A stretch of 64,000 nucleotides of DNA, taken from NCBI RefSeq assembly GCF_009914755.1, contig NC_060947.1; one strand, given 5' to 3'. The notes below the pieces were generated by a model. The model did not search any database. It saw only the letters and a list, made by a program, of their open reading frames with translations, and had not been told where the DNA came from. The translations under genes and the position numbers were made by a program. This DNA comes from the human T2T-CHM13v2.0 reference genome, Homo sapiens. Positions 1 to 64,000 of this stretch are shown here, piece after piece; within the stretch, counting starts at the first letter, position 1; each line of letters opens with the position of its first letter.

Positions 1-523
1 CACTCAGGAAATTGGTGGCTCAGAACAGGAAGCTTGTCTCATGTAATCGAATAGTGCTGGAGGAATCCAAAGCCTTCGTGTGCTGCAACATGAAGAGGGA
101 TCTGGAACAGGCCAACGAGAGAACATGTGAAGTACTGAAGAAAATCTGGGGTTCTGCCCAAGGGTTGGACTCCATGTGAAAGGACTTAGAAAGGAAGATG
201 AACGAGTTTCGAGTGTCAGGCTGCACACTGACCACATGGGGATCCGGCTGAGAAGAACACCATTGCTTCCACCTGTCCTTATCCATTCTCACAGCCTGAG
301 ACAAGCTCACTGGTAGCTTATGCTTCCAAGCAGGACTAGGAACATTCACGGTATTTATTCGGGAGTACTGACTCCGGAAAGTACAGGAAGCTTGGACTGC
401 TCGGCGCCATTGGTAGGGTCTTCCGTGGTGCACTTGGCCTTATTTATTTTTTACGACATTTGACAGAGGGCAGAGAGAGAGCAAGCATTAAAACGGCAGA
501 AGCTACTGGAAACGTCGTGAGCA

Positions 524-629
524 ATCTACAGTCATACCACCGTCAACGCTCCCAATCTTGCCTGGTCTCTGAAGTACAGAGTAGATGCAATTGGGCCCAG
601 GTTCGGGCCTGTTTCATTGTTGGATAGAA
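524..629 (+). pseudogene. 3'-truncated 5S rRNA retrocopy (S-unit copy 1)
   Basis: atctacagtcataccaccgtcaacgctcccaatct...gttcgggcctgtttcattgttggatagaa aligns to 5S nt ~1-88, with a 22-nt fold-back insert and a flanking degenerate TSD. Confidence 0.85.
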
Positions 630-1308
630 GGAACTTCCTGAATGCTTTGTTCAGCTTAAGCTGCGTATTGTTGAAGCACTCAATGGCCCAGCCATTCGAC
701 TAGGAGCATCCGTATTGCCTCTTTGTGATATGGTTTAGGCTAATGAAAAGACTTGGTTTCCAACACCCTCTTCTACCTCTGGGCAGATTCCAGATAGCTG
801 ATCTACCATTACGTTTCCGAAATCATGGGACGATCAGCTGCAAGCGAGACGATGCTCAGTGGGTTGAAACTGATCACACAGGAGGCATTTGGCAACGGCC
901 TTCTCTCCCAGCTGTTTGGATCCTGGACCTTCACTCAGGAAATTGGTGGCTCAGATCAAGAAGCTTGTCTCATGTAATCGAATAGTGCTGGAGGAATCCA
1001 ACACCTTGGTGTGCTGCAACATGAAGAGGGATCTAGAACAGGCCAACGAGAGAACATGTGAAGTACTGAAGAAAATCTGGGGTTCTGCCCAAGGGTTGGA
1101 CTCCATGTGAAAGGACTTAGAAAGGAAGATGAATGAGTTTCGAGTGTCAGGCTGCACACTGACCACATCGGGATCCAGCTGAGAAGAACACCATTGCTTC
1201 CGGCTGTCCTTCTTCATTCTCACAGCCTGAAACAAGCTCACTGGTAGCTTATGCTTGTAAGCAGGAGCGGGAACATTCACGCTATTTATTCGGGAGTACT
1301 CTGGATAA

Positions 1309-1384
1309 ATCATCCCATTATTTCGGAAATGTAATGCTAGGTCAGGTATCTGGAATCTTCCTGGAGGTAGAAGAGGGTATTGGA
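1309..1384 (-). repeat. 76-nt inverted copy of the unit's own sequence (also at 3285-3360, 5262-5337, 6307-6382)
   Basis: atcgtcccattatttcggaaatgtaatgctaggtcaggtatctggaatcttcctggaggtagaagagggtattgga (copy at 5262) is the reverse complement of 759-834 with 9 differences in 76 nt. Confidence 0.95.
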
Positions 1385-1567
1385 TGGAAGGAACTTCGTG
1401 AATGCGGTCATTGAACTCCAGAAAGTACACCAACCTTGTACTGCTCAGGGCCTTAGGTAGGGTCTTCTGTGGCGCACTTGACCTTATTTATGTTTTACAA
1501 CGTTTGACAGAGGACAGAAAGAGAGCAAGCATTAAAAGGGCAAAAGCTACCAGAAACATCGTGAACA

Positions 1568-1673
1568 ATCTACAGCCATACCACCGTGAACGCTCCCAAT
1601 CTCGTCTGGCCTCTGAAGTACAGAGTAGAGGAGATTGGGCCCAGGTAGGGGCCTGTTTCATAGTTGGATGGAA
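1568..1673 (+). pseudogene. 3'-truncated 5S rRNA retrocopy (L-unit copy 1)
   Basis: ATCTACAGCCATACCACCGTGAACGCTCCCAATCTCGTCTGGCCTCTGAAG matches 43/51 to human 5S GTCTACGGCCATACCACCCTGAACGCGCCCGATCTCGTCTGATCTCGGAAG. After the insert, CCAGGTAGGGGCCTGTTTCATAGTTGGATGGAA matches 24/33 to 5S nt 56-88. Confidence 0.9.
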
Positions 1674-2499
1674 GGAACTTTGTGAATGCTATCATTTAAC
1701 TTAAGCTGTCTATTACTAAACCAGTCAGCCGCCCAGCCATTCGACTAGGAGCATCCGTATTGCCTCTTTGTGATATGGTTTAGGCTAATGAAAAGACTTG
1801 GTTTCCAACACCCTCTTCTACCTCTGAGCAGATCCCACATAGCTGATCTACCATTACGTTTCCGAAATCATGGGACGACCAGCTGCAAGCGAGACGATGC
1901 TCACTGGGTTGAAACTGATCACTCAGGAGGCAGTTGGCAACGGCCTTCTCTCCCAGCTGTTTGGGTCCTGGACCTTCACTCAGGAAATTGGTGGCTCAGA
2001 TCAAGAAGCTTGTCTCATGTAATCGAATAGTGCTGGAGGAATCCAAAGCCTTGGTGTGCTGCAACATGAAGAGGCATCTGGAACAGGCCAACGAGAGAAC
2101 ATGTGAAGTACTGAAGAAAATCTGGGGTTCTGCCCAAGGGTTGGACTCCATGGGAAAGGACTTAGAAAGGAAGATGAATGAGTTTCGAGTGTCAGGCTGC
2201 ACACTGACCACATCGGGTTCCGGCTGAGAAGAACACCATTGCTTCCATCTGTCCTTATCCATTCTCACAGCCTGAAACAAGCTCACTGGTAGCTTATGCT
2301 TGCAAGCAGGACTGGGAACATTCAGGCTATTTATTCGGGAGTACTGACTCCAGAAAGTACAGCAACCTTGGACTGCTCAGCGCCATTGGTACGGTCTTCG
2401 GTGGTGCACTTGGCCTTATTTATTTTTTACGACATTTGACAGAGGACAGAGAGAGAGCAAGCATTAAAACGGCAGAAGCTACTGGAAACGTCGTGAACA

Positions 2500-2605
2500 A
2501 TCTACAGTCATACCACCGTGAACGCTCCCAATCTTGTCTGGTCTCTGAAGTACAGAGTAGATGTGATTGGGTCCAGGTTCGGGCCTGTTTCATTGTTGGA
2601 TAGAA
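2500..2605 (+). pseudogene. 3'-truncated 5S rRNA retrocopy (S-unit copy 2)
   Basis: Same element as 524-629, one 1976-bp dimer period downstream. Confidence 0.85.
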
Positions 2606-3543
2606 GGAACTTTCTGAATGCTTTGTTCCGCTTAAGCTGCGTATTGTTGAAGCACTCAATGGCCCAGCCATTCGACTAGGAGCATCCGTATTGCCTCTTT
2701 GTGATATGGTTTAGGCTAATGAAAAGACTTGGTTTCCAACACCCTCTTCTACCTCTGGGCAGATTCCAGATAGCTGATCTACCATTACGTTTCCGAAATC
2801 ATGGGACGATCAGCTGCAAGCGAGACGATGCTCAGTGGGTTGAAACTGATCACACAGGAGGCATTTGGCAACGGCTTTCTCTCCCAGCTGTTTGGATCCT
2901 GGACCTTCACTCAGGAAATTGGTGGCTCAGATCAAGAAGCTTGTCTCATGTAATCGAATAGTGCTGGAGGAATCCAAAGCCTTGGTGTGCTGCAACATGA
3001 AGAGGGATCTGGAACAGGCCAACGAGAGAACATGTGAAGTACTGAAGAAAATCTGGGGTTCTGCCCAAGGGTTGGACTCCATGTGAAAGGATTTAGAAAG
3101 GAAGATGAACGAGTTTCGAGTGTCAGGCTGCACAGTGACCACATCGGGTTCCAGCTGAGAAGAACACCATTGCTTCCGGGTGTCCTTATCCATTCTCACA
3201 GCCTGAAACAAGCTCACTGGTAGCTTATGCTTGTAAGCAGGACCGGGAACATTCACGCTATTTATTCGGGAGTACTCTGGATAAATCGTTCCATTATTTC
3301 GGAAATGTAATGCTAGGTCAGGTATCTGGAATCTTCCTGGAGGTAGAAGAGGGTATTGGATGGAAGGAACTTCGTGAATGCGATCATTGAACTCCAGAAA
3401 GTACACCAAGCTTGTACTGCTCGGGGCCTTAGGTAGGGTCTTCTGTGGCGCACTTGACCTTATTTATGTTTTACAACGTTTGACAGAGGACAGAAAGAGA
3501 GCAAGCATTAAAAGGGCAAAAGCTACCAGAAACATCGTGAACA

Positions 3544-3649
3544 ATCTACAGCCATACCACCGTGAACGCTCCCAATCTCGTCTGGCCTCTGAAGTACAGA
3601 GTAGAGGAGATTGGGCCCAGGTAGGGGCCTGTTTCATAGTTGGATGGAA
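3544..3649 (+). pseudogene. 3'-truncated 5S rRNA retrocopy (L-unit copy 2)
   Basis: Same element as 1568-1673. Confidence 0.9.
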
Positions 3650-4475
3650 GGAACTTTGTGAATGCTATCATTTAACTTAAGCTGTCTATTACTAAACCAG
3701 TCAGCCGCCCAGCCATTCGACTAGGAGCATCCGTATTTCCTCTTTGTGATATGGTTTAGGCTGATGAAAAGACTTGGTTTCCAACACCCTCTTCTACCTC
3801 TGGGCAGATTCCAGATAGCTGATCTACCATTACGTTTCCGAAATCATGGGACGACCAGCTGCAAGTGAGACGATGCTCAGTGGGTTGAAACTGATCACAC
3901 AGGAGGCATTTGGCAACGGCCTTCTCTCCCAGCTGTTTGGATCCTGGACCTTCACTCAGGAAATTGGTGGCTCAGATCAAGAAGCTTGTCTCATGTAATC
4001 GAATAGTGCTGGAGGAATCCAAAGCCTTGGTGTGCTGCAACATGAAGACGGATCTGGAACAGGCCAACGAGAGAACATGTGAAGTACTGAAGAAAATCTG
4101 GGGTTCTGCCCAAGGGTTGGACTCCATGTGAAAGGACTTAGAAAGGAAGATGAACGAGTTTTGAGTGTCAGGCTGCACACTGACCACATCGGGTTCCGGC
4201 TGAGAAGAACACCATTGCTTCCATCTGTCCTTATCCATTCTCACAGCCTGAGACAAGCTCACTGGTAGCTTATGCTTGCAAGCAGGACTGGGAACATTCA
4301 CGCTATTTATTCGGGAGTACTGACTCCAGAAAGTACAGCAACCTTGGACTGCTCAGCGCCATTGGTACGGTCTTCCGTGGTGCACTTGGCCTTATTTATT
4401 TTTTACGACATTTGACAGAGGACAGAGAGAGAGCAAGCATTAAAACGGCAGAAGCTACTGGAAACGTCGTGAACA

Positions 4476-4581
4476 ATCTACAGTCATACCACCGTGAACG
4501 CTCCCAATCTTGTCTGGTCTCTGAAGTACAGAGTAGATGCGATTGGGTCCAGGTTCGGGCCTGTTTCATTGTTGGATAGAA
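4476..4581 (+). pseudogene. 3'-truncated 5S rRNA retrocopy (S-unit copy 3)
   Basis: Same element as 524-629. Confidence 0.85.
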
Positions 4582-5520
4582 GGAACTTCCTGAATGCTAT
4601 TGTTCAGCTTAAGCTGCGTATTGTTGAAGCACTCAATGGCCCAGCCATTCGACTAGGAGCATCCGTATTGCCTCTTTGTGATATGGTTTAGGCTAATGAA
4701 AAGACTTGGTTTCCAACACCCTCTTCTACCTCTGGGCAGATTCCAGATAGCTGATCTACCATTACGTTTCCGAAATCATGGGACGACCAGCTGCAAGTGA
4801 GACGATGCTCAGTGGGTTGAAACTGATCACACAGGAGGCATTTGGCAACGGCCTTCTCTCCCAGCTGTTTGGATCCTGGACCTTCACTCAGGAAATTGGT
4901 GGCTCAGATCAAGAAGCTTGTCTCATGTAATCGAATATTGCTGGAGGAATCCAAAGCCTTGGTGTGCTGCAACATGAAGAGGGATCTGGAACAGGCCAAC
5001 GAGAGAACATGTGAAGTACTGAAGAAAATCTGGGGTTCTGCCCGAGGGTTGGACTCCATGTGAAAGGACTTAGAAAGGAAGATGAACGAGTTTCGAGTGT
5101 CAGGCTGCACACTGACCACACGGGGTTCCGGCTGAGAAGAACACCATTGCTTCCACCTGTCCTTATCCATTCTCACAGCCTGAGACAAGCTCACTGGTAG
5201 CTTATGCTTCCAAGCAGGACTAGGAACATTCACGCTATTTATTCGGGAGTACTCTGGATAAATCGTCCCATTATTTCGGAAATGTAATGCTAGGTCAGGT
5301 ATCTGGAATCTTCCTGGAGGTAGAAGAGGGTATTGGATGGAAGGAACTTCATGAATGCGATCATTGAACTCCAGAAAGTACACCAACCTTGTACCGCTCA
5401 GGGCCTTAGGTAGGGTCTTCTGTGGTGCACTTGACCTTATTTATGTTTTACAACGTTTGTCAGAGGACAGAAAGAGAACAAGCATTAAAAGGGCAAAAGC
5501 TACCAGAAACATCGTGAACA

Positions 5521-5626
5521 ACCTACACCCATACCACTGTGAACGCTCCCAATCTCGTCTGGCCTCTGATGTACAGAGTAGAGGAGATTGGGCCCAGGTA
5601 GGGGCCTGTTTCATAGTTGGATGGAA
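5521..5626 (+). pseudogene. 3'-truncated 5S rRNA retrocopy (L-unit copy 3, more diverged)
   Basis: acctacacccataccactgtgaacgctcccaatctcgtctgg..., a variant of 1568-1673. Confidence 0.87.
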
Positions 5627-6565
5627 GGAACTTTGTGAATGCTATCATTTAACTTAAGCTGTCTATTACTAAAGCAGTCAACAGCCCAGCCGTTCGACTA
5701 GGAGCACCCATATTGCCTCTTTGTGATATGGTTTTGGCTAATGAAAAGACTTGGTTTCCAACACCCTCTTCTACCTCTGGGCAGATTCCAGATAGCTGAT
5801 CTACCATTACGTTTCCGAAATCATGGGACGACCAGCTGCAAGCGAGACGATGCTCAGTGGTTTGAAACTGATCACACAGGAGGCATTTGGCAACGGCCTT
5901 CTCTCCCAGCTGTTTGGATCCTGGACCTTCACTCAGGAAATTGGTGGCTCAGATCAAGAAGCTTGTCTCATGTAATCGAATAGTGCTGGAGGAATCCAAA
6001 GCCTTGGTGTGCTGCAACATGAAGAGGGATCTGGAACAGGCCAACGAGAGAACATGTGAAGTACTGAAGAAAATCTGGGGTTCTGCCCAAGGGTTGGACT
6101 CCATGTGAAAGGACTTAGAAAGGAAGATGAATGAGTTTCGAGTGTCAGGCTGCACACTGACCACATCGGGTTCCAGCTGAGAAGAACACCATTGCTTCCG
6201 GCTGTCCTTATCCATTCTCACAGCCTGAAACAAGCTCACTGGTAGCTTATGCTTGCAAGCAGGACCGAGAACATTCACGCTATTTATTCGGGAGTACTCT
6301 GAATAAATCGTCCCATTATTTCGGAAATGTAATGCTAGGTCAGGTATCTGGAATCTTCCTGGAGGTAGAAGAGGGTATTGGATGGAAGGAACTTCGTGAA
6401 TGCGATCATTGAACTCCAGAAAGTACACCAACCTTGTACTGCTCAGGGCCTTAGGTAGGGTCTTCTGTGGCGCACTTGACCTTATTTATGTTTTACAACG
6501 TTTGACAGAGGACAGAAAGAGAGCAAGCATTAAAAGGGCAAAAGCTACCAGAAACATCGTGAACA

Positions 6566-6671
6566 ATCTACAGCCATACCACCGTGAACGCTCCCAATCT
6601 CGTCTGGCCTCTGAAGTACAGAGTAGAGGAGATTGGGCCCAGGTAGGGGCCTGTTTCATAGTTGAATGGAA
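6566..6671 (+). pseudogene. 3'-truncated 5S rRNA retrocopy (L-unit copy 4)
   Basis: Same element as 1568-1673. Confidence 0.9.
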
Positions 6672-8645
6672 GGAACTTTGTGAATGCTATCATTTAACTT
6701 AAGCTGTCTATTACTAAACCAGTCAGCCGCCCAGCCATTCGACTAGGAGCATCCGTATTGCCTCTTTGTGATATGGTTTAGGCTAATGAAAAGACTTGGT
6801 TTCCAACACCCTCTTCTACCTCTGAGCAGATCCCACATAGCTGATCTACCATTACGTTTCCGAAATCATGGGACGACCAGCTGCAAGCGAGACGATGCTC
6901 AGTGGGTTGAAACTGATCACTCAGGAGGCATTTGGCAACGGCCTTCTCTCCCAGCTGTTTGAGTCCTGGACCTTCACTCAGGAAATTGGTGGCTCAGATC
7001 AAGAAGCTTGTCTCATGTAATCGAATAGTGCTGAAGGAATCCAAAGCCTTGGTGTGCTGCAACATGAAGAGGGATCTGGAACAGGCCAACGAGAGAACAT
7101 GTGAAGTACTGCAGAAAATCTGGGGCTCTGCTCAAGGGTTGGACTCCATGTGAAAGTACTTACACAGGAAGATGAATGAGTTTCGAGTGTCAGGCTGCAC
7201 ACTGACCGCACCGGGTTCCGGCTGAGAAGAACACCATTGCTTCCAGCTGTCCTTATCCATTGTCACAGCCTGAGTCATGCTCGCTGGTAGCTCACGTGTG
7301 GAAGCAGGACTCGGAAAATCCACGCTATGTATTATCGAGTAGTTTGAAAGTACTGTAGCTTTAAAATAAAATAAAATCACTTAAAATAAAATGAAATACT
7401 ACAATGCTTTTCTGTCTAAGCATCAGTATTTTATAGTCATATACACACAACTATAACAGTTTAATGGTGATCACAGGATTGCTCTTAGAAGCTCTAATTT
7501 CTCTTGTCTTTGGCTAGTACTGTATAAAACCAGAAGTGTGTTTTATTGATTTTGGTGACAGAAAAATCTGAAATAATGTTTGTTTTGGTCATGTTTTCCT
7601 TCTAGAACAGAGAATCTAAAGGGGTATTAGCCCGCCTCACCTCCCCTGTCCTACATAGAGACACAGAGTCATCTGAGGCATTGGCTTTTTCTCCAAGTAG
7701 GTACCGATACCTCAGATTCGGGAAATTCCAAATCAAAAATAAGACTTAGCTTCTACAACAAATACTTCTGATGAAACATTCACTGAGGAGCATACTCCTA
7801 AACCAGACATATGTTTAAGATTCATGCTGAGATATCAGTTGGTTTCCCCTTCCTTTTAAAATACATCCAGTTCTTACCCAGTTACTATAAGCAAAGCAAT
7901 GTCTCTAGAAGAAAGCTTTCTTTGCAGTATTAGTGAAGCACTGAATAGCTTAAGTTTGAATATCTAGGTTACAAGTTAGTCTTTGGCGGGTTTTAAATAG
8001 TTTTTTGACCCTTTTGAAATATAACTATATGAGTGCTTCTTGTTGCTGGGTGAGAAATGCTACTTTATATACAGTTTTGGTTTTCGTTTTGCAGATATGA
8101 TTGATGTATTACACCACAATAAAGTATTTTTATGTTTACATAGTGTAATTTTTAGGTTCACTTAGAATACATTTTATTTAATAAATTAAAATTATTTCGG
8201 TACACTATTAAATGCAAAATCTCCTTTCCAAACAAAAAAGAACTACCTTATATTCGTCATTGAATGTTCTTGGTCTGTGCTTTTATGTTTATATAATATG
8301 GTGAATTCAGTATGGTGTCCAAGTGTGCCCTGCGTTGATAGACACGTGCCTTCCTTCCAGGAGTGGGTACTGACTCCAGACTCCAGATCCCTATTTCTAG
8401 TTAGGCTTCTGAGCTTGCAATCATATTGAATGTATGATGAGCAAAATAAAATCAAAACCTTATTTTTGTACATTTTTGAAATATATACTTAGAACTGACC
8501 ACCTCCCTGGCCCCATGGAGAGCTGTATCGTGTGTAAAGCCGCCTTTACCTTGATTCATGCAGTGTTTTTGCATCTGTGGGACCTACCTTTTCGTTCATT
8601 AGTTTGAACTATACATAAACTGTACGATCTGTAAAGTTTTTATAT

Positions 8646-8712
8646 AATAAATATTCACCTGTGAAAACTGGTTAAATAAAACTAATATTTCTTACACACG
8701 CACACACAAAAA
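8646..8712 (+). terminator. Poly(A) signals and decayed poly(A) tail of the CDYL retrocopy
   Basis: AATAAA at 8646 and 8675, followed by ...cttacacacgcacacacaaaaaa. Confidence 0.75.
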
Positions 8713-10215
8713 AGCATTCCACAATGGGCATGACAAAAAGTCCCTCTTTCAGAAAGATGCTTCTGCAGTAGAAGTTGGCTACCTTGATGCAATGACATGG
8801 CCAGTTCTGATCCTCTAATTTGTTTGGGATGCTTCTGCTACATTTTCAAATGACTTCAGTCAGTGGTTCCCACAAATGAAATATTTGCCAGACAAGACGT
8901 TGTTGCATTTCTGTGACTTTTACATTTATTAAACAATTGCTTCCTCCTCCCAGGGTAATAGCCTCCAATCTCCCCACTTTTTCAAAACATTATTGACAAT
9001 TTTTCTACCATATGTTGACACTGTGTTTCAATTCTCGTATCATTTATTCCCTAGGGCACAATTGGTTCTGCTATGACAATCTCCAGGGTAAGGATTCAAT
9101 TGTACAAGGTTATGTGAGCTTGCAAATGAAGGAGACAGAGAGAGAGAGAGAGAGAAAAAAAAAAAGGAAAAGGTGGAGGAGGGAAGGAGGGGACAAGAGG
9201 GGGAGAGAGAGAAAGTACAAATGGGAGACCTCAACTCTAGCCATTAAAAATGGTGGTTCTAAAAATCCACCACACAGTCAGAACTCAGCTTTTTACATGT
9301 GCTCACATCCATACAGAAAAGACATGTTTTGTGTTTTTCCTAGTGAATTCTTGGCAAATACTGTCAGTTGTGAAATACAAGATGGGGAACTCTTTCTCTG
9401 AAAACGTAGCCGGGGAAAAATGATGCAGTTAGGTGGAGAAATAGCTGCCTTGAAAAACAAGTTTCCTTGAGTTGATGAAACACTAGAGGAGAGAAGAGGT
9501 CCCCTTGCATGTCTTCCCCATCTCTGTGTTTATTTGCTGATCCAAACTGATTACTGTTAAAATATGCATGCCAGCATTTCATTTTCAACAAATGCTACTC
9601 CAAGTATTCATTAGCGTCTTATCCACTGTCTCTAAAATAATCTACAGTGGCCTGAATAGCTGTAGAATGACAGGAGAAAGATTGCAAGGCGACGTGCATG
9701 GGGGCCCTGAGGGCAAGGCACAGCTTGCTGGCTCCGTGGTAAGGGGTGGGTACTTGGCATCAGCCCCTCAGCAGAGAGGGCAGGACTGGGTGTAGCAAGT
9801 GACTCACAGAAAATGCATTACCCCATTGAAATGTCACCAGAATTGAATTGAAATGTCACCAAAGAAGCTCATGGGGTGAGAAATTGCCATGTGCTTTAAA
9901 AAATAATTATTATTAAATCCAACTAAAGCATGTACATAATTGAATCTGAGGTACTAGCAATCCTTGTTCCATCTTTCTTCACCCCCATCCTCCACCCCAG
10001 GAGCAACAACTTTCCACTCCATTCTGTTCCTTCTAGAATTTTCCTCTATATTTCTAAATAATTTTCATATACTGTTATTTCTCAATTTATTAATTTTAGT
10101 CATTTTTATCAACTTCTGTTATGATACTGGAGGGTTTTTCTGGCCTAACTACCCCAGTTTGCCTTGACCCATCCCCTCAATTTGGATACTATGAGTTAAA
10201 AAAAAAATTAATCGT

Positions 10216-10514
10216 CTTTTTTTTTTTTTTTTAAAGACAGGGTCTCACTTCACTGCCCAGGCTGAAGTACAGTGGCACAATCACGGCTCGCTGCAGCTTC
10301 AACCTCCTGGGCCCAAGTGATCCTCCCACCTCAGCCTCCCAAGTAGCTAGGACTAAAGACACACTCCACCAAACTCAGCTAATTTTTAAAACTTTATAGA
10401 GAAGGGGTCTCACTTTGTTGCCCAATCTGGTCTTGAACTCCTGGCCTCAAGCAATCCTCCCACCTAGGCCTCCCAAAGCACTAGGATTACAGGCATGACC
10501 CACCACACCTGGCC
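10216..10514 (-). mobile_element. AluJ-like SINE
   Basis: Poly-T followed by agacagggtctcact...ggattacaggcatgacccaccacacctggcc. Confidence 0.9.
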
Positions 10515-11202
10515 CCTAATACAGTCTTTCTGTTATTATAGCTTAATATGCTCTCTGTTGATCCACGTGGCAAACTATGACTGCATTTCCTTTCTTGTAC
10601 AACTCTGAGTATTTTCTGGGATTAATAACTGTCTCATGTAATTGCTTAGTTTTCTAGAGATGTTCTCTGATTTTTTTCCAAATGCTTTCCCCAAATGCTC
10701 ACACACATTAAATAACCTAACTCGCCCATGTCTCCACCCAAACACTGCCACTGAGAGCCATGTGTCCTCCTGCTCTGCAATATACCAGTTTAGCTTTAAA
10801 CCCAGCACACGGCTAGTGTCCTAAAATACCCCAACCTCTTTCCAGCATGGGACCTTGTCTCCTGGTTTCCTTGTCTTCCTCCCTTCCTGGTTTACTATTT
10901 TGTGTTGCTGAAATACATTCCCTAGTAGCTCCTACAGAGACGTGTACAGGAGAGATATATTTTTCATCCTTGCACATTTAACAACCTGTTAACTTTGCCC
11001 TCATCACTCTGCCCGAGTGAGTGCTCTCTGCACTGCACCCTCCTCAGAAATTTACCATTGCTCCACTTCCCCCGCAGTATTAGCCCTAAGGAACCTGCCG
11101 CCTTTGAACTGTCAGGTGTGGCCTGTTTGCCTCTGTAGAAACTTTTAGCCTAGTGCTGACCAAAGTCAATCGCAATTTTCTTTCTTTTTTTTTTTAACTT
11201 AA

Positions 11203-11849
<647 letters not shown>

Positions 11850-11855
11850 CCATCC

Positions 11856-12115
11856 TCAATTTTCTAATAGACATAATTTAAATGGTAAAAAGAAAGAAGT
11901 GGAATTCGTTTTAATAATGTATTTTATTTAATCCAGTATATTTAAAAATGCTATCATTTCAAGCTGCAATCAATATGAAAATTTTCGGTGAGACATTTTA
12001 CTATGCCTTTGTTATCATGAGTGTATTTCACACTCTCAGCACGTCTCAGTGTGGACCTGTCATGTGCTCAGAGCTCCACAGCCACTGGAGCCGACAGCCG
12101 CTACATGACTGTGTA
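11856..12115 (+). mobile_element. MER33-like hAT-Charlie DNA transposon relic
   Basis: taaaaagaaagaagtggaattcgttttaataatgtattttatttaatccagtatat...atcatttcaagctgcaatcaatatgaaaatt resembles the recalled MER33 consensus. Confidence 0.7.
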
Positions 12116-12611
12116 GTTCTACAGCCTTCTGTCCATCCCTGGTGCTCTGGGGTGCCCACAGTGGTCCTCATTGGCATTTAATCTCTGTGCTTGTGCTTGT
12201 GCTGTGTCCCTCCAGAATCTTTCCAGAATCATGCCTCCTATGCCGTCATTGCTAAAGTCCCCCTCTGGGACCAGAGGTCCTCCTGGTGAGGCCACGGCTT
12301 CTGAACGCCATGGGCATTTGGGGTTCCCACACACCTTGTCACACCTAAAGCCACAAGAGTCCTGGTGCTCAAGTGCTCGAGTGCAGAAGAGGGACTTAAG
12401 GACTGCAGCCCGCCAACCTTCCCAGCAGGTGTCGGTCACACCAGGTCATGTCACTGCCGAGGATTTCTCAGGTCCCCAGGGCATGGCCTGAGATTCTTGG
12501 AATCCTGCAGGATTTCTTAGGGTTTCAACATTTCCTGCTAAAGAACCAACAATTCCTGGAAGGGGCGACGCTTCAGCCTTTATTGAGCAACGTGCAAAAA
12601 GAAAACTGGTG

Positions 12612-12746
12612 GGCCAGGTGCAGTGGCACATGCCTGTAATCCCAGCACTTTGGGAGGCCGAGGCGGGAGGACTGCTTGAGCGCTTAGAGTATGAGACCAG
12701 CGTGGGCAATATAGTGAGACCCTGTCTCTACAAAAATAAATAAATA
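12612..12746 (+). mobile_element. FLAM/Alu left monomer
   Basis: ggccaggtgcagtggcacatgcctgtaatcccagc...gaccctgtctctacaaaaataaa with no right arm. Confidence 0.85.
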
Positions 12747-13109
12747 AGAAGAAGACTGGCTTACAGCCAGCAGAGACGAGACCTTGCCTCAGTGGGCCTC
12801 AGGCGTGGGGAACTGGGCTCAGGCAGGGAGAGGGATTGGAGAGACAGAGGGTGAGGAGAGAGGAATACAGGGCACACCTTGTCTCTTTCCCATGTCGCTG
12901 AAGACATCAAGGACTCTCTCTCTCTCTCTCTCCTCATGCCCCTCCTTCCCTTCATCCCCCTCTCCCACCAACGTCTCTCTCTTCCAGGTTCCCAGGAGGC
13001 TTAAGGAGAATATAATCCCTTTACGTCTGCTTAGGAGGCAAAAGATTCCTCCCTCGTATTTGTCATCTTAAAACAACAGCCAAGAGCATGCCCCCTATGC
13101 ATTTGTCAA

Positions 13110-13290
13110 ATAGCGTTTGCCATCAGCTGGACACTTCCACACCCTTCTACAAGAATGACCTCATTGACTCCCCGTAACAACCCTAAAGAAGACATTGTTT
13201 CTGTCCCTATTTTACAGATGAGGAAACTGAGGCCCAGGGACGGTCAGGGGGTAGCCAGGTTGTGTCCCTGGGGGCGGTTCCAAACTTCAT
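13110..13290 (-). mobile_element. MIR SINE relic
   Basis: MIR core ctattttacagatgaggaaactgaggcccag. Confidence 0.8.
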
Positions 13291-14689
13291 GCTCTCACCG
13301 TGAGTGGCAGCTTCCTGTCTCTGTGGGGTGCCTGCACAATTAGGGGCAGAGTCAGACATGTTTGGGCGTTTTGCCATGAAATGGTTTACTCTGAAATAAA
13401 GAAAGTCTGTGGGTGTTGGACTGAATTTTGCAGAGTGGATTTAAATCCAGACTTTCGCAGAGTGGATTTAAACCAGAGATTGAGAGCAAGTTCTTAGTTC
13501 TAAATGCTCCTGCCAGCTTCCATCCTGACCAGAAATGAAAGCCTGGTGCTGAGACCGGCCCCCAGCCCCCTGCCGTAATCACCCTGAGTCTAGTTCCCTT
13601 CACTCACCCCCACCCCGCCAGTACCCCCAGGGAAAGTCAGCCAAAGGCAGGAGAACATATCTAACCTCTGTCCAGTAACACCTTCAAATGTGAAACTCCC
13701 ACTTAATTATGTTGCCATTACATTTTAGTCCATCCTGTCTTTCAACTGTGAACACATTTTATTTTTTCCTTCCTGCCTTACTCAACTTTCCTGCTTTCAG
13801 GGTTTGAATTTCAAACCTGTGCATGTTTCTTGCTAGGTGCCAGCAAGCTCATAACTAATGAGATCTAAGGAATTTGGACTCCACTAATTTGCATTACGGG
13901 ATGGTTTTGACAGAAGCTGGCAATATCGAACCTTTGCTGCACGAAAAAAAGGCTTGCTAATCATTTTAATGGCGTAAACATGGCAGGTCATGGAGCCATG
14001 TGATTGTTTACATACATGTAAACAGTTCATGCTGTTTTCTACTTGCTCTTTTGTACACAGTATCTGCTCTTCGGTTTTCGGGACTCTCAGTGCAGCTACC
14101 TCATCCTTGGGTAACTTGAGTGTCCTTTTGCTTTTTGCTTTGTTGTTACATTTGCATTTGACCTGTTATTGTGTCCCAGAAAGCATCTTGCAGGCCACAC
14201 CGACCCGAGAATGGGTAAATATGTTCTGTTTTCGTCTCTTAAAACCCTACGCGTCTGGCATTTCAGAAGCTGCGCGATGTTAGATCCTTTATGTAACAAC
14301 CAACCCTAGGTGGAGAGACTGCTAAAACAGGAAAAAGGTTTTCTGAATCAATGAGCAAAACCTTGCTGTGAATTTCCTAAAGATGGCACAGACAGGATAA
14401 ATACATACTCCCAACTTGGAAACAGGGACATTTGAGGCAAAGCCTCCAGCACTAGGAATACATATTCCAGTCAGAGAAAAAGAACTGGTAATTGCCAATC
14501 TGTACATGAGCTGTGAGGGGAGTCCCCATGCAATGACACTGCAATCACCTTTGAACTAACTGTCAGGAAATAAATAAATAACGGAATGTGGCTTTTGAGT
14601 TTTAGTATAATGTTTCAATAACCATCTACGAATAATTAGCTGATTCAGGACAAGTGTTTTCAAAAGTGTATTAAAATATAGCTCTGATC

Positions 14690-15015
<326 letters not shown>

Positions 15016-15376
15016 TCAATTAATTGGCACAAATTCTCCTTCGACAAAGCTAATGAATCGTTTTTCATGCATTAGTAAATATTACATAACTAGAAATTGT
15101 GTCTTCCCTTACTGTGGTGCTGATATTGTTAGCATGCATCCAAAAATGTGACCTTGGATATTCCAGATATATTGTTGGATTCTAGCATAGTAATTATTAT
15201 CTCATTTTACTGGGTTGTTTTTTTTTCCTCCAAGCTTCCCCCGAAAAGTGCTATACTAATTAGGAATTATTCTCATTTGTTCATTAAAGCAAGCCCTCAA
15301 AAGATATCCTTAAGATCATGATTTATTAACCGAAACCAGATTATTATATGTTCCCAGCTTAATAAAAGTATAATTA

Positions 15377-16161
15377 GGCCAGGCACAGTGGCTCACACCT
15401 GTAATCCCAACACTGTGAGAGGCCAAGGAGGGTGGATTGCTCAAGCCCAGGAGTTGGAGACCAGCCTGGGGAACACAGCAAAACCCCATCTCTACTAAAA
15501 ATAAAAAAAAATTAGCTGAGCATGGTAGAGCACCTGTAGTCCCAGCTACTCAGGAGACTGAGGTGGGAGGATTGCTTGAGTCCAGGAGTTCGAGAACGGC
15601 ATGGGCAACATAGCGAGACCCCCATCTCTTCAAAAAAATTTAAAAATTGGGCCAGGCAGCCCAGGTGGCTCATGCCTGTAATCCCAGCACTTTGGGAGGC
15701 TGAGGTAGGCAGATCACTTGAGGACAGGAGTTTGAGACTCTTCAAGGCTGCAGTGAGCTGTGATCATACCACTGCATTCCAGCCTGGGTGACACAGTAAG
15801 ACCCTGTCGAAAAAAAAAAAGAAAAAAAAACACTACAATTTTTCTTTAAATATTTTATTTATTTATTTATTTATTGAGACAGGGTCTTGCTCTGTCACCC
15901 AGGCTGGAGCGCAGTGGTGCAATCACAGCTCACTGCAGCCTCGACCTCCCAGGACCAAGAGATCCTCCACCTCAGCCTCCTGTATAGCTAAGACTACAGC
16001 CATGTGCCACCACACTCAGCTAATTTTTTATTTATTTATTTTGTAGATACGGGGTCTTGCTATGTTGCCCATACTGGTCTCGAACTCCTGGGCTCAAGCA
16101 ATCCTCCTGCTTCAGCCTCCCAAAGTGTTGGGATTACAGGTATGAACCATCACACCCAGCC
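15377..16161. mobile_element. Alu cluster (AluJ-like + strand pieces 15377-15830; - strand 15855-16161)
   Basis: Alu motifs in both orientations, tail to tail. Confidence 0.88.
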
Positions 16162-16177
16162 ATTCTCTATTTTTCTG

Positions 16178-16905
16178 AATTTTTTTATTGTGATAAAATA
16201 TATATAACATAAAAATTGCCCTTTTGGCCATTTCTAAATGTTCTGTTCATGATGTTGATCACATTTATGATGTTGTACAATTATCACCACCACCTGTCTC
16301 CAGAACTTTCTCCTTTTCCCAAACTGAAACTCTGTCCCCGCTAAGCAATAACTCCTCATGCCTTCCTCCTGCAGCCTCTGGTAACCTCTAATGCATTTTC
16401 TGTCTCTGATTCTGCCCATTCTAGATATTTCATAGAAGTGCAATCATACGCTATCTGTCCTTTTGCATCTGGCTTATTTCATCTAACCCAATACTTTCAA
16501 AGTTCATCCATGTTGCAATATGACTCAGAACTTCATTCTTTTTTAAGGCTGAATAATATTCCATTGTATGGATATGCCACCTTTTGTTTATCCATTCACT
16601 TGGGCTGCTTCTACCTTTTGGCTATGGTAAACGACCCTGCGATGAACACTGGTGTGTAAGTATGTGTTTGGGTTCTTGCGTTCAATCCTGCAGTGTATAC
16701 TACAAAGACGAATTGCTGGATCATTTGGTAATTCTACGTTTAACTCCTTGAGGAACTGCCCAGCTCTTTCAGCAGCTGCTGCACTGTGTTACATTGCAAT
16801 TGGCCATGTGTGAGTGTTCCAATTTCTCCACATCCTCACCAACACTTGTTATTTTCTGTTGGTTGTTTGGTTGGTTGTTTAATTTTAGCCATCCTAGTAG
16901 GAATG
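16178..16905 (-). mobile_element. Old L1 (L1M-type) 3' end fragment
   Basis: tttttaaggctgaataatattccattgtatggatatgccac...ccaatttctccacatcctcaccaacacttgtt, typical L1M antisense. Confidence 0.85.
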
Positions 16906-17576
16906 AGCAACACTCACTCTTGATAGAAAAACACATTGAAGATCTAATTTTGGTGCTGCAGAGAACAGGGGGACTGGGTGATTAGGAAGCAAAAGAAGCC
17001 TCTGGGAAGGAGGAGTAGAGAAGTGAGGGGTTAGAAGGAAAATGACATGGGACAGGGATCATAAACTGTGCACTGGGTTTATGTTATCATTAGCCTTTCC
17101 AGAATATGGAGGCCTGGCCTATATCCCTCAATCAGGGTCTATATACCAACAGGAAGAAATGCACATGTGGATCTCTTTCACCTTACAATGCTCTGAGTAG
17201 AGCAAGATAACTCAGAGGGAAAAAGGCTATTTTCTGCTTAACTGACATTACTATCCGATAAGCCCTAGTCTCTGAGCAACACAGGGGGCCGTAAATTCAT
17301 TAGGAATACTGTTCCTACAAACTTGTTCAACCTGTAGCCAGAAACATCCAAGTTTAAAAAAAAAAAATAGGTGTAGTATACTGCATAGCATGTTGTGTAT
17401 CACATGTAGTCACCATTGAGGATATTTACCTAGTGGTCTTTTTCCTTTGTTACTACAATAGACAATTAAATGATAAACACTTTTATATCTTTAAGACATA
17501 TAAATAGAAAAAAAATCAAGGGGATTTGGGTATTTTTCATTATATTTGTGTGTTTATGATAAAAAACACATAACTG

Positions 17577-17996
17577 GGCCAGACACAGTGGCCCATGCCT
17601 ATATTCCCAGCACTTTGAGAGGCCGATCTGGGAAGATGGCTTGAGCTCAGGAGTTAGAGACAAGCCTAGGCAACATAGGGAGACCCCATCTCTACAAAAC
17701 AACTTAAAAATTAGGTAAGCATGATGATGCATGCCTGTAGTCCCAGCTACCTGGGAGCCTGAGGTGGGAGGATTGCCTGAGTCCGGGAGTTCAAGACCAG
17801 CCTGGGCAAAATGGCAAAACTCCACCTTTACAAAAACTACAAAATTAGTCAGGTATGGTGGCACAGGCCTGTAATCCAAGCTACTCAGGAGGCTGAGGTG
17901 AGAGGATCACTTGAGTCCAGGAGGCTGAGGCTGCAGTGAGCTGTGATTGTGCCACTGCTCTCTAGCCTGGACAGAGCAAGACCCTGTCTTAAACAA
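17577..17996 (+). mobile_element. AluJ-like SINE(s), partially duplicated
   Basis: Alu left and right arm motifs, with an extra right-arm segment. Confidence 0.85.
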
Positions 17997-18049
17997 ACAA
18001 AAGTCACCCAGGGGGTAAACATCAGAGCCTGATCTTTAAAATGATATAT

Positions 18050-18659
18050 TGTGTGGTTGAAATGTTAAAAACCAACCACACCAAGTGTTGGTGAGGATGT
18101 GGGGAAACTGGAAATCTCATACACAGTTAGTACAAATGTAAAATGATACAACCATTTTGTTGGTTTTTTTTTTATCGCTTCACAAAGTTTGTTTCTGAAA
18201 GAGTTAAAACATATATCTATAATAGGATCCAGCCTTTCCAGTTATAGATACTTATCCAAGAGAAATAGCATAGTTCCATACAAAAACTGATAAGCAAATG
18301 CTCATAGCAGCTCTATTTGTAATAGCTGGAAACTGTAAAAACCATAAACAATCCAAATGTCCATCAATAGATGAACAGAGAAACAAACCATAATGCAACA
18401 TACAGTGGAATACTACTCAGCAATAAAAAGGAATCGATGACCGATACATGAAACAGCATGAATGAATCTCAAAATTATCACCCTTAGTGAAAGAAAAAAT
18501 CCAGACAAAAAAGAATACAGACTGTCTAACTCCATTCATATAAACTCAAGATAATGTGGCAGGAAGCAGACCAGTGGTTACTTGGGAATAGAAGAATGGG
18601 GAAGGGCTGGAGGGAGGGGTTACAAAGGGCTTGAGGAAATGTTTAGAAGTGATAAGAAT

Positions 18660-18660
<1 letters not shown>
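18050..18660 (+). mobile_element. Old L1 fragment
   Basis: gtgttggtgaggatgtggggaaactggaaatctcatacac...caaatgtccatcaatagatgaa...ggaatactactcagcaataaaaagg. Confidence 0.85.
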
Positions 18661-20175
<1,515 letters not shown>

Positions 20176-20317
20176 TGCTCCACTCATTATTTCTAATGTG
20201 GTGATGGTTTCACAGATATATACATATAACAAAACTTATCAAATTATAATTGTCCATATGCATGGTTTATTTTATGTCAATGGATATCTCATTAAAGCTG
20301 TTTTTTTAAATTATGAT

Positions 20318-21336
<1,019 letters not shown>

Positions 21337-21964
21337 GAAATACATAGGAAGATCACCCATGTCAATTCAATGGACTTTATTATGAACTGTATGCATTACA
21401 TATCACTATATCTCTCATAAGTCTATAAGCTTTACTGTCACTTGTACCTGAGGGATATTATAGGCTGGCTCAATATGTTTGACATTGGATTACTTACAAG
21501 AAATTAATCTAGCTTAATAACATAAATATTCATCTGTAATTTTTCTCTCTTCTTTGGTATTAAAATAACTAAGTTATTAAATTATATCACAAACTGAACT
21601 AAAAATTATCATAAAGGTTATAACTAAAACCAAAGATTATCAACCACACTAAAAATCTAAGTGCACTTACAGTATAAACAAGAGCTCTTCACAGTGAAAG
21701 AATTATTTCTGTGTGTACTCATGTTCATTACAGATATACTTCATTAGAGTAAAGTGGAGATCTACCTATAATAAATTGTTAGCTGTGTAAATACAGCCTT
21801 TGAATTAAGAGTCAAAGAAGTAGGCAGATCCCAATTCAGTCCTGGTGTATCAGGTAGGGTCTCTGCAGGAAGCAGATGGCATACACAGAAGGGTTAAGTA
21901 AAGACAGTTAAATGCAGAAGCTATTTACAGAGAAAGGTGGATAGAGTTAAGGGAACCCAACTAG

Positions 21965-22457
<493 letters not shown>

Positions 22458-23725
22458 GACAAACACTACTTCTAACAGAACTTGAAATGCACTGGTGTGG
22501 TTGGCATGCACTTGAGTGTCTGCTTTTGGCCTTGAGAAGAGCAGGTGCCAGATAGGATCTGGCTCCAGATATGGGAAGAGTGCATGGAACTGAGCCAAGT
22601 CTAGTCTGTTAGAACTCAGCAAAGGCAAAGCTGATGCACAGCCTGCATGCCTTATGAACAAGAACTAAATGTTTCCTGCAGAAGCAAAAGCACACCGGAC
22701 AAACCGGATGGTACAGCCTGCAGGGACCAGCCTCCATGACACAGCAGGGCAAAGAAGAGCCGAGAATGGATGTGGGGGCAAACTGAGAAGAGCCACACAG
22801 GAGAGCATGGAGGGAGAAATGCAGGGAGATTCATTTCCATGAAGGGCTGAGGACAAGAGACTTCAAGCTGTGTGGCTAAGAGGCAAACACCACAAGCTGA
22901 ATGAGGGGAAAGGAGTGAAGAGAGGGCTCCGAACAGAGAGAGCATCATGCTGACACTCAAATTTGTCTCCTAACCAGGTTTTTCACTGGATCCATATTCT
23001 GGTGCCATAACAAAAGGAGAAATAACAAGGGATCACATGAAGGACTCAGAAATATTCTGGGATACATTGCCAAGCCAGGGCAATGTGGTCCCCTTTTAGC
23101 AGGCCACACATACAAGACCACCCTCAGCTTTGACTTGTGAGGGCTTGCAGTATAGCTGGGGTAGTGCCCAAGGAGGCGGGCAGAACAGTGGTGCCCTGCA
23201 TGTTACAGTGGTGCCCCCCAGGAGGTCTGTCCTTACAAGCCTGAGGACATTCCTCAACCCTCTGTGAATTTCTTAAAGTCAGGAACCCACCCTCGCACTC
23301 TGCAGATATGCGTAGTGCACACTTTAATAAATATGCACCAGTAAATACTTCCAGCTGTGCATGTGTGTGCAAGTGGCTCCTCCCCCAAGAGATGCAATAA
23401 ATACATGAAATACGGGGCTGGGGGGGCGGGGGTGAGAATGCAGGATGACTGGGGCCTTTTCCAGGCAAAGTCATTTACCCATCACCTTGTTGGAGTGTCT
23501 GCACAGTTTATGCTGGACAGTGGCAAGAAAATGGATTTTCTCATTTGTCTTGGTGGCAGTCTGACCTCATCTTTGTTTTTTCTTTGAGATAAAATCTAAC
23601 GAGAAATTTGATTTTCTAACATTTTAAATTAGGATCCTATATGGGAGAAATACAGAGTCTTAAACAGGAGGACCTAGACTAACACACAGAGTAAGGGAAG
23701 GCATTGCTGGAGAAGAAATATACAC

Positions 23726-23743
23726 ATAGATAGGTAGATAGAT

Positions 23744-23776
<33 letters not shown>

Positions 23777-23812
23777 AAGACAGAGACAGAGACAGAGAGA
23801 AAGAGAGAGAGA
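23726..23812 (+). repeat. (GATA)n/(GA)n microsatellite at the tail of an AluJ (- strand, to ~24088)
   Basis: agataggtagatagatgatagatagatagatagatagatagat... Confidence 0.9.
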
Positions 23813-24448
23813 GGTGGTCTTGTTCTATTGCCCAGGCTGCAGTGAAGTGGTGTAATCATAACTCAAGGCAGCTTTGAACTCCTAGGTTCAAGCAATCCTC
23901 TCACCTTGGCCTCCCGAGTAGCTGGGACTACAGGTGCATGTCACCACACCTGGCTAATTTTCTTTTTTTAGAGATAGGATCTTGCTATGTTGCCCAGACT
24001 GGTCTCAAACTCCTGGGCTCAAGTGATCCTGCTGCCTGGGCCTCTCAAATTGCTGGAATTACAGCCATGAGCCACCACGCCCAGCCAGGGGAAGCAATAG
24101 CAAAGGTGAGATTTAACAGGTTGACACATGCAAACAGGGCATGGGAAAAGCATTGTAGGCAGGAGTAAACAAGTATATGTAATTCCTGAGAGAAAATGGA
24201 GAAAGGTTCCCAACCTCAGACGGTAAAGGGACTCAGGAGAAATGTCCTGTGAGGCCATTTCATCATGTCACACGTGGACTGCGCCCACCAAGAAGTGAGG
24301 GGGAAAGTAGGCACTGCCCTCAAAATCAGAGAATCCTGCAGAACCTGATGACACGCTCTGAGCTTTAAAAACAAGTGCAGCCTGGGTCCCACCCCCAGCA
24401 ACATTAATTTGATTCATTGTCCTGGGATGGGGCCTAGGCGTTTGGGAA

Positions 24449-25090
<642 letters not shown>

Positions 25091-26104
25091 AGCCATGGTT
25101 CTCAAACTTCAGCATGCATCAGTAGCAACTGGAGGGCTTGTTACAATATGAATGGTGGGGACCCACTCCCAGAATTCCTGTGCAGTTCTAACAGTTTCTC
25201 AGGTGCTGCTAGGGCTGCTGATCCCAGGATCACAGTGTGAGAACCATTCAAAGAAGCGAGGCAGGAGATGTTTGAGAAAGATCCAGCTGTAGGAGTCAGG
25301 GGGCAGGGCCTACACGTAGATAAAAGGTGGTAATTCTGGGAAACTTGCAGGATTAGGGGTAAGGAGGGCAGCGGCAGGGAAGAATTCAATATGGCACTAG
25401 AGGGTAGGCACCCCTGGAGTGTGTATACCCTAGCAACTGGAAGCCATTCTTGGTAGGGCGAGGTGGCTCATGTCTGTAATCCCAGTGCTTTGGGGGGCTG
25501 AGGAGGGAGGATTGCTCGAGCCCAGGAGTTTGAGGCTGCAGTGAGTTATGACTGCACCACTGCCCTCCAGTTTCAGTGACAGGAAGGAAGGAAGGGAGGG
25601 AGGAAGAGGAAGGGAAGATGGGAGGGGTGGGTCATTTTTGCCAGAAGTCCAAGCAAGTAGCCAGGGACAGAGACACCCATCTGAAAGAAGATCCATCCTT
25701 GGGCTGTGTCCCCATCCCTGGAGGCCAGAGACAAGCCTGTCCCTGAAAGACAACGACACAGAGAACCCAGCATGGATCCAGTCATTGGGCAGGGGCAGAA
25801 GAAGCGGACGAGGCATCAGGAAGAAGGAGAGGCAGAGCTGGTGGAACCCCGCTGGCAGGCAGATGTTGGGGCCAGCAGGAAAGGAGCTGTAAAGTTTAGA
25901 GTCCCCAAAACTCATTGAGGGGAATTCCAATCACCATCCATTGAGACTTTGATTAGGGGCTCAGGAGTCGGCATAATTAACCCATCTGCCCCTCCTCTTC
26001 CAGTCTAGGTGGTCTAGATTTGATAACACTGCTGGGGGAGGGGATGCAAAGGGGGGCAATGTGGAGGTGAAAGCAATGTGGTGGGAGGGATCTGGAAAGA
26101 GTAA

Positions 26105-27102
26105 GTGTGTGGGCAGAATGCTACTACAGCCCAAAGGTGCTCACGCCGGTGTATACGCCCCATATAATCCCCTCCACTTGAGTGTGGGCAGGACCCGTGA
26201 CCATTACGAGATGCCATTCCCATCATTAGGGGACTGATTGGTTGCCTCTGAGTCAACCAAACAGGAGATTATCCTGGGTGAGTCTGACCTAATCAAGTGA
26301 GCCCTTAAAAAACACAGAGACTTTTCCGTTGGCTTCAGAGATGAAGCAAACAGCCACAGTGTGAACTGTTTGTGGGAAGGAACAGCCTCTAGGAGAGGAG
26401 GGGCCACAGCCCTACAACCACAAAAAACTGAATTCTGCCAAAATTCAATGAGCTGGAAAAAGAACTCCAAGCCTGGGATGAGATCCAGACCCAACTGACA
26501 CCTTGATTTCATCCTGGTGAACCCTGAGCAGAGGATCTGGTTGTGCTGTGCCCAGAATTCTGACCAAGGTAAAGTATAAGGTAGTAAATGTGTGAAGCTT
26601 CTAAGTTCATATATAATATATATTATATATCATAGTCATATGTATATGATTTATTATTTGTTATAAGGAATTGGCTCACGTGATTATAGAGGCCGAGAAA
26701 TCCTAAGAACTGCAGTTGGCAAGATGGAGACCCAGGAGAGCCAACAGTATAAGTTCTAGGTGAGTCCAAAGTCCTGAGAACCAGGAGAACCAATGGCGTT
26801 AAGTTCCAGTTGGAAAGTCAGCAGGCTGCTGATGTTTCAGCTCAATTCCAAAGGCAGGAAGACTGATGTCAGCTCAAGCAGTCAGGCAGCAGGAGCTCCC
26901 TCTTACTCAGCCTTTGTGTTCTATTTAAGGCTTCAACTGATTGGACAAGGCCCACCTGTACTGGGAGGGTAATCTGCTTCACTCAGTGTACAGTGCAAAT
27001 GTGATCTCATCCAAAATCACCCTCACACACACCCAGAATGTCTGACAAAATGTCTGGGCACCCTGTGGCCCAGTCAAATGGACAAATAACATTAACTGTC
27101 AC
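26105..27102. mobile_element. MLT1-type LTR (~26105-26600) followed by MLT2-type LTR (~26650-27102)
   Basis: ccacagccctacaaccacaaaaaactgaattctgcc (MLT1); ataaggaattggctcacgtgattatagaggc...cccagtcaaatggacaaataacattaactgtcaca (MLT2). Confidence 0.78.
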
Positions 27103-27164
27103 ACCAGTCCACCAAGGAAAACTTCCTCAGTCTGTCACCATTTTAATATATTTTTACAAACTTT

Positions 27165-27472
<308 letters not shown>

Positions 27473-27502
27473 TTTTACAAACTTTTAAAACTTGCTAGCA
27501 TG

Positions 27503-27670
27503 TGGAAGATGGACGCCCACTGTCTGACTACATCCAGAAAGAGTCCAGTCTGCCTTTGGTCCTGTGCTTGAGGGGAGGTATCTAAGTTTCCTCTTTCTTT
27601 TAAGCTGTTGACAAATCTCATTGCACTTTTTTTTCAGTAAAGTTGTGGCATACCCCCATCCCCGAAAAAA
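27503..27670 (+). pseudogene. UBC: 5'-truncated processed UBC (polyubiquitin C) fragment, copy 1
   Basis: tggaagatggacgcccactgtctgactac..atccagaaagagtcc...cttgaggggaggtatctaagtttcc plus UBC-like 3'UTR; flanked by TSD aaaacttgctagcatg/aaaactgctagcatg. The symbol given is the parent gene. Confidence 0.88.
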
Positions 27671-27739
27671 ACTGCTAGCATGAAAAGAACAGTTGGGCCA
27701 TACTCCCTTTATAGTTTTTTTGGGGGGCTTTTTGGTTGT

Positions 27740-29368
<1,629 letters not shown>

Positions 29369-30023
29369 GGATACTTGGGCCTCCCTCACACCTGCTAAAT
29401 CAGAAGCTCAATGACTGGGGCCCAGCCATCTGGGTTCCATAACCCCTCTGGAAGGTTCTGATGTGTGTGCAAGTCAGAGAGTCACTGCTCTAGCCTAATG
29501 GTTTGTATTTTGGGTCAATCAGCCCCTTCATAATTCTCAGGTCTCTTCCCCCCAATTTCTTGGTAGTTGTTTTATTTCGTATTTTGCACTGAATTCTGCA
29601 AAGTCATCTAAGTAATATTGTGCCTGCTCACACTTGTACTAATTGAGATCCATGTTTCAGTGAATCATCATAGCTTCAATGTGTTGAGCAAATACTGTAT
29701 ACCAAGCCTAGTATTGAATACAGAAATTACCTTGCCCTCAAATCCACCCTGTGAGAGAGGTAATGCTAGCCCCAGTTCTCAGAGGCAGAATCTGAACACA
29801 GCTGTTTAAGTGACGTGTGTATGTTCCCATAGCAGGTCATGCTGCACTTGCAACTCAAAATCACCCTCACACAAACCCAGAATGTCTGACCAAATGTCTG
29901 AGCACCCCATGACCTAGTCAAGTGGATAAATAACATTAACCATCACACCAGTCCACCAAGGGAAAACATCCTCAGTCTGTCACCATTTTAATATATTTTT
30001 ACAAACTTTTAAAAATTGCTAGG

Positions 30024-30198
30024 AGGTGGAAGATGGACACACCCTGTCTGACTACAATATCCAGAAAGAGTCCAGTCTGCCTTTGGTCCTGTGCTTGAGG
30101 GAAGGTATCTAAGTTTCGTCTTTCTTTTAAGCTGTTGACAAATCTCATTGCACTTTTTTTCAATAAAGTTGTGAGATTCCCCCCGCCCCCCAACAAAA
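30024..30198 (+). pseudogene. UBC: 5'-truncated processed UBC fragment, copy 2
   Basis: 30026-30112 translates [28 protein letters not shown] versus the ubiquitin end [28 protein letters not shown] (the extra terminal residue is UBC-like). AATAAA at 30162; TSD ttgctag on both sides. Confidence 0.9.
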
Positions 30199-31235
30199 AG
30201 TTGCTAGCATGAAAGAACAGTTAGGACACATTCCCTTTGTATTTTTGGGGGGGTTGTTTGTTTGAGACAGGATCTCACTCTCTCACCCAGGCTGGAGTGT
30301 CTTGCTTCAAAGTTGGTGTTTGTGACCCCAGACTAAATAGTCTTGGAACCTTAGACTCTGTCTTACAATAGGCACCAATCTTTTAGGGCATCCAAGTATT
30401 TTGCAACAAAAAGCAGCTTGATGGAGCTAGCACGAAGTGCCACCAGTCAAGCTTGCAAGAGCAACAAATGGGTTCTTCTTGCTGAATTGTTTAACCACGA
30501 AATGTGTTTGTCCTGCAGGCTTATTAGCAAAGCGTACTCTTTTGTTCTGGGGGAAGACCCACGCCTCTTTAAGGAACAGAGCAGACCATGCCAAAAGCAC
30601 TTCAAGGCCTTCCTTATCGCTGTCAATCTGGCACCCTGTGAAAGCTGCGGGGCCTTTCTACTCTGCTCCAAGCTCCCTGCTCCATCCAGCTGGTCCTGGA
30701 ATCAGCTTTCTCTGCCTGCCTTCATGTCACCCTCTCCCACCTGAACTCCCTCCCCGGAGCCTTCCAAGCCCACCCTTCTCTTCCACTCTAACCTCCACAG
30801 CATTTCAGGCACTCATTGACCATCTCTCTGACATTGGGTGTGGCACCATGATCATGTTTGGGGGTCCCTAAGCAAACCCTGACACATACATGGGCCATTC
30901 TGCCTCCTGCCTCCTAGTCCCCAATGATAGACATTGTCACCTAATGCCTGAGCACCATGAAAACTGAGGGAAAGAGGAAGAACTGCATCTTCCTCCTCCT
31001 CAGAGGTCTCCGCTGGGGACTGGCTGATTCCTTTAGGGCCTTAAAACATTTCCATTTGCAGAATGCCCCTAATAAAATGGAGAAGTAAAGCTATAAATCC
31101 TTACCGTATTATTTTCAGAGCAAGAAAGATGGTTACAGATGGGTGGCAGATGGGTAGCGATGGATGGAATCAGTCGATGGATAGTAAGAATAGGTCCTGT
31201 AGAAATAAAACACAAGCATTTGTGTATTAATTACT

Positions 31236-31624
31236 GTATTAAGTCTGTTTAGACTGCTATGACAAAGTAGCATAGACAGGGTGGCTTAACCAACATCGAT
31301 TTATTATCCAACAGTCCTGGAGGCCGGAAGTCCAAGATCAAGGTGTGAGCACGGCTGGTTCCTACTGGGACCTCTCCTTGGCCTGTAGATGCTGTCTTCT
31401 CCCTGTGTCCTCACATGGTGGTCCCTCTATGTGCATCTGTGTCCTCATCTACTATTCTTATAAGAATTCTAGTCGTATTGGTTTAGGGCCCACCCTAGTG
31501 ATTTCATTTTATCTTAATTGCCTCTTTGGAGATCCTATTTCCAAATACATTCACATTCTGAAGTACCAGGGCTTAGGGCTTCAACATATGCATTTGTGGG
31601 GGGAGCATAATTCAGTCCATAACA
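31236..31624 (-). mobile_element. MLT1A-like MaLR LTR
   Basis: tgtattaagtctgtttagactgctatgacaaagtagcatagac...gcttcaacatatgcatttgtgggggg...tcagtccataaca. Confidence 0.85.
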
Positions 31625-31836
31625 CTTGCCCATTGCTGAGTAACAAACTGCCACAAATGCAGTGGCTTAAAATAACACACGTTTGTTATCTCAGAATCTC
31701 CATGGGTTGGGAATTTGAGCTCAGCTTAACTGTGCCTTTTGCTCAGGGTTTCACAAGGCTGTAGTCAATGTGTCAGCAGAACTGCATTCTCATCTAGAGG
31801 CTTGGATGGAAAAGAATCCACCATCAAGATCCCTCA

Positions 31837-32821
<985 letters not shown>

Positions 32822-33722
32822 TCACAAGTTTGCCTGAGGTTGGGCCACATTCACTCACCCAATCCCCAAAGTTATCTTTTAGACCATCCACCCCAACAAC
32901 CTGGAGCAGTCACTGTTTTGCAAGAGCTTTAGATGAAGACTGTAATGAAACAAGATCAAGGGAAAGACTGGTTTTAAGTATCACTTACTCATCTTCCTCC
33001 ACCTGCAATTTTCAGCCCCAAAATAACTTGGAGGAAAAAAAAAACCCCTGGATTATTTACATTTGCTCTCTATTTTTAACCACTCTTCTGTTTAAAACAT
33101 TTAATATCTTCTGAAGCCCCATTAGAGCCTATTTAACCTGTAGCAAGATATCGTATTTATTTTTGCAGCTATTTTCATCTGCTTAGGGAACTTTTTGTTT
33201 TCATCTGAGCTTTCAGAAGGAAGTTAAGCAAGGTCAACAGGCCTGGCTGACTTGTCAACTGGTTGTGCTGGGTTCTTAATCATAAAATGGAGCTAAATTC
33301 AGAGCAACTTATCATGCATCTCTTTTTATGTGGCTCAGTTTTTCCATTACTTGAAGTTCCCAAACATTAATAAACCTAAATGCACTATTTTTGGTGGGAA
33401 TGAATGCATTATGCTTTTCAGAGTTGATGTTTTTTACATAACTAAATCATGTTGGCAAGAGGGAGGAGAAACCACCCTTTGTAGGGCATATAGCGATTGG
33501 ATTTTTTCCTACTGATCTGGAGCTGTTGAAGCAGGGAATGGGGGAGGGGGAAGAAAGGGGAATTCGGCACAGGGAAAATACACCCACAGATTCTGTTCAC
33601 TATTTTTACTTGATATTTTTTGTGCTACAGGTTGCTTTTGCAACCACTAAGCAAACATTTTCAAGAGGCTTTAATGAAAAAGATGTGTTTGGAAGAAAGC
33701 AAAATGACTCCACAAGACTCTA

Positions 33723-34031
<309 letters not shown>

Positions 34032-34754
34032 TCAACAAGAACCATTCAGGAGACCCATGAGCTGGAATATTCTGTTTTACCCTCTTCCTTCTCTTCCCCA
34101 CCCCACCACACCTTTGCCCTCCAAGGGTTATTTTTGCTGCACGTTACTTTATTCTTTTTCAACCAGCTTTGGCACAAAAATGTAGTGCTTAAGTGTTTAA
34201 TATTATATTATTCATATTTCCCTCTTGATGTGTTCTAATTCCACCCTTCAATGTTGGACAAAGACATACAAATTGTATTTCTACACTTTGATTTTGCTTG
34301 ACAGGTTCTTGTAGCTAACAGCCACTGACCATTTCTGTAGATGGTAGAATCCATAGATCGATACAGCTTTCAATATGTTCCAAATCTGGTATTGCTTATC
34401 CTTTTTCTATGAGCTAAGCTGTTATCATTTACTGTCTCTATGAAGGAAGAAAACAGTTATTTGCCCAATGAAGCACAAGCAATCAACATTCTGGTTTCAA
34501 TATAGATGGCTGAGGAATCAGTGCTGGGAAATGTGTGAGGGGACTGAACCTACACTAATATGTATATTTGCAGTAGGTTCTGATTTCAGGTGTTCCTTTT
34601 TGCTACTTCTGAAATAAAAACTTGGCCAAACATCAAGTAGAAGGGTCTTTTGTGCTTCTGCAGTCCAGTGGGGAAATGGTTTCTGGTTACTTTTTCATGT
34701 ATTAAATTAATTTTATTTTGAAAAAAGTTTTACGAAAGTTTTTCCTGTGTTTTT

Positions 34755-35110
34755 TTTTAGTTGTGATGAAATTCACATAACTAAATTAGCCACTTTAATG
34801 TGTTCAATTCAGTGGCATTTAGCACATTTACGGACTTGTGCAACTTTCACTTCCGTCTAGAGCCAAAACATTTTCACCAGCCTCCCAAAAAGCCCCATAC
34901 CCATTCAATAGTCACTCCCCATCCTATCACCTTCTTCCAGCCCCTGGTAACCACTAATCTACTTTCTGTCTCTATGGATTTACCTATTCTGGACATTTCA
35001 TATAAATGAAATCATGTGATATGTGATCTTTTGTGTCTGGCTTCTTTCACTCGGCATAATGCTTTTGAGGTTCTTCCACATTATAGCATGTGTCAGTAAT
35101 TCATTAAATT
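34755..35110 (-). mobile_element. Old L1 3' fragment
   Basis: cagcccctggtaaccactaatctactttctgtctctatggatttacctattctggacatttcatataaatg. Confidence 0.85.
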
Positions 35111-35650
35111 TATTTTTAAATGAAAATAATATTTAAGGGCATTTTCCTGTGTTCAACTATTTATTGATCACCTGTGTGCAAGGCACTGTACTATACATAG
35201 CATGCTGGAAAGGTTGGCATTCTCTGTGAAATAATTGTAGGACACAAGCATATGAGTCTCCTGCCTGCAGCACCCCACTCCCATGCCTCAGTCTCTAACA
35301 TAAAACTACTAGAGGTGGCTGGTTCCCAAAGTAGCCAAATCCCTGTGACTCATAGGCTTTTCCACCCTCCCTTCTCCCCTTCTTAGACAAGATCCGTTTC
35401 CCCCAAGACCACACAAGCCATTTTAGAATTGTCGTTTGAACTCATGATATGTCAATGAACAGAAAGCATAGCACTGTGACTGTCATAAAGAAGAGTCGGC
35501 CCTCAGGAGAGGCCCAGCTTGCAGGGTAGAAACGCAAAATGCAGACAGCAGTGGTAACTGATGACACAGACTACACGGCTTCCTCCAGTACAGAGGGTGG
35601 CCCCCAAGGCTCAGGGCTGTGAAAGGTCCCGGAGGCCTCACCGAAGCAGT

Positions 35651-35735
35651 GAGACTTGGACGAAGGGGCGGGAGGGAGACTTGGACGAAGGGGCGGGAGG
35701 GAGACTTGGACGAAGGGGCGGGAGGGAGACTTGGA
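35651..35735 (+). repeat. 25-bp perfect minisatellite x3.4
   Basis: gagacttggacgaaggggcgggagg at 35651, 35676 and 35701, plus a partial copy at 35726. Confidence 0.97.
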
Positions 35736-36267
35736 GAGGCAGGGTGATGGCCTTCATGGACAAAGGGAAGATTTGAACAAAGACTTGGCCGCGAGAATAC
35801 ACGTGGCCTTTTTAAAAGACGAGACACAGACCATTTTGTTTAGAAAGATTTGTTTGGAAACGAACATGCAGCGATGTCAACGTTGGTTCACTTGAAAGGG
35901 AAGCAAACGGGAAAATAACATCCCACTTTCCTTCAGCCCCCGCCCACAACCCCCGCCTTGTACCTGATCTTCTCCAGCCCAGGAGCAACCACAGTAGACC
36001 ACTGAGACGTCTCCCCACGTCTTTCCATCATATCTTTTTTCCCAGCCAGCCCTAACGGAACCCAGGTGGTTCCTTCAACGGGTCCCACGCGGCGCGGGGC
36101 GGAGGGAGGGGGACTAACTCTGGGCATTCTGTCTCTCCGTAGTTTGGTTCCCATCATGCCCCTCTCCCAAGGTCCTGTCATGGCCGCTCTCTTAAAGCAG
36201 TTTTCCATTATGCCCCTCTCCCGAGGGAGTTTCCCGCCATGGCCGCGTCCCAAAACAGTTTCCAGTC

Positions 36268-36990
<723 letters not shown>

Positions 36991-37916
36991 CCCTCCCCAC
37001 TCTTCAAAACCCTCGGCTCCAGCTCTGAAGCAGAGCTCCTCCCTCGTTTGTATCCTCACTTAGTGTATCATACTCTTGGAATAACTACTCAACCAATCAA
37101 AGAAAGGACATTTTTCCCCACCCAGGTATACCTTGGGCATCACGAATGATGCGGGGACATCATGGACCTTCCAACTCAGCCAGGCAGAAGGAGGTGTAAA
37201 GTGAAAGCCTCAGCTGGGATACGAGGCAGGATGTGCTAAGTTCCCCATGGTTGGTAGAGGCCCCAAGCGCTCCCTGATACTCAGAAAAGACAGGAATAGC
37301 TGAGTGCCGCTGGAAAAGCAGGCAGGAAGTGAAGTAGGTGGGGAGGGGCAGGAGATTGTTACAGTTACAGGAGCAACCCGAGAGAACAAAGACACCACGG
37401 TTAAAGCTGGCTAAAGTCAGAGGCGATTCAGAGACTGTCAGAATAATCCAGTTATGGGGAAAGAGGTCCTGAGCAGGGGCAGTGGAGCTAGAAGGAAAGG
37501 GCAGGTGATAACGGCTGGCAAAGGCAGGAGGAGCTGGATGGGAAGCTTGTGGGGACTTGTTGGGATTGGTGGGGAGGAGAATAGTTACAGAAGGTTTCAA
37601 GGCTAAGGTTTGGGTAACTTGGAGAAGGTTGTCTATCTGACAAAAGTTGGAAATTCAGTAACAGGGACAGAGTTTCCTTGGGTGAAGGGTGAGATCTGGG
37701 CCAGATCATCACTAGGAGTCCACAGATACAGCCCCAAGCCCCTAGGGTGGAGTCGCACTCCTTCCACAGAGGAAAAGGAGACAGCAACAGGACACACAGA
37801 AGAATCATAACCTGCTACTAGGCATGACGTGGGACCCCTGTCACATTTGTTTATGGAACACTTAGCTCTTTGGGGTTCCCAGGGACTAAAGTGTGTGCCT
37901 CAAAACACACCCTAAC

Positions 37917-38218
<302 letters not shown>

Positions 38219-39031
38219 AACACACCCTAAGATGCTGCCTGTTTCTCTAAACAGGCTAAATGATGCATTAGCTTCAGCCGAATCGTTCTCACCAGTGGAA
38301 ATGGTGACCTGCTTCTAGTGACGCACCCTGTGTGCAGAGCTGCATGGCTTCTCAGCAAGGCCACAGCCTCTCGGCGTCCTCAATGGCCGTGGCAGTGGGA
38401 ACAAAGATGTGAGCGCTGGTGTCCTTGGTCCTCCCTGTCTACTCTCTCCAACCCAATGGCCAGTAAGGGTCTCATACCTGCTTTGGTTCTTGGAGAAGGC
38501 CAGGGACTGAGTAAGTGCTGGTAGACCGTGAGCACATGTCAGACATTCCCCACCATAATCTCCCAGAAACCCAGCCAGCAGATGAAAGCAGGTGAAAGGA
38601 AAGGAAGCGATAGAAAGAGTTCCTGCCAGGGAACAGGCGTGTGCTGTTTTGAGTTTTCCAGACCCGCACTGCAGTGGAGATTGTGGAATTTGCAGGCCTC
38701 AACATGTTGGTGAACACAATTTCTTCAATTATCCTCGGTAATTTATGGTGGACTATCATGAAGTCACACTAGATGTGCCTTTGAAAATTAGATGGTTTTC
38801 TCCTTTCATTTTAATATTTCTGCATTTCATTGAATAAAATTATAAATAGGGCAATTTCAAAAAGAAAGGAATACAGAATAGCAAACTTTTAGAACACCCA
38901 TTAGGCAAAGTCCAAACTTAGAAAAATAGATATGTAAATCCTCGTGAGACGATTAACCTTCACCCCAAACACACACACTCATTTCTACTATTTATCACTC
39001 AGAACTTTTATGAGAGTTAAGAGTTTCTCCT

Positions 39032-39140
39032 AAGACTCAGGGATCATTTCTATAGTTTGTTACTAGAGAAGTTTCTCTGGATGTGTAGAGCACCGTAAAA
39101 TAAAAGGAAAATGAAAAAAGAATAAAAAATTTTTAAAAAA
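39032..39140 (+). pseudogene. 3'-truncated U3 snoRNA retrocopy with A-rich tail
   Basis: tcagggatcatttctatagtttgttactagagaagtttctctggatgtgtagagcaccg matches the U3 5' end (TCAGGGATCATTTCTATAGTGTGTTACTAGAGAAGTTTCTCTGAACGTGTAGAGCACCG); TSD aagagtttctcctaaga/aagagcttgtctcctaaga. Confidence 0.92.
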
Positions 39141-39520
39141 GAGCTTGTCTCCTAAGAGATGATAAGTTTCTAGAAGATAAGGCTGTGTCTTTTTTTTTAA
39201 TTTTTTCCCCCACAAATCCATAAAATGTACTCAGTGAATGTTTGTTTGATCAGAATTAAATTTGTATTACTAAAAGGGTTTTTGTTTTCAGCTTGTTTAT
39301 TTTTGCTAGAGGAGCCAGTGAGTTGCTATTTTAAGAATAGCTTTGAATCATGACTTAGGAAGTCAGAATTGTATTAAATGAAGTAGTATCTAAAAACTTC
39401 CAGATCCATTAGAAATTATAACTAATGCAATTTGAAAAGAGAGTTGGATCATTCATTTTATACAAGTCTCTGTTTTCAATGACTTTCATATAAATGAACC
39501 CTAACAAAAATTTTTACCTA

Positions 39521-39906
<386 letters not shown>

Positions 39907-40699
39907 TCATATTTATATAGCTTCTGAAATTTGCCCATAGGTTCTGGCAAAGTTGTTTTTTTCTTACACCAAGTGAACTTACAGTTAAAAAAAATAGAAA
40001 GTATTTAAACCTGAATGATTTCTGAGGTTGTAGCAGAAGGATCTCCCAAAGGAGGAAAAAAAAACCCTTACCTTCTCCTTATGTGCAGTCTCTTTCACAA
40101 ATACATAATTTAATAAGGATTTGTGTAAATTTACCTTGTATTTTTTTTTTAGCTAAATTAGTTTTACATATAATATCTAATGCAATTTTCTCACGAAAGT
40201 GGGAAGGTACTATTATTACTATTATTATTAGTATCCCTTCCTTATTTACAAACAGAAAATCTTGGAATTCAGAAGGACAAAGCTGCATAATTTGCTCCAG
40301 CTACACAGCTACTAAGTGGCAAAGCCAGGTGTCTGGATTCCAACGTTCACGGTCTGGTCCAGTGTAAAACATTTACACTTGGATCCCTTACAAGTCTATA
40401 AGTGCTTTATTGAGTATGCTTAAGTAGAAAAATAATTCCTGAAAACTCAGTTCAAAATTAAATCCTTGGAGCTTACACAGTAAAATTCAACTTTCACTTT
40501 TGTGGGCCAAGAACTCCTGCTTAGGTGCCCTGGAACAGGAACCCCAGTGCCTTGCTGACAAATGGTCTTCATAGAACACAAATGGCCCTTCGTCATGCTA
40601 GAACCAATTGTATCACTTGTGTGTATCTAAGAAACCCAAGGCAGTTCTCCAATCCTGATAGTCCAGTCAGGATTCAACCAGACAACTGGAACCAGTAGA

Positions 40700-41500
40700 A
40701 GATACATGCTAGATTTATTGCAAGGAATTGGCTTATGTCATTGGGTGGGGCTGGGCAGGCAGGCCTGAAATTTGTAGGGAAGACAGTTAAGAAGGCAGAC
40801 TGGAACTCTCTTGGGCACTGGCTGTTCACAGGAGGAATTTCTTCTTCCTTAGGGAAGCCTCAGTCCTGCTATAGAGGCCTTTCACCTGATTATCCAAGAT
40901 AATCTCTCCCCCGGCTTAAAGTCAACTGATTATGGACCTTATTTACATCTCAAAACAGCCTGGAAGCAACACCTAGATTAGTGTTTGTAGTGGGTTGGAT
41001 TGTGTATCCTTAAAAAGATAAGTTCAAGTTCTAACCCCTGGTACCTGTGAACGGGGCTTTATTCGGAAATAAGGTCTTTGCTGATGTGATCAAGTTGAAT
41101 GAAGGCTATACTGAATTAAGGGAGGCGGTAAATCCATTAACTGGATAACCTGTGTCTTTATAAGAGAAAGAAGAGGGAGATCTGGACACACACACACATA
41201 CAGGGAGGGAGAAGGCCATGTGAAGATGGTGGCAGATATTGGAGTGATGCAGCTACTAAGCAAGGAACACCAAGGACTGCCAGCTGTCATCGGGAGCTGG
41301 AAGAGACAGGGAAGCATCCTCCCCTAGAGCCTTCAGAGGGAACATGGCCCTGCCAACATCTTGACTTCAGACTTCTGGCCTTCAGAAATCTGACAGAATA
41401 AATTTATGTTGTCTTAAGCCATCTAGTTTGTGGTTCCCTGTTTGAGCGGCCCTAGAGAATGAAAATGGTATTTGATGGAATAACTGAGGATTGTGGCCTA
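40700..41500. mobile_element. MLT2-type LTR interrupted by an MLT1B/C-type LTR (~40986-41465)
   Basis: tttattgcaaggaattggcttatg (MLT2); tgtagtgggttggattgtgt...ctagagccttcagagggaacatggccctgccaacatcttgac (MLT1). Confidence 0.8.
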
Positions 41501-41707
41501 GGCAAGCGGACACATCAAAAGACCACCACCTCTCCATTCCCTTCTCTTCTCCTTTCCCTTCCTTTCCCTCCTTTCCCCTTCCCTTCCATCTCCTCCCCTT
41601 CCATCCCCTCCCCTTCCTTTCCCTTCCCTTCCCTCCATCTCAACCCTCTTCATGTCCACTGAGCTCATATTCTGGCTGGGGGAACAGACAATTAAAACTA
41701 ATGAGCA

Positions 41708-44313
<2,606 letters not shown>

Positions 44314-44529
44314 CTAAAATGTCCTTTCCCTTCCCTCCCTTCCCTCAGGGACATTTCAAAATTTCTATAAGACCTGTATCTGGTCTTATCAAATGGCTGT
44401 GCTCTAGTGAAAATAACAACAAACCTTAAAGGCCTCCTTACACAGGTACTGGGGGAAAGGCTGGGCTCTAATTCCATGTAGCTTTACTGTGCCTTTCTCA
44501 AATTTGCTAAAATTCAAGCTTTTAGTGTA

Positions 44530-45536
<1,007 letters not shown>

Positions 45537-45539
45537 TAC

Positions 45540-46220
45540 AGTTCTATGAGTTTTGACCAACATTGACAGTTTTGCAACCAGCACTACCATCAAGATACGG
45601 AACAGCTCAGTCCCTCAAAAATATCCCCCCATGATCCTTTGTAGTCAACCTTTTCCCCAACCTACTCTCAATCCCAACAATGGAGGGTCTTTCTGTCCCA
45701 GTAGTTTTGCCTGTTCCAGAATGCCATATGAAACCATGGAATATGGCAGAGTGTGGTGGCTCACATCTGTAATCCCAGCACTTTGGGAAGCCGAGGTGGA
45801 AGGATCGCTTGATCCCAGGAGTTCAAGATCAGCTTGGGCAAGATAGCAAGACCCCATCTCTACAAAACAGAAACAAAACACAAAACCATGGAATATGTCA
45901 CCTTTGAATCTGAATTCCTTCACTCAGCCATTTACATTTGAGATTCATCCATGCTGTTGCACAGATCAATAGCTTCCTCCTTTTCAGTGTTCATGGAGTC
46001 AACACTGAAAAGTGTATATCCGTACAAGGGGATATATCCATATCCATATCCATGTCCCTTTGTATGGACATACTGCAGTTTATTTATCCCTTTACCAGTT
46101 GAAGGACACCTGGATTGTTTCCAGGTTTTGGCAACTATGAATAAAGGTTTCTGCATACAAGTTTTTGCAGGAAGCTAAGCTTTCACTTCTCTTGGGTATA
46201 CATGTAGGACGGGGGCTGTC
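45540..46220 (-). mobile_element. Old L1 fragment with inserted FLAM (45745-45885)
   Basis: L1M-like antisense motifs; TSD aaaccatggaatatg. Confidence 0.75.
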
Positions 46221-46346
46221 AGGGTATATTACACATGATGTGTGTCCCATCTTATCAAGTGCCTGCTGATTCTGTAAAAGTAATAACATCAAAGAGGCCT
46301 TGTGACAAAGGCGCTGGAGAAAAACGCCACGTTCCACTCCCATTGA

Positions 46347-47411
<1,065 letters not shown>

Positions 47412-47756
47412 CCATAACTTCTTTCAAGGAAATATGGTTACCAAAAGAAAGGCGGGAAGGGGAGGAAACCCTTGAAAAGGATAATCTCTCTTATTTTGTA
47501 GCTATAACAGCCACGTGTTATTTGAGGGAAATTGCAACTCTTGCCTGTCATGTGCTCTTTGAGTAAACACAGGCAGCATTTTGTATTTATTTGATTTTTG
47601 GTTTGCTTTCCATGTTGGTGAAAGTGGGCTCTGAACACGTTCACCCCTTGAGAGACACCAAGGTTGGTGTGAGGTGGGCTGTGGGTTTTGGAATCAGAGG
47701 AGCTGGATTTGTATGTGTTCTGCCCCCTTTTAGTGGGAGACATTCTACAAGCCCAC

Positions 47757-49340
<1,584 letters not shown>

Positions 49341-49744
49341 AGCCACTAACCTCTCTGAGAGTCAACTTTTCTCCCTTGTAAAATGAATATGATCATGACA
49401 ATATTTCCCCAACCACTTCATACGTTACTATGACAATCAGTGACAGAATGTTTGAAAATGTTTCGAAACTATAAAAGCTTTGCCAGATCGAAAACAAAAT
49501 CTGCTGCTCCCTTTGATCTAGTACTTTTCCTACCCACTCAGCTCTTCCTTTGCTGGCCGGTTTCTGCATCTCCTAGGGTACATTTGATTTGGCCAATCTT
49601 TCCAATGACCTTTACCTTTTCTAAATGGGGGGCTGGGCCCCAGGCACTGACCACTTCTGCTCTTTAGAATCCATCATCATCACCAAACAGAATGAGCTTT
49701 ATCTAACATTTTGGTATTTTGTTCACAATGGAGTTTTTGCATCA

Positions 49745-50998
<1,254 letters not shown>

Positions 50999-51189
50999 CT
51001 TCTCTCAATTCTTTAACCTTTTGAGTTCAATTTTATCCTCTGAATATTGGGCCTTCAGGGAGGACCTGGAAGAATCAAATATGATACTGTACATGAACAC
51101 CTCCATGCCAAATGCAAAGTACTTTCAGGATTCAAATGATAACTAAATGCAAAATTTGAAATGAAAAAAGAAAAATAGCAATAGCTCAC

Positions 51190-51552
51190 ATGCATTAGTC
51201 TGCTGAGTCTGCTGTAATAGAGTGGGTTGCTTAAACACCACCCATTTATTTTCTCACAGTCCTGGAGGATAAAGTCCAAGGTCAAGGTGTTAGCAGGGTT
51301 GGGTTATTCTCAGGCCTCTATCCTTGGCTTATAGATGACTGATTTCTCCCTGTGCGTGTCTGTGTCCTAATCTCCTTTTCTTAAAAGGACTCCAGTCAGA
51401 TTGGATTAGAGCCTACCCAAATGACCTCATTTTACCTTAATTACCTTCTTAAAGGCCCTATCTCCAAATACAGTCACATTCTAAGGTACTGGGGATCAGG
51501 ACTTCAACATACAAATGTTTGTGAGGACACTATTCAGCCTGGCCCATAACAT
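51190..51552 (-). mobile_element. MLT1A-like LTR
   Basis: tgcattagtctgctgag...tttctcacagtcctggagg...ggccctatctccaaatacagtcacattctaaggtactgggg. Confidence 0.82.
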
Positions 51553-52311
51553 CAGGGAAAACAAACAAAACAAAACAAAAAACGAAAAGAAGTATTGGGT
51601 GGCTACCTAGGTCAAGGGATACAAAAGGGGTTTTCATCCACCTTATCTCAGCTCCATGACAGGTGATAGGCCTTTTTATCTTCACTCCTTTTTGTATACC
51701 TCTCTAAGTAGGACCTCACATAATGCCACCTATACAAGTGGCTTCCTTCATAGTTTTGGTTCTAGTCTCTCTAAGGAAAATTAGAAGCAAAATTCAAAAG
51801 CAAAGAAAGATCAGATGTTTGTAAGTGAAGTTGAAAAGTCCATCCCCCCTTCCTCATCTCATATGGGAAGCTCGTGGTGGGTGCTTATTCAGAGAAAAGT
51901 CACATCTATAAACATCAAGGAAAGATCATCACTTCCAGCATGCCTTCAATTTCAATATCTTGGGAGAGCAAGAATGGACTTTTGTGCAGCCTACACATAT
52001 ATCTGGAGGTTGCCAAACAACACTACCATGAGCTTCCCACACTAGATCAGTTCAGGAAACAGATATGAATAATTTGCTTTATCATGAGTGGTTCTTTATG
52101 TATAGCAGCTAGTGAATACCATTGTCATTTAAAGCAAACTTGGACTTTACTTTGACTTTGTACCTAGGGACCTATTTGCACTGTCTGGTCTTTCTTTTGA
52201 GTCATATAACAGTCATATCACATGAAAAGTTAGGGATATCATTCGGCCTCTCTCCTCTCTAAACAGATGATAAGATCTACTTAAACTTTGGTTAAAAAAA
52301 ATGGAGTAGAA

Positions 52312-53186
52312 GGCCAGGAGTAGTGGCTCACGCCTGTAATCCTAACACTTTGGGAGGCCGAGAAGGGTGGACCACCTGAGGTCAAGAGTTAGAGACCAGC
52401 CTGGCCAATATGGTGAAACCCCATCTCTACTAAAAATGCAAAAATTAGCTGGGCATGGTTGTGGGCGCCTGTAATCCCAGCTACTCGGGAGGCTGAGGCA
52501 GGAGAATCGCTTGAACCGGGAGGTGGAGTTTGCAGTGAGCTGAGATTGTGCCATTGCACTCCAGCCTGGGCCACAGAGCAAGACTCCGTCTAAAAAAAAA
52601 AAAATGGAGTAGGAAAGGGGCAGGCATGAAGATTGTAATCTAACAGTGAGGCAAGTGGATCCCAGGAATTTGGGTCAATCCTTGGAAGATCAGGGATTTC
52701 TGACTAGGCCAGTCATGGAAGCAAGTATTGGCCCATGTGTCAAGAGTCTTTGAAAATTAGATGGGCCTGGGGAAAATTAGACACTAAAGTCAGTGAAAAC
52801 CAGGCAGTAAGTCATGAGAAGTTCAATATCTCTTCCTCCTGTCTTTTTTCTTTTTCTTTTGTTTTCTTTCTTTCTTTCTTTCTTTCTTTTTTAAGAGACA
52901 GAGTCTTGCTCTGTCACCTAGGCTGGAGTGCAGTGGCACGGTTATAGCTCACTGCAGCCTTGAACTCCTAGGCTCAACTGTTCCTCCTGCCTCAGCCTCC
53001 CAAGTAAGTAGCTGGGACTACAAGCTCAGATCACCATACCCAGCTAATTTTTTTATTTTTGTTTTTTGTAGAGATGGGATCTCACTATGTTGTCCAAGCT
53101 GGTCTTGAACTCCTGGGCTCAAGTGATTCTCCTGCCTCAGCCTTCCAAAATGCTAGGATTACAGGTGTGAGCCACAGCATTTGGCA
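52312..53186. mobile_element. Alus (+ 52312-52603, TSD aaaaaaatggagtag; - 52845-53186)
   Basis: Alu motifs. Confidence 0.9.
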
Positions 53187-53219
53187 CAGTGTTTCTTTTT
53201 TAAAAAAAAATAAATAATA

Positions 53220-54309
53220 GGCTTTTTTTAAGAAGAGCTTTAGATTTGCAGAACAACTGAGCCGATAGTGCAGAGTTACATGTTTCTCTCCCCAGCTTCC
53301 AGTGTTATTAACATCTTAAGTTAGTGTGGTACATTTGTAACAACTAAGGAGCCAGTATTCATATATTATTATTAATTAAAGTCCATAGTTACGTGAGGGT
53401 TTCCTCTTTGTGTTGTACATTTTGTGAATTTTGACAAATATATATACACACACACACTTATATGTATAATAACGTGTATCCACCATCATAGCATTACACA
53501 GAATAGTTTCACCACTGTAAAAACCCACTGTGTTCCACCCATTCATCCCTTCTTCCTCCTTGAACCCCTGGCAACCACTGATCTTATTGTTGTCTTATCT
53601 GTTTCCCCTTTTCCAGAATGTCATATGGTTGGAATCATACAGTATATGGCCTTTTCAGACTGGCTTCTTTCACTTAGCAATAGGCATTTAAGGTTCCTTT
53701 GTGTGTTTTGGGGGCTTGATAACCCATTTCTTTGTAGTGCTGAGTAATATTCCATTATGCGGGTGAGCCACAGTTTGTTTATCCATTCGCCCAGTGAAGG
53801 ATACTTTGGTTGCTTCCAGTGTTTGGTGATTACGAGTAAAGGTGCCATAAACCTCTGTGTGCAGGTTTTTGGAGCACGTAAGTTTTCAGCTTAGTTAGGT
53901 AAATACCTAGGGGCACAACGGCTGACTGTATGGTAAGACTCTGTTTGGCTTTGTAGGAAATTGCCGAACTGTCTTCTGAAGTAGCTGTACAATTGTGCAT
54001 TCCCATTAGCAACAAATGAGAGTTGCTGTTGTTCTGCATCCTGTCAGCATCTGGGATTGTCAGTTTTCTGGATTTTAGCCATTCTAATGTATGTAGTAGT
54101 ATCTCATTGTTACTTTAACTTGCAATTCCCTAATGATATATGATGTTCAGCATCTTTTCATATGCTTACTTGCCATCTGTATATCTCTTTGATGAGTTTT
54201 TTTCTGATCGTTTGCTCTTTGATTCAGTTGTTTATTTTCTCATCGTGGAGTTTTAAGAAATATGTATATATATATACACATACATATACACATATGTACA
54301 TATATCTGT

Positions 54310-54350
<41 letters not shown>

Positions 54351-54870
54351 AAAAAAAAATTAGAGACAAGGTCTTCTCTGTCGCCCAGGCTGGAGTGCAG
54401 TGGTGAGATCACAGCTCACAGCAGCCTCAACAGGTGTGAGCCACTATGCTGGCCTGCATATTTCAAATACAATCCTTAATCAGATATGGAATTTGCAAAT
54501 ATTTCCTCCCATTCTGTGACTTGTCTTCTCATTCTCTTAACAGTGTCTTTTGTAGACTTTTCAAATTTTAGTGATGCCCAACTTACCAATTTTTTTTTCT
54601 TTTACGCATCATGCTTTTGGTGTTCTAGCTACACAGTCATTACCAAACCCAAGGTCATCTAGATTTTCTATGTTATCTTCTAAGAGTTTTTATAGTTTTG
54701 CCTTTTACATTTGGGGGTATGTTCTATTTTAAGTTAATTTTTGTGAAAGATAAAAAGCCTAGTTTTTTTTTTTTTTTTGGCATATGGGTGTCCAGTTGTT
54801 CCAGCACCACTTGTTAAAAAGGATGAATTGCCTTTGCTCCTTTGTGAAAGATTAGTTAAGTATATTTGTG
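53220..54870 (-). mobile_element. L1 (L1MA/MB-type) fragment with internal (CA)n and an Alu piece
   Basis: ttggaatcatacagtatatggccttttcagactggcttctttcacttagcaata...tccagttgttccagcaccacttgttaaaa. Confidence 0.87.
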
Positions 54871-55599
54871 TGAATTCCTACTGCCTTTTAATTAAAATTT
54901 TGGGTACTGTTTATGGGGAATGCTGGTAGTATTTGTTGCAAGCAGATTCTTGTTTTCCCCTCCCTCCAGTCAATAACTGAAAATAAGTGTTTGCAACACA
55001 CACACGCGCACACACGCACATGGCTAGTGCAGTGGGTTTCTGTGTAAATCACTGTGGACCCCTCGCCCTGTTATCCTTTAGCTTTCTCAGAATACACTAC
55101 CTCCTTGCCGCTCTACTTTATTTCCTTGTTTTCTCCCACCTTATAGGACTGCACATTTGAAAAATCGTTGAAACAGATTAAATAACACAGTCTAATTATC
55201 ACCCACCTACAGTCCATCTAGTATTTCAAAAAGAGGAATTTTGGTGATTTCACGATAAATGTAGGCGGTCTCTCTTCCTGTCTTAGGTCTTACAGTGTCC
55301 TTTGGGGTCCTGTGAGTCTATGATAAAAGATATTGACTCTTTACGGGTAATAAGGGTGGTGGGATTATGGGGATATTGTCAAACAGTCAAGATGAATTCT
55401 CAGCTCTTTTGCATTGTCAATTACAGGAGCTCAGCTGTAAATCCTGGCCACACTGGGCTCCAGTTTGAAAGTGAGGATTTCCACCACTTTCCCATACTTT
55501 AAAAGACTGGCATCTGCCAAGTAATCAAAACACACAAAGAGGCCTTTTAACCAAGTTTAGCTTGGAATTTCCAACTGCTAACCACAAGCAGGTCTGGCA

Positions 55600-56058
55600 A
55601 GCTAGGAGGCTGGTTGGCTGCGCAGCTACTCCAGAGTGTGCGGTAGCCGAGGGCTGCGTCCGCGTAAAGCCCAGAGCTGTAATGATGTCAACTTGTTATT
55701 TACTTTCCAAATCTGAATGACTGAGCAAGGCGAAAGGAGAATCAATCAACCACAATGTGACCCTACAGGCGGAAAAAACGCAGCACTCCCACCAGCAGGC
55801 GGTGGGGGAAGGGAAGCACGTGTAGCCAGGGCAGGGTTGCATCATGAGCTCGTTCGGGTTTTCTATTGCACCCTTCGTTTTTCTATTGCATGTAATACCT
55901 CAGCATCAGTCTGCACAAGCCCAGGGAGCCCAGGAGCAACGAAGGGCAGGCTCAAGGGAAGGCCCCACCATGTCCTTCTGGGGGGCCTTGAATGGCAACT
56001 GATACATAATAAGACACAATCTATTCTGCTGATTCACAATTATGGAGACTGTGTAAGT
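55600..56058 (+). promoter_or_regulatory. TBL1X: Upstream promoter and candidate non-coding alternative first exon (donor after 56052), probably TBL1X
   Basis: Repeat-free, locally CpG-enriched; CTCF-like ccaccagcaggcgg at ~55789; E-box cacgtg at ~55817; donor TGT|GTAAGT at 56053. The gene assignment rests on recalled sequence and the ~2-kb spacing of first exons. Confidence 0.55.
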
Positions 56059-56186
56059 GTGTATTTTTTTATTGATGTCCTCTAATGATGGTGTAGCAAC
56101 AGTCGTTTTGCATCATTGACGTTTTACAGCAATATTTTGCAGGGTAATTTTGAGGTCCGCCGTTTTGGTGGAGGACCGGCCTCTTA

Positions 56187-56618
<432 letters not shown>

Positions 56619-57199
56619 TTAGCACGAAGCTCATTATATAGTAAAGGAAGGGGCAAGAATATTTGAAAAATATTCAACGAGGCTGACCCCAGAGGTGCTG
56701 GGGAGGGGGAGTGGAGATCTGTTTAACTGAATTAAGGCTGCGAGTGGTTGGGAGTAGCCTACGTGGAGGGGAGGAAGGAGCGCTGGGGACTTAGGTACAC
56801 CGGGGCCAGGCCGTGTAAGCCATTGCAACATAAAGCACTTTGCAAGGGCCAGAGGGCTGATGCCTGGGGGGTTGGGGTGGGAGTGATGAGGCCCGAGTGC
56901 CCAGGTCCCCCCAACCTCCTCAGCCCCCACACCCGAGTTCCTGGCGCCTATGCCTGTGTGTCTGAGTTTGTCCCTAAGCATTTCTGGCTCTTCTTGGGAG
57001 GTGTTTTGCAAAGGTCGAGGCTCCGCCGGAACCCCCACTTTTTGAGCTGGGGTAAAGACTACTGGGGTGTCTTCTAAGACGCCGATTTTGAGGGAGATTC
57101 ACCATCGGGCAGGTGGCAGGGGGTTCTGTTGGGGCAGCCGGGTGGCTTCCTTTTTGGGGTGGGGGAGGGTAACACTTTAGCAGTGATCGAGGTTCCCCT

Positions 57200-59050
57200 G
57201 CCCCCTAGAAACTGAGGGGGTGGCCGAGGTTCCCGTCCCCTCGAGGCAGTCGTGGAAAGGCTGGGTTTGGGATGTGATGGGGGTAGCCCTGGGGTCCTCG
57301 CAGTCCCACGGAGGCCACGGGGAAGGGACCGGGACCAGAGCAACTAGGGAGAGGCCCGGGTTCCCCTCACCCACCCTAGGCGTGGGGGAGCGGGGCGGGC
57401 TTGGTAGGGACGCTGGTCCCCCGACCGTGGGACAGGGGCTGGGTTGGGACGCGGGTCCCCACTAGGAGCCGCGGGGGAGGGGCAGGGCCGGAGTCCCTAC
57501 CCTCGTAGGGGAGGGGCTGGTTCGGGACGCGGCTCCCCCGGGGCGCAGGGGCGGGGCCGGGTGGTACGCCGGGTCCCCTCCCACGGCCGTGAGGGAGGGG
57601 CCGGCGGCGGGGGCGGACCCCTGGCGGTCCTCCTGGCTGGGGTCCGCGCGCTCGCGGCAGCTCCCCGTGGAGGTCACTGTCCGTGCCAGTCCCTCCCGCT
57701 GTCCCGCCCTCTCCCGCTGCCGCCGCCGCCGCCGCCGCGCCCGCCTCAGCGCCCCCACTCCGCGCTTGGGAGCGAGGAGCCGCCAGCGCCCCCGCCCCGC
57801 CGCCGCCGCAGCGCCCTCAGGCCGCCATTCGCCACCGAAACTTTCCAGCGCCCGCGCTCTCTCCGGGACTCGGCGGCGGCGGGGCGGGGGCGGCCCGGGG
57901 GCGGCGCGCGGCTGCTCCGGGGCGCCGGGCCCTCTTCGGCCGCCGCACGGCCGGGACTCGGAGGCTGCCGGCTGGAGGGAGGTTCGGAGCGCGGCCGGGC
58001 GCGCGGCGCCGCCACAAGTTGCGCTGCTCGCGACGAGGTGAGTGCGCAGGGCTCGGCGGGCCGGGCGCGGGGTCCGCAAACTTCTGCGGGGAGGCGGGTC
58101 CCGCGCTGACCCTCCAGGGTCCGGCCGGCGGCTCGGGGCGCCCGAACGCTCCACCCGCCCCTGGAACTCCTGTAGGTGCAGGTCGCCAACTGTCCCCGCG
58201 GCGCTCGGACTGGGGTGCGGCGCGCTCCCAGGAGCCTGAACAATACCCCGAGGTGGCCGCTCCCCGAAGTGCCGGCGCGCCTTGCGGGGAGAGACGGAGG
58301 TCGGCGGGGGGCTCCTTTGTTTTGGGGAGGGGGAAGTGGCCGGTAAGTTTAGGGAAGCGCTCGGCTTTTCCTCCGGTGCCCCTTTGTCTGCCGATTCAGG
58401 GGCTTGCTGGGCAAACCTGCGCCACCGCGGGCTCCGGGGACCGGGGTGGAGGGCGGTGGCGGGATTTCCCCGCTGTTGGGGAGAAGAGCCCCATTCATAC
58501 CCGGGACGCGGGCCGGCCCTCCCGGACCCGGGTGGAAGCGCAGCCTCGCGGAGTGGGGCAAGCGGCGGGCGAGGTGGCGCGGGCCCCGTGTCTGCTCAGT
58601 TTCTGACGCGCAGAAACTGTCAAGGAAGTCGGGAGCCCCAGTCCTCCGCCCATCTCCCCGGCCTGAGCGCACGGCTGGGCTGGGGGCACCCTTGGCCCGT
58701 CGAGGGTCTGCAGAGCGCCGCCCGGGGAGAGCGCAGACCTGTTGCTGCTCCTGGGCTCTGACGGGGCGGGTGGGGTGGGTCTCGCAGATCCTGGGCCCCG
58801 GCCTTGCTATCCAGGGGGACCTTCCCTAACGATGGGACCGGTGCTCGGAGTGGAGTATGGGGAGTGCGCCTTCGGGAGTCGGCGCTGGCCGGATATGTGA
58901 CAACTGTGGGTCGCTGGAGGCCCGCCTGCGCTGGGATAGGGCCTGGACTTCACGTGCGTCGCCTGTGTTCCGTCAGACCGGGGCCGGGGCTCGCTCCCTG
59001 CAAGGCCTCGTGTTCCCCCAGCCAGCTGCGTTGGACGTTCCACAAAGGTA
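57200..59050. promoter_or_regulatory. CpG island promoter
   Basis: Very high GC and CpG density, multiple GGGGCGG GC boxes, (GCC)n tract at ~57718-57737. Confidence 0.95.
57690..58037 (+). other. TBL1X: Candidate non-coding first exon (5'UTR), probably TBL1X; intron 1 follows
   Basis: GC-rich, ATG-free segment ending in the strong donor GAG|GTGAGT at 58038. TSS approximate; gene identity from recall only. Confidence 0.6.
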
Positions 59051-60914
59051 GGGACTGACGTTTATTCTCGAGTCAGTGATGTTCTGGAGCAAAACCTAAA
59101 AAGAAACAAAAACCTACCCTCTATTGTATTTGCAACTGTTTCTGCTTTGCATTGTCATGTGTGGTTTGACCTGCCTTTTGGATGTTTTCCTCTCCTGAAA
59201 CATCGCCCAGTCCCTGGTTTAACCTGGAAGGCGAGGGGGAAGGAAGGCAACCTCCCTGCTAAGGTTCCAGGCAGTGGCTTTGGTGTTGGAAGTGGCACTT
59301 GACGATTTTATGAAAAGTTTACAAGTCCTTCCTAGAAAAGATGTAATTAGGAAAAATAAAATACAGAAGAACGTTGAGTATGACGCGTTTATTTTAAAGG
59401 GTAGTCCTGTCTCAAATGTGCTGCACATTTTTGTGGAAAGCCACCAAGCTGGGTAACTAATGCAAACAACAAAAGTTGTTCATCACTGGATCACCGGCCC
59501 TTAAGGCGATTCCAGCCCTTAGTAGAACACACACCTGTAGGGCAAATATGGAGATTTGTGGTGTAGTGCTGCCACCCTCGCTCCCCAACTCTCAGGCATT
59601 TTGCCCCTTTACCTCAGAGAACTTCTCTCTGTCAGTGGTTTTAAAGAGGAAACAGTTTGCAAAAATAACTTTATTGTAGACATACTTAGAAGTGAATGTT
59701 TCAATTTCTGGAGTTTTCCCATCAATTATATCAGTACCACTGGTTCTGTACGACATCATCTTAGTTAGAAGATTTTTTTTCACCTTTTAAGGTGACGAAC
59801 AGAGGCGGGAAAATGGTCCCTGCAGAGGGAGGCCATCTCCAGCAGGTCCCGAGGGTCAGGAATTCAGATTATCCGATCTACTCCTGCTGGATAGGAGCAC
59901 ACCTCCGCTAGAACCTGGGTCCGGCCCCCTCCCAGTTTTCTGCAGGGCGTCCAGATTCCGGTGCTCTGCCCCGCAGCAGTGCCCTGTGGGCCTCCTGGCT
60001 TAGCTGATCAGCACAGCTTCTCTGCCCAGCGAGGCAGGACCATCCTCCCACTGCTTTCCTGATGCCTTGGATTTGCTTTTTTTCCTCCCTTAGGAAAAGC
60101 AAAAAAACCTAATATGCTACATCCGAGAAGTTGTTAATCTTTCACTACCACATGCATTGAAAAATCAGTTCCACCCAGGAAGCAACACTAAAGGCATATT
60201 GTAAACACTTTTTTTTTTTTTAGTCGGAAAGATAAACTTTTTTCCCCCATAACTATTTTTAGTTAGCCGGAGACTGGACTCGAGTTTTTACCTCCGGTCT
60301 TGCCCCCTCCACTCCCGCCCTCACTTTCTGTGGGGCTCGACCACATGGACCATGCTGGCCAGACTGGCAAACATGAAACCCACCAGAACCAAAAGAAAAG
60401 CTGGATATGGGAAGGGGCCGAAGAAGTCCACATGTTTCTAAAGGGCAAAGAGCCTAGGCTGAGGAGAGACGTTTCAGATCTCCAGGGGAGAAAGACAGCC
60501 GTTAAGGAGTCCGCCGGGCTGCTGCCTGCCTGGCCAGCGGGAGCCTGACTTCAGATGCCTGCGCCTCCCAAGCTGGCCCCCTCCCACACAGCCATCGCCA
60601 TCCAGTATTTAGGGAGAATCCACCGCATGCCTGAAGGTTGCAGAAGTGAATTGGAAACCGTTACAAATGGAATTGGAACAAATTTAAAGTTAAGATGGAA
60701 GAGAGAATATGTTGAGTTTTCAGAGGAAGTCGGGTACTGCTTCCTTTTCTTGTCTAGGTTTGTTCTTGTCCGATGGGATCAGAGAGATTTGAGATGGGGC
60801 ATGATAGGCGGCGGGTTCAGGAGAAAGGGAAGCTTTAGAAATGAAGGTAGAAAAGATGCTTGCTTATTGGAACAGTATTTTCAACGTTGAGCTCTGGAAT
60901 GTTGCAGCCAACTA

Positions 60915-60985
60915 ATGGTTCTCATTTGGGACAGTTTTGTCCCCCACTTTTGAAGGGAGCATTTGCCAATGTCTGGAGACATTTC
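60915..60985. mobile_element. MER20-like fragment
   Basis: tggttctca...ttttgtccccc...catttgccaatgtctggagacattt. Confidence 0.65.
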
Positions 60986-61434
60986 CCTTCCTGCAACTGT
61001 TAAATTAGCAAACAGGTTGAGCCAGCTGGGTGTGGACCTGCATTTTCCTCGTGGAGGCCCTCTTCCAAGTGTCAGTAGGAAAAGGGCTCCCAGAGTGTGG
61101 TCCTGCTGCGGGACCTTGGCCCCCACGTCCAAGTGAGCCCCAGAGGTGCCCCAAGCCCTGCCTGGTCATGGGGAATCTGGGCTCCCGCTGAACTTGGGCG
61201 CTGGGGACAGCTATGAGGGAAACCTGGTTTGCAGCTAGCTTGCCGTGCACTGACTGGAGCTTTGGGCAAATCAGTGAACTTCTCTAACATTAATTTTCTC
61301 ATTGAGAGAGGAGGTGGGTAGGGGTATATATATATATATGTAATTATATATATAGGGGTCGGGTAGAGGGAGAGAGAGATTTCCCAGGCTCCTTGTATTA
61401 AAGGAGATAGAGTTATTATATTTCTCATTTAGTT

Positions 61435-63541
<2,107 letters not shown>

Positions 63542-64000
63542 TAGAGGATGTTACCCTCACCTTTATTGCACAGTCCTACCAAAAGGTACTTCATATGTGA
63601 AATGTATCAGAAGGTTATAGTCATGGCTTTAGTTTAAAAACAGGATACATGTTCATTAAGGACCTTTGCCGTTTTCCCAATGGGTTAATCACGTAAATAT
63701 AAAATAGGCTAAAAATATCAAGTTGTTTTTGCCTTTGTTGTAGAAATAAAAAAATGAATTCCTACATCTGTGTTTCTATGGAGCTGCTAACCTGTGTTTT
63801 ACTCTGGGCCATATGTCGCTTTCTGTGATCTCATGACGTGGCATGTTTTCTAATATAATCCTTGTCCTGGCATTTTGGTGACTTTTGTCCTGCCTGAGGT
63901 GGTCTACCTGGTTGTGTGAAGTCACAGAACCTGTGCATGTCCTACCGTGTAGAGTTAAAGGGCTGGATGAGTGGCCTCAAGCCTTTTCCTCCCTCCCAGG

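What the first reader, a model, noticed from the sequence alone, without database searches (positions are those of the whole stretch)
1..8712. CDYL-retrocopy x 5S-rRNA chimeric tandem array with built-in fold-back structure: candidate hairpin-RNA/small-RNA locus
Seen: a ~1-kb unit built from CDYL coding sequence and proximal 3'UTR has been amplified at least 7 times. It contains a 5S retrocopy, two short hairpins and (in L units) a 76-nt inverted self-copy, and the array ends in an intact 3'UTR with poly(A) signals. Known: pseudogene-derived inverted repeats yield endo-siRNAs in mammalian germ cells; Drosophila hpRNAs silence sex-linked drive genes; the Y-linked testis CDY family is itself a CDYL retrocopy. 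Inference: if this is Xp22, it is an X-linked amplified, self-complementary CDYL-family array that could make dsRNA/siRNA/piRNA acting on CDYL/CDY or on itself, with copy number setting the dose. I cannot tell from the sequence whether it is transcribed or already described.
Basis: partly seen in the sequence, partly recalled or inferred. Interest (0 to 1): 0.9.

Follow-up and report, generated by a model that had tools for sequence, protein, structure and literature searches.

The report
Amplified dead CDYL retrocopy with 5S insert
This is a tandem array on human Xp22.31, already catalogued, made by amplifying part of a dead CDYL retrocopy that carries a broken 5S rRNA insert; its built-in fold-backs look like rearrangement scars rather than a small-RNA device.

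Summary
Units of 931 bp (S) and 1045 bp (L) repeat head to tail. The window holds only the last 7.3 kb of an array of about 25.8 kb with 26 units (window -18441 to +7348).

The unit is an internal piece of one intron-less CDYL retrocopy: four CDYL exons plus the proximal 3'UTR. It is interrupted by a 106-nt, 3'-truncated, tail-less 5S rRNA retropseudogene. That insert is flanked by a 15-nt target-site duplication that begins at a spliced exon junction.

The L units (11 of 25 full units) carry a patch of about 114 nt. It consists of a 75-76-nt inverted copy of exon B joined, through 5 nt of microhomology, to a direct copy of the 5S end.

Stems fold in silico on both strands. However, the arms differ at 10 of 76 fixed sites, with independent CpG decay on each arm. 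They are no better conserved than neighbouring sequence. Their 21-mers have at least 3-5 mismatches to CDYL.

The retrocopy is sister to CDYL, not to Y-linked CDY, and no Y homologue of the flank was found.

Warburton et al. 2008 already list the array (Xp22.31, 1.9-kb unit, "5sRNA", copy-number variable). RefSeq annotates a pseudogene and an antisense lncRNA over it.

Verdict: an ordinary, fast-evolving pseudogene VNTR. A small-RNA role is untested, and the sequence gives it no support.

The parts
1..7348 (+). Right-hand 7.3 kb of a ~25.8-kb tandem array (full extent window -18441..7348; 26 units). Unit starts in the window are 1, 932, 1977, 2908, 3953, 4885, 5930 and 6975; the last unit is partial and more diverged.
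3545..3650 (+). One of 7 in-window copies of the 106-nt 5S rRNA-derived piece. It covers 5S nt 2 to ~89, is 3'-truncated and has no A tail. The other copies start at 525, 1569, 2501, 4477, 5522 and 6567.
3530..3544 (+). Upstream copy of the 15-nt target-site duplication. It is the first 15 nt of CDYL exon B and directly follows the exon A end, i.e. the spliced junction.
3651..3665 (+). Downstream copy of the 15-nt target-site duplication. Exon B continues from here.
3571..3615 (+). Short hairpin inside the 5S piece. The ~19-nt 'extra' segment is an inverted copy of the adjacent 5S bases (13-nt arms, 92%).
3277..3390 (+). L-unit patch of ~114 nt: 9 nt of unclear origin, then a 75-nt inverted copy of exon B, then a 36-nt direct copy of the 5S end, TSD and exon B start. 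The two copies overlap by 5 nt (TTGGA). Patches with the same structure contain the inverted arms at 1309-1384, 5262-5337 and 6307-6382.
3780..3854 (+). Forward arm (CDYL exon B segment) that pairs with the inverted patch. It is present in every unit; the in-window copies are 759, 1804, 2735, 3780, 4712, 5757 and 6802.
6425..6551 (+). CDYL exon A homologue in the last full unit (C6:4806623-4806749, 81%).
6671..7022 (+). CDYL exon B (C6:4812555-4812768) and exon C (C6:4821275-4821413) homologues, joined without an intron.
7028..8698 (+). CDYL last exon: end of the CDS plus the whole 3'UTR (C6:4822907-4824553, 85.3%). From 7349 onward it is single-copy. AATAAA lies at 8646 and 8675.
8699..8712 (+). 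Degenerate CA/A-rich remnant of the poly(A) tail. Homology to the parent stops here, at the parent's 3' end.
2407..7075 (-). Terminal exon of the RefSeq-predicted lncRNA LOC107985634, antisense to the CDYL orientation. The acceptor is CAG. The model ends about 12 nt after a minus-strand AATAAA (2424-2419) that recurs in every unit.
   Evidence: hub annotation
7164..7358 (-). Penultimate exon of the same lncRNA model. Its GTAAGT donor was created in the diverged edge unit.
   Evidence: hub annotation

Best explanation
A single CDYL mRNA was retrotransposed into Xp22.31, giving an intron-less, now disabled copy. Its 5' part lies at window -19551/-19401..-18441 and its 3'UTR tail at 7349-8712.

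Later, a 3'-truncated, tail-less 5S rRNA copy was inserted by the L1 machinery into the retrocopy's coding region. This duplicated 15 nt of target.

Still later, an internal segment of ~0.93 kb was tandemly amplified by unequal exchange. The segment runs from exon A through the 5S piece, exons B and C and the last exon, to about 190 nt of 3'UTR.

One unit acquired a ~114-nt template-switch patch (an inverted exon B piece joined to a direct copy of the 5S end). That L variant spread, so S and L units now form SL and SSL higher-order repeats.

The array is a copy-number-variable, fast-evolving pseudogene VNTR. The 5S pieces are not genes. The fold-backs are structural by-products. The array is transcribed passively as the 3' exon of an antisense lncRNA that starts about 29 kb away.

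Shown: the anatomy, the order of events, the genealogy, and the lack of arm maintenance. Inferred: neutrality and passive transcription.
For: - Retrocopy: colinear, intron-less mapping to CDYL exons on chr6 for the 3' half and the 5' half (89%, 87%, 83%). Homology stops at the parent's 3' end, followed by an A-rich remnant. CDYL-like peptide stretches lie in different frames broken by stops.
- 5S insertion after retroposition: the parent's first 15 nt of exon B occur on both sides of the 5S piece in all 26 copies, and the upstream copy follows the spliced exon A/B junction. The chr3 CDYL retrocopy has the junction without any 5S.
- Known class for the 5S piece: it is 3'-truncated with no A tail, matching the class of 555 human 5S tail-less retropseudogenes described in PMC5322556 (abstract and passages).
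- Not a 5S gene: no Rfam hit at E<=10, against 113.8 bits for a true 5S gene. The first T run of 4 or more lies 615 nt downstream.
- 5S insertion before amplification: every unit has it, and the diverged left edge keeps an older 5S version without the 19-nt inverted insertion (read from the printed sequence).
- Patch structure: an inverted 75 nt and a direct 36 nt overlap by 5 nt.
- No maintenance of pairing: 10 of 76 fixed differences, both arms decayed independently at a shared CpG, and the inverted arm keeps a parental base that the forward arm lost. Arm diversity is 0.024, against neighbours at 0.029 and 0.012.
- Genealogy: (chr3,(X,CDYL)) with support 97/96, and a separate CDY clade at 100/100.
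- Copy-number variation: 10.1 kb and 5 x 1.9 kb in hg18 with CNV '+' (PMC2588610 Table 2A), against 25.8 kb here.
Against: - Neutrality is inferred, not shown. No expression, small-RNA, methylation or cross-species data could be examined.
- The stems do fold strongly in silico on both strands, and the annotated lncRNA exon 2407-7075 contains both arms of three L units.
- CpG observed/expected in the array (0.47) is higher than in the flanks (0.29-0.35). Units carry 11-14 CpGs absent from the parent. This could hint at germline hypomethylation or activity.
- Array units are about twice as diverged from the parent as the single-copy parts of the same retrocopy. Plain neutral decay does not predict this, so it needs an added assumption: array-associated mutagenesis or turnover.
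- RefSeq lists a screen-derived 'silencer' at 7072-7277 (hub annotation).
- No convincing target-site duplication was found for the CDYL retrocopy itself.
Confidence: 0.8

Rival explanations
1. Hairpin-RNA or small-RNA locus. Transcripts through L units fold into ~76-bp stems that are diced into siRNAs or fed into the piRNA pathway. These act on CDYL/CDY or on the array itself, with dose set by copy number.
For: - Inverted arms occur in 11 of 25 full units.
- Predicted stems have z-scores of -7.2 and -8.9.
- A predicted spliced, polyadenylated lncRNA covers three L units (hub annotation).
- A 30-nt exact match to the CDYL 3'UTR is present in 8 units. It lies outside the stems.
Against: - The stem has 65 of 76 Watson-Crick pairs, and its longest perfect run is 15 bp.
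- The arms carry 10 fixed differences with no compensatory pattern and are not preferentially conserved.
- Stem 21-mers have at least 3-5 mismatches to CDYL exon B.
- The longest exact match to the functional CDY loci is 16 nt.
- From general knowledge (recalled): human somatic and male germ cells process long imperfect hairpins poorly. Inverted Alu pairs with far longer arms are common, including in this window (one search lists dozens of ~300-nt Alu matches in both orientations).
- No miRNA family hit in 1-9000.
Confidence: 0.06
2. Regulatory VNTR or antisense lncRNA. The array acts in cis on TBL1X (49 kb away), for example as a silencer or chromatin element. Alternatively, its antisense transcript pairs with CDYL mRNA in trans.
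For: - RefSeq lists a silencer at 7072-7277 (hub annotation).
- The lncRNA terminal exon is antisense to the CDYL sense strand over ~650 nt per unit, at about 78-82% identity.
- One preprint lists LOC107985634 among the top fold-change genes in two brain regions (10.1101/2025.09.25.677871, one passage).
- The array is copy-number variable.
Against: - The array is not a CpG island (GC 0.475, CpG o/e 0.47).
- No CTCF-like core motif lies in the array at up to 1 mismatch. The motif was recalled from memory. The whole window gave 1 hit, at 12422, against 0.63 expected.
- About 80% identity is poor for stable trans pairing.
- Screen-derived silencer calls are not locus-specific evidence.
- No paper links the array to TBL1X (3 of 3 papers unrelated, judged from title and abstract start).
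Confidence: 0.1
3. An array of 5S rRNA genes, one per unit, as the heading of Warburton's Table 2A would suggest.
For: [quoted passage not shown] The first 50 nt are 88% identical to true 5S.
Against: - Truncated at about nt 89 of 119 and carries a 19-nt internal inverted insertion.
- Fails the Rfam 5S model even at E<=10.
- No nearby T-run terminator.
- It is flanked by a target-site duplication inside a pseudogene.
Confidence: 0.01
4. X-linked gametolog or antagonist of the Y-linked CDY family: a shared retroposition before X-Y divergence, followed by sex-chromosome conflict.
For: Same parent gene family. Amplified on a sex chromosome, next to TBL1X; from general knowledge (recalled), TBL1X has a Y homologue.
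Against: - The tree puts the X copy with CDYL (97/96) and outside the CDY clade (100/100).
- Identity to CDY is 66-73%, against 78-89% to CDYL.
- No chrY hit covers the flank 8712-10200.
- No chrY hit spans the 5S/CDYL junction.
Confidence: 0.02

Closest known systems
Xp22.31 '5sRNA' tandem array of Warburton et al. 2008 (BMC Genomics 9:533, PMC2588610, Table 2A)
   Same: Same locus. The hg18 interval chrX:9,331,977-9,342,069 has a 1.9-kb unit (the S+L pair seen here) at >95% identity and is flagged copy-number variable. The identification rests on band, unit size, content and my recalled hg18 position of TBL1X (~49 kb from the interval's end, as here).
   Different: [quoted passage not shown] It does not mention the CDYL origin, the target-site duplication, the S/L structure or the inverted patch, and it files the array as one gene per unit. 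The 5S piece is a truncated pseudogene. CHM13 has 25.8 kb rather than 10.1 kb.
Tail-less 5S rRNA retropseudogenes (Noll et al. 2015, PMC5322556; abstract and passages read)
   Same: 5'-complete, 3'-truncated 5S copy without an oligo(A) tail, flanked by a 15-nt target-site duplication.
   Different: Here the insertion landed inside a processed pseudogene and was then co-amplified 26-fold. Its truncation point (about nt 89) was not compared with the paper's hotspot figure, which is not held.
CDY gene family on the Y chromosome (retrocopies of CDYL; recalled from the literature, not read here)
   Same: Intron-less copies of the same parent gene, amplified on a sex chromosome.
   Different: This is an independent and later retroposition. 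It is non-coding and disabled. What is amplified is an internal fragment, not a whole gene.
Drosophila hpRNA loci and mouse-oocyte pseudogene-derived endo-siRNA hairpins (recalled)
   Same: Gene-derived inverted repeat within a transcribed region.
   Different: Those stems are long and near-perfect, and match their targets closely. Here the stem is 76 bp with 9-11 mismatches and no 21-mer match to the parent. No small RNAs are known.
X-linked macrosatellites such as DXZ4 and CT47 (recalled; DXZ4 abstracts seen)
   Same: Polymorphic tandem arrays on the X with higher-order structure.
   Different: The unit is ~1 kb rather than 3-5 kb. It is not CpG-island-like, has no CTCF-like motif and contains no intact gene.

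Membership tests
Processed pseudogene (retrocopy) of CDYL | Colinear match to two or more parent exons with introns absent | tested here: met
   Seven chr6 exon blocks are joined without introns.
Processed pseudogene (retrocopy) of CDYL | Ends at the parent's polyadenylation site with an A-rich tail | tested here: met
   Homology stops at C6:4824553, after the AATAAA signals. The X copy continues with a CA/A-rich remnant.
Processed pseudogene (retrocopy) of CDYL | Flanking target-site duplication | tested here: inconclusive
   The only shared word is an 11-mer at -19634 and 8748, and it is not adjacent to the tail.
Processed pseudogene (retrocopy) of CDYL | Closest relative is CDYL rather than CDY | tested here: met
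   Tree support 97/96. PDB CDYL scores 86.9 bits against CDY at 70-72 bits.
Tail-less 5S retropseudogene | Significant similarity to 5S rRNA starting at its 5' end | tested here: met
   5S nt 2 onward; score 87-91 against a shuffle maximum of 36; 44 of 50 identical at the start.
Tail-less 5S retropseudogene | 3' truncation without oligo(A), plus a target-site duplication | tested here: met
   Ends at about nt 89, directly abutting the 15-nt duplicated target, in 26 of 26 copies.
Functional 5S rRNA gene | Reaches the Rfam RF00001 gathering score (38 bits); full length | tested here: not met
   No hit at E<=10. The control 5S gene scores 113.8 bits.
Tandem-repeat VNTR or macrosatellite | Head-to-tail units with higher-order structure | tested here: met
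   26 units in SL and SSL patterns.
Tandem-repeat VNTR or macrosatellite | Copy number varies between individuals | tested here: inconclusive
   10.1 kb in hg18 with CNV '+' against 25.8 kb in this assembly. Collapse in the older assembly cannot be excluded.
hpRNA / endo-siRNA locus | Long, near-perfect inverted repeat within one transcript | tested here: inconclusive
   Both arms lie within the predicted exon 2407-7075, but the stem is only 76 bp with 65 Watson-Crick pairs and a longest perfect run of 15.
hpRNA / endo-siRNA locus | Stem-derived 21-mers match a target gene | tested here: not met
   At least 3 (forward arm) or 5 (inverted arm) mismatches to CDYL exon B.
hpRNA / endo-siRNA locus | Small RNAs of defined size map to the stem | not testable with these tools
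CTCF-bound CpG-rich macrosatellite (DXZ4 type) | CpG-island composition and CTCF motif in each unit | tested here: not met
   GC 0.475 and CpG o/e 0.47. No motif hit in the array; the motif was recalled from memory.

The most novel reading that the evidence does not exclude
The antisense lncRNA's terminal exon carries several 76-bp fold-backs and 26 copies of CDYL-antisense sequence. In germ cells or brain it could be processed into small RNAs, or heavily A-to-I edited. That would make the copy-number-variable array a dose-setting modulator of CDYL or of local chromatin. The doubled substitution rate and the excess of new CpGs inside the array would then reflect germline activity rather than passive decay.
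Probability: 0.05. Interest if true: 0.6.

Novelty: already known. Interest (0 to 1): 0.18.

Why it matters
There is little functional significance. The locus is a clean, datable example of layered events: mRNA retroposition, then a tail-less 5S retro-insertion, then a template-switch patch, then tandem amplification.

The report corrects a catalogue entry that files it as an array of 5S genes.

One by-product may be useful. The same retrocopy offers single-copy and arrayed parts of identical age, and the arrayed part is about twice as diverged from the parent. This is an internal control for how much faster tandem arrays accumulate substitutions.

If the small-RNA reading were ever confirmed, it would be a rare human analogue of hpRNA loci. 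Nothing here points that way.

Tried and rejected
- Tandem Repeats Finder missed the array because its longest period is 500.
- Rfam gave no 5S hit at E<=0.1 over 1-12000 or at E<=10 over 1-2100. Its only hits were Alu-derived (SRP and mir families at 10232-11848) plus two chance lncRNA motifs. I established 5S identity instead with a genuine 5S gene fetched from chr1.
- I first suspected an L1 template-switch chimera (5S fused to the 3' part of CDYL mRNA). I rejected this because CDYL exon A lies upstream of the 5S piece and a 15-nt target duplication flanks it.
- I looked for a 5S-derived exon in the CDYL intron. No chr6:4.81 Mb hit appeared among the 5S-part matches. This is a weak negative, because only the best candidates are scored.
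- One search listed no chrX rows at all, not even the array itself, so it says nothing about other X copies.
- The target-site duplication of the CDYL retrocopy was not found convincingly.
- The exact 3'UTR/exon A amplification junction could not be resolved to the base. It lies between ...GGAGT and ...AAAGTAC.
- GC-biased gene conversion was rejected as the sole cause of the extra divergence. W>S and S>W rates are both about doubled.
- Literature: LOC442443 gave 0 papers. LOC107985634 gave 1 paper, mentioned in passing. CDYL with pseudogene, tandem repeat, 5S rRNA and Xp22 gave 15 of 298 listed, none on this locus by title and abstract start. Macrosatellite with TBL1X gave 3 papers, unrelated by title and abstract start. 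CDYL with retrocopy, X-linked and tandem array gave 2 papers, unrelated by title and abstract start. CDYL with pseudogene, piRNA, endo-siRNA and hairpin gave 12 of 1,002 listed, none on this locus by title and abstract start.
- In the main text of the T2T repeat preprint, 5SRNA_Comp refers to chr1, and there is no mention of CDYL, chrX or Xp22. Its supplements are closed and may list this array.
- Brahmachary et al. 2014 (PMC4063668) contains none of CDYL, Xp22, TBL1X or chrX in its main text.

Full report
OBSERVATION

The repeat is real. A direct-repeat search finds 8 in-register copies with start-to-start spacings of 931, 1045, 931, 1045, 932, 1045 and 1045 bp. Self-BLAST shows S+L pairs 97.3% identical over 4322 nt, S versus L units 92-94%, and a more diverged partial last unit (90.7%). 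Homology ends at 7341-7348. Tandem Repeats Finder missed the array only because its period ceiling is 500.

The window cuts the array. With the 30 kb upstream fetched from the same assembly, the array runs from window -18441 to +7348, about 25.8 kb. It contains 26 copies of the 5S-derived piece, giving 25 spacings of which 14 are short and 11 long. Units are arranged as SSL triplets on the left and SL pairs on the right, ending in LL.

WHAT THE UNIT IS MADE OF

The recurring open frame matches the C-terminal part of human CDYL in the PDB (2gtr_A, E 5.5e-24). This is better than CDY2 or CDY1 (about 1e-19). A search of the whole assembly shows that the unit matches separate places on chr6, the CDY copies on chrY, and a retrocopy on chr3.

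The last unit plus the tail maps colinearly and without introns to CDYL:
- Exon A: C6:4806623-4806749.
- Exon B: C6:4812555-4812768.
- Exon C: C6:4821275-4821413.
- Last exon with its whole 3'UTR: C6:4822907-4824553, 85.3% over 1683 columns.

The 5' half of the same retrocopy lies just left of the array. Window -19401..-18738 matches a large CDYL exon at 89%, followed by two further exons at 87% and 83%. This agrees with the start of the RefSeq pseudogene LOC442443 at -19402 (hub annotation). Homology to the chr3 retrocopy starts about 150 nt further upstream, at -19551.

Homology to the parent stops at the parent's 3' end, after AATAAA at 8646 and 8675, and a CA/A-rich remnant follows. CDYL-like peptide stretches sit in different frames broken by stops.

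So this is one dead, processed CDYL pseudogene whose internal ~0.93 kb has been amplified. The amplified segment runs from just upstream of exon A to about 190 nt into the 3'UTR.

THE 5S PIECE

Rfam does not call it, at E<=0.1 over 12 kb or at E<=10 over 2.1 kb. I therefore took a genuine 5S gene from the chr1 cluster that one search had hit, and confirmed it with Rfam (113.8 bits).

The unit matches its first 50 nt at 88%. A local alignment scores 87-91, against a mean of 22 and a maximum of 36 for 200 shuffles.

Base-level inspection shows that the apparent 3' end of that alignment is really CDYL sequence. The first 15 nt of exon B (AAACTTCGTGAATAC in the chr6 parent) occur on both sides of the 5S piece. 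The upstream copy directly follows the end of exon A. This holds in 26 of 26 copies. The chr3 retrocopy has the plain spliced junction and no 5S.

The piece therefore has these properties:
- It covers 5S nt 2 to about 89.
- It is 3'-truncated and has no A tail.
- It is flanked by a 15-nt target-site duplication.

This is the signature of the tail-less 5S retropseudogenes, of which 555 are described in the human genome (PMC5322556, abstract and passages). It was inserted into the already spliced retrocopy, so it is not a template-switch chimera, which was my first guess.

The ~19-nt 'extra' segment inside it is an inverted copy of the adjacent 5S bases (13-nt arms, 92%). The diverged left edge of the array keeps an older 5S version without that segment, together with small partial duplications (my reading of the printed sequence).

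The piece is truncated and internally disrupted, and there is no T run of 4 or more for 615 nt. It is therefore not a 5S gene. Knowledge of the 5S internal promoter is recalled, not tested.

THE L PATCH AND THE FOLD-BACK

L units differ from S units by about 114 nt inserted at the 3'UTR/exon A junction. The patch is made of:
- 9 nt of unclear origin.
- A 75-nt inverted copy of an exon B segment.
- A 36-nt direct copy (33 of 36 identical) of the 5S end, the duplicated target and the first bases of exon B.

The inverted and direct parts overlap by 5 nt (TTGGA), the mark of a microhomology-mediated template switch.

The inverted arm pairs with the forward arm of the same unit (loop 419 nt) or of the previous unit (loop 474-476 nt), at 83-88% complementarity. 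A 601-nt RNA spanning both arms folds with the stem on either strand. The minus strand gives -213.7 kcal/mol (z -7.2). The plus strand gives -233.2 kcal/mol (z -8.9). Each was compared with 20 shuffles.

IS THE FOLD-BACK MAINTAINED OR AIMED AT ANYTHING?

The 11 inverted arms are nearly identical to each other, as are the 26 forward arms. The two classes, however, differ at 10 of 76 fixed positions (6 transitions, 4 transversions). At one ancestral CpG, the forward arm went to TG and the inverted arm to CA. At another site, the inverted arm keeps the parental base that all forward arms have lost. The patch is therefore old, and the arms drifted apart independently.

Other measures:
- Diversity among units is 0.024 in the forward arm. 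The adjacent exon B/C segment is 0.029 and the last-exon CDS 0.012. The 5S and exon A parts are about 0.08. The arm is not specially conserved.
- The stem has 65 of 76 Watson-Crick pairs, rising to 67-70 with G-U pairs, and a longest perfect run of 15 bp.
- Every 21-mer of the forward arm has at least 3 mismatches to CDYL exon B, and every 21-mer of the inverted arm at least 5.
- Outside the stems there are only two exact matches of 20 nt or more to CDYL. One is a 35-mer in the single left-edge copy. The other is a 30-mer of the proximal 3'UTR, present in 8 units.
- Against the sampled CDY loci the longest exact match is 16 nt, or 21 nt to a CDY-like pseudogene at C24:8.77 Mb.

RELATION TO CDY AND THE Y

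A maximum-likelihood tree of the 1.1-kb single-copy 5' part gives (chr3 retrocopy,(X retrocopy, CDYL)) with support 97/96. A separate CDY clade has support 100/100. The X branch is 0.099 and the CDYL branch 0.034 substitutions per site (8 rows, none dropped).

The X copy is thus an independent, later retroposition of CDYL. With recalled neutral rates it is tens of millions of years old. The flank 8712-10200 has no chrY match, and no chrY hit spans the 5S/CDYL junction.

TRANSCRIPTION

The RefSeq-predicted lncRNA LOC107985634 (minus strand, hub annotation) has GT-AG at all three introns. It ends about 12 nt after a minus-strand AATAAA at 2424-2419. That hexamer recurs in every unit, so the annotated 3' end is one of several equivalent choices.

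The terminal exon (2407-7075) is antisense to the CDYL orientation and contains three L patches with their partner arms. One preprint lists the gene among the top fold-change genes in two brain regions (10.1101/2025.09.25.677871, one passage). I could not examine expression or small-RNA data.

PRIOR KNOWLEDGE

Warburton et al. 2008 (PMC2588610) list in Table 2A: 'Xp22.31, 10.1 kb, 1.9-kb unit, 5 copies, >95%, CNV +, 5sRNA, hg18 chrX:9,331,977-9,342,069'. [quoted passage not shown]

The band, the unit size (the S+L pair), the content, and the distance to TBL1X all match. I placed that interval about 49 kb from TBL1X using a recalled hg18 gene position. In this window the array end at 7348 lies 48.5 kb from the TBL1X start at 55885.

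The CDYL origin, the target duplication, the S/L structure and the patch are not mentioned there. They are also absent from everything else I could search. The bioRxiv supplements of the T2T repeat paper are closed and may list the array.

UNEXPLAINED SIDE OBSERVATION

All parts of the retrocopy have the same age. Even so, array units differ from the CDYL parent at 17-18% of non-CpG sites (6 interior units sampled; the edge unit 18.8%). The single-copy 5' part differs at 9.3% and the single-copy 3'UTR tail at 10.4%.

A sliding profile drops from 21-23% inside the last unit to 8-15% in the tail. On the left it rises from 8% to 21% approaching the array. Both W>S and S>W changes are about doubled, so GC-biased conversion alone does not explain it.

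Units also carry 11-14 CpGs absent from the parent, and the array's CpG o/e is 0.47 against 0.29-0.35 in the flanks. The simplest reading is array-associated mutagenesis and turnover, but this was not tested.

VERDICT

The structural interpretation is right. The small-RNA interpretation is unsupported by the sequence and untestable here. The locus is an already catalogued, annotated, copy-number-variable pseudogene array.

Noticed in passing
window -19401..8698 (array 1-7348 versus single-copy parts 7349-8698 and L010/L016): Array units are about twice as diverged from the CDYL parent (17-18% of non-CpG sites) as the single-copy 5' part (9.3%) and 3' tail (10.4%) of the same retrocopy. The drop at the right-hand array edge is sharp; on the left, divergence rises in steps over ~1 kb. 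Both W>S and S>W changes are doubled.
   Followed up: partly
window 1-7348: CpG observed/expected is 0.47 in the array against 0.29-0.35 in the flanks. Each unit has 11-14 CpGs that the parent lacks. This may reflect germline hypomethylation or array turnover.
   Followed up: no
L010/L016, window -18441..-17965: The left edge of the array holds small, diverged partial duplications: exon A end, the duplicated target and the first ~22 nt of 5S. It also holds an older, near-complete 5S copy lacking the 19-nt inverted insertion.
   Followed up: partly
window 359, 448, 1290, 2335, 2424, 3266, 4311, 4400, 5243, 6288 (minus strand): A minus-strand AATAAA recurs once or twice in every unit. The annotated 3' end of lncRNA LOC107985634 at 2407 is therefore only one of many equivalent polyadenylation choices.
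   Followed up: no
window 7152-7163: The GTAAGT splice donor used by the lncRNA model exists only in the diverged edge unit. Interior units read CTAAGT at the same place.
   Followed up: no
L001/L018/L027 (C3:16692082-16695540) and L026 (C2:66070741-66071624): Two other CDYL retrocopies are present. The chr3 copy is older and near full length, without a 5S insert (73-84% identical). The chr2 copy is a 3'UTR fragment, 87% identical to the X tail.
   Followed up: no
L023 (C24:13709518-13712088) and L021 (C24:8771246-8775332): CDY-like pseudogenes on the Y branch basal to the functional CDY copies in the tree.
   Followed up: no
window 10232-11848: Rfam hits to Metazoa_SRP, mir-1268, mir-3135 and mir-1285 all fall below their gathering scores. 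They are ordinary Alu elements, with dozens of Alu matches across the window in both orientations.
   Followed up: no
window 9127-9215: A GA/A-rich low-complexity stretch lies just beyond the retrocopy.
   Followed up: no

What the first reader, a model, noticed from the sequence alone, without database searches (positions are those of the whole stretch)
759..1879. 76-nt inverted repeat in every long unit creates repeated dsRNA stems, with a G:U bias on the + strand
Seen: the antisense arm (1309-1384, 3285-3360, 5262-5337, 6307-6382) is complementary to sense copies at 759-834, 1804-1879, 2735-2810, 3780-3855, 4712-4787, 5757-5832 and 6802-6877, ~420-475 nt away on either side. For 5262-5337 versus 759-834 there are 9 differences in 76 nt. 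Four of the five transitions remain G:U pairs in a + strand RNA, so 71/76 positions pair. The arm matches the array's own derived sequence (ctcttctacctc), so it arose from, or co-evolved with, the array. Inference: the stem is long enough for Dicer, ADAR or PKR recognition. The wobble bias rests on few sites and is only suggestive.
Basis: partly seen in the sequence, partly recalled or inferred. Interest (0 to 1): 0.82.

Follow-up and report, generated by a model that had tools for sequence, protein, structure and literature searches.

The report
Inverted repeat in X-linked pseudogene array
A 76-base inverted copy inside the longer units of a known Xp22.31 tandem repeat, which is an amplified dead copy of the CDYL gene, is real and would fold transcripts into double-stranded stems, but it looks like a neutral scar of a DNA copying error rather than a selected RNA structure.

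Summary
Every long (1045-nt) unit carries a 76-nt segment that is the reverse complement (83-88%) of a segment found once in every unit, 419 or 474 nt away. Predicted stems form on both strands.

What it is: window 1-7341 is the 3' end of a 25.8-kb, 26-unit array. The array is an amplified fragment of a processed CDYL pseudogene with a 5S-rRNA-derived insert. It is almost surely the 'Xp22.31 5sRNA' array of Warburton 2008. The antisense arm is part of a 113-nt insertion: an 8-nt filler, the inverted copy, then a 38-nt direct copy, with short microhomologies at two joins. The insertion is absent from short units, from the terminal unit and from CDYL. I read it as a template-switch insertion that spread with the long unit.

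The G:U bias is not a signal:
- 4 of 5 transitions gives p=0.19, and the array consensus gives 4 against 2.
- Three of the four wobbles are CpG decay.
- The only annotated RNA is on the minus strand, where 1-2 wobbles remain.
- No pair of 76 shows a compensatory change among the 11 long units, and 5 of 6 variable pairs break.
- Arm divergence (13%) equals that of neighbouring sequence with no known function.

The locus is a plausible but ordinary ADAR substrate if transcribed. Interest is low to moderate.

The parts
1..7341 (+). 3' part of a tandem array. The whole array is window -18441..7341, which is CHM13 chrX:8,971,559-8,997,341. It has 26 units in the order SLSSLSSLSSLSLSSLSLSLSLSLLx. 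Units in the window: S 1-931, L 932-1976, S 1977-2907, L 2908-3952, S 3953-4884, L 4885-5929, L 5930-6974, terminal partial 6975-7341.
1301..1413 (+). 113-nt insertion that defines a long unit (also at 3277-3389, 5254-5366 and 6299-6411). It consists of an 8-nt filler, the 76-nt inverted copy of the sense arm, and a roughly 38-nt direct copy of unit 733-770.
   Evidence: alignment A1 columns 370-482; blastn self-hits; absent from the terminal unit, CDYL, chr3 and CDY
1309..1384 (+). Antisense arm (also 3285-3360, 5262-5337 and 6307-6382)
759..834 (+). Sense arm, one per unit (also 1804-1879, 2735-2810, 3780-3855, 4712-4787, 5757-5832 and 6802-6877). It derives from a coding exon of CDYL in the enoyl-CoA-hydratase-like domain.
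1380..1417 (+). Direct-copy part of the insertion. It is 89-92% identical to unit 733-770 (window 1664-1701) and overlaps the inverted copy by a 5-nt microhomology (TTGGA).
1569..1618 (+). 5S-rRNA-derived piece present in every unit (example copy). It is 88% identical over 50 nt to a true 5S gene on chr1 and is flanked by a duplication of about 14 nt of the CDYL-derived target.
   Evidence: no Rfam 5S match in the array itself
2407..7075 (-). Terminal exon of the predicted lncRNA LOC107985634. It runs antisense to the pseudogene units and contains 3 antisense arms and 5 sense arms. The next exon, 7164-7358, also lies in the terminal unit.
   Evidence: hub annotation; fold
7028..8699 (+). Continuation of the processed pseudogene beyond the array. 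It is 85% identical to the CDYL 3'UTR on chr6.

Best explanation
The 76-nt inverted arm is a fossil of one DNA copying accident inside a tandemly amplified processed pseudogene.

How the array arose. A spliced CDYL cDNA was inserted at Xp22.31. It spans window -19400 to about 8699. It later acquired a 5S-rRNA-derived insert. A segment of about 920 nt covering the C-terminal ECH-domain coding part and the start of the 3'UTR was then duplicated in tandem.

How the arm arose (inferred). In one unit, about 15 nt before the tandem junction, a replication or repair template switch copied 76 nt of nearby array sequence in reverse. It then copied about 38 nt in direct orientation from about 100 nt further upstream in the unit. 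It rejoined through 2-5-nt microhomologies. This made the long unit.

How it spread (inferred). Unequal exchange spread long and short units as SL and SSL higher-order repeats.

Consequence. Any transcript through the array, on either strand, is predicted to fold into 76-bp imperfect stems with 420-475-nt loops. If the locus is expressed, such stems should be edited by ADAR1 in the same way as inverted Alu pairs. Nothing indicates that the pairing itself has been selected.

Shown: the anatomy, the origin from the array lineage, the derived state of the insertion, the predicted folding, and the lack of covariation. Inferred: the template-switch mechanism, neutrality, and editing.
For: Array and parent gene:
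- The unit matches chr6:4812555-4812768 at 79% (unit 742-954) and chr6:4822907-4823215 at 80% (unit 54-359). It also matches a contiguous chr3 copy and many chrY loci.
- The chr6 piece is flanked by AG and GT splice sites. Sequences at least 10 kb apart on chr6 are contiguous on X, so the copy is processed.
- The chrY relative L007 encodes a 560-aa Chromo + ECH protein (Pfam). Its best PDB matches are CDY2, CDY1 and CDYL.
- The unit's reading frame has 5 stops in 173 codons.
- The pseudogene continues 5' of the array (68% to the CDY1 locus) and 3' of it (85% to the CDYL 3'UTR).

The insertion is derived and local:
- It is absent from the 14 short units, the terminal unit, CDYL, the chr3 copy and CDY.
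- It shares the array's derived states, including a 1-nt deletion.
- All 36 of 36 genome hits to it lie inside this array.
- TTGGA is shared at the join between the inverted and direct copies, and AC at the right-hand join (read directly).

No sign of selection on pairing:
- There are 10 differences in 76 nt (13%) between the consensus arms. The S and L consensus units differ by about 14% in unit 484-800 (45 substitutions). The pseudogene differs from the CDYL 3'UTR by 14.7%.
- Of 76 pairs across the 11 long units, 0 are compensatory, 5 only break and 1 becomes a wobble.
- The sense-arm variants typical of long units (G24A, T31C, G35C) all break pairs.
- Diversity among units is 0.009-0.023 in the arms and 0.009-0.035 in the flanks.
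- Array-wide minor variants show 43 C>T/A>G against 43 G>A/T>C, so there is no strand bias.

Folding.
Against: - The paralog covariation test has little power. Long units are about 98-99% alike and only 6 pairs vary.
- The comparator regions are assumed to be neutral, not shown to be.
- The arm has been kept in all 11 long units. The long unit has persisted long enough to diverge 13% from its source, and a functional reading would also predict that.
- On the + strand the stem is a little stronger for 6 of 8 adjacent pairs.
- A predicted lncRNA does run through the array, and one preprint lists it among the top-changed genes in ALS brain regions (one passage seen).
- No expression, editing, small-RNA or primate data were available.
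Confidence: 0.75

Rival explanations
1. The stems are a selected RNA feature. Array transcripts (LOC107985634 or a sense transcript) use repeated 76-bp dsRNA stems to recruit ADAR, PKR, Staufen or Dicer. The effect would scale with copy number, for example on local chromatin or on innate-immune tone.
For: The stems are predicted on both strands and in the annotated exon. The arm is present in 11 of 11 long units. The + strand keeps 4 G:U pairs. The array varies in copy number between assemblies: 10.1 kb in hg18 against 25.8 kb in CHM13.
Against: There is no compensatory change, and 5 of 6 variable pairs break. Arm divergence equals that of neighbouring unconstrained sequence. The G:U excess is not significant and mostly comes from CpG decay. 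The annotated RNA is on the strand with fewer wobbles. 14 of 25 full units lack the antisense arm.
Confidence: 0.1
2. The inverted repeat matters at the DNA level. Arms 0.4-0.5 kb apart could form hairpins on single-stranded DNA or promote template switching and unequal exchange. That would drive the array's S/L reshuffling and its copy-number variation.
For: The insertion itself looks like a template-switch product with microhomologies. The array has an irregular SSL/SL order. Its size differs between assemblies.
Against: All 26 units are collinear and in direct orientation, and no segment between the arms is inverted. Tandem arrays without inverted repeats also vary in copy number. A spacer of 419-474 nt is long for cruciform formation (general knowledge, recalled).
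Confidence: 0.08
3. The hairpin is a pseudogene-derived source of endo-siRNAs that silence the parent genes CDYL or CDY, as described for mouse oocyte pseudogene hairpins (recalled).
For: The sense arm derives from a CDYL coding exon. The hairpin geometry fits an hpRNA.
Against: The longest exact match between any arm and the CDYL, CDY1, CDY2 or chr3 copies examined is 8-11 nt. Arm-to-parent identity is about 75-80%. siRNA-type targeting is therefore not possible.
Confidence: 0.02

Closest known systems
The 'Xp22.31 5sRNA' tandem array of Warburton et al. 2008 (PMC2588610, Table 2A; passages seen)
   Same: Same band, a 1.9-kb unit (equal to the S+L dimer of 1976 nt found here), more than 95% identity, a 5S RNA label, and copy-number variable. 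It is almost surely this locus. hg18 coordinates cannot be lifted over here. The distance to TBL1X fits only by my recalled TBL1X coordinate.
   Different: In the passages I saw, the paper gives only size, unit, copies, identity, CNV flag and label. It lists 10.1 kb and 5 copies, where CHM13 has 25.8 kb and 26 sub-units. I saw no mention of the CDYL origin, of the short/long sub-units or of the inverted arm. The word 'inverted' occurs once, in a dot-plot legend.
Inverted Alu pairs in human transcripts, the main ADAR1 substrates (general knowledge, recalled)
   Same: An intramolecular, imperfect duplex made by two oppositely oriented copies of one repeat a few hundred nt apart. No sequence-specific function is needed for editing.
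   Different: The stem is 76 bp rather than about 300 bp. The arms arose by a local templated insertion, not by two retrotranspositions. The structure is reiterated 11 times in an array. Editing here is untested.
Templated and inverted insertions at rearrangement junctions (FoSTeS/MMBIR or polymerase-theta end joining; recalled)
   Same: Short inverted and direct segments copied from within about 0.5 kb, joined through 2-5-nt microhomologies, next to a tandem-duplication junction.
   Different: The event here is old (13% diverged) and fixed, and it was then amplified as part of a repeat unit. The mechanism is inferred from sequence alone.
Pseudogene-derived hairpin endo-siRNA loci of mouse oocytes (recalled)
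   Same: An inverted duplication of processed-pseudogene sequence that can make a long hairpin RNA.
   Different: No stretch longer than 11 nt is identical to the parent gene. No small-RNA data are available. Human somatic cells process long dsRNA poorly (recalled).

Membership tests
Processed (retroposed) pseudogene of CDYL | Nucleotide homology to the exons of the parent gene | tested here: met
   79-80% identity to two chr6 segments and 85% to the 3'UTR. That the chr6 locus is CDYL rests on its position (recalled) and on the CDY/CDYL identity of the homologous chrY ORF.
Processed (retroposed) pseudogene of CDYL | Introns absent: exons contiguous | tested here: met
   Segments at least 10 kb apart on chr6, one bounded by AG and GT, are contiguous in the X unit.
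Processed (retroposed) pseudogene of CDYL | Reading frame disabled | tested here: met
   5 stops in 173 codons and a 1-nt deletion.
Processed (retroposed) pseudogene of CDYL | Poly(A) tail and target-site duplication of the whole insert | not tested
   The 3' end lies beyond window 8699 and was not examined.
Macrosatellite / large VNTR | Tandem head-to-tail units of about 1 kb or more with high identity | tested here: met
   26 units of 931-1045 nt, 94-100% identical within a type.
Macrosatellite / large VNTR | Copy number polymorphic in the population | not testable with these tools
   Indirect only: 10.1 kb in hg18 with the CNV flag '+' against 25.8 kb in CHM13.
5S rRNA gene array | Each unit holds a 5S rRNA gene recognisable by the Rfam model RF00001 | tested here: not met
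   No Rfam match at E<=1 in 1-8000 and no 5S match at E<=10 in 1545-1710. Only 50 nt are 88% identical to a true 5S gene that scores 113.8 bits. It is a 5S-derived fragment, not a gene.
Long-hairpin / inverted-repeat dsRNA locus (ADAR-substrate type) | Both arms lie within one transcript | tested here: inconclusive
   The arms lie in the terminal exon of a predicted RefSeq lncRNA model (hub annotation). No RNA data were seen.
Long-hairpin / inverted-repeat dsRNA locus (ADAR-substrate type) | A stable duplex well above 30 bp | tested here: met
   Predicted only: 64-71 of 76 positions paired, with dG of -94 to -118 kcal/mol.
Long-hairpin / inverted-repeat dsRNA locus (ADAR-substrate type) | Clustered A-to-I editing, or dsRNA antibody signal | not testable with these tools
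   No such data are held.
Conserved structured RNA | Covariation that maintains the pairs | tested here: not met
   0 of 76 pairs have changes on both sides among the 11 long units. The observed value equals every shuffle. Power is low and no other species were available.
hpRNA / endo-siRNA source against the parent gene | siRNA-length perfect complementarity to the target | tested here: not met
   The longest exact match is 8-11 nt.

The most novel reading that the evidence does not exclude
The Xp22.31 CDYL-pseudogene array is a copy-number-variable generator of dsRNA. Its antisense lncRNA folds into up to 11 stacked 76-bp stems. Their dose differs between people. The stems could act as an endogenous ADAR1/MDA5/PKR ligand or nucleate local silencing next to TBL1X. 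The inverted arm would then have been retained for that reason, despite showing no covariation among the near-identical human paralogs.
Probability: 0.07. Interest if true: 0.6.

Novelty: new member of a known kind. Interest (0 to 1): 0.25.

Why it matters
The finding as submitted suggested a selected dsRNA structure repeated in a human X-linked array. The evidence instead gives an ordinary reading that explains the locus in full. It is a processed CDYL pseudogene with a 5S-derived insert, amplified in tandem, and one unit type bears a templated inverted insertion.

What is useful:
- It corrects the label of a listed human '5sRNA gene' array. The units hold no recognisable 5S gene.
- It gives a clean fossil example of a template-switch insertion that was propagated by array expansion.
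- It flags a multi-copy hairpin locus that multi-mapping-aware editing or dsRNA pipelines could check cheaply.

If the stems did prove to be edited or sensed in a copy-number-dependent way, the locus would be a natural dose series for endogenous dsRNA.

Tried and rejected
- Rfam scans of 1-8000 at E<=1 and of 1545-1710 at E<=10 found no family for the stem and no 5S. The only hits were three weak chance matches.
- Tandem Repeats Finder missed the array because its longest period is 500.
- Literature. 'LOC442443' gave 0 papers. 'LOC107985634' gave 1 preprint, an expression list only. 'TBL1X' with 'macrosatellite' gave 3 papers that were irrelevant judging by the listing. CDYL + pseudogene + tandem + Xp22 gave 1 Y-chromosome review. 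5S rRNA + Xp22 + tandem array + pseudogene gave 0. 'CDYL pseudogene' gave 0. Macrosatellite + inverted repeat + dsRNA gave nothing on this locus in the 10 papers listed.
- The T2T repeat preprint's main text mentions only the chr1 5SRNA_Comp, with no 'chrX' and no 'CDYL'. Its supplements are closed and might list this array.
- The siRNA-against-CDYL idea is rejected.
- A general strand asymmetry of mutation as the cause of the G:U excess is rejected (43 against 43).
- Cross-species covariation could not be run because no primate sequence is held.

Full report
OBSERVATION

The repeat finder on 1-8000 reports 28 inverted pairs, of which the 25 longest are shown. They join the antisense arms at 1309-1384, 3285-3360, 5262-5337 and 6307-6382 to the sense arms at 759-834, 1804-1879, 2735-2810, 3780-3855, 4712-4787, 5757-5832 and 6802-6877. 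The arms are 75-76 nt long and 83-88% complementary. Nearest partners lie 419 or 474-476 nt away.

Direct repeats show units spaced 931/932 or 1045 nt apart. An alignment of the eight units shows that the long units differ from the short ones by a single 113-nt block, columns 370-482, which contains the antisense arm.

On the - strand the count is 67, 1 and 8.

MFE folds of 759-1384 and 1309-1879 close the full stem on both strands:
- 759-1384: + -258.0 kcal/mol, z -11.5; - -237.3 kcal/mol, z -10.0.
- 1309-1879: + -206.8 kcal/mol, z -6.9; - -209.5 kcal/mol, z -8.4.
No shuffle folded as well.

WHAT THE ARRAY IS

The window's assembly is held, so I read 30 kb upstream. The array runs from window -18441 to 7341, which is about 25.8 kb. 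It has 26 units: 14 short, 11 long and one terminal partial unit, in the order SLSSLSSLSSLSLSSLSLSLSLSLLx. It holds 26 sense arms and 11 antisense arms.

A genome search with one long unit found the following:
- Two chr6 segments 10 kb apart: unit 742-954 at 79% and unit 54-359 at 80%.
- One contiguous copy on chr3.
- Many chrY loci.

The chr6 segment that holds the sense arm is bounded by AG and GT, so it is an exon. The chrY relative L007 carries a 560-aa ORF with a Chromo domain and an enoyl-CoA hydratase domain. Its best solved-structure matches are CDY2, CDY1 and CDYL. That chr6:4.8 Mb is CDYL is my recollection of its position. The homology argument does not depend on that.

In the CDY frame the unit reads as recognisable ECH-domain sequence with 5 stops in 173 codons. 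The pseudogene continues on both sides of the array:
- Window -19400..-18300 aligns to the 5' part of the CDY1 locus (68%). It starts where RefSeq starts the pseudogene LOC442443.
- Window 7028-8699 aligns to the CDYL 3'UTR (85%).

The locus is therefore one processed CDYL pseudogene in which a segment of about 920 nt was amplified in tandem. That segment covers the C-terminal coding part and the start of the 3'UTR.

Each unit also holds a 5S-rRNA-derived piece. Unit 638-687 is 88% identical over 50 nt to a chr1 sequence that Rfam scores as a full 5S rRNA at 113.8 bits. The chr3 copy lacks this piece. Its two flanking alignments overlap by 14 nt, which implies a target-site duplication on X. 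The array copies themselves no longer match the Rfam 5S model.

Warburton et al. 2008 list an 'Xp22.31, 10.1 kb, 1.9-kb unit, 5 copies, >95%, CNV +, 5sRNA' array at hg18 chrX:9,331,977-9,342,069. [quoted passage not shown] The 1.9-kb unit equals the S+L dimer of 1976 nt. I take it to be this array. I could not lift the coordinates over.

WHAT THE ANTISENSE ARM IS

The 113-nt block is absent from the short units, from the terminal unit, from the CDYL 3'UTR, from the chr3 copy and from CDY1. The long unit is therefore the derived form.

The block has three parts:
- 8 nt of unclear origin.
- The reverse complement of the 76-nt sense arm.
- A direct copy, 89-92% identical, of unit 733-770. This piece overlaps the inverted copy by TTGGA and rejoins the unit at a shared AC.

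Both templates lie within about 0.5 kb of the insertion site. The site is about 15 nt upstream of the tandem-duplication junction.

The arm shares the array's derived states against CDYL, chr3 and CDY. At arm position 66 it keeps the ancestral base that the sense arms have lost.

The block occurs nowhere else in the genome. All 36 of 36 hits lie inside the array: 11 full-length copies and 25 sense arms on the opposite strand.

My inference is a replication or repair template switch of the fold-back type. Unequal exchange then propagated the new unit type.

IS THE PAIRING SELECTED?

G:U bias. With array-wide consensus arms there are 10 differences in 76 nt. Six are transitions, of which 4 give G:U on + and 2 give G:U on -. 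Four are transversions. Outgroups show that three of the four + wobbles are decay of ancestral CpGs, and two of these are the two halves of one CpG. Among the 22 adjacent arm pairings in the array, + strand G:U counts are 4-5 and - strand counts are 1-6. Minor variants over the whole array show no strand asymmetry: 43 C>T/A>G against 43 G>A/T>C.

Strand of the RNA. The only annotated RNA, the predicted lncRNA LOC107985634, is on the - strand (hub annotation).

Covariation. On an alignment of the 11 long units, 0 of 76 pairs show a change on both sides. 64 never vary and 6 never pair. Of the 6 pairs that vary, 5 only lose pairing and 1 becomes a wobble. The observed values equal all 500 shuffles. 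Power is low because the units are nearly identical.

Rates. Diversity among units is 0.009-0.023 in the arms and 0.009-0.035 in the neighbouring segments. Arm-to-arm divergence is 13%. That matches the 14% between the S and L consensus in unit 484-800 (45 substitutions, against 1-2% elsewhere). It also matches the 14.7% between the pseudogene and the CDYL 3'UTR.

All of this fits two inverted copies drifting apart neutrally since an old event. Alternatively, the copy may have been made with errors from the start. I cannot separate these two.

WHAT IT WOULD DO

The stems are thermodynamically robust. Duplex energies for 8 adjacent pairs are -94 to -118 kcal/mol on + and -101 to -110 kcal/mol on -. 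In the MFE fold of the 4669-nt minus-strand exon 2407-7075, all three antisense arms pair with sense arms at 65-68 of 76 nt.

By general knowledge (recalled), such a duplex exceeds what ADAR and PKR need, and it resembles a short inverted-Alu pair. If the locus is transcribed, editing is the expected outcome.

The stems cannot supply siRNAs against CDYL or CDY. The longest exact match of any arm to the copies examined is 8-11 nt.

All units are collinear, so the arms have not caused inversions in this haplotype.

LITERATURE

Beyond the Warburton table, I found no description of the CDYL origin, of the short/long units or of the inverted arm. The T2T repeat preprint's main text mentions only the chr1 5S composite. 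Its supplements were closed and may list the array. One preprint names LOC107985634 among the top-changed genes in ALS brain regions (one passage).

VERDICT

The wobble bias and the co-evolution of the arms are not supported.

The best explanation, with confidence 0.75, is a neutral template-switch insertion amplified within a known tandem array of a processed CDYL pseudogene. This is a new member of a known kind. Interest is 0.25.

Noticed in passing
window 1-7341 and upstream to -18441: The array listed in print as '5sRNA genes' is really a tandemly amplified fragment of a processed CDYL pseudogene. The 5S-derived piece no longer matches the Rfam 5S model.
   Followed up: yes
window 1546-1690 (unit 615-760) and the same place in every unit: The 5S-derived insert of about 107 nt sits inside the CDYL-derived sequence and is flanked by a duplication of about 14 nt of the target. 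It has no poly(A), and only the first 50 nt or so are still clearly 5S-like. The way it was inserted is unclear.
   Followed up: partly
unit positions 484-800 (e.g. window 371-687 against 1415-1731): Short and long units differ by about 14% in this block (45 substitutions between the consensus sequences) but by only 1-2% elsewhere. Part of the unit is homogenised across types and part is not.
   Followed up: partly
whole array, window -17558..6974: The upstream half is mostly SSL trimers (2.9 kb) and the downstream half SL dimers (2.0 kb), ending in LL. hg18 held 10.1 kb where CHM13 holds 25.8 kb.
   Followed up: partly
whole array: Minor variants within unit types show 86 transitions against 84 transversions. 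That ratio is unusually low for human DNA. Possible causes are conversion tracts between the S and L types or errors in my majority-rule polarisation.
   Followed up: no
window 7072-7277 and 7164-7358: A RefSeq 'silencer' element and an internal exon of the antisense lncRNA both lie in the terminal partial unit of the pseudogene array.
   Followed up: no
L002/L004/L015 (chr3:16.69 Mb) and chrY loci L005-L010: A second, independent processed CDYL-like copy lies on chr3. It is 72-74% identical and has no 5S piece and no insertion. Numerous CDY-family copies on chrY share the unit's homology.
   Followed up: partly

What the first reader, a model, noticed from the sequence alone, without database searches (positions are those of the whole stretch)
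1552..1688. Tailless 5S rRNA retrocopy inserted into the CDYL pseudogene with a ~15-bp TSD, then co-amplified
Seen: a 5S-like 106-bp block sits between gaaacatcgtgaaca (1552-1567) and ggaactttgtgaatg (1674-1688). These are two diverged copies of one CDYL motif (recalled as GAAACTTCGTGAATA, codons R-N-F-V-N), i.e. a target-site duplication. The 5S match stops at ~nt 88 with no poly(A). Known: L1-mediated tailless retropseudogenes of 5S and tRNA are 3'-truncated and primed by target microhomology. The result is a second, cryptic tandem array of 5S-derived sequence (7 copies here). Box A is interrupted, but L units keep a box-C-like TTGGATGGAAG, and carry it twice per unit.
Basis: partly seen in the sequence, partly recalled or inferred. 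Interest (0 to 1): 0.7.

Follow-up and report, generated by a model that had tools for sequence, protein, structure and literature searches.

The report
Truncated 5S rRNA retrocopy, amplified in array
A dead, 3'-shortened copy of 5S ribosomal RNA was pasted long ago into a dead copy of the CDYL gene on the X chromosome and then multiplied passively with it into a tandem array; both this kind of insertion and the array itself are already described, so it is ordinary.

Summary
Window 1568-1673 is a 106-nt block homologous to 5S rRNA nt 1 to about 89. It matches the genome's own 5S gene by blastn (E 2.75e-13) and nhmmer (E 3e-11). It has no A-tail and is flanked by two diverged copies of one 16-nt CDYL motif (1552-1567 and 1673-1688). 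Intronless CDYL relatives on chr3 and chrY carry that motif once and lack the block. The chr6 CDYL exon begins inside the motif, so the target was a spliced retrocopy. The block recurs 7 times in the window and 27 times on chrX 8,971,782-8,996,671.

Rfam's 5S model finds nothing at any threshold, the Pol III control region is cut short and interrupted, and the block is no better conserved between units than its flanks. I read it as a neutral, L1-type "tailless" 5S retropseudogene that was co-amplified passively.

This class is known: Noll 2015 lists 555 human 5S cases, with a truncation hotspot near nt 90. Warburton 2008 already catalogued an Xp22.31 "5sRNA" array with a 1.9-kb unit.

The second TTGGATGGAAG in L units belongs to a later 114-bp templated insertion, not a second 5S insertion. 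Interest is low.

The parts
1568..1673 (+). Focal 5S-derived block (L-type unit): 5S nt 1 to about 89, with a 19-nt internal insertion after 5S nt ~54-56 and no A-tail
   Evidence: MAFFT against the chr1 5S gene. Global alignment: 73 matches, 16 mismatches, 19 inserted nt. blastn E 2.75e-13 and nhmmer E 3.3e-11.
1552..1567 (+). Left copy of the target-site duplication (AGAAACATCGTGAACA), derived from the CDYL codons read as RNFVN
   Evidence: Aligns to the single motif of the chr3 retrocopy, the chrY CDY gene and the chr6 CDYL exon.
1673..1688 (+). Right copy of the target-site duplication (AGGAACTTTGTGAATG). Its first 1-3 nt are shared with 5S nt 88-90 (microhomology AGA).
   Evidence: The array consensus of this stretch fits CDYL in 14 of 15 positions and 5S nt 90-104 in 7 of 15 (my count from the letters shown).
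524..629 (+). 5S-derived block, S-type unit
2500..2605 (+). 5S-derived block, S-type unit
3544..3649 (+). 5S-derived block, L-type unit
4476..4581 (+). 5S-derived block, S-type unit
5521..5626 (+). 5S-derived block, L-type unit
6566..6671 (+). 5S-derived block, last unit of the array
1299..1412 (+). L-unit-only 114-bp insertion made of two patches that overlap in TTGGA. One is an inverted copy of unit sequence (63 of 72 identical to S-unit positions 830-759). The other is a direct copy (23 of 26) of the 5S 3' end plus the right repeat. It recurs at about 3275-3388, 5252-5365 and 6297-6410; those coordinates are derived from the motif positions.
1..7353 (+). Window part of the tandem array of a CDYL retrocopy segment. 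Units are 931/932 bp (S) and 1044/1045 bp (L), arranged as L-S and L-S-S higher-order repeats. The whole array is chrX ~8,972,034-8,997,353.
7354..8354 (+). Unique continuation of the CDYL retrocopy 3' UTR beyond the array. The alignment stops at the end of the fetched chr3 locus, so the true end was not determined.

Best explanation
A 5S rRNA molecule was reverse-transcribed directly into the chromosome by the L1 machinery. In this model, target-primed reverse transcription was primed inside the RNA rather than on a poly(A) tail.

The target was an already inserted, spliced retrocopy of CDYL on Xp22.31. The nick fell just before AGAAAC in the codons read as RNFVN. The freed bottom-strand 3' end (...TCT) paired with A88-G89-A90 of 5S rRNA, and cDNA synthesis ran to nt 1. 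The staggered second nick left a 13-16-bp target-site duplication. The product was an ~88-nt, tail-less, 3'-truncated 5S retropseudogene.

Later events were DNA-level:
- small nested duplications at the left edge;
- a 19-nt insertion inside the 5S block;
- tandem duplication of a ~931-bp retrocopy segment that included the block;
- a 114-bp templated insertion that made L units;
- expansion to about 25 kb.

The 5S pieces are passengers without function.

Shown: 5S origin, truncation point, absence of a tail, the duplication, the spliced target, and presence in all units. Inferred: L1 as the enzyme, internal priming, the order of the later events, and neutrality.
For: 5S origin:
- The chr1 5S gene used as reference scores 113.8 bits for RF00001.
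- It matches all 7 window copies at E 2.75e-13 to 6e-9, and 27 copies on chrX at E 3e-11 to 1.3e-6.
- Identity to 5S nt 1-90 is 76-82% in the 26 array-type copies.
- The copy at chrX 8,971,782 is colinear with 5S nt 1-90 without any gap (61 of 90 identical; nhmmer 32 bits).
- The copy at 8,972,034 still reads GGATGGGAG, as 5S nt 81-89 does.

No tail: the 5S part abuts the right repeat directly.

Target-site duplication and empty site:
- The flanks overlap by 14 nt on the chr3 retrocopy.
- A single motif is present in chr3, chrY and chr6.
- The edge copy's repeats agree at 14 of 16 positions.

Spliced target: the chr6 CDYL exon begins inside the motif. The unit continues colinear with the intronless copies past the end of that exon: 305 nt against chr3, versus 214 nt against chr6.

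Class fit:
- Noll et al. 2015 (PMC5322556; abstract, passages and Table S2 part 3 read) describe 555 human 5S tailless retropseudogenes. These have TSDs, truncation in loops, and 2-18 nt of target/RNA complementarity.
- 29 of the 112 5S rows I could see (chr16 to chrY) are 87-93 nt long (my hand count).
- A 2025 preprint (10.1101/2025.02.02.635956, passages) places 5S truncations at positions 46 and 90 (loops C and D).

Neutrality:
- Inter-unit diversity is 0.068 in the 5S block. It is 0.035 in the CDS part, 0.049 in the 3' UTR part and 0.087 in the left flank (24 units).
- There is no RF00001 signal.
- No TTTT occurs within 200 nt downstream of any of the 7 starts.
Against: - The nick site is a poor match to the L1 consensus. 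It reads CC/AGAAAC or AC/AGAAAC in the array and TC/AAGAAC in chrY. The consensus is TT/AAAA, or TT/WAAAAWW for tailless elements.
- The primer/RNA microhomology is only 3 nt, which chance gives about 1 time in 64.
- The empty site is shown only in paralogues (the chr3 and chrY copies and the chr6 gene), not in an orthologous X locus of another species. I could not reach such a locus.
- A single-event double template switch gives the same final structure.
- The locus is absent from Noll's list of 'perfect' cases: the first chrX 5S row is at 10,598,087 in hg19.
- The ungapped edge copy is more diverged from 5S (68%) than the array copies (76-82%). I cannot explain this beyond sampling.
- Rfam's covariance model does not recognise any copy.
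Confidence: 0.8

Rival explanations
1. Single-event chimera. While L1 reverse transcriptase was copying the CDYL mRNA, it switched to a 5S rRNA at nt ~90 and copied it to nt 1. It then switched back to the CDYL mRNA 13-16 nt downstream of where it had left. The '5S insertion' and the CDYL retrocopy would then be the same age, and the repeat would be a re-copied stretch rather than a TSD.
For: - L1 forms chimeras with 5S rRNA, and 5S in such chimeras is truncated at 46 or 90 (preprint passages).
- Divergence of the 5S block from 5S (18-24%) is similar to that of the flanks from the CDYL exon (about 20-21%), so the ages are not separable.
- The weak L1 endonuclease site at the junction is no obstacle for this model.
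Against: - Described chimeras carry the small RNA at the 5' end of the insertion with one TSD pair around the whole. Here CDYL sequence continues more than 1 kb upstream of the block, and the repeat brackets only the 5S piece.
- The model needs two switches plus a precise 13-16-nt re-copy.
- 5S in 5S/L1 chimeras is said to be mostly antisense. Here it is in sense orientation.
Confidence: 0.1
2. DNA-level capture. A fragment of 5S DNA or cDNA was patched into a double-strand break in the retrocopy by end joining or replication template switching, without L1 endonuclease.
For: - The locus demonstrably underwent templated patch insertions and nested duplications with short microhomologies.
- The endonuclease site is poor.
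Against: - End joining does not normally create a 13-16-bp direct duplication of the target.
- The insert starts at 5S nt 1 and ends at the known retro-truncation hotspot near nt 90. That points to an RNA template with its exact 5' end rather than a random DNA fragment.
Confidence: 0.04
3. Functional 5S-derived elements. The ~27 blocks, and the extra box-C-like motif in L units, still recruit TFIIIA/TFIIIC/Pol III. Alternatively they act through the antisense lncRNA that crosses the array.
For: - 5S nt 79-89 (TTGGATGGAAG) survives exactly in L units and is present twice per L unit.
- The hub's annotation places exon 2407-7075 of the predicted lncRNA LOC107985634 on the minus strand across the array.
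- Warburton 2008 listed the array among gene-bearing arrays.
Against: - The internal control region spans about +48 to +100 (Pieler 1987, as quoted in PMC8789306; passage read). Here it is cut at ~+89 and split by a 19-nt insertion in 26 of 27 copies.
- S units have a mutated motif.
- No terminator T-run lies nearby.
- There is no structural 5S signal.
- The block is no more conserved between units than its neighbours.
- The second motif is explained as part of a templated insertion.
Confidence: 0.03
4. Chance resemblance, or a different source such as the head of a 5S-derived SINE, rather than 5S rRNA itself.
For: - Rfam RF00001 finds nothing.
- No transposable-element (TE) library (Dfam/RepBase) was available to exclude 5S-headed SINEs directly.
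Against: - E-values of 1e-13 to 1e-11 against the genome's own 5S gene.
- 44 of 50 positions identical over 5S nt 2-51.
- The edge copy is colinear with 5S nt 1-90 without gaps.
- The insert is bounded by the repeat immediately after nt ~89, so no SINE body follows.
Confidence: 0.01

Closest known systems
5S rRNA tailless retropseudogenes (Schmitz et al. 2004, recalled and as cited in Noll; Noll et al. 2015, PMC5322556)
   Same: - Starts at the RNA's 5' end.
- 3'-truncated near nt 90, the length class of 29 of the 112 Table S2 rows I saw.
- No A-tail.
- Flanked by a TSD.
- Short complementarity between the target and the RNA's last copied bases.
   Different: - Not in their list of 'perfect' cases.
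- Older and more decayed.
- Carries a 19-nt secondary insertion.
- Sits inside a processed pseudogene and has been multiplied about 27-fold by tandem duplication rather than by retroposition.
Xp22.31 '5sRNA' tandem array of Warburton et al. 2008 (PMC2588610, Table 2A: 10.1 kb, 1.9-kb unit, 5 copies, >95% identity, CNV +)
   Same: - Same chromosome band.
- Same unit size: 1.9 kb there, and an S+L dimer of 1976 bp here.
- Same 5S content.
- All 26 chrX matches to the block among the 40 scored (of 61 candidates) lie in this one array.
- The distance to TBL1X also fits, by hg18 gene coordinates that I recall rather than tested.
   Different: - The paper files it under 'arrays of 5sRNA genes' with one gene per unit. 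Here the 5S parts are truncated retropseudogenes, two or three per higher-order unit, and the host sequence is a CDYL retrocopy.
- T2T-CHM13 holds about 25 kb rather than 10 kb.
5S/L1 chimeric insertions (Buzdin et al., recalled; preprint 10.1101/2025.02.02.635956, passages read)
   Same: L1-dependent capture of 5S rRNA, with the same truncation points (46 and 90).
   Different: There is no L1 or mRNA 3' part fused downstream as one insertion. The repeat brackets the 5S piece alone, and the orientation is sense.
The 5S rDNA array at 1q42 (functional 5S genes; L009 is one copy)
   Same: Tandemly repeated 5S-related sequence.
   Different: 1q42 copies are full length and score 113.8 bits for RF00001. 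The X copies lack nt ~90-120, score nothing, and have no 5S spacer or upstream context.

Membership tests
Tailless retropseudogene (L1-mediated, internally primed) | Derived from a cellular small RNA and complete at the RNA's 5' end | tested here: met
   The block aligns from 5S nt 1-2 onward in all 27 copies; the first base reads A instead of G.
Tailless retropseudogene (L1-mediated, internally primed) | 3'-truncated at a recurrent internal site (a loop) | tested here: met
   Homology ends at nt 87-90. The hotspot near nt 90 (loop D) is documented in the literature.
Tailless retropseudogene (L1-mediated, internally primed) | No oligo(A) tail | tested here: met
   5S nt ~89 abuts the right repeat with no A-run.
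Tailless retropseudogene (L1-mediated, internally primed) | Flanking target-site duplication, with a single-copy motif at an empty site | tested here: met
   The flanks overlap by 14 nt on the chr3 retrocopy. The motif is single in chr3, chrY and chr6. The repeats agree at 14 of 16 in the edge copy and at 8-11 of 16 in the others. The empty sites are paralogous, not orthologous.
Tailless retropseudogene (L1-mediated, internally primed) | Target complementary to the last 2-18 nt of the copied RNA | tested here: inconclusive
   Only AGA (5S nt 88-90) equals the first 3 nt of the repeat. This is within the published range but weak on its own.
Tailless retropseudogene (L1-mediated, internally primed) | L1 endonuclease-type target (TT/AAAA; TT/WAAAAWW for tailless elements) | tested here: inconclusive
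   The site reads CC/AGAAAC or AC/AGAAAC in the array. The A-rich 3' half fits; the TT half does not.
Functional 5S rRNA gene (Rfam RF00001, type 1 Pol III promoter) | Full-length ~120 nt with the conserved 5S fold | tested here: not met
   No RF00001 match at the gathering score or at E<=10. Nt ~90-120 are absent.
Functional 5S rRNA gene (Rfam RF00001, type 1 Pol III promoter) | Intact internal control region (about +48 to +100) and a T-run terminator | tested here: not met
   The region is cut at ~+89 and split by 19 nt in 26 of 27 copies. The first TTTT lies 212-971 nt downstream in the 7 window copies. The span of the control region is taken from the passage read; the individual box coordinates are recalled.
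L1 template-switch chimera (small RNA fused 5' of an L1 or mRNA 3' part) | Small RNA at the 5' end of the whole insertion, with one TSD pair around the chimera | tested here: not met
   CDYL sequence continues upstream of the block for more than 1 kb. The repeat brackets the 5S part only.
Xp22.31 5sRNA array (Warburton 2008) | Band Xp22.31, ~1.9-kb unit, 5S annotated in each unit | tested here: met
   S+L = 931+1045 = 1976 bp. 5S blocks are in every unit. Table 2A was read. The hg18-to-T2T coordinate equivalence was not tested.

The most novel reading that the evidence does not exclude
The array is not inert. One possibility is that its ~27 truncated 5S heads, plus the 11 extra box-C-like motifs of L units, retain residual TFIIIA/TFIIIC binding and act as a factor sink or chromatin boundary upstream of TBL1X. 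Another is that the minus-strand lncRNA crossing the array yields RNA complementary to 5S rRNA nt 1-50. A milder variant is that the 88-nt insert with its 16-bp direct repeats nucleated the nested duplications that started the array; four restarts of 'repeat plus 5S 5' end' lie within about 350 bp at the left edge.
Probability: 0.04. Interest if true: 0.55.

Novelty: new member of a known kind. Interest (0 to 1): 0.18.

Why it matters
It matters mainly as a correction and a worked example. An array listed in print as "5sRNA genes" on Xp22.31 is really a segment of a CDYL processed pseudogene. That segment carries a dead, 3'-truncated 5S retrocopy and has expanded to about 25 kb in T2T-CHM13.

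The array inflates counts of 5S-related loci on the X and will attract multi-mapping 5S reads in ChIP or RNA data. The locus also keeps a readable record of successive events: a retrocopy, a nested tailless retro-insertion, small duplications, a templated patch insertion, and a higher-order tandem array. It opens no new question about Pol III or ribosome biology.

Tried and rejected
- **Rfam cmscan.** No 5S hit at any threshold. I do not take this as evidence against 5S origin. The model leans on structure and full length, and sequence searches with the genome's own 5S gene are highly significant. The weak hits to WT1-AS_5, mir-58, snoU19 and P36 (E 1.4-5.9, far below their gathering scores) are noise.
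- **Tandem Repeats Finder.** It missed the array because its longest period is 500. The repeat finder gave the 931/1045 periods.
- **The right repeat as 5S nt 90-104 rather than a TSD.** I considered this because nhmmer stretches some alignments to nt 102-103. I rejected it: the stretch fits CDYL in 14 of 15 positions and 5S in 7 of 15 (my count from the letters).
- **The L-unit insert as filler at the tandem-duplication junction.** Rejected. The native 3' UTR runs about 17-20 nt further, to GAAAGTAC, so the real junction lies downstream. The insert-free S-like state is ancestral.
- **PDB search with a window translation.** It failed on stop codons. I used the chr6 exon instead.
- **Literature.** LOC442443 gave 0 papers. 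CDYL + pseudogene + tandem + TBL1X gave 2 irrelevant reviews. For CDYL / 5S rRNA / Xp22.31, 8 papers held at least two of the terms and 7 were listed; none concerned this locus. One of them (PMC4329817) was opened and was irrelevant.
- **The poly(A) end of the CDYL retrocopy.** Not located.
Full report
**What is there.** The first ~7.35 kb of the window is a tandem array with units of 931/932 bp (S) and 1044/1045 bp (L). Each unit holds a 105-106-nt block that resembles 5S rRNA. The focal copy is window 1568-1673, flanked by AGAAACATCGTGAACA (1552-1567) and AGGAACTTTGTGAATG (1673-1688).

A whole-genome search with window 1552-1688 scored 40 of 61 candidates. It found 26 copies on chrX between 8,972,018 and 8,996,686, and otherwise only short matches elsewhere that cover the 5S-like part.

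**Is it 5S?** One of the non-array matches, on chr1, lies in a sequence that Rfam scores as a full 5S rRNA (RF00001, 113.8 bits, model 1-120). I used that genomic 5S gene as the query.
- blastn hits all 7 window copies over 5S nt 2-51 (one copy nt 3-49) at 82-88% identity, E 2.75e-13 to 6e-9.
- nhmmer hits 27 copies on 33 kb of chrX, running from 5S nt 2-7 to nt 89-103, at E 3e-11 to 1.3e-6. It also reports one weak fragment at E 2.
- Global alignment to 5S nt 1-90 gives 76-82% identity in the 26 array-type copies. All of these carry a 19-nt insertion after 5S nt ~54-56.

In contrast, Rfam's covariance model reports nothing for the X copies. This holds at the gathering score and at E<=10 on window 1-9000, on 1530-1710 and on the left edge. 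I set it aside because the sequence-level evidence is strong. The copies also lack nt ~90-120, so the closing helix cannot form, and they are interrupted by the insertion.

**Where the 5S part ends.** Homology runs through TTGGATGG(G/A)AG, which is 5S nt 79-89. The first array copy, at chrX 8,972,034, still reads GGATGGGAG. No A-run follows. The next bases could in principle align to 5S nt 90-104, and nhmmer does stretch some alignments that far. By my count from the letters, however, they fit CDYL in 14 of 15 positions and 5S in only 7 of 15.

**The target and the duplication.** The unit is CDYL-derived.
- Its right flank matches a chr6 exon at 79-80% identity.
- The 70 translated residues of that exon match PDB 2gtr "Chromodomain Y-like protein" at 152 bits.
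- Two intronless relatives, a chr3 retrocopy and the chrY CDY gene, are colinear with the unit across the insertion point.
- On the chr3 copy the left flank ends at L013 1626 and the right flank starts at L013 1639, a 14-nt overlap.
- The multiple alignment shows one copy of the motif in chr3, chrY and chr6, and two in the array.
- The chr6 exon begins inside the motif, directly after an intron ending in ttttag. The unit also continues past that exon's 3' end colinear with the intronless copies.

The target was therefore spliced, cDNA-derived DNA, and CDYL mRNA itself does not contain the block.

The two 16-mers agree at 11 of 16 positions in the focal copy, at 8-11 of 16 in 26 copies, and at 14 of 16 in the edge copy. 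Chance at a fixed register is 2.9e-4 for 11 or more and 2.6e-7 for 14 or more.

**The left edge, outside the window.** The full retrocopy starts near chrX 8,970,449. Its 5' part runs to 8,971,700, and the last unit continues into unique 3' UTR to at least window 8354. Between the 5' part and the array lie four restarts of "repeat plus 5S 5' end" within about 350 bp:
- a fragment covering 5S nt 1 to ~25;
- an 88-nt copy at 8,971,782;
- a fragment covering 5S nt 1 to ~28;
- the first array-type copy.

The 88-nt copy is colinear with 5S nt 1-90 without a gap. It has the cleanest repeats: AGAAACTTCGTGAATA on the left and AGGAACTTTGTGAATA on the right. I infer that the original insert was ~88 nt and that the 19-nt insertion arose later, in the copy that seeded the array. 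That this edge copy is more diverged from 5S (68%) than the array copies remains unexplained.

**Mechanism.** The anatomy has four features: an exact 5' end, truncation near nt 90, no tail, and a 13-16-bp duplication. This is the anatomy of L1-mediated tailless retropseudogenes.
- Noll et al. 2015 (PMC5322556; I read the abstract, passages and part 3 of Table S2) report 555 such 5S elements in human. They describe truncation in loops, internal priming, and target complementarity of 2-18 nt to the RNA.
- Of the 112 5S rows I could see (chr16 to chrY), 29 are 87-93 nt long by my hand count, and most others are about 36-50 nt.
- A 2025 preprint (passages only) places 5S truncations at 46 and 90 (loops C and D).

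Here the first three bases of the repeat (AGA) equal 5S nt 88-90, which fits internal priming but is weak evidence. The nick site (CC/AGAAAC or AC/AGAAAC) only half fits TT/AAAA. The locus is not in Noll's list: the first chrX 5S row is at 10,598,087 in hg19, beyond where I expect this array at about 9.3-9.4 Mb (a recalled position, not tested). I presume this is because of its decay and the internal insertion.

A one-step double template switch during CDYL retrotransposition cannot be excluded without an orthologous empty site. I rate it at about 0.1, for two reasons. Described chimeras carry the small RNA at the 5' end of the insertion. Here CDYL continues upstream and the repeat brackets only the 5S part.

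**The array and the second motif.** Of 24 intervals between successive 5S starts, 11 are L and 13 are S, in the order LSSLSSLSSLSLSSLSLSLSLSLL. L differs from S by a 114-bp insertion (window 1299-1412) made of two patches that share TTGGA at their junction:
- an inverted copy of unit sequence, 63 of 72 identical;
- a direct copy, 23 of 26 identical, of the 5S 3' end plus the right repeat.

This explains why TTGGATGGAAG occurs twice per L unit. It is a secondary, DNA-level copy made after the 5S insertion. The native 3' UTR beyond the last unit has no such insert and runs on to GAAAGTAC. There the unit junction lies, with a TAC microhomology to the CDS. S is therefore the older form.

**Function.**
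- The 5S internal control region spans about +48 to +100 (Pieler 1987, as quoted in PMC8789306; passage read). The individual box coordinates I know only from memory. Here the region is cut at ~+89 and split by 19 nt in 26 of 27 copies.
- S units have a mutated motif.
- The nearest TTTT lies 212-971 nt downstream in the 7 window copies.
- Inter-unit diversity of the block (0.068) is higher than that of the CDS part (0.035) and the 3' UTR part (0.049), and close to that of the left flank (0.087) (24 units).

I conclude that the blocks are neutral passengers. ChIP and RNA data could not be examined.

**Known or new.**
- Warburton et al. 2008 (PMC2588610; Table 2A and passages read) list an Xp22.31 array of 10.1 kb with a 1.9-kb unit, 5 copies, >95% identity, CNV +, and content "5sRNA", at hg18 chrX:9,331,977-9,342,069. 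[quoted passage not shown]
- Band, unit size (S+L = 1976 bp) and content match. The coordinate equivalence rests on recalled gene positions.
- The 5S-bearing array is therefore already catalogued, although it is described as genes. The class of insertion is well described.
- In my searches I found no paper that names the host as a CDYL retrocopy or dissects the insertion. These searches cover only the held library.

**Age.** The roughly 20% divergence of both the CDYL part and the 5S part from their sources suggests an old event, of the order of 100 Myr. This uses a recalled neutral substitution rate and was not tested.

**Verdict.** This is a new, decayed and amplified member of a known kind, and interest is low.

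Noticed in passing
L010 2661-3160 (chrX 8,971,660-8,972,160), just left of the array and outside the window: Four restarts of 'CDYL motif plus 5S 5' end' lie within about 350 bp: two fragments (5S nt 1 to ~25 and 1 to ~28), an ungapped 88-nt copy, and the first array-type copy. They look like nested small tandem duplications that preceded the array.
   Followed up: partly
window 1299-1412 (also about 3275-3388, 5252-5365 and 6297-6410): The L-unit-specific 114-bp insertion is built from an inverted and a direct patch of nearby unit sequence, joined at a 5-nt microhomology (TTGGA). This is a footprint typical of replication template switching.
   Followed up: yes
window 7346-7353 and the unit junctions (e.g. 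window 2347-2365): The tandem-duplication junction joins the CDYL 3' UTR (GAAAGTAC) to the CDS (…TACAGCAAGCTT in the unduplicated 5' part, L010 ~2560) with about 3 nt of microhomology.
   Followed up: partly
window 2407-7075, minus strand (hub annotation): A 4.7-kb exon of the predicted lncRNA LOC107985634 runs antisense through about 4.5 array units, so any transcript would carry sequence complementary to 5S nt 1-50 several times. A RefSeq 'silencer' (7072-7277) sits at the array's distal end.
   Followed up: no
G000:C3:16692800-16696200 (L013), minus strand: A second, independent-looking processed CDYL pseudogene on chr3. It is 72-76% identical to the X units and served as the empty-site comparator.
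   Followed up: partly
Warburton 2008 Table 2A (hg18 chr16:34,837,642-34,847,159): A further '5sRNA' array at 16p11.1 (1.5-kb unit, 7 copies) is listed beside the X one. It may likewise be an amplified 5S retropseudogene rather than genes. It was not among the 40 scored matches.
   Followed up: no
array as a whole, chrX 8,972,034-8,997,353: The array is about 25 kb in T2T-CHM13 but 10.1 kb in hg18 (Warburton 2008, flagged CNV +). This is either copy-number polymorphism or collapse in the older assembly.
   Followed up: no
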